DNA of 32,000 nt from Halorhodospira halophila SL1 (GTDB lineage: Bacteria; Pseudomonadota; Gammaproteobacteria; Nitrococcales; Halorhodospiraceae). Where the stretch lies: NCBI RefSeq assembly GCF_000015585.1, contig NC_008789.1:1170001-1202000 (forward strand). Direction: 5' to 3'. The notes under the pieces are model-generated. The model saw only the letters and a list, made by a program, of their open reading frames with translations, was not told the DNA's origin and made no database searches. A program made the position numbers and the translations under genes. Shown here one piece after another: positions 1 to 32,000 of the stretch. Numbering within the stretch: position 1 is the stretch's first letter; every line of letters begins with the position of its first letter.

Positions 1-502
1 CTTCCCGCTGCTGCCAACCGGGGGGATGGTGGCGGTACCGCCGCCCGAGGACCCGTGGGCCTACGCGGCCAGCGTGATCCGGCACATGGCCCTGCCGGTG
101 GCGGCGATGTTCATCGCCCAGATCTTCATATCGATCTACTCGTGGCGAACCTTCTTTCTCATCCACTCCAGCGAGGACTACGTGGAGATGGCCCGGGCCA
201 AGGGGCTACCCGACGCGCTGGTCGAGCAGCGTTACATCCTGCGGCCGACGCTCTCGCCGATCATCACCAGCTTCCTGCTGATGCTCATCGGCCTGTGGAG
301 CGGGGCGATCATCCTCGAGCAGGTGTTCAACTGGCCGGGCCTGGGGACACTGCTGTTCGAGGCCATCGGCCACCGTGACACGCCGGTGATCATCGGCTCG
401 GTGGTCGTCTTCGCCTACCTGCTGGCGGTCACCGTGTTCCTGCTGGATTTCCTCTACGCCATCCTGGACCCGCGGGTCCGTATCGACGGGGGGCAGCGAT
501 GA
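1..502 (+). CDS. ABC transporter permease, DppB/OppB type (5' end cut by window edge)
   Basis: The frame is open from nt 2, so the listed ORF at 26..502 is only the part after an internal Met. The C-terminal hydrophobic segments and the ending ...AILDPRVRI are typical of binding-protein-dependent peptide permeases. The stop overlaps the next permease start (ATGA at 499-502). Confidence 0.85.
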   Translation, partial: FPLLPTGGMVAVPPPEDPWAYAASVIRHMALPVAAMFIAQIFISIYSWRTFFLIHSSEDYVEMARAKGLPDALVEQRYILRPTLSPIITSFLLMLIGLWSGAIILEQVFNWPGLGTLLFEAIGHRDTPVIIGSVVVFAYLLAVTVFLLDFLYAILDPRVRIDGGQR

Positions 503-1832
503 TCCGCTGGCGCGACGGACTCACCCAGGTACGACGCTACCCTTCGGCCGTGGTGGGGCTGCTGATCATCGCCATGCTGCTCGCCACCGCGGTCTACGCC
601 GTCACCGCCATCCCCTACTCCGAGGCGCAGAAGCTCTGGCGCGGCGGCGATGCCTGGCAGGATCTGCCGGTCAACGCCAGCCCGGCATGGACCGATCGGC
701 TCTTCGGTGGCGAGGCGCCGCGCACCATCACTGCCTCCAGCGACGACGCGCCCACCGAGACCCAGGACCTGGGCGCGGCCCGGCTCGAGACCACCACCCT
801 CAAGGTGGACTTTCCGTACGACGATTTCCCTTCGGAGATCAACCTGTTCCTCGAGGCGGAGTTCGAGGAGGGCCAGCCCTTTGCACGGGTCTACTGGCGC
901 ACCCCGGACGGCCAGGAGATCCCCATCGACGCCCGGCGGATCGGCGAGCGGGAACGCTTCTCGATCTCCCAGGACCGGCAGCTGGAAAGCCGGCTGGGCT
1001 TCCCGCCCCAGGTCGGCCTGTTCACCGACGCCGAGCCCGGCACGCCGAACCCGGTGGTGCGCGGCGGCACCTACGAGTTGATCATCGAGACGGTGCACTT
1101 TGAGGAGTTGGCCCGGATGCACGCTGACCTGGTCGTCTACGGGCAGGTCCACGGCGCCTTCGGCACCGACCACCAGCGCCGCGATCTGGCTGTCGCCCTG
1201 CTCTGGGGCACACCGGTGGCGCTGGCCTTTGGGCTGCTGGCCGCCGTCGGCACCACGATCACCACCCTGATCATCGCCGCCACCGGGGTCTGGTACGGCG
1301 GCTGGGTAGACGCCACCATCCAGCGGCTCACCGAGGTGAACATCATCCTGCCGCTGCTGCCCATCCTGGTGATGATCGGCACCCTCTACTCGACCAGCAT
1401 CTGGCTGATGCTCGGCGTGGTGGTGGTGCTGGGCATATTCAGCGCCGGGATCAAGATGTACCGCTCCATGCTCCTGCCCATCCGCCAGGCACCCTACATC
1501 GAGGCAGCCCGCGCTTACGGGGCCAGCGGCGGGCGGATCATCCTGCGCTACATGGTGCCGCGGATCCTGCCGGTACTGATCCCGACCTTCGTGACCCTGA
1601 TCCCCACGTACGTCTTCCTGGAGGCGTCGCTGGCGGTCCTCGGCCTGGGTGACCCGGTGCTACCGACCTGGGGCAAGGTCCTCCACGACGCCCAGGCCCA
1701 GAGCGCGCTCTACCACGGGTTCTACTACTGGGTGCTGTCACCGGCGGCGCTCTTGATGCTGACCGGGCTCGGCTTTGCCATGCTCGGCTTTGCCCTGGAC
1801 CGGATCTTCAACCCGCGGCTGAGGAGCATCTG

Positions 1833-1833
<1 letters not shown>
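499..1833 (+). CDS. ABC transporter permease, DppC/OppC type, with unusually long periplasmic loop after TM1
   Basis: 444 aa. An N-terminal TM segment (YPSAVVGLLIIAMLLATAVYAV) is followed by about 185 hydrophilic residues. Then come the GTDHQRRDL..LLWG motif and the multi-TM permease core. The gene is coupled by ATGA to the upstream permease and by a TGATG overlap (1831-1835) to the downstream ATPase. Confidence 0.85.
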
Positions 1834-2806
<973 letters not shown>

Positions 2807-2810
<4 letters not shown>

Positions 2811-3826
2811 GCTCGCACGCACCCATGGCGCAACCGACCGTCGGCGCCGACGAGGCCCTGCTCCGGGTCGACGGCCTCTACACCCACTTCGAGCTGCGTC
2901 AGTGGGGCTTCCTGCGTACCGGCACGGTACACGCCGTCGACGGCGTCACCTTCACCCTGGACGCCGGGGAGGCCGTCGCTGTGGTGGGCGAGAGCGGCTG
3001 CGGCAAGAGTTCGCTGGCGCGCACCCTGCTCGCTCTCCACCGGCCCACCGCGGGCTCGGTGCGTTTTGCCGGTACCGAGCTGGGTGCGCTCAACGGCGCG
3101 GCCCTCAAGGCGTACCGGGCCCAGGTCGGCTATGTCCAACAGGATCCCTACGGGGCCCTGCCACCGTTCATGGAGGTGAAGCGGATTCTAGCCGAGCCGC
3201 TGATCATCCACGGCGTTCGCCCGCGGGCCGAGCGCTGGCGGCGGATCAAGGCGGCCCTGGAGGAGGTCGGCCTGACACCGGCGGCCGACGTTGCCGCGAA
3301 GTTTCCCCACCAGCTCAGCGGCGGGCAGCAGCAGCGTGTGGTCATCGCCCGCGCCCTGCTGCTGCGCCCGGCGATGATCATCGCCGACGAGCCCGTCTCC
3401 ATGCTCGACGCTTCGGTGCGGGTGGAGATCCTCAACCTGCTCCATCGCATCCAGCAGGAGCACCGGCTGGCCCTGCTCTACATCACCCACGACCTCTCCA
3501 CGGTCCGCCACTACGTGGACCGAGCCATGGTGATGTACGGCGGACGGATCATCGAACAGGCGCCGGTGGGCGCGCTGCTCCAGCGCCCGCAGCACCCGTA
3601 TACCGAGGCCCTGCTCAGCGCGCTCGGGGATCCCGACGCCGCTAACGCCGGACGGCCGCGCCCGGTCCCCGGGGGCGAGGCCCCGAGCCTGATCCAGCCA
3701 CCCTCCGGCTGCCGCTACCATCCACGCTGTCCGTACGCCATGGTCAACCGCTGCGAGCTGGACCCGCCGCCCCCGGACTTCCGGCCCCACCCGGAGCACC
3801 GCGCCGCCTGCTGGCTGCGCGAGTAG
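2807..3826 (+). CDS. ABC transporter ATP-binding protein, DppF/OppF-like
   Basis: Walker A GESGCGKSS, signature LSGGQQQRV, Walker B IIADEPVSMLD and C-terminal GCRYHPRCPYA. I chose the ATG at 2807 because it forms an ATGA overlap with the upstream stop. The listed ORF start at 2774 is an alternative. Confidence 0.88.
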
Positions 3827-3832
3827 GCCCCG

Positions 3833-4414
3833 ATGCGTGGCGTCGAGCGTATCCCGTGGCTCTATGACACCGGCATGGCCGTCTGCGAGCGCCTGGGCAT
3901 GGGTCGCTGGCGCCAGGCGCTGGTCGACGGGGCCCGGGGTCGGGTCCTGGAGGTGGGGTGCGGGACCGGGCGGACACTGCCACTGTACCCGGCAGGGACC
4001 ACGGTCTGGGGCATCGATCCGGACGCCGCAGCCCTGCGCCGGGCCCGGCGCAGGGCGCCGCAGGCCCCGCTGTGCGTGGGTCGCGCCGAGGCGCTGCCCT
4101 TCCCGGCGGGCCACTTCGACACCGTCACCACCAGCCTGAGCTTCTGCAGCGTGGGGGACGTGGCGGCGGGGCTGGCGGAGATCCGTCGGGTCCTCGACGG
4201 CGACGGGGTGCTGCGCATGCTCGAGCATGTCCGCTCTCCGGGGCTGGCGGGCCGGATCCAGGATCGCATCCAGCCGGCCTGGACCACGCTGAGCGGCGGC
4301 TGCCACTTGAACCGCGATACCGAAGCGGCCGTCCGAGCGGCGGGGTTCCGGATCGACGACGCCTCGCGCCAGGCCCGCGGGGTCATGCGCTGCTTCGCCG
4401 CTTATAAGGTGTAG
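3833..4414 (+). CDS. class I SAM-dependent methyltransferase
   Basis: 193 aa with SAM-binding motif I (VLEVGCGTGR) and a Methyltransf_11-like layout. It starts 7 nt after the ABC ATPase stop. Confidence 0.75.
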   Translation: MRGVERIPWLYDTGMAVCERLGMGRWRQALVDGARGRVLEVGCGTGRTLPLYPAGTTVWGIDPDAAALRRARRRAPQAPLCVGRAEALPFPAGHFDTVTTSLSFCSVGDVAAGLAEIRRVLDGDGVLRMLEHVRSPGLAGRIQDRIQPAWTTLSGGCHLNRDTEAAVRAAGFRIDDASRQARGVMRCFAAYKV

Positions 4415-4417
4415 CCA

Positions 4418-4687
4418 TCACTGCGGGCGCAGCCGCTGCCACAGATCGGCCAGGTGCGCCGCCAACCCCGCCAGCAGCCACGCCGAGACCCAGTACCAGG
4501 CGGCATCGGTCAGCGCCGCGCGCAGCGCCAGCAGCAGAAAGCCACCCGCCGCCAGCGTGGTCACCAGGGTCCCCGGGGCCAGCCCCCACCCGCTACGCCG
4601 GTAAACCAGATAGAGGAGCGCCCCCTCGAGGACCATCAGCAGCAGGATGGCGTCGATGATCCGGCCGGTGTCGAACAGTTCAACCAT
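4418..4687 (-). CDS. small hydrophobic membrane protein, function unknown
   Basis: 89 aa, about three predicted TM helices and Trp/Arg-flanked segments. It starts 9 nt downstream of the patatin-like gene stop on the same strand. I recognise no family. Confidence 0.5.
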   Translation of the reverse strand: MVELFDTGRIIDAILLLMVLEGALLYLVYRRSGWGLAPGTLVTTLAAGGFLLLALRAALTDAAWYWVSAWLLAGLAAHLADLWQRLRPQ

Positions 4688-4696
4688 CGGCCCGCA

Positions 4697-5620
4697 TCAC
4701 CACTGGTCGAGCAGCTCGCGCAGCTCGTCTTGCAGGGCATCGACCTCGGACTGCGCCTGCTCGAGGATGGTGTCCACCTTGTGGAAGTCGAGCACGCGGA
4801 TATCGCGGATCTCCGGGCTGATGAGAATATCCGGCGCCTCGCGCCGTCTCTTCTCTTGCAGGATCGAGTACTGCATGATCTGGAAGGTGTTGAAGATGTT
4901 GTCCAGATAGGCGGGATTGTTCAGGGTTTCGCCCCCGCCCTCCTCGCGACTGCCGAGCACGTTCACCGCCACGACCACATCACAATCCTCGCTAAGCAGA
5001 TCGAAGGGCACCGGATTGGTCAGCCCGCCATCCACCAGCACGCGGTCGCGGTAGGACACCGGGCTGAACAGCCCGGGCATCGCCATGCTCGCCTGCACCG
5101 CTGGCCAGAGCGCCCCGGCGTCGAAGACCACCGCCTCACGCTCCCAGTAGTCGGTGGCCACCACCTGCAGCGGGATCTCGAGTTCACCGAAGCGCGATAC
5201 ACCGGTCTTTTTACGCAGGTGAGCGATAAAGGCGTCGGACTCTACCAGCCCGCCGTCGCGCCCGGACGGCTGCACGAAGTCCAGCCACTGTCGCCACTTG
5301 CCGCCCATCAGGGTCCGCAGCCAGTTCTCGTCCTGATCGGCGACGAGTTCGTCGATCCCCGCGCGGATCTCTTCGGCGCTCAGGCCGGCCGCGTAGAGCG
5401 CGCCCATGATGGCGCCGATGCTGCAGCCACTGATCCGGTGCGGCCGCACACCGAGTTCCTCGAGGGCCTCGAAGACCAGCAGGTGGGACAGGCCGCGGGC
5501 CCCGCCACTGCCCAGCGCCAGGCCAATACGCGGCCCGCCCTCCCCTTCGGCGGCCCGGGCACCGGAGAGGGGGGCCGCCGACATCCCCACCAGCGGCAAC
5601 ATGGATGCGCTGACCATCAT
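4697..5620 (-). CDS. patatin-like phospholipase (RssA/YchK-like), probable signal peptide
   Basis: Oxyanion motif GSGGARG, nucleophile elbow GCSIG (GxSxG) and catalytic Asp motif VDGGL. I chose the start at ATGATG (5620). That gives the hydrophobic N-terminus MMVSASMLPLVGMSAAPLSGARA. The listed ORF extends to 5803 and would overlap the upstream gene. Confidence 0.85.
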   Translation of the reverse strand: MMVSASMLPLVGMSAAPLSGARAAEGEGGPRIGLALGSGGARGLSHLLVFEALEELGVRPHRISGCSIGAIMGALYAAGLSAEEIRAGIDELVADQDENWLRTLMGGKWRQWLDFVQPSGRDGGLVESDAFIAHLRKKTGVSRFGELEIPLQVVATDYWEREAVVFDAGALWPAVQASMAMPGLFSPVSYRDRVLVDGGLTNPVPFDLLSEDCDVVVAVNVLGSREEGGGETLNNPAYLDNIFNTFQIMQYSILQEKRRREAPDILISPEIRDIRVLDFHKVDTILEQAQSEVDALQDELRELLDQW

Positions 5621-5756
5621 CTTCAGGGTATGCCGTCGCGGGCGATCGGGCAGGTCTCGTGTCACTTCGGATCCTCGACTCGGGGGCGTGGGGGCGTGAT
5701 ACCGGGTGCTGCTGCAGGGCACCCTCTGAACATAGCAAGTCCGGATGCCGCTGTCG

Positions 5757-6410
5757 TCACGGCGACGCCGCGCCGGCCGGGCGGTGCAGTAGGGCCACAT
5801 CACTGCGCGGCAGGTACAGCTGCGCCCCCCAGCGCCGGGCGAGCCAGTGGAAGGTCGCCTCGGCGTAGAAGGCCACGTGTGTGGGGTCGCGCAGATAGTG
5901 CCAGGTCGGGAACGCCTCAGCGGGCGGCTGCCGCTTGGTCATGATGCCCAGCCATCCCCCGGGGCGCAGACACCCCCAGAGGCCGTCGAGCTCGGCGGCC
6001 GGCTCGGCCAGGTGCTCGACCACCTCGGTGGCGGTGACCAGCTCATAGCGTTCGCGCAGCGGCGCCGGGTCGGGGTAGTAGAAGGGGTCGTAGACGGCGG
6101 TCCGGTACCCCGCCTCCCGGAACATCGCCGCCAGGGCCGGGCCGTGGCCACAGCCGAAGTCGAGCAACTGCGCCGGCGGCGGCACCGTCGCCATCAGCGG
6201 ATCGGCAACCCGGGCCAGGAAACGCCGATACCCCGGATCGTCCACCGCATTCTGGTGCTGGTCGTAGACCGCCTTCTCGTCCGGCGTGGACAGGTGCTGA
6301 TCCGGCGGCACATGAACCAGGGCACAACTCGGGCACCGGTAGTAGTCCCGCTCGGCGCGGTGGAACAACCGTGCCGCATCGGTACAGAGGGGACACGGAC
6401 GCATGCTCAC
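5757..6410 (-). CDS. SAM-dependent methyltransferase with N-terminal CxxC...CxxC zinc-ribbon
   Basis: 217 aa. It has CPLC...CPSC at the N-terminus and SAM motif I LLDFGCGHGP. The start overlaps the upstream lipoprotein stop by 4 nt. Confidence 0.7.
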   Translation of the reverse strand: MSMRPCPLCTDAARLFHRAERDYYRCPSCALVHVPPDQHLSTPDEKAVYDQHQNAVDDPGYRRFLARVADPLMATVPPPAQLLDFGCGHGPALAAMFREAGYRTAVYDPFYYPDPAPLRERYELVTATEVVEHLAEPAAELDGLWGCLRPGGWLGIMTKRQPPAEAFPTWHYLRDPTHVAFYAEATFHWLARRWGAQLYLPRSDVALLHRPAGAASP

Positions 6411-7246
6411 GGCGCCCCCTCGGCCCCCGTGCGGATCGCCTCAAGGCGCCTCCCGTCGGCGGTCATCAACCGCAGACGGTCCTCGTCGGGCATGTAGAGG
6501 AAATGGACATCCGCCAGCACGCCGAGATAGCGCTGCTCGGCCTCGGTCAGGTCGGCATCACTGCAGGCCATGCGGGTGGCGGCCAGGCCACTGAATACGA
6601 TCCGCTCGCCGGTGAGCCGGTAGCCGCCCAGGTAACGATTGCACGGCGCCTGCCCGTGCACCCTTCCCTCGCAATCGAAGCTCAGGGTCACCACCGTCTC
6701 GGGGGACTGGCCGTCGACGGCGACGATCTGCCACCCGCCGTCGGTCAGCAACGCGTGGGGATCGCCGCCGCAGCCACGGTGCCCTTCGCCGTCGAGCTGG
6801 TAGTGCACCCGATAGGGGTGCGGCATGCCCGTGGCCAAGTCGGCGCACAGCGCCTGCTCGACCACCACCTCCAACGACCGACCGTCGTCGGTCTCGGCGG
6901 TATAACGCTGACCCGCGTCCGTGGTCTCCGGGGCGGGTTGCTCGGCGGTGACCTCGACCTGGCCGTAGTCGGCCAGCAGACGCAGCTGCTCCCCGTCCAT
7001 GCGCAGCATCCAGCCAGGTTCCTGGCCACGAGCGACGAAGGATTGGTCGACGGTACCCAGCCCCGGCGCCGGCTCCGGCGCGGTGTCCGGCGTCTCGGCG
7101 GACTCCGCCGACGGAGCTGGGGGCGTCTCCTCGGGGGCCGGGACCACCTCGGCGTCCGGCGCCTGTTCGGGGGCAGCGCAGGCGGCCAGCAAGAGCAGCA
7201 TCAGCCAGACAGTAACGGCGGGAGCGAAGGTACGAAGGGCGGTCAT
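6407..7246 (-). CDS. lipoprotein with C-terminal META (HslJ-like) domain
   Basis: Signal peptide plus lipobox (LLLLAAC) and an Ala/Pro/Glu-rich linker. The C-terminal half resembles the META domain (GQAPCNRYLGGYRLTGERIVF...MAC). I chose the ATG at 7246; the listed ORF start at 7264 is a TTG. Confidence 0.7.
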   Translation of the reverse strand: MTALRTFAPAVTVWLMLLLLAACAAPEQAPDAEVVPAPEETPPAPSAESAETPDTAPEPAPGLGTVDQSFVARGQEPGWMLRMDGEQLRLLADYGQVEVTAEQPAPETTDAGQRYTAETDDGRSLEVVVEQALCADLATGMPHPYRVHYQLDGEGHRGCGGDPHALLTDGGWQIVAVDGQSPETVVTLSFDCEGRVHGQAPCNRYLGGYRLTGERIVFSGLAATRMACSDADLTEAEQRYLGVLADVHFLYMPDEDRLRLMTADGRRLEAIRTGAEGAP

Positions 7247-7306
7247 GGCTCCAGAATACCCCAAAACTGTCGCCCAGCGGGGCCGCTGGCGCTGACCCGA
7301 CCGGCG

Positions 7307-7328
7307 GCCGCCCCCGGGCGGGGGCGGC
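7307..7328 (-). terminator. GC-rich hairpin downstream of lpdA (possible terminator, no U-tract)
   Basis: A 9-bp perfect stem, gccgccccc / gggggcggc, with a 4-nt loop. It lies 19 nt beyond the lpdA stop. No U-run follows on the minus strand, so intrinsic termination is uncertain. Confidence 0.25.
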
Positions 7329-7346
7329 GCGGGGGCCTGAGCCGGC

Positions 7347-8768
7347 TCAGTTGGCCTTGTGGATCGCCCGCTTGCCGACGGCCAGGGCCGCCTCGTGGAC
7401 CGTCTCGGAGAGCGTCGGGTGGGCGTGGATGGTCCGGGCGATGTCCTCGGCGGAACCGGCGAACTCCATGGTCACCACGGCCTCGGCAATGAGCTCGGAG
7501 GCCTGCGGGCCGATGATATGGGCCCCGAGCAGCCGGTCGGTCTCGGCGTGGGCGATGAGCTTGACCATCCCCGCCGTCTGATCCATGGCGCGGGCCCGAC
7601 CATTGGCAGCGAAGCCGAAAACCCCGGTGTTGTAGGGGATGCCGGCCTTCTTCAGCTGCTCCTCGGTCCGGCCCACCCAGGCGATCTCGGGGTCGGTGTA
7701 GATGACCCAGGGGATGGTCTCGTAGTTGAGGTGCCCCCCCTTACCGGCGATCCGTTCGGCCACCACGATCCCCTCTTCCTGGCCCTTGTGGGCGAGCATC
7801 GGGCCGCGGACCACGTCACCGACGGCGTAGACGTCCGGCAGGTTGGTCTTGCAGTCCTCGTCGACGTTGATGAAGCCGCGCTCATCGAGGAGCAGGTCCA
7901 CCTCCTTGGAGCACAGGTCGTCGGTGTTCGGGCGACGGCCGACGCAGACGATGAGGCGATCGACCTCCAGCTCCTGCTTCCCGTTCTTGTCCTCGTAGGA
8001 GACCGTGACCGAGCCATCGACCCGGGTGCCGGTCACCCGGCAGCCCAAGCGGATGTCCAGGCCCTGCTTCTTGAACTCCTTCTGCGCGGTGCGCGCCACC
8101 TGGCGGTCCACCGGCCCGAGGAACTCGTCCTGCGCCTCGAGCAGCACGACCTCGGAACCAAGCCGGCTCCACACCGACCCCATCTCCAGGCCGATGACCC
8201 CGGCGCCGATGATACCGAGTCGCTCCGGGACCTCGGTGAAGTCCAGGGCCCGATCGGAGTTGACGATGCGTTCGTGATCCAGTGGTGCGGCGCCGAGCTC
8301 GACACTCTGCGAGCCCGTGGCCAGCACCACGGAGTCAGCGCTGTGCCGCTCGGTGCTGCCATCCGGACGGCGCACCTCCACGGTCTTCGCCTCGACCAGC
8401 TGACCGTGGCCGTGCAGCCACTCGATCTTGTTGGCCTTGAACAGCTGGCGGATGCCGCCGGTCAGGTCCTTCACCACCCGATCCTTGCGGGCGATCATCT
8501 TCTCGACATCCAGCTCCACCCCCTGGGCCGTGATGCCGTGGGCGCTGAGCTGGTGGGTGACCTTGTGGTACTGCTCGGAGCTGTCGAGCAGCGCCTTGGA
8601 GGGGATGCAGCCGACGTTCAGGCAGGTCCCGCCCAGGGCGGGTTCGCCGTCCTTGAAGACGAAGGCGTCGACCACGGCGGTGCGCATGCCCAGCTGGGCG
8701 CAGCGGATGGCAGCGCTGTAGCCGGCGGGACCGGCACCGATGACGATGACATCGTAGTGATTGGACAT
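7347..8768 (-). CDS. lpdA: dihydrolipoyl dehydrogenase (E3)
   Basis: FAD-binding motif YDVIVIGAGPAGY, redox-active disulfide GGTCLNVGCIPSK and C-terminal HAHPTLSE. The start is set at MSNHYDV (8768). The listed ORF has 17 extra N-terminal residues. Confidence 0.95.
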   Translation of the reverse strand: MSNHYDVIVIGAGPAGYSAAIRCAQLGMRTAVVDAFVFKDGEPALGGTCLNVGCIPSKALLDSSEQYHKVTHQLSAHGITAQGVELDVEKMIARKDRVVKDLTGGIRQLFKANKIEWLHGHGQLVEAKTVEVRRPDGSTERHSADSVVLATGSQSVELGAAPLDHERIVNSDRALDFTEVPERLGIIGAGVIGLEMGSVWSRLGSEVVLLEAQDEFLGPVDRQVARTAQKEFKKQGLDIRLGCRVTGTRVDGSVTVSYEDKNGKQELEVDRLIVCVGRRPNTDDLCSKEVDLLLDERGFINVDEDCKTNLPDVYAVGDVVRGPMLAHKGQEEGIVVAERIAGKGGHLNYETIPWVIYTDPEIAWVGRTEEQLKKAGIPYNTGVFGFAANGRARAMDQTAGMVKLIAHAETDRLLGAHIIGPQASELIAEAVVTMEFAGSAEDIARTIHAHPTLSETVHEAALAVGKRAIHKAN

Positions 8769-8834
8769 GTTGCGACCCTGTTCTGTGGTTGTGTGTGCGC
8801 TCGGACGCATCCGGCCCACGAGGGGCCTGCGCCG

Positions 8835-10124
8835 CTAGACCTCGAGCAGCAGGCGGGCGGGATCCTCGATGCAGTCCTTGATGGTCACCAGGAACTGCAC
8901 GGCTTCCCGGCCGTCGATGAGGCGATGGTCGTAGGTGTGGGCCAGGTACATCATCGGCCGGACCACGATCTCACCGTCTTCGACCACCGGCCGTTCCTGG
9001 ATCTTGTGCATCCCCAGGATGCCGCTCTGCGGCGGGTTGATGATCGGCGTGGAGAGCAGCGAGCCGAAGATGCCGCCGTTGGTAACGGTGAAGGTCCCGC
9101 CGGTGAGCTCGTCCATGCTCAGCTTGCCCTGCTGGGCGCGCTTGCCGAGCTCGTTGATCTGCGCCTCGATCTCGGCGAAGGAGAGGCGATCGGCATCGCG
9201 GAGCACCGGCACCACCAGGCCGCGCGGCGAGGAGACGGCGATGCCGATGTCGTAATACCCGTGGTAGATGATGTCCTGCCCATCGATGGAGGCATTGACC
9301 GCCGGGTAGCGCTTGAGGGCCTCCACCGCCGCCTTGACGAAGAACGACATAAAACCCAGGCGCACGTCGTGGGCCTTTTCGAAGCGCTCGCGGTAACGGG
9401 CGCGCAGATCCATCACCGGCTGCATGTTCACCTCGTTGAAGGTGGTGAGCATGGCCGCGTTCTGCTGCGCCTCGACCAGCCGCTCGGCGATGCGCTGGCG
9501 CAGGCGGGTCATCGGTACCCGCTGCTCGGGCCGCCCCCCCAGGGGGGCGGCTGCGGCGGACTCCTCGGCGGGAGCGCTCTGCGGCGCTGTAGCCGCTGTG
9601 GGCGCCGCCTCGGCCTCGGCGCGACGCTCCAGGTGGCGCAGGACGTCCTCCTTGGTCAGGCGCCCGTCCCCACTGGACGATTCGATCTGCGCCGGATCGA
9701 GCCCGTGCTCGCGGACCAGTCGGCGCACCGCCGGGCTCAGACCATCCAGGCTGGCTGCTGGAGCCGGGGCCTCCGCCGCCGGCGGGGCCGCGCCGGAGGC
9801 CGCGTCACCGGCGCTCCCCGGGGCCGACTCCGCCGACGCCTGTCCGCCCGCGGCTGCCGCCGAGGCGACCTCGGCCGCCGGGGCCGCACCCGCCTCGACA
9901 CGGCCGAGGACGTCGTCCGGCGTCACCGTATCGCCCACGGCCCGGTCGATCGCCTCCAGCACACCGTCGGCGGGGGCCGGGACCTCCAGGACAACCTTAT
10001 CGGTCTCCAGGTCGACCAGGTTCTGGTCCTGGGTCACCGCCTCCCCGGGCTGTTTGTGCCAGGCCACCACTGTCGCCTCACTGACGGACTCGGGCAGCGC
10101 TGGAACCTTGATCTCGACGCTCAT
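8835..10124 (-). CDS. sucB: dihydrolipoyllysine-residue succinyltransferase (E2 of 2-oxoglutarate dehydrogenase)
   Basis: Lipoyl domain with [12 protein letters not shown], Ala/Pro-rich linkers, E3-binding segment [19 protein letters not shown] and catalytic DHRLIDG. Confidence 0.93.
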
Positions 10125-10175
10125 GCAGGTCCCCTTCTCTGGTGTTCTCGTGCGGACTCCGTTGCCACGTGCCGG

Positions 10176-13013
10176 CTAGGCGAGCGCGTCCTCGACCAGC
10201 GCCCGCTGCTGATCGTGGTGGCGCTTGGGGTAGCCGACGGCCGGCGAGGCCGCCGCGGCACGTCCGGCGTAGCGCAGCCGTTGATCCGGCCCCATGCAGT
10301 TGTAGAGGTGGTGGTTGGTGGAGTACCAGGCTCCCTGGTTCTTGGGCTCTTCCTGACACCAGACCACCTCGGTGGCCGCCGCGTAGCGCTCGGCCAACAG
10401 GATACGCAGTGCCCTCTCCGGGAACGGGTAGAGCTGCTCGACCCGGATGATGGCGACATCGTTGCGGCTCTCCCGCCGACGGGCTTCGAGCAGGTCGTAG
10501 TAGACCTTGCCGGCGCACAGCACCACCCGGCGGCAGGCGGCCGGGTCCAGATCATCCACCTCGTCGATGATGTTGTGGAAGTGGCCGCCGGTCAGGTCGT
10601 CGAGCCCCGAGGTCGACAGCTTATGCCGCAGCAGGCTCTTGGGCGTGAGCACCACCAGCGGCTTGCGGTAGCGGCGCAGCATCTGCCGCCGCAGCATGTG
10701 GAAGAACTGCGCCGGCGTGGTGGGCACGCAGACCTGCATGTTGTACTCGGCACACAGCTGCAGATAGCGCTCCAGGCGAGCGGAGGAGTGTTCTGGCCCC
10801 TGCCCCTCATAGCCGTGGGGCAGGAACATGGTCAGGCCCGACAACCGCCCCCACTTGGCCTCGGCCGCGGCGATGAACTGGTCGATGACCACCTGCGCTC
10901 CGTTGGTGAAATCGCCGAACTGCGCCTCCCAGATGGTCAGGGTATCCGGTTCCGTGGTGGCGTAGCCGTACTCGAAACCGAGCACGGCCTCCTCGGAGAG
11001 GAGCGAATCGATGACCACGAAATCCTGGGGTTCGGTGGTGACGTCCTGCAGCGGTACGAAGTTCGAGCCATCCCGGGCGTTGTGCAGAACGGCGTGGCGG
11101 TGGAAGAAGGTACCACGCCCGGAGTCCTGCCCGGTCAGGCGCACCCGGTACCCATCCTGCAGCAGAGTGGCGTAGGCCATGGTCTCGGCGAAGCCCCAGT
11201 CCAGCGGCAACGCCCCGGCGACCATCTTGCGCCGGCTCTCCATGATCGAGGCCACCCGCGGATTGAGCTCGAAGCCGTCCGGCAGGGCGTCGAGGATCCC
11301 CTGCAGGCCGCGCAGGCGCTCCTTGTCGACGGCGGTCTCCACCGGCTCGTTCCATTCGGCGCCAACAAACCGGGCCCAATTCGCCGCGTAGTCATTGCGT
11401 ACCCCGGTGAGGATGTTCGACGCCACCACCTCGCGGTTCTCGAGGGCCTCGCGATAGGCGGCGACCATCTCCTCGGCCTCCCGGGGGCCGAGGATCCCCT
11501 CTTGCACCAGTCGCTCGGCGTAGCGCTGGCGCACCGGCGGCTGGTTGCGGATCTTCTGGTACATCATCGGCTGCGTGGCCGCCGGCTCATCGGCCTCGTT
11601 GTGCCCGTGGCGGCGGTAGCAGATCAGATCGATGACCACGTCGCGGCGGAAGGTGTTGCGGTAGTCCAGGGCCAGGGCCGTGGTGAACGCCACCGCCTCG
11701 GGGTCGTCGCCGTTGACGTGGAAGATCGGCGCCTGAACGATCTTCGCCACCTCGGTGCAGTAGTGGCTCGAGCGGGTGTCCTGCGGATGGGAGGTGGTGA
11801 ACCCGATCTGGTTATTGACCACCACATGCACGGTGCCGCCGGTATAGAAGCCCCGCGCCTGGGAGAGTTGGAAGGTCTCCATGACCACGCCCTGCCCGGC
11901 GAAAGCGGCATCCCCGTGGATGAGCAGGGGCAGCACCTGCTTGCCCTGGGGATCCCGGCGGCGGCGCATGCGCCCCCGGCAGGATCCTTCCACCACCGGG
12001 TTGACGATCTCCAGGTGCGACGGGTTGAAGGCCAGGGCCACGTGCATGGGGCCACCCGGGGTCTGGATGTCGGACGAGAAGCCCATGTGGTATTTGACGT
12101 CGCCGGAGCCCTGCAAGCCGTCGGGCTGGTGCCCCTCAAACTCGGCGAACAAATCGCCCGGGTCCTTGCCCATGATGTTGATCAGCACATTGAGGCGGCC
12201 CCGGTGGGCCATGCCAAGCACCATCTCCTTGACACCCTCACGCCCGGCACCCTGGATCAGGTCGTGGAGCAGGGGGATCAGCGCATCCCCGCCCTCGAGC
12301 GAGAAGCGCTTCTGGCCGACGTACTTGGAGTGCAGGTACTTCTCGATGCCCTCGGCAGCGGTCAGCCGCTCGAGGATCTCCTTCTTGCGCGCCGCACCCA
12401 GACGCGGGCGGCAGCCGGTCCCCTCGAGCCGCTCCTGGATCCAGCGCTTCTGAGCCGTATCCGTGATGTGCATGTACTCCGAGCCGATAGGCCCGCAGTA
12501 GACCTCCTCGAGCTGCGCAATGATCTCGCGCAGCGGCATCTGCGTGGGCGCGAAGAGGGAACCGGTGTTGAACGACTGGTCGAGATCGGCGGGCGACAGC
12601 CCGTGGAAGGCCGGATCGAGATCCGGTACCGGGGGCTTCGGGCGCAGATCCAGGGGGTCGATATCCGCCGCCTGGTGGCCACGGAAGCGGTAGGAGTTGA
12701 TCAGCCGCAGCACCGCCGCCTGCTTCTCGGCAGCCTCAGCGCTTAGCCCGCCCTGGGCTGCGCCGGAGGCCCGCGCCGGCGTGCCGCCGTTATCCCGCCC
12801 GTGCTGCTCGAAGCGCGCACGGATGGGGCTGTGCGGGATATCCTCGCCGTCGCCGAGCTCCTGGGTCAGGCTGTGGAAATAGGCCCGCCACTCCGGGTCC
12901 ACGCGGCTGGGATCGGCCAGGTACGTCTCGTACAGGTCCTCGATGAAGGCCGCATTGGCGCCGTGCAGGTGGGAGGTGTTGCGAAGCTGTTCGAAAAGGC
13001 CGCGATCAGTCAT
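10176..13013 (-). CDS. sucA: 2-oxoglutarate dehydrogenase E1 component
   Basis: 945 aa. It has typical E1o segments (GMAHRGRLNVL, HGDAAFAGQGVV), and its length and order upstream of sucB-lpdA fit. Confidence 0.95.
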   Translation of the reverse strand: MTDRGLFEQLRNTSHLHGANAAFIEDLYETYLADPSRVDPEWRAYFHSLTQELGDGEDIPHSPIRARFEQHGRDNGGTPARASGAAQGGLSAEAAEKQAAVLRLINSYRFRGHQAADIDPLDLRPKPPVPDLDPAFHGLSPADLDQSFNTGSLFAPTQMPLREIIAQLEEVYCGPIGSEYMHITDTAQKRWIQERLEGTGCRPRLGAARKKEILERLTAAEGIEKYLHSKYVGQKRFSLEGGDALIPLLHDLIQGAGREGVKEMVLGMAHRGRLNVLINIMGKDPGDLFAEFEGHQPDGLQGSGDVKYHMGFSSDIQTPGGPMHVALAFNPSHLEIVNPVVEGSCRGRMRRRRDPQGKQVLPLLIHGDAAFAGQGVVMETFQLSQARGFYTGGTVHVVVNNQIGFTTSHPQDTRSSHYCTEVAKIVQAPIFHVNGDDPEAVAFTTALALDYRNTFRRDVVIDLICYRRHGHNEADEPAATQPMMYQKIRNQPPVRQRYAERLVQEGILGPREAEEMVAAYREALENREVVASNILTGVRNDYAANWARFVGAEWNEPVETAVDKERLRGLQGILDALPDGFELNPRVASIMESRRKMVAGALPLDWGFAETMAYATLLQDGYRVRLTGQDSGRGTFFHRHAVLHNARDGSNFVPLQDVTTEPQDFVVIDSLLSEEAVLGFEYGYATTEPDTLTIWEAQFGDFTNGAQVVIDQFIAAAEAKWGRLSGLTMFLPHGYEGQGPEHSSARLERYLQLCAEYNMQVCVPTTPAQFFHMLRRQMLRRYRKPLVVLTPKSLLRHKLSTSGLDDLTGGHFHNIIDEVDDLDPAACRRVVLCAGKVYYDLLEARRRESRNDVAIIRVEQLYPFPERALRILLAERYAAATEVVWCQEEPKNQGAWYSTNHHLYNCMGPDQRLRYAGRAAAASPAVGYPKRHHDQQRALVEDALA

Positions 13014-13053
13014 GCCACCACTCTAAGGCTCGGAACGAACGGAGAGAACCCGT

Positions 13054-13100
13054 GCGCGGGGGCGCAGTGCCGCTGCGGGTCCATCCCGCCACCCCCGCGC
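13054..13100 (-). terminator. nested GC-rich hairpin between tatC and sucA (possible terminator/processing site)
   Basis: The outer 9-bp stem gcgcggggg (13054-13062) / cccccgcgc (13092-13100) encloses an inner 5-bp hairpin, cgcag-tgccg-ctgcg. On the minus strand a pyrimidine-rich stretch follows, not a clean U-tract. Confidence 0.25.
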
Positions 13101-13894
13101 TAACCTTGATCGCCCCCGCTGCCATCCGGTGAGGCGGCCGCGGATGGCTGTGTTCGTCCGGCGAGCAGGATGCCGATCTCGAAAAGCAGCCACACCGGCA
13201 CAGCCAGCAGCACCTGCGAGAGGACATCCGGCGGTGTGAGCATCATGCCGACCACGAAGGCGCCGACGATCACGTAGGGGCGCTTGGCCGCCAGGCTCTC
13301 GCGGGTGGAGATGCCACTGCGCACCAGCAGAATGGTGGCGATGGGCACCTGAAAGGCCGCACCAAAGGCGAAGAACAGGGTCAGCACGAACGACAGGTAT
13401 TCGCCGATATCCGTCATCATCTGCACGCCTTCCGGGGAAACCAGGGCGAAGAAGCGGAAGGCGATCGGGAAGACCACAAAGTAGGCGAAGGCCGCACCGA
13501 GGTAGAACAAGCCGGTGCTGGAGATCAGCAGCGGCCAGATCATCCGCCGCTCGTGGCGATAGAGCCCCGGCGCCACGAAGGCCCAGAGCTGGTAAAGGAT
13601 GTACGGCACGGTGACGAAGATGGCCGCCACCAGGGCCAGCTTCATGGGGATCAGGAAGGGCGAGGCCACCTTGATGGCGATCATCGAGGTGCCCTCGGGG
13701 AGGACTTCCTGCAGCGGCCCCGAGATCCAGCGATAGAGGGTATCGCGGAACGGGTAGAAGAGCAGGAACGCGCCGAGGACCACCACCACGACGCGCAGCA
13801 GGCGATCGCGGAACTCCTTCAGGTGGCTAAGCAGCGGCGCCTCCTGCAGCTTTTCTTCACCACCCTGATTCTGCTCGGGACCGCCGGCGCTCAC
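13100..13894 (-). CDS. tatC: twin-arginine translocase subunit TatC
   Basis: 264 aa, six hydrophobic segments and an N-terminal HLKEFRDRLLRV motif typical of TatC. There is a 4-nt overlap with tatB. Confidence 0.9.
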   Translation of the reverse strand: MSAGGPEQNQGGEEKLQEAPLLSHLKEFRDRLLRVVVVVLGAFLLFYPFRDTLYRWISGPLQEVLPEGTSMIAIKVASPFLIPMKLALVAAIFVTVPYILYQLWAFVAPGLYRHERRMIWPLLISSTGLFYLGAAFAYFVVFPIAFRFFALVSPEGVQMMTDIGEYLSFVLTLFFAFGAAFQVPIATILLVRSGISTRESLAAKRPYVIVGAFVVGMMLTPPDVLSQVLLAVPVWLLFEIGILLAGRTQPSAAASPDGSGGDQG

Positions 13895-14244
13895 TGATCC
13901 TGCTCCTTATCGGCAGCCCGTGGCTTGCCACCCTCGGACTCCTCGGCCTTACGGAGCCTGGCAGCACGGCGGGCCTCTCGGGTCTCCCGCTCCACCTCGT
14001 CCCCGGCACCCTTGAACGCCTGACGGGTCTCCTCGACGTCGCGGCGCACCGACTCACCGGCCTTACGGATCTCCTCGATCCGCAGCTCGCGCTCGACCTC
14101 CCGGCGCGTGGCATTGAACGAGGAGCGCGCCTTGCCGGCCCAGCGGCCGAGCACACGCACGGTCCGCGCCATGCGCTCGGGACCGAGCACCAGCAAGCCG
14201 ATCAGGCAGATGATCAGGACTTCCCAGAAGCCGAGGTCGAACAT
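13891..14244 (-). CDS. tatB: twin-arginine translocase subunit TatB
   Basis: The N-terminus MFDLGFWEVLIICLIGLLVLGPERM matches the TatA/B-family TM plus hinge. A charged amphipathic tail follows. The gene sits between tatA and tatC. Confidence 0.85.
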   Translation of the reverse strand: MFDLGFWEVLIICLIGLLVLGPERMARTVRVLGRWAGKARSSFNATRREVERELRIEEIRKAGESVRRDVEETRQAFKGAGDEVERETREARRAARLRKAEESEGGKPRAADKEQDQ

Positions 14245-14288
14245 GGCGATCCTGCGTCAGGGTGGTAACGGAGGCACGCCGGCGCCTC

Positions 14289-14582
14289 TTACGAGGTGCT
14301 GCGGTCGTGGTGCTCGGCACTCTGGCGGGCTGAACTGCTCTCCCGGGCCTGGGTCGTCTGCTCGGGGGCGGGCTCGTCCTGGTGCTCCAGCGGCTCCGGC
14401 TCGTCCGAGGACTCACCGTCTGCGCGCTTCTGCGCCTCTTCCTCCTCACCCTCGCGCATCGACTCCTTGAAGCCGCGGATGGCGCCACCCAGGTCACCGC
14501 CGATGTTGCGCAGCTTCTTGGTTCCAAACAGCAGCGCCACGATCAGCAGAATGATCAGCAACGACCAGATATTGAATCCCAT
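14289..14582 (-). CDS. tatA: twin-arginine translocase subunit TatA
   Basis: [28 protein letters not shown] is a canonical TatA N-terminus. The C-terminal tail is acidic. Confidence 0.9.
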
Positions 14583-14626
14583 CTCCTCACCCTCCGACGC
14601 CCTGAGGCGCCTTCTGTTGTGCGTTG

Positions 14627-14971
14627 CTACTCGCCGCGGGCCGCCTTTTCGTCCAGACCCGAGCGGCCCACGCGTCGCTCCAGCTCCGCCAGCACCTCAT
14701 CGACCGAGACACCGCTGGCCGAGAGCATGACGAGAGTATGGAACCACAGATCGGCGGTCTCATAAACGACCTGTTCCCGCTCGCCGCCCTTGGCGGCGAT
14801 CACCGCCTCGGTGGCCTCCTCGCCGACCTTCTTGAGGATGGCGTCCAGCCCCTTGTCATGGAGCCGCGCCACGTAGGAGGTATCCGCCGACGCGCCGCGG
14901 CGCTGTTCGATGGTCTCGGCCAGCGCCCGCAGGGTGTCGGCTGCCGTTCGCTCGCTCGCGGCATTGCTCAT
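14627..14971 (-). CDS. hisE: phosphoribosyl-ATP pyrophosphatase
   Basis: 114 aa. The [10 protein letters not shown]...KKVGEEATE...ADLWFH pattern is typical of HisE/MazG-like proteins. An ATGA overlap links it to hisF. Confidence 0.9.
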
Positions 14972-15732
14972 CGTCGGACCTCGATCCCCCGTTCCGCCAT
15001 GTGCGCCTTGGCCTCGCCGACGGTGTGATCGCCGAAATGGAAGATGCTCGCCGCCAGCACCGCGTCGGCGCCCCCGTCGTCGACCCCGTCAGCCAGGTGC
15101 TCCAGCTCGCCCACACCGCCCGATGCGATCACCGGGACGGAGACCGCATCGGCCACGGCCCGCGTCAGCCCCAGGTCGAACCCGGCGCGGGTGCCGTCCC
15201 GGTCCATGCTGGTCAGCAGGATCTCGCCGGCCCCCAGCGCCACCAGGCGCTGACACCAGCTGACCACCTCGAGCCCAGTGGGGTTACGCCCGCCGTGGGT
15301 GAAGACCTCCCAACGCGGCGGATCGTCCTCCACCTGCTTGGCGTCCACCGCCACCACGATGCACTGGGAGCCGAAGCGCTCGGCAGCCTCGCGGACGAAG
15401 TCGGGGCGATGGACGGCCGCGGTGTTGATGGCCACCTTGTCGGCACCGGCATTGAGCAGGCGACGTACATCGGCCACGCTGCGCACGCCGCCGCCTACGG
15501 TCAGCGGGATGAAGACCTGGCCGGCCACGGCCTCCACTACATCGTAGATGGTCTCACGCTCCTCGTGGCTGGCCGTGATGTCGAGAAACGTCAGTTCGTC
15601 GGCCCCCATGGCGTCGTAGCGCCGGGCGATCTCCACCGGGTCGCCGGCATCGCGAATATCCACGAAGCGCACCCCCTTGACCACTCGGCCGGCGTCGACG
15701 TCCAAACACGGGATGATGCGCTTAGCGGTCAT
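14968..15732 (-). CDS. hisF: imidazole glycerol phosphate synthase, cyclase subunit
   Basis: [12 protein letters not shown]... is a canonical HisF N-terminus. A strong SD (caGGAGGtcggcgATG) precedes the ATG at 15732. The listed ORF carries a 45-aa spurious extension. Confidence 0.93.
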
Positions 15733-16462
15733 CGCCGACCTCCTGCGCGGTGCGGATCGCGGTGGCCAGATCGAGGCCACCGTCATAGATGGCGCGGCCC
15801 ACGATCGCCCCGGCGATGCCTTCGGGGCTACCGGCCAGGCTGCGCACGTCCTCCAGGCTGCTGACACCGCCGGAGGCGATCACCGGGATGGAGACGGCCC
15901 GCGCCAGCTCACGGGTGGCCTCGACGTTGCACCCCTGCATCATTCCGTCCCGACCGATATCGGTGAAGATCAGCGCCGCCACACCGGCGTCCTCGAAGCG
16001 GCGCGCCAAGTCCACGGCGGCCACCTCGGAGGTCTGCTCCCAGCCGTCGGTGGCCACGTAGCCGCCCCGCGCGTCCAGGCCAACGCAGACGCGCCCGGGA
16101 ATCTCGCGACAGAGCTCTTCGACGAAGGCCGGCTCGCGCACCGCCCGGGTCCCGACGATGACGTAACCCACGCCGGCTTCCAGATAACGCAGGGCCGTCT
16201 CGCGACTGCGAATGCCGCCGCCGATCTGCAGCGGCGTGTCGGGGTAGGCGCGGGCGATGGCGTGGATGGTCTGCTCGTGGGCCGGCTCGCCCCGCACAGC
16301 GCCGTCCAGATCCACGAGGTGGAGGCGCTCGGCGCCGGCCTCCACCCAGCGTCCGGCCACCGCGACGGGGTCAGCGTCGAAAATGGTCTCGTCGTCCATC
16401 CGGCCCTGGCGCAGGCGCACGCAGTGGCCGTTCTTGAGGTCGATGGCGGGGATTACGATCAC
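15722..16462 (-). CDS. hisA: 1-(5-phosphoribosyl)-5-[(5-phosphoribosylamino)methylideneamino]imidazole-4-carboxamide isomerase
   Basis: The homology starts at (M)[16 protein letters not shown]. The only in-frame start there is the GTG at 16460-16462, which forms a GTGA overlap with the hisH stop. The listed ORF start at 16585 adds a 41-aa Arg/Pro-rich extension that is unlikely to be real. Confidence 0.9.
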
Positions 16463-17109
16463 GTCCAGCTCCCGTCCCAGTCGAGGAAGTTGCGATAGAG
16501 GCGCAGGCCCGCGTCCTGGCTCTTCTCCGGATGGAATTGCACGGCGAAGCAGGGGCCATCGGCGACGGCGGCGGCGAAACGGCACCCGTGATCGGCCTGA
16601 CCGACGATGATGCCCGGGTCGTCAGCGATCACGTAGTAGCTGTGCACGAAGTAGAACCAGGTGCCGTCCTCGATGCCGTCCCACAGCGGATGGCGGCAGG
16701 GCCGGTGCACCCGGCTCCAACCCATGTGCGGGACCTTCAGCGGCCGGCCCCGGCCATCACGCTCGCCGTCCGGGAAACGCACGGCACGCCCCGGCAAGAC
16801 GCCCAAGCCATCCACCCCGCCGCTCTCCTCGCTGTAGGTCAGCAGCGCCTGCATCCCCAGGCAGATACCGAGGAAAGGGCGACTGCGCGCGGCCTCGATC
16901 AGCGCGGCGGTCAGCCCCAGGCGGTTGAGTTCGATCATGCAGTCGCCGATCGCGCCGACACCGGGCAATACCACTCGGTCGGCGGCCCGTACCTGATCCG
17001 GATCGGCGGTCACCTCGAGGCCCGACTCGCCGCCGGCGGCGTGGGCCAGGGCGCGATAGACCGAGCGCAGGTTGCCCATCCCGTAATCGACAATGGCCAC
17101 GCGACTCAT
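16459..17109 (-). CDS. hisH: imidazole glycerol phosphate synthase, glutamine amidotransferase subunit
   Basis: [14 protein letters not shown] at the N-terminus, catalytic Cys motif GICLGMQ and QFHPEKS. Confidence 0.93.
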
Positions 17110-17111
17110 GG

Positions 17112-17705
17112 CTAGAGGGCCCCCTTGGTGGAAGGAACCCGACCACCGGCACGCTCATCCGTGCTAACGGCCTGGCGCAGGGCACGCCCGAAGGCCTTGA
17201 ACAGACACTCGACCATGTGATGGGCATTGCGGCCGCGCAGCACATCCAGGTGGGCGGTCATGGCGGCGTGGCTGGTCAGGGCACGGAAGAACTCCTCCAC
17301 CAGCTCGGTATCGAATCGCCCGACGTGCGCCCGCGGCAGCTCGGCGTTGTAGACCAGTCCGGGCCGCCCCGAGAGGTCGAGGACCGCGCGCGACAGGGCC
17401 TCATCCAGCGGCACGTAGGCGTGGCCGTAGCGGGTCAGACCGGCCTTATCACCCCACGCCCGGGCCAGCGCCTGCCCCAGGGCGATGCCGACATCCTCGA
17501 CGGTGTGGTGGTCGTCGATCCAGGTGTCCCCCTTGGCCTGAACGCGCAGGTCCACGCCACCGTGGCGGGCCACCTGAGCGAGCATGTGCTCAAAGAACGG
17601 GACCCCACAATCGAGTTCCGCCGCCCCCTCGCCGTCGAGATCCACCCACACCCGCACAGCGGTCTCGCCGGTGGTGCGCTCGACTTCTGCCGTTCGCTTG
17701 GCCAT
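17112..17705 (-). CDS. hisB: imidazoleglycerol-phosphate dehydratase
   Basis: 197 aa, monofunctional. It carries the metal-binding motif [14 protein letters not shown] and the C-terminal HH...E pattern. Confidence 0.93.
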
Positions 17706-17769
17706 GGCCGTGACGCCCTCGCAGTTGGAATCGTTGACGGGCCTTCCGCCCGACGGGCGACCGAGGATA

Positions 17770-18234
17770 TCACACGGGGCCAGCGGGCCTCGGCGGCGCT
17801 TCCAGCCAGAAGGTCACCGGGCCGTCATTGACCAACTCGACCTGCATGTCCGCCCCGAACACGCCACTGGCCACGGGGCCCGTGGCCCGCTCGCGCAGGG
17901 CCTCAAGGAAGGTCTCGAACAGCGCCTGGCCGGTCTGCGGATCGGCCGCGGGGCCAAAGCTCGGTCGCATGCCCTTGCGGGTATCCGCAGCCAGCGTGAA
18001 TTGCGGTACGGCCAGCACGCCGCACCCGAGATCGAGGGCGGAGCCATTCATACGCCCCTCGGCATCCGGGAAGACCCGGTAGCCGAGCACCCGCTCGGCC
18101 AGGCGCTGGGCCTGCGCCGAACCATCGCCGTGAACGGCGCAGACCAGCGCCACCAGGCCACGCTCGATCTCGCCAACGACCTCGCCACCAACCCGAACCC
18201 GGGCACTGCCTGTACGTTGAATAACGGTGATCAT
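17770..18234 (-). CDS. dtd: D-aminoacyl-tRNA deacylase
   Basis: 154 aa. MITVIQR...GEI..GL and the C-terminal NDGPVTFWL match Dtd. Confidence 0.9.
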
Positions 18235-18319
18235 CGCGAGAGATATAGGATTTTTCTTACAAGCACTCCGGCACCCCCTGATTCCCCCGCCACCGGCGGT
18301 GAGGCATTGTAAACCTCGG

Positions 18320-18498
18320 CTACCGGCAATCGAATCCCTGTCGCTTACCGGAAGAGCGCAGTCGATTGTGCGGGAGCCTGGATGGGGCGAGGGATCGCTC
18401 GGCCTTCAGGGACCGCTCACGGAAGAGTAAGGCCCCCATCCAAACGGCCCGAGGGAAGCGGGTTAAAGCCGACGCAGGACGCGTCGGCTTTTTTTTTT
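18320..18498 (+). ncRNA. candidate CsrB/Rsm-like GGA-repeat sRNA (5' end not determined)
   Basis: No credible plus-strand CDS exists here, yet a strong plus-strand intrinsic terminator ends the region. There are 8 GGA motifs at 18350-18479 against 1 TCC. GGA sits in the loops of hairpins at 18326-18369, 18385-18400 and 18448-18462, and in the terminator loop. The 8-mer CGGAAGAG is repeated at 18349-18356 and 18420-18427. Confidence 0.4.
18468..18498 (+). terminator. Rho-independent terminator, plus-strand polarity
   Basis: Stem gccgacgc (18468-18475), loop aggac, stem gcgtcggc (18481-18488), then a run of 10 T (18489-18498). On the minus strand only UUU follows the stem, so it is much weaker for the convergent phasin-like gene. 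Confidence 0.7.
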
Positions 18499-18507
18499 GC
18501 CGGGCCG

Positions 18508-19053
18508 TCAGGCCTTCTTGGTACCGCCCGAGGTGCTGCTGCGCCCCGCGGATGACTTCTGCTGCCCACTGCCGCCCGTGGCCGCCACGCCGGAGAGCTC
18601 CTGCATCGCCTCCTGGGCCCGCTTGGTCGCATCCTGCCAGGCCTTGAGCACGCGCTGCCCCTCCGAGTCCCACTGCTCCGCCATGCGGGACGGATCCATA
18701 TTCTTCACGCTGTCGAACCAGGCATTCCAGAGCTTGCTCTGCGCCTCGGTCCACGACTTCATCATCTCTTGGGTCTGTTTGACCGCCTCCTGCATACCCT
18801 CGCTGGCGTTCTCGCCGGCACCGGCCTGCTGCGCCCACTTCTGGGCCCACTGAACCTGGGCGTCGAGGGCCTCTCGGACCGCTTTCTCCCAGGCCTCCAG
18901 GTTCTGCTGATAGTGCTGCTGCCAGTCATCCGCCTGGGAGACACCGGTGGGCATTTGCATGCCGCGCACCGTTTGCAGCCACGTATCCCACATGCGCTGC
19001 TGCATCTCAGTCCAGTTCCGGACCATCTCTTCCATCGGCTGGTTGCCGCTCAT
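18508..19053 (-). CDS. Trp-rich, internally duplicated PhaE-N-terminal/phasin-like protein (function tentative)
   Basis: 181 aa with 12 Trp. Two homologous half-repeats are visible (aa ~14-66 WTEMQQRMWDTW..., aa ~101-151 WTEAQSKLWNAW...), and the C-terminal tail is Ser/Gly/Lys-rich. As I recall, the W-x-E-x-Q-x-x-x-W-D/N-x-W pattern resembles the N-terminus of class III PHA synthase subunit PhaE. A strong SD region precedes the ATG. Confidence 0.55.
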   Translation of the reverse strand: MSGNQPMEEMVRNWTEMQQRMWDTWLQTVRGMQMPTGVSQADDWQQHYQQNLEAWEKAVREALDAQVQWAQKWAQQAGAGENASEGMQEAVKQTQEMMKSWTEAQSKLWNAWFDSVKNMDPSRMAEQWDSEGQRVLKAWQDATKRAQEAMQELSGVAATGGSGQQKSSAGRSSTSGGTKKA

Positions 19054-19089
19054 AGCGATCCTCTCCTGACGTCCTGTTGAAAAAACCCG

Positions 19090-19134
19090 GGTGCCGCCAA
19101 AGCGCCAATGGTCCGCCCCGGCGCTTGGCGCACC
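19090..19134. repeat. long imperfect inverted repeat in divergent intergenic region
   Basis: ggtgccgccaaagcgcc (19090-19106) pairs with ggcgcttggcgcacc (19120-19134). That gives 15 bp with two single-nt bulges and a 13-nt loop. On the minus strand it is followed by CGGG then U6 (19080-19085), just upstream of the phasin-like gene SD. Confidence 0.5.
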
Positions 19135-19217
19135 TTACCGGACAAGTCTAGCGACCCTGCCCCTGAACACCACCGCGCGGGTTGCCTCGCCGCCGTCGAA
19201 ACAGGTTAGCTGTGTCC

Positions 19218-20129
19218 ATGACGCAACAGCCAACCCCACCACGAAGCCTGGATCTGGCCCTGCGCATCCTGGCGCGGGCCCCCCTGCCCGTGCTGCACGC
19301 CGCTGGCACCACCATCGGTGCCGCGCTGGCCCACCTGCCCAACCGGCCACAACGGGTGGCGGAGATCAACCTGCGGCTCTGCTTCCCGGCGCAGGATGCC
19401 CACCAGCGGCGCCGCCTGCTCCGCCGCACCCTGCAGGAGACGTGCAAGACCGCCCTGGAACTCGCCCCGGTCTTCAAACGCCCCCCGGAACAGGTGCTGC
19501 GCTGGGTGCGCCAGGTCCATGGCCAGGAGCATTTCGATCAGGCCCTCGGCGAGGAGCGGGGCGTCCTATTGCTCGCCCCGCATATCGGCTGCTGGGAGTT
19601 GCTCAACCTTTGGGTGGCGGCCCGGCAGCCGCTCACCGCCCTCTACCGCCCCCCGCGCCAACCCGCGCTGGAGCCGATCCTGCTCGCCGGGCGCTCGCGC
19701 AATGGGGCGCGCTTGCTCCCCGCCGGCCCTCAGGGTGTACGGGGCGTGCTCCGCGCCCTCGGCCGCCGGGAGGTAGTTGGCATCCTGCCGGACCAGGAGC
19801 CGGACGGCAGCGAACCCTTCGCGCCCTTCTTCGGCGTCCCCGCCAAGACCATGACCCTGGCCGGGCGCATCGCCCAACGTTCAGGGGCGGTGCCACTGCT
19901 CGCCTTCGCCGAGCGACTCCCCGGCGGGCGTGGCTTCGATCTGCACTTCTTTCCCGCCGAGGAGGCCGTAGCGGATCCGGACCCCGCGGTGGCCGCAGCA
20001 GCGGTCAACCGCGGGGTCGAGCAGTGCGTTCGCCGCGTGCCGGCGCAGTACCAGTGGACCTATAAGCGCTTCAACACCCAGCCGGACGGCACTTCGCCCT
20101 ACCCGAAAAAACGGCGCCGTCGAGCTTGA
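19218..20129 (+). CDS. lipid A biosynthesis (Kdo2-lipid IVA) acyltransferase, LpxL/HtrB family
   Basis: A family-typical HxxxxE/D motif lies in LLLAPHIGCWELL, with the later ILPDQEP and C-terminal QYQWTYKRF. I chose the ATG at 19218; the listed ORF start at 19182 is a TTG. Confidence 0.8.
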   Translation: MTQQPTPPRSLDLALRILARAPLPVLHAAGTTIGAALAHLPNRPQRVAEINLRLCFPAQDAHQRRRLLRRTLQETCKTALELAPVFKRPPEQVLRWVRQVHGQEHFDQALGEERGVLLLAPHIGCWELLNLWVAARQPLTALYRPPRQPALEPILLAGRSRNGARLLPAGPQGVRGVLRALGRREVVGILPDQEPDGSEPFAPFFGVPAKTMTLAGRIAQRSGAVPLLAFAERLPGGRGFDLHFFPAEEAVADPDPAVAAAAVNRGVEQCVRRVPAQYQWTYKRFNTQPDGTSPYPKKRRRRA

Positions 20130-20154
20130 AAGCACCCCCTCTTGGCAACTAAAC
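20125..20154 (+). promoter_or_regulatory. candidate sigma70 promoter for rpsU operon
   Basis: TTGAAA (20125-20130), an 18-nt spacer, then TAAACT (20149-20154), about 75 nt upstream of the rpsU ATG. This is a hexamer match only. Confidence 0.3.
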
Positions 20155-20228
20155 TAGTCGGCTATCTCTGGGTTGAAGTGCCCGGATCGACAACAGCCAT
20201 GGACAAAGACTAAGGGGTCGATGAGCGC

Positions 20229-20444
20229 ATGCCGATTGTGAAAGTCCGCGAAAACGAGCCATTCGAGGTGGCCCTGCGCCGCTTCAAGCGTTCCTGCGAG
20301 AAAGCGGGCGTGCTGTCCGAGATCCGCCGGCGCGAGTACTACGAAAAGCCCACGCAAGTACGCAAGCGCAAGCAGGCCGCCGCCGTCAAGCGGCACATGA
20401 AGCGGCTCAACCGCGAGCAGCAGCGGCGCCAGCGGCCCTACTAA
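20229..20444 (+). CDS. rpsU: 30S ribosomal protein S21
   Basis: [28 protein letters not shown]... 71 aa, near-identical in pattern to enterobacterial and pseudomonad S21. Confidence 0.95.
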
Positions 20445-20463
20445 ACGCCCGGAACCAGGACCG

Positions 20464-20925
20464 ATGGCCGCATCCAGCGTCAAAGAAACCGTGCTTGAAG
20501 CGGTGAAGGCCGCCATGCGCTCCGGCGATAAGGAGCGGCTGGCGGTGTTGCGCTCGGCGAGCGCCGCTCTCAAGCAGCGCGAGGTGGATGAGCGCTGCGA
20601 TCTCGCCAGCGATGACAGCGCGGCCATCGACGTCCTGGCCAAGGCGGTCAAACAGCGTCGCGAATCCGCCGAGCAGTACCGCGACGCCGGCGAGACCGCC
20701 CGAGCAGAGGCCGAGGAGCGGGAGATCGAGATCCTCTCGGAGTTCCTGCCGCAGGCGGCCAGCGATGAGGAGATCGACGCCTTGATCGAGGAGGCCATCA
20801 GCGCCTCCGGCGCCGCATCGATCAAGGATATGGGCCGGGTCATGGGGCCGCTCAAGGAGAAGCTCCAGGGCCGGGCCGACCTCGGCGCCGTCAGCGCCCG
20901 TGTCAAGGCCCGCCTCGGCGGCTGA
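20464..20925 (+). CDS. GatB/YqeY domain-containing protein
   Basis: 153 aa. It resembles Bacillus YqeY throughout (..LK.AMK..DK.RL.VLR...A..K...., EI.IL..FLP.Q.S.EE., ...DMG.VMG.LK....GRAD). Its position between rpsU and dnaG matches many proteobacteria. Confidence 0.85.
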   Translation: MAASSVKETVLEAVKAAMRSGDKERLAVLRSASAALKQREVDERCDLASDDSAAIDVLAKAVKQRRESAEQYRDAGETARAEAEEREIEILSEFLPQAASDEEIDALIEEAISASGAASIKDMGRVMGPLKEKLQGRADLGAVSARVKARLGG

Positions 20926-20979
20926 TCCCACTCGCCGCGCGACATCGTCTGGACCCTTCCAGACCCCGGAGGCTGGCCG

Positions 20980-22824
20980 ATGGCCGGGCGGATCCCTGAC
21001 GAGTTCATCGATGAGGTGCTGCAACGCACCGACATCGTCGCTGTTGTCGGCGAGCGGGTGCCCCTGCGCCCGGGTGGCAGCAACTACAAGGCACGCTGCC
21101 CCTTCCACGACGAGCGCACCCCCTCGTTCAACGTCAGCCCCGAACGACAGACCTACCACTGCTTCGGCTGCGGTGCCCACGGCACGGCCATCCGCTTCCT
21201 CATGGAACACGACCGCATGGAGTTCCGTGAGGCCATCGAGGAGCTGGCCAACCGGGTCGGCCTGGAGATCCCGGACACCGGCGGTGCACGCCGGCCTGCC
21301 GATGAGTTCGCCCCGCTCTACCGGGCCATGGCCCACGCCGACCAGTTCTTCCGCGACGCCCTGCGCAACCACCCCGCACGCCAGAGCGCTGTGGAATACC
21401 TCCGCCAGCGCGGCATCTCCGGCGAGGTGGCCGCCCGCTTTGGCCTGGGGTTCGCGCCGCCGGGTTGGGACAACCTGCTCCGCCAGCTCAACGACCCCCG
21501 ACCGGCCATCCGCGCCGGCCTGGTGATCGAGCGCGACCAGAAGACCTACGACCGCTTCCGCGACCGCATCACCTTCCCGATCCACGATCGCCGCGGCCGG
21601 GTCGTCGCCTTCGGCGCCCGAGTCGTGTCGGAGGGCGAACCCAAATACCTCAACTCCCCGGAGACCCCGATCTTCCACAAGGGCCGCGAGGTCTACGGAC
21701 TCTACCAGGCCCTGCAGGCGGAACGCCGCCCCGGGCGACTGATCGTGGTCGAGGGGTACATGGACGTCATCGCCCTGACCCAGCAGGGCATCCCCGGGGC
21801 CGTAGCCACCCTGGGCACCGCGACCACCGCCGAGCAAGCGACCCTGCTGCTGCGCTCCGCAGACGAGCTGGTTCTCTGCTTCGACGGCGACGACGCTGGC
21901 CGTAGCGCCGCACTGCGCGCTGTGGAAAACCTCCTCCCGGTCCTGCAGGGCGACCGAGAGGTCGGCGTCCTGCTGCTCCCCGAGGGCACCGACCCCGACG
22001 ATCTGGTCCGCAGCGAGGGCCGCGAGGCCTTCGAGAACCGTCTCGCGACCGCCACGCCGGTGATCGAGTTCTACCTGGCCCGCCTCGGCGAGGCGTGTGA
22101 CCTCACCACCGTCGACGGCCGCGCCCGCCTCCTCGAACGCGCCAGCGGCTCGCTCCGCCGACTGCCTCGCGGCGTCATCCGGGAGACGCTCATCGGCCAA
22201 CTCGCCGAACTGACCCGCACCGAGCCGGAACGCATCGACCGCATCCTGGAAGGCCGCGCCGAGACACCGCGGGACGACCCGGCACCGCAGGGCCGCAGCG
22301 CCCCGCGCACGCCCGAAGCGAGCCTCCAGCGAACGCCGGTGCGCCACGCCATCGCCCTGCTGCTGCAGCAGCCCCAGCTGGCCACCCACGCCGGCGACCC
22401 CGACCGCTTCGCTGACCGCGACACTCCTGGACTAGAATTACTGCAACAGCTCCTTGAATTGGCCCGCACGGAACCCAACATGACCACGGCAAGGATCCTA
22501 GAGCGGTTCCGCGATACGCCCCACGAGGCCCCGCTGCACCGGCTCGCAGCCTGGCAGCGGACCGCCATGGCCGAGGGAGACCATCAACAGGAGTTTCAGG
22601 ATGCCCTCATGCGCATCGAGGAGCAGATCATCCACAACGAGCAGAAGCGGTTGGTACGAGCGCTGGACCAGGTCGGGCAGGATGATCAGACCATCGACCG
22701 AGAGCAGGAGCTGCTGCGCCAAGCAACGCGACTGCAGCTGCTGATGGATCGGCTCAAGCGCGGCCGGATCAGCGCCGATGAAGAGCAGGAGATGCGGGAA
22801 CTTCGGGCGGCCTTTCGACTCTAA
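20980..22824 (+). CDS. dnaG: DNA primase
   Basis: N-terminal IPDEFIDEVLQRTDIV, zinc ribbon CPFHDERTPSFNVSPERQTYHCFGCG and Toprim segment VVEGYMDVIAL. 614 aa. Confidence 0.95.
   Translation: MAGRIPDEFIDEVLQRTDIVAVVGERVPLRPGGSNYKARCPFHDERTPSFNVSPERQTYHCFGCGAHGTAIRFLMEHDRMEFREAIEELANRVGLEIPDTGGARRPADEFAPLYRAMAHADQFFRDALRNHPARQSAVEYLRQRGISGEVAARFGLGFAPPGWDNLLRQLNDPRPAIRAGLVIERDQKTYDRFRDRITFPIHDRRGRVVAFGARVVSEGEPKYLNSPETPIFHKGREVYGLYQALQAERRPGRLIVVEGYMDVIALTQQGIPGAVATLGTATTAEQATLLLRSADELVLCFDGDDAGRSAALRAVENLLPVLQGDREVGVLLLPEGTDPDDLVRSEGREAFENRLATATPVIEFYLARLGEACDLTTVDGRARLLERASGSLRRLPRGVIRETLIGQLAELTRTEPERIDRILEGRAETPRDDPAPQGRSAPRTPEASLQRTPVRHAIALLLQQPQLATHAGDPDRFADRDTPGLELLQQLLELARTEPNMTTARILERFRDTPHEAPLHRLAAWQRTAMAEGDHQQEFQDALMRIEEQIIHNEQKRLVRALDQVGQDDQTIDREQELLRQATRLQLLMDRLKRGRISADEEQEMRELRAAFRL
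22452..22481 (+). promoter_or_regulatory. promoter-like (sigma32- or sigma70-type) element embedded in dnaG 3' coding region
   Basis: CCTTGAA (22452-22458), 15 nt, then CCCAACAT (22474-22481). It lies in a locally AT-rich patch of dnaG, and TAGAAT is present at 22433-22438. This follows the analogy with internal rpoD promoters in E. coli dnaG. Confidence 0.2.
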
Positions 22825-22837
22825 GAATGGGCCACCC

Positions 22838-22867
22838 TTGAAGAAACCCGCTTTTAAGCGCTACACT
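22838..22867 (+). promoter_or_regulatory. candidate sigma70 promoter for rpoD
   Basis: TTGAAG (22838-22843), an 18-nt spacer, then TACACT (22862-22867), in the dnaG-rpoD intergenic region. Confidence 0.3.
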
Positions 22868-22925
22868 GTACGGTTCCGCACCAGCGGCGCCTTCCCCGAG
22901 CAACCGCGGATCAAACCGATCGCCT

Positions 22926-24734
<1,809 letters not shown>

Positions 24735-24745
24735 CCTTCCCGACC

Positions 24746-24783
24746 CACCGGGGCGCCATTGCCGGCGCCCCGGTGTTGTGTTT
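24746..24783 (+). terminator. Rho-independent terminator after rpoD
   Basis: A perfect 12-bp stem, caccggggcgcc (24746-24757) / ggcgccccggtg (24764-24775), with a 6-nt loop. A T-rich tail ttgtgttt (24776-24783) follows. Confidence 0.7.
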
Positions 24784-24815
24784 GGATCCCTACCCGGTAT
24801 CCACCACCTCTCTGC

Positions 24816-24891
<76 letters not shown>

Positions 24892-24984
24892 CTTATCCGG
24901 AACGATCAGTAGGTTACCTAACAACCGCTCCGTTCCTGTTCACCTCCTCGGCGCCCCACATGACCCGATCGTGCCCCGGCACCG

Positions 24985-25404
24985 TCACTCCCCGAACAAC
25001 GTCAGCGTCACCTTCCGGCTGTGCCCTGCGCTGCGGTGCTCCCAGAGGTAGAGGCCCTGCCAGGTCCCCAGCGCCGGCCGGCCGCTGCTGATCGGCACAG
25101 TGACGCCGCTGCCACTGAGCACGCTGCGAATGTGGGCCGGCATGTCGTCCGGGCCCTCCATATCGTGCTCGTACATCGGGTCGCCATCCGGCGCCACCCG
25201 GGCCATGAACCGCTCCAGGTCGGCACGGACCGTGGGGTCGGCGTTCTCGGTGATCATCAGCGAGGCGCTGGTGTGGTGGCAGAAGGCGTGCGCCAGGCCG
25301 CGGGTCACGCCCTGCTCGCGGATCGCCTCGGCCAACGAGCGGGTGAGCTCATGGGTGCCGCGTCCGCGGGTCTGGACAGTGAGGGTCTGCTGTTCGATCT
25401 TCAT
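24985..25404 (-). CDS. yjbQ: YjbQ/UPF0047 family protein (secondary thiamine-phosphate synthase-like)
   Basis: 139 aa. The [21 protein letters not shown]... pattern and the C-terminal [11 protein letters not shown]... are characteristic of the YjbQ family, by recollection. Confidence 0.8.
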
Positions 25405-25529
25405 GGCCGGACTCCCGCTCGCTGATTCGGATCCGCCACGGTAGCGCTGCCCCCGGGTCGGCTCAAGCCGCTGCCGCGGCCCTCGGGGCGCCCCATGACG
25501 GGACCTCCTCAGCCGGTTACCATGCCCGG

Positions 25530-27551
25530 GTGGACGACTCGAAGACCCCCTCGCTATTCTCCTACCGCCCTTACTGGGCGGCCCGCTTCGGCGTGGCCCC
25601 GTTTCTGCCCATGTCCCGGCGCGAGATGGGCGAACTTGGCTGGGACAGCTGCGACGTCATCCTGGTCACCGGCGACGCCTACGTCGACCACCCGAGCTTC
25701 GGGATGGCGATCATCGGCCGCCTGCTCGAGGCGCAGGGCTTTCGCGTCGGCATCATCGCCCAGCCCGACTGGCGCAACACCAGCGACTTCCAGGCCCTGG
25801 GGGCCCCGAACCTGTTCTTCGGCGTCACCGCCGGCAACATGGACTCCATGGTTAACCGGTATACCGCCGATGGCCGGCGCCGCAGCAACGACGCCTACAG
25901 CCCCGACGATGAGGGCGGCCGCCGGCCCGACCGCGCCACCATTGTCTACAGCCAGCGCCTGCGCGAGGCCTACCGCGACACCCCCATCCTGCTCGGCGGC
26001 ATCGAGGCCAGTCTGCGCCGCCTGGCCCACTACGACTACTGGTCCGACAAGGTCCGCCGTTCGGTGCTGCTCGACGCCAAGGCCGATCTGCTGCTCTACG
26101 GCAACGCCGAGCGCGCCCTGGTGGAGGCCGCCCACCGCATCGCCGGCGGCGAGCCGGCCCGAGAGATCCACGACGTGCGGGGCATCGCCTACGCCCGCAC
26201 GGCCCCGGGCGCCGACGAACCGGATCCGGCCCGGGCCGAAGGTGTGCTGCGGGTCCCGGACTGGGAGCAGGTACGCCAGGATGCGGACCGGTTTGCCGAG
26301 CTGGCACGCATCACCCGCCAGGAGACCAATCCGCACAACGCCCGCACCCTGGTCCAGGCCCACGGTGCCCAGGAGGTGTGGATCACCCCGCCGCCGTTGC
26401 CCCTGAGCACCGAGGAGCTGGACGCCCTCTACGAGCTGCCCTACGCCCGGGCGCCCCACCCGGCCTACGCCGGGCGCCCCATCCCCGCCTGGGAGATGAT
26501 CCGCTTCTCGGTGAACATCATGCGCGGGTGCTTCGGCGGCTGCAGCTTCTGCTCCATCACCGAGCACGAGGGGCGCCTGATCCAGTCACGCTCCCAGGAA
26601 TCGGTGCTGCGTGAGATCGACGAGATCGCCGAGCGCACCGAGGGCTTTACCGGGGTGATCTCGGACCTCGGGGGACCCAGCGCCAACATGTACCGCATGG
26701 GCTGCAAGGACCCGAAGGCCGAGGCCCACTGCCGGCGCATGTCGTGCCTCTACCCGCGCGTCTGCCGCAATCTCGATACCGACCACGAGCCACTGATCAA
26801 CCTTTACCGGCAGGCCCGTCAGCGGCCCGCGGTGAAGAAGGTGCTGGTGGCCTCCGGTGTACGCTACGACCTGGCCATCCACTCCAAGGCGTACGTGCGG
26901 GAGCTGGTCAGCCACCACGTCGGCGGGTACCTGAAGATCGCCCCGGAGCACACGGAGCCCGGGCCACTGGCGCAGATGCTCAAACCGGGCATGGACACCT
27001 ACGAGCGCTTCAAGGCGCTGTTCGAGGACTACAGCCGGCGAGCGGGCAAGGAGCAGTACCTGATCCCGTATTTCATCGCCGCGCATCCGGGCACCACCGA
27101 CGAGGACATGCTCGAACTGGCGTTGTGGCTCAAGCGCAACGGCTTTCGGCCCAACCAGGTCCAGGCCTTCCTGCCCACGCCCATGGCCCTGGCCACCGCC
27201 ATGTATCACAGCGGCCGCGACCCGCTGCGGCCCGTGGGGTCGGACGGCGGCACGCCGGTGCGCACCGCGCGAGGTCTGCGCACGCGCCGGCTCCACAAGG
27301 CCTTCCTCCGTTACCACGATCCGGAGAACTGGCCGCTGCTGCGCCGGGCGCTGCAGCGGATGGGGCGCGAGGATCTGATCGGCAACAGCAAGCGCCACCT
27401 CATCCCCGCCCACCAGCCGCCGGGCACAGGGACCTCCGGCGAGGGGCGGCGGACCCCGGACGGCAAGCGCCGCCAGGGGCAGAAACCCCCGACGGCCGAC
27501 AACCGGCCCCGGCGCGGCCCGCGCCGGCCGCGGGGCAAGGCCCGGCGCTGA
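25530..27551 (+). CDS. ygiQ: YgiQ family radical SAM protein (UPF0313)
   Basis: The N-terminus [53 protein letters not shown] parallels E. coli YgiQ. The radical SAM cluster motif is CFGGCSFC and the C-terminal tail is basic. The start is a GTG. Confidence 0.9.
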
Positions 27552-27579
27552 GCCTCTCGGGATGGCGCTGGGCGGGCCC

Positions 27580-29013
27580 TCAGCCCCGACTCGCCACCAC
27601 CTGCCGGTACAGGTCCTGATACGCCTGCGCCGAGGCCGCCCACGAGTACGTACCGGCCATGCCCCGGGCCTGGATGGCGTGCCAGGTCGGGCGGTCCTGC
27701 CAATGCGCCAGGGCCCGCTCCACCGCTGCGGCCAGGGCAGCGCCGTCGGAGGCCGCCAGGTGGAAGCCGTTCCCGCTTTGCGGATGGGCATCCACATCCA
27801 CCACCGTGTCCGCCAGCCCGCCGGTGGGGTAGACCACCGGCGGCGTGCCGTAGCGCAGGGAGTAGAGCTGATTGAGCCCACACGGCTCGAAGCGCGACGG
27901 CATCAGGAACAGGTCACTGCCGGCCTCGATCTGGTGGGCCAGGGCCTCGTCGTAGCCAATCACCACGCCGACCTGCCCCGGGTGCTGCTCGGCGGCGGCG
28001 CGCAGCGCCGTCTCCAGCCGGTGATCCCCGGCGCCCAACAAGGCCAGCTGCGCCCCGGCGGCCAGCAGCCGCGGCAGCGCCGCCAGGATCAGATCCACAC
28101 CCTTCTGCTCCACCAGCCGCCCGACGAACCCGAGGATCGGCCCCTCGCCCTCGCTCAGGCCGACCGCCCGGGCCACCGCCCGGCGGTTGGCGGCCCGCGC
28201 CCGGTCGTCCGGGCCGGTATACTGGGCAACCAGATGCCGGTCGCTGCCGGGATCCCAGGTGGCGGTATCGATGCCGTTGACGATCCCGAACAATCGATCC
28301 CGCCGGTGGTGGAGCAGTCCGTCCAGCCCCCAGCCGAAGGCCGGCGTCTGAATCTCCCGGGCGTAGGTGGGGCTGACGGTGACCAGGGTGTCGGCGAAGA
28401 CCAGCGACCCCTTGATGAAGGCCAGCTGGCCGTAGAACTCCAGTCCCTCGGGCTGCCACAGCTCCGCGGGCAGCCCCAGCCGCGGGTAGAGCTCCGCCGG
28501 GAAGAGCCCGCGGTAGGCCAGGTTGTGGATGCCGAAGACGGTTGCGGGCCGGTCGGCCCGGTCGCGCAGGAAGACCGGCGCCAGCGCCGTCTGCCAGTCG
28601 TTGCCGTGGAGCACCTCGGCCCGCCAGTCCAGCAGATCCCCCGCCGCCAGGGCGGCGGCCACCTGCGACAGGCGGAGGAAGCGCCAGTGGTTGTCCGGCC
28701 AGGCGTCGCCCCCGGCGGTGGCGTAGGGCCCGCCGACCCGGGCGAAGAGCGGCGGGTCGTCGAGCAGCCAGACGCCGACCCCGGTGCCGGGCAGCCGGCC
28801 CTCGATCAGCGTCACACCCTCTCCGGCCAGCTCTGCGGTGTGCCGGCGGACCTCGCCCTCGAGCTGCTCGACGGTCCCCGGGTAGGCCGGCATCAGCAGG
28901 CGCACGTCGCAGTCGAGCTCAGCCAGGGCCCGAGTCAGGCCGAAGGCCACATCGCCCAGGCCGCCCGTCTTGGCCAGGGGCCACGCCTCGGCGGTGGCGA
29001 AGAGGACCCTCAC
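27580..29013 (-). CDS. glgA: glycogen synthase (ADP-glucose type)
   Basis: The homology begins at (M)[21 protein letters not shown] with the KTGGLGDV motif. The GTG start at 29011-29013 forms a GTGA overlap with the glgB stop, giving 477 aa. The listed ORF start at 29307 adds 98 non-homologous residues inside glgB. Confidence 0.93.
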
Positions 29014-31199
29014 GCCCCCTCCCCGACCAGCACCAGGCCGGCCAGCGGTGGCAGGGTCAGGGTCACTGAGTAGGGGTAGCCACTCCACGGCACCGGCTCG
29101 GCGAGCACACCGCCGGCATTGCCCAGGTCCGATCCGCCGTAGTAAGCCGAGTCGGTGTTCATCCGCTCTGTCCAGCGCCCGGGGGCCGGCACGCCCAGCC
29201 GGTGGCCGTGGCGGGGGACCGGCGTAAAGTTCAGGACCACCAGCGCCTGCTCCCCGGCATCGCCGCGGCGCAGGTAGCTGAGTACCGACTGCTCGGCGTC
29301 GTGGCAATCCACCCAGGCGAAACCCGCCTCGGCGAAGTCGTAGCGGTGGAGGGCCGGCACGCCACGGTAGAGCGCATTGAGATCACTGACCAGACGCTGC
29401 ACGCCGGCGTGGCGCGGGTCGGACAGGGCCGCCCAGTCCACCGTGGCATCGGCGTCCCACTCGCTGCGCTGGCCGATCTCGCAGCCCATGAACAGCAGCT
29501 TCTTGCCCGGGTAGGTGAACTGGTAGGCGTAGAGCAGGCGCAGGTTCGCCAGGCGCTGCCAGTCGTCGCCGGGCATGCGGTCGAGCAGGCTGCCCTTGCC
29601 GTGGACCACCTCGTCGTGACTGAACGGCAGGACGAAGTTCTCGGTAAAGGCGTAGAGCAGGCCGAAGGTCAGCTGGTCGTGGTGGTAGCGGCGATGGACG
29701 GGGTCCTCGCCGAGGTAGGTCAGGGTGTCGTGCATCCAGCCCATGTTCCACTTCATGGTGAACCCCAACCCACCGAGGTAGGTGGGCCGCGTGACCTGGG
29801 GCCAGGAGGTGGACTCCTCGGCGATGATGCAGGTCCCCGGCTGCTCGCCGTGGGTGACGGTGTTCACCTCGCGCAGGAAGGCAATGGCCTCCAGGTTCTC
29901 GTTGCCGCCGTGGATGTTCGGCACCCAGTCCCCGTCTTCGCGGGAGTAGTTCAGGTAGAGCATCGAGGCGACCGCATCCACCCGGAGCCCGTCCAGGTGG
30001 TAGGCCTCCAGCCAGTAGAGGGCGCTGGAGAGCAGGAAGCTGCGCACCTCGTTACGACCGAAGTTGAAGATCAGCGTCCCCCAGTCGCGGTGCTCGCCCT
30101 GCCGGGGATCAGCGTGCTCGTAGAGCGGCGTACCGTCGAAACGGGCCAGGGCCCATGCGTCCCGGGGAAAGTGAGCCGGTACCCAGTCCAGGATCACGCC
30201 GATACCGTGGCGGTGGCAGTAGTCCACGAAGTAGCGAAACGCGTCCGGCTCGCCGAACCGACTGGTCGGGGCGAAGTAGCCGGTGGCCTGATACCCCCAG
30301 GAGTCGTCCAACGGGTGCTCAGTGATCGGCAGCAGCTCGATGTGGGTGAAGCCCGTGCGCTGGACGTAGTCGACCAGCTCGTGGGCCAGGGTGCGGTAGT
30401 CGAGGAACCCCCCCCCGACATCCCGCTGCCAGGAGCCCAGATGCACCTCGTAGATCGACCACGGTGCCTGCTGCCAGGCGCTCCCCTCGCGCCGGCGGCG
30501 CTCCATCCACGCATCATCCCCCCAGGGGTAGGCCTCGGGCGGCTCCACCACGGCGGCGGTCTCGGGCCGGTGCTGGTAGCGCCGGCCACAGGGGTCGGTC
30601 TTGAGCAGCGGCCCGCAGCCGCCGGCTCCCCGCAGCTCAAACTTGTACAGGGCCCCCGGCTCCACCCCGGGGATAAACAGCTCCCAGACCCCGGCCTCCA
30701 GGCGCAGGCGCATGGGGTGGCGGCGCCCATCCCAGCGATTGAAATCCCCCACCACGCTGACCCGCTCGGCGTTGGGCGCCCAAACCGAAAAGACCACGCC
30801 TGCCACCCCGTCAACCGTGGTGCAGTGCGCCCCCAGGAAGCGCTGAGCGTGCCAGTGCCGCCCCTCGGCGTAGAGGTGCAGGTCGAACTCCGAGAGCACC
30901 GGCGGGAAGGCGTAAGGGTCGTAGGCGGTGTGCCAGGCACCCCCGGCATCCCGCCAGCAGACCTGGTACGGCGCCTCAAGGGCCTCGGGCAGCGGCGCCT
31001 CGAAGAAGTCGGTGCCGGCAACGCGCGGCACCTCGGTGCCCTCGCTAAAGGCCACTGCCGCCGCCTCCGGGTGGTAGATGCGCACCCGCCGGCTCGGGCC
31101 GTGGGGGCCGCCGAGGTAGGCGAAGGGATCCGAGTGGCGCCCCTCGGCGATCCGCTGGCGCTCTTCGGCCTCGGCGCGCTGTTGGCTAACGCGATTCAA
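29010..31199 (-). CDS. glgB: 1,4-alpha-glucan branching enzyme
   Basis: GH13 catalytic segments [20 protein letters not shown] and [12 protein letters not shown]. The N-terminal HSDPFAYLG aligns with E. coli HFADPFSVLG. I prefer the TTG start at 31199 because a GGAGG sits 6 nt upstream and the resulting N-terminal length is E. coli-like. The ATG at 31256 is the alternative and has no SD. Confidence 0.92.
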
Positions 31200-31334
31200 G
31201 CCTGACCTCCGCTCAGGCGCCGCTGCGGTGCCGCTCGCCCCGGATGGGCCGCCCATCGGTGGTGAATACCCTGTCGATCCGCGGAAAAGGCGTCCATACT
31301 GCTCCCAAAGCCCCAGTTGTCAGGAAGACCCGAC

Positions 31335-32000
31335 GTGTTACCCCAGCGCTCCCCCCGTTTCGTCAGCCGCCTGACCCGCGACACCCTGGCCCTCATCCTC
31401 GCCGGCGGCCGCGGCACGCGGCTCCACGAGCTGACCCAGTGGCGCGCCAAACCGGCCGTGCCCTTCGGCGGCAAGTTCCGCATCATCGACTTCCCCCTGT
31501 CCAATTGCATCAATTCCGGCGTGCGGCGGATCGGCGTCCTGACCCAGTACAAGGCCCACTCGTTGATCCGCCACATCCGCCAGGGCTGGAGCTCTCTCTC
31601 CAGCGACTTCGGCGAGTTCATCGAGCTGCTACCCGCCCAGCAGCGCATCGCCGACTCCTGGTACCTGGGCACAGCCGATGCGGTGTACCAGAGCCTGGAC
31701 ATCGTCCGGCTGCACGACCCCGACTACGTCCTCATCCTCGCCGGTGACCACATCTACAAGATGGACTATGGGCCGCTGCTTGCCTACCACGTCGAGCGCG
31801 GTGCGGATGTCACGGTCAGCTGCCTGGAGGTGGCGATCGAGGAGGCCACCGCCTTCGGGGTCATGGCCATCGACGAAGAAAACCGGGTGGTCCGCTTCGA
31901 CGAGAAGCCGGCCCAGCCTGCACCAATCCCCGGCCGTGCGGATCGGGCGCTGGCCTCGATGGGGGTCTACGTCTTCAATCGGGACTTCCTCTTTCGGACC
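31335..32000 (+). CDS. glgC: glucose-1-phosphate adenylyltransferase (3' end beyond window)
   Basis: This gene is absent from the ORF track because it has no stop in the window. The GTG at 31335 is preceded by AGGAAG 7 nt upstream. Translation gives ...[45 protein letters not shown]..., a canonical GlgC N-terminus. The frame stays open to nt 32000. Confidence 0.9.

Follow-up and report, generated by a model that had tools for sequence, protein, structure and literature searches.

The locus considered here lies in a 32,000-nt stretch of the genome of Halorhodospira halophila SL1 (contig NC_008789.1, positions 1,170,001–1,202,000), referred to below as the window, and all coordinates are counted from its first nucleotide. 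It is bounded by two genes of the minus strand. One is dtd (17770..18234), which encodes D-aminoacyl-tRNA deacylase (Pfam Tyr_Deacylase, PF02580; E 1.8e-50), and the other (18508..19053) encodes a phasin-like protein that has no match in Pfam and is 100% identical to an H. halophila protein with the UniRef name “Phasin domain-containing protein”. The gap between them measures 273 bp (18235–18507), as a first-pass annotation of this DNA had claimed. For an RNA gene on the plus strand of this gap, dtd is a divergent neighbor and the phasin-like gene a convergent one. Besides the phasin gene, glycogen genes are found near the locus.

The plus-strand ORF at 18227–18430, which had been described earlier as probably non-coding, does exist but survives only in the closest relative. 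None of the plus-strand ORFs of the gap is conserved beyond that relative, and a coding reading of the gap was rejected for this reason.

A non-coding RNA of ~182 nt is predicted on the plus strand at 18317..18498, with a 5′ end inferred to within ±3 nt and a 3′ end in a T-run. The RNA is closed by an intrinsic terminator (plus strand, 18465..18498), the single plus-strand terminator returned by the terminator scan. It was recognized at first pass, and its hairpin, AAAGCCGACGC-AGGAC-GCGTCGGCTTT at 18465–18491, comprises 11 pairs (7 of them G-C) and an AGGAC loop with a GGA at 18477–18479. A run of ten T residues covers 18489–18498.

The minimum-free-energy fold of the RNA (z = −3.4 relative to shuffles) contains all of the hairpins that had been proposed, the long-range helix included, and is made up of four domains on the plus strand. 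The first, P1 (18318..18378), is a long hairpin with the apical loop ACCGGAA, in which the GGA occupies 18350–18352. P2 (18379..18442) is enclosed by the long-range helix (18379–18386/18435–18442) and holds a small hairpin, P2a (GCGA-GGGA-UCGC, 18387–18398, with GGA at 18392–18394), a stem, P2b (18401–18406/18429–18434), and two mostly unpaired GGA at 18410–18412 and 18421–18423. P3 (GGCCCG-AGGGAAG-CGGGUU, 18446..18464) presents the GGA at 18454–18456 with an unpaired probability of 1.0, and the terminator hairpin forms the fourth domain.

A homologous element of ~180 nt lies in the same dtd–phasin gap in L001, L004, L005 (H. neutriphila), L009 and L021, where L numbers denote the loci of related genomes. 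The window and five Halorhodospira-clade relatives were combined into a structure alignment of six homologues, in which 15 of the 57 pairs of the four-domain fold show compensatory changes. For instance, five of six pairs in the long-range helix of P2 have changed in this manner, and the P1 stem carries both compensatory and G-U changes around a loop GGA that is invariant in all six. Within P2, two GGA (18392 and 18410) do not vary in their alignment columns, and a third (18421) is kept at a slightly shifted position. P3 is identical in four homologues and its GGA-containing loop is retained in the other two; the terminator stem is invariant in all six. Paired cells amount to 87% of the total, versus 34–46% when the partners are slid, and pairs changed on both sides number 15, versus 3–6 with slid partners. 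For four of five structure measures, the observed values were matched by none of 500 shuffles. Alignment of the dtd-upstream regions of relatives, which the first-pass annotation had named as a check, showed conserved GGA sites and compensatory changes in the stems.

A covariance model built from the six homologues was searched against the window and the relatives’ loci. In the window, its only full-length match is at this gap (202.8 bits), and in the relatives it again falls in the same gap. Since there is one full-length copy per locus, found only between dtd and the phasin gene, the reading as a repeat or mobile element was dropped. Some close relatives (L002/L012, L006 H. abdelmalekii, L023, L033) have no element here, and in relatives of this kind dtd and the phasin gene are only 19–89 nt apart. 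In L014 and L022, the hairpin alone remains.

Loss or degradation of the element in several relatives could be taken to mean that in H. halophila the gap has no function today, being either a spacer rich in GGA by chance or a remnant in decay, and the imperfect regulator-binding box of the window (10 of 12 positions, see below) would fit such decay. This is nevertheless highly improbable, as the terminator, the six conserved GGA sites and all of the helices are intact in the window, the compensatory changes among close relatives denote purifying selection on the fold, and the window sequence attains 202.8 bits with the covariance model.

Both neighboring genes are on the minus strand, and this raises the alternative that there is no independent gene here, but rather a structure in a minus-strand mRNA (the phasin 3′ UTR and/or the dtd leader), with the hairpin serving as the phasin terminator. 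The hairpin is situated 9 nt beyond the phasin stop codon and is the part that outlasts the rest in L014 and L022. In addition, the short gaps of relatives without the element are consistent with co-transcription, and neither a promoter nor a Shine-Dalgarno sequence is visible for dtd itself. Several observations argue against the minus strand. Read on the plus strand, the alignment contains 30 G-U cells and eight A-C cells; the 30 G-U cells become A-C mismatches if the minus strand is read, and only eight change in the converse direction. The consensus fold has an energy of −55.9 kcal/mol on the plus strand and −43.7 kcal/mol on the minus strand, i.e., it is 12 kcal/mol weaker there, and has fewer pairs. 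T-tracts of T6–T10 follow the hairpin on the plus strand of the homologues, versus only TTT or TTC and then other bases on the minus strand. The box and −10 architecture described below is likewise oriented for the plus strand. Finally, in L020 a group II intron of the terminator-seeking kind sits directly after the plus-strand T-tract, in the same (plus) orientation. The minus-strand reading was dropped on the G-U counts, fold energies and T-tracts, and is regarded as quite improbable. Together, the G-U pairs, T-tracts and group II intron point to a plus-strand location for the putative RNA gene.

GGA motifs are strongly enriched on this strand. The 130 nt from 18350 to 18479 contain eight GGA and one TCC, exactly as first counted, compared with a mean of 2.1 GGA per 130 nt over the window; a count of eight is reached in only 0.1% of 130-nt windows. 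Five AGGA/ARGGA motifs occur within 90 nt, which is the joint maximum for the plus strand of the 32-kb window. The same density is found at one other plus-strand place only, at ~24.4 kb, inside an ORF that is putatively rpoD by context. Six of the eight GGA are in loops or unpaired stretches, one of them in a 4-nt loop, and the remaining two are within stems; the 4-nt loop and the two stem-bound GGA speak against a CsrA sponge. All six are kept across the six homologues. In fact, no trinucleotide other than GGA is invariant in unpaired columns of the alignment. GGA is so at three sites, and at three others it is conserved but slightly shifted. Unpaired probabilities at the conserved sites are mostly 0.7–1.0. 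The A(N)GGA pattern holds at four of the sites, and the terminator loop supplies a fifth, which reads AGGA. An exact repeat of CGGAAGAG at 18349–18356 and 18420–18427, reported earlier, is real. Each copy was also said to be preceded by CGCT; this tetranucleotide is situated 2–3 nt before the copies and does not adjoin them.

Upstream of the predicted RNA is an inverted repeat resembling a GacA/UvrY box, TATAGGatttttCTTACA (18244..18261, no strand), which is a putative upstream activating sequence (UAS). The UvrY/GacA consensus, TGTAAGN6CTTACA, is an 18-nt inverted repeat (PMC4682653), and the window sequence, TATAGGATTTTTCTTACA at 18244–18261, agrees with it at 10 of 12 positions, as noted at first pass. 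Its left half, TATAG, also occurs in the functional UAS of Pseudomonas rsmX, TATAGCGAAACGCTTACA (PMC7911923). On both strands of the 32-kb window, this is the sole match with two or fewer mismatches (0.09 expected), and eight of 100 shuffles produced at least one such match. The box is centered ~65 bp upstream of the predicted transcription start.

The first-pass annotation had listed the box as weaker evidence. It has since become strong evidence, given that relatives have boxes at the same position that agree at 11/12 (L009, L031, L034) or 12/12 positions (L025, L029), with a fixed 44-nt spacing to a −10-like hexamer; in L004, the box is degenerate (5/12). Among 32 loci, the exact core GTAAGN6CTTAC is present only in the dtd–phasin gap, in L025/26, L029/30 and L031/32. 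The hexamer of the window is CATTGT (plus strand, 18305..18310), which is of the form CAnnnT and preceded by GG; a promoter role for it is likely from its conservation. In nine of ten lineages, L004 being the exception, a CAnnnT hexamer starts 44 nt after the box (43 nt in L009). When aligned by the box, these hexamers read CATTGT in the window and L009, CACTGT in L001, and CATCGT in L021 and L005, while those of more distant lineages read CAAGAT (L025), CAAGCT (L029), CAAAAT (L031) and CACGAT (L034). A sigma-70 promoter scan passed nothing on either strand, and the −10 element is a poor one. A weak −10 missed by such a scan is what would be expected of an activator-dependent promoter. Because the scan was empty, the promoter is assigned by cross-lineage conservation only.

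The same arrangement extends well beyond the close relatives. In Aquisalimonas and in uncultured lineages, the dtd–phasin gap contains RNAs of almost unrelated sequence and the same build: a GacA box (11–12/12), 44 nt, a CAnnnT −10 element, 172–188 nt with 6–9 GGA, and a terminator. A GGA is found in the terminator loop of three of the four distant RNAs that have a box (L025, L029, L031, L034). If L015 is counted with these four, the RNAs span 172–221 nt with 6–10 GGA and 0–3 TCC, and the terminator-loop GGA is present in L029, L031, L034 and L015 and absent from L025. Two sequence types can be distinguished, namely the GC-rich Halorhodospira type and a AAUAAACAACAGGGA type. The covariance model gave weak full-length matches exactly on two of the distant RNAs, those of L034 (17.4 bits, E 0.0035) and L025 (13.6 bits, E 0.04). 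The RNA gene is kept at this locus across related genomes despite near-complete turnover of its sequence.

Family models do not recognize it. At Rfam gathering thresholds, there was no Csr/Rsm match in the window or in six loci, among them L005, L009, L014, L015 and L020. CsrB, CsrC, RsmX, RsmY and RsmZ (clan CL00106 and relatives) gave none at E ≤ 10 in 18100–18650, and the Rfam Csr/Rsm families gave none at E ≤ 5 in L025, L029 and L031. The best trace was an RsmY match in the distant L015, which scored 11.9 bits (E 1.3) when the gathering score of the model is 57. Sequence-based models had been expected to miss the RNA, and so they do; given the failure at gathering scores, it is not to be filed under the named Rfam Csr/Rsm families. 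In the literature searched, neither a Csr/Rsm RNA nor any other small RNA is described for Halorhodospira or its relatives, and papers on CsrA, GacA or small RNAs in Ectothiorhodospiraceae or Chromatiales contained nothing on the present RNA.

Five defining features of CsrA-regulating sRNAs are given by Kulkarni et al. (2006; PMC1488887): an intergenic location, a high density of AGGA/ARGGA, rho-independent termination, GGA exposed in loops or free regions, and an upstream UvrY/GacA site that is conserved. The candidate has each of these, and in this it resembles the CsrA-regulating sRNAs predicted by computation (CSRNA_FIND) in that paper. The 273-bp gap is intergenic and non-coding, the AGGA/ARGGA density is high, the terminator is kept in all homologues, the GGA are displayed in loops and free regions of a fold backed by covariation, and, at the sequence level, a UvrY/GacA-type site is conserved upstream. 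With the covarying fold and the GGA and box conserved in relatives, these features support the Csr/Rsm-sponge reading advanced at first pass; each computational test of that reading was favorable. The gap would accordingly encode, with a probability of about 0.8, a stand-alone plus-strand RNA of ~180 nt that is of the CsrB/RsmY/RsmZ type and a putative sponge for CsrA (RsmA). It is also likely to be a new, lineage-specific representative of a known class of regulator, none having been described in this lineage.

A real plus-strand sRNA could, of course, act by means other than CsrA titration, either by base pairing (purine-rich loops with CU-rich targets) or as a decoy for some other RNA-binding protein. 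Structure, strand and terminator are supported, CsrA binding is a prediction, and no Rfam Csr/Rsm model matches. On the other hand, what otherwise unalignable lineages conserve is exactly the Csr signature, i.e., numerous GGA that are unpaired and often lie in A(N)GGA, a GGA in the terminator loop and a GacA/UvrY box at fixed distance. Were it a base-pairing RNA, conservation of a single seed would be expected, rather than of a repeated 3-nt motif in changing contexts. A function of this other sort is therefore considered unlikely, and the CsrA sponge is preferred.

As a sponge, the RNA most closely invites comparison with RsmY, RsmZ and RsmX of Pseudomonas (RF00195, RF00166 and RF02144). These are also stand-alone RNAs of comparable size (~110–180 nt), with 6–8 GGA in hairpin loops and linkers, one of them in the terminator loop, an intrinsic terminator, and, some tens of bp ahead of a weak promoter, a palindromic GacA UAS of the TGTAAGN6CTTACA type. 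The H. halophila RNA differs in having no detectable sequence or model similarity to them, in its GC-rich architecture, which has a long hairpin at the 5′ end and a closed domain with multiple branches, and in its dtd–phasin context. CsrB and CsrC of Enterobacteria and Vibrio (RF00018, RF00084) are alike in inferred mechanism, being activated by BarA-UvrY and sequestering CsrA on A(N)GGA loops, and they share the intrinsic terminator and the same 18-nt UvrY inverted repeat (PMC4682653). In contrast, the H. halophila RNA is about half their size, has no match to their models, and has six sites, compared with the ~16 motif occurrences reported for E. coli CsrB (PMC1488887). The distance from box to start is ~65 bp, rather than the ~180 bp of E. 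coli csrB, where IHF assists (PMC4682653).

In the proposed mechanism, a phosphorylated response regulator of the GacA/UvrY type would bind the inverted repeat at 18244–18261 and activate the weak promoter (−10 CATTGT, 18305–18310), with transcription starting near 18317. The folded RNA would have a long hairpin at its 5′ end, then a middle domain with several branches, a short hairpin and the intrinsic terminator, and would display the six conserved GGA in loops and unpaired stretches. CsrA dimers would occupy these sites and be pulled off the GGA-containing ribosome-binding regions of target mRNAs. Since such a sponge titrates CsrA, a rise in the RNA would relieve CsrA-mediated control.

To our knowledge, csrA is near-universal in Gammaproteobacteria, and most species with the Csr system possess at least two sponges. 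Searches by tblastn with E. coli CsrA and P. aeruginosa RsmA found no csrA gene in the window or the relatives’ loci, and neither gacA/uvrY nor gacS/barA was found in the window or the relatives’ loci examined. Likewise, the ~8.5 kb beyond the left edge of the window have no csrA or gacA. In a protein search with E. coli CsrA, capped at 8000 candidates, none of the best 120 matches listed was from Halorhodospira; those with a named source came from enteric bacteria, insect endosymbionts or a Beggiatoa MAG. BarA orthologues have been reported in the order Chromatiales (PMC8639471).

If the sponge reading is true, the Gac/Csr pathway is extended to the extreme halophiles among purple sulfur bacteria (Halorhodospira, with relatives that include Aquisalimonas), and an RNA family is defined that current Rfam models miss. 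To a specialist, the RNA would be an expected component rather than a surprise. It would also exemplify turnover in which locus, promoter architecture, length, GGA count and terminator loop are kept while nearly all other sequence is replaced, a pattern that is useful when searches for such RNAs are designed around structure and motifs. In these organisms, it would offer an entry point to the control of carbon storage.

A coupling in cis between the RNA gene and the phasin gene, forming a local circuit that would tie Csr activity to the formation of storage-polymer granules and to the downstream operon, is a speculative and rather unlikely extension of this reading. It is suggested by retention of the RNA gene beside a gene for a carbon-storage granule protein, even though the phasins of lineages that retain it share only 45–53% identity with that of the window. 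The RNA gene is convergent with the phasin gene, one hairpin is common to both, and an array that is apparently compact in several relatives (phasin-dtd-hisBHA, gaps of 19–89 nt) is interrupted by it. Given this convergent placement within the array, GacA-driven sponge transcription would either run into the read-through from the phasin gene into dtd and his or be antisense to it. The leader of the phasin gene carries three GGA around its ribosome-binding site.

A predicted plus-strand non-coding RNA of ~182 nt (18317..18498) lies in the 273 bp that separate dtd (17770-18234, minus strand; Pfam Tyr_Deacylase, E 1.8e-50) from a phasin-like gene (18508-19053, minus strand). The phasin-like product shows 100% identity to a protein of Halorhodospira halophila, in keeping with a chromosomal stretch of that species. 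Judged from its sequence, this gene encodes a CsrA-sponge RNA with a probability of roughly 80%. The window has a G+C content of 69%. Farther along the minus strand on the dtd side are hisB, hisH, hisA and hisF (hisH assigned by ORF sequence and position), and beyond the phasin side are a lipid A acyltransferase gene and the rpsU, dnaG and rpoD ORFs, assigned by sequence and synteny with Pfam run on the syntenic loci.

The excess of GGA over TCC reported in the first-pass annotation is real: 18350-18479 holds 8 GGA and 1 TCC, against a window mean of 2.1 GGA per 130 nt, and only 0.1% of 130-nt windows contain at least 8. Five AGGA/ARGGA motifs fall within 90 nt, which ties for the plus-strand maximum of the window; the sole other place with five is near 24.4 kb, inside the presumed rpoD ORF. 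A terminator scan returned one site, the plus-strand intrinsic terminator recognized at first reading, with the hairpin AAAGCCGACGC-AGGAC-GCGTCGGCTTT at 18465-18491 and T10 at 18489-18498. The minimum-free-energy fold exceeds shuffled sequences in stability (z = -3.4) and includes all of the hairpins picked out earlier together with the long-range helix. Two of the eight GGA triplets lie in stems (18373 and 18380), the former found in only two relatives and the latter in none.

Syntenic loci were collected by searching genomes and metagenomes with the phasin protein and by looking up identical proteins. A gap of 269-298 nt that can be aligned with the window occurs in five distinct relatives: L009, L001 (= L010/L011), L021 (= L020 minus an intron), L004 (= L013) and L005 (H. 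neutriphila). For the six RNAs, RNAalifold yields four domains, namely a long hairpin (P1, 18318..18378), a closed multi-branch domain (P2, 18379..18442), a second hairpin (P3, 18446..18464) and the terminator (18465..18498). The paired fraction of cells is 87% on this consensus structure; sliding the 3' partners by 1-3 columns lowers it to 34-46%. Both sides have changed in 15 of 57 pairs, versus 3-6 after sliding. The covariation test comprised five measures, and for four of them none of 500 shuffles matched the observed values. The long-range helix, initially put forward as a possibility, is the best supported, with compensatory changes in five of its six pairs. Six GGA sites are kept in all six RNAs (the P1, P2a, P3 and terminator loops and two in the P2b interior), with unpaired probabilities mostly of 0.7-1.0. 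GGA is the only invariant trinucleotide in unpaired alignment columns, at three of the sites; the remaining three are kept with small shifts. Conservation of loop GGAs and compensatory stem changes, suggested earlier as a check, is thus seen in these RNAs. Plus-strand ORFs are conserved in the nearest relative at most, in agreement with the initial view that the ORF on this strand is non-coding.

Four independent lines favor the plus strand. Thirty G-U cells on this strand would be A-C mismatches on the minus strand, while only 8 A-C cells run the opposite way. The plus-strand consensus fold has 57 pairs and an energy of -55.9 kcal/mol, that of the minus strand 51 pairs and -43.7 kcal/mol. Every homologue has T6-T10 after the plus-strand hairpin, whereas the minus strand offers only TTT/TTC followed by other bases. 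Finally, intrinsic terminators serve some bacterial group II introns as homing sites, with insertion immediately 3' of the terminator and in its orientation. A group II intron lies right after the terminator T-tract, oriented like the RNA, in L020 (3124-5055, minus strand; Rfam RF02001, RF00029, RF01998; reverse-transcriptase/maturase ORF 3195-4574) and likewise where contig L003 ends; we infer that this placement reflects terminator homing. L021 has no group II intron and is otherwise identical to L020.

The inverted repeat TATAGGATTTTTCTTACA at 18244-18261 is the sole match to the GacA/UvrY box TGTAAGN6CTTACA with ≤2 mismatches on either strand of the 32 kb (expected 0.09). Its 10/12 match, which had been noted at the outset, compares with 11/12 in L009, 9/12 each in L001, L021 and L005, and 5/12 in L004; more distant relatives reach 12/12. 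When the gaps are anchored on the box, the order is an 18-nt inverted repeat, 44 nt (43 in L009), GG and a putative -10 hexamer, CAnnnT, which reads CATTGT (window, L009), CACTGT (L001) or CATCGT (L021, L005); L004 is a misfit. The first RNA helix begins ~7 nt past the hexamer, and these two positions together predict a start near 18317, with the box centered near -65. The UvrY/GacA consensus is given as TGTAAGNNNNNNCTTACA (PMC4682653), and the functional GacA site of Pseudomonas brassicacearum rsmX, TATAGCGAAACGCTTACA (PMC7911923), is identical to the window box in its left half. Five of six Halorhodospira-type promoters keep a CTGAT (18278-18282 in the window), which precedes the predicted start by ~35-39 nt; it is poor as a -35 element because its spacing to the -10 would be ~20 nt.

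The strongest evidence is provided by distant relatives. In genomes with phasin identity of 45-53%, RNAs of the same build occupy the same dtd-phasin gap, although neither MAFFT nor nhmmer aligns them with the window. Their boxes are TGTAAGaaaattCTTACA (L025/L026, metagenome assembly, 12/12), TGTAAGaaaatgCTTACA (L029/L030, Aquisalimonas sp., 12/12), CGTAAGaatattCTTACA (L031/L032, metagenome assembly, 11/12) and TGTCAGaatattCTTACA (L034, metagenome assembly, 11/12), and among 32 loci the exact core GTAAGN6CTTAC is confined to the dtd-phasin gaps of L025/L026, L029/L030 and L031/L032. At 44 nt past the box stands CAAGAT (L025), CAAGCT (L029), CAAAAT (L031) or CACGAT (L034), followed by 172-188 nt with 6-9 GGA, 0-3 TCC and a terminator at the end. 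Three of the four terminator loops contain GGA (CACGGACG, CCAGGGACG and AGCGGAC), the L025 loop being ACTCGT, and an A-rich linker, AAUAAACAACAGGGA, is common to the distant gap RNAs. When the six Halorhodospira-type RNAs were used to build a covariance model, its full-length matches in L034 (17.4 bits, E 0.0035) and L025 (13.6 bits, E 0.04) were weak and coincided exactly with the RNAs predicted there; the E-values are rough, and the matches are consistent with common descent. In L015, a 221-nt RNA with 10 GGA lies past the phasin gene and convergent with it, after which the contig ends. The family is an unusually clear example of architecture kept while sequence turns over.

The RNA gene is absent from the dtd-phasin gap of L002/L012 (19 nt), L006 (H. 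abdelmalekii, 63 nt), L023/L024 (46 nt), L033 (89 nt) and L027. Only the terminator hairpin is left in L014 (3613-3639, 27.7 bits) and L022 (3077-3101, 19.3 bits), both of which have lost the T-tract and most GGA sites, and this looks like decay of the gene. L027 is a low-G+C relative with no such RNA between phasin gene and dtd; its 553-nt gap after dtd (3636-4188, reverse strand) is strongly purine-rich, with 14 GGA, 0 TCC and no obvious hairpins or terminator.

No Rfam family reached its gathering score in the dtd-phasin gap, and at E ≤ 10 the Csr/Rsm clan was absent, the weak matches being generic terminator look-alikes; the first reading had suggested that sequence-based models might miss this RNA. 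The distant RNAs were also unrecognized, the best trace being RsmY at 11.9 bits versus a gathering score of 57. Kulkarni et al. (PMC1488887) list five features common to all known CsrA-regulating RNAs: intergenic location, high AGGA/ARGGA density, a rho-independent terminator, GGA in loops or free regions, and a conserved upstream UvrY/GacA site. All five are found here, four of them backed by comparative data, which supports the Csr/Rsm-sponge reading first proposed. Most likely, GacA/UvrY would activate transcription of the RNA, whose six exposed GGA sites would bind CsrA dimers and keep them off the ribosome-binding regions of mRNAs. The proposed mode of action is that of RsmY, RsmZ and CsrB, but the RNA falls outside each of these Rfam families and is therefore regarded as belonging to the same functional class but to a new, lineage-specific family. 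Neither csrA nor gacS/gacA was found in the window, the syntenic loci or the left flank, and enteric CsrA dominated the matches listed in a protein-database search with CsrA. Chromatiales are reported to have BarA orthologues (PMC8639471). Related lineages carry perfect GacA boxes, which speaks for the presence of the Gac/Csr pathway in the group. No Csr/Rsm RNA or other small RNA of Halorhodospira turned up in a literature search; this is a previously undescribed, well-supported RNA family and an expected component of a known pathway.

No Shine-Dalgarno sequence is recognizable before dtd (start 18234). Only 9-10 nt separate the dtd ATG from the GacA-like box, a placement kept in five of six Halorhodospira-clade homologues. 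No sigma-70-like promoter was found in the dtd-phasin gap, and dtd may rely on read-through from phasin across the small-RNA gene, antisense to the RNA. Where relatives lack the RNA gene, 19-89 nt lie between the phasin gene and dtd. In the phasin leader (19054-19085, minus strand), the ribosome-binding region caacaGGAcgtcaGGAgaGGAtcgctATG has three GGA, all no more than 25 nt from the start codon; the arrangement recurs in L009 and L001, with GGAGGA in most other relatives, and could represent a CsrA target or merely a strong Shine-Dalgarno sequence. Glycogen genes are classic CsrA targets in E. coli. Within the window, glgB (29010-31256, minus strand; Pfam) is divergent from a glgC-like plus-strand ORF, recognized from its translated sequence, that begins at ~31340, and UCAGGAAG precedes the glgC start.
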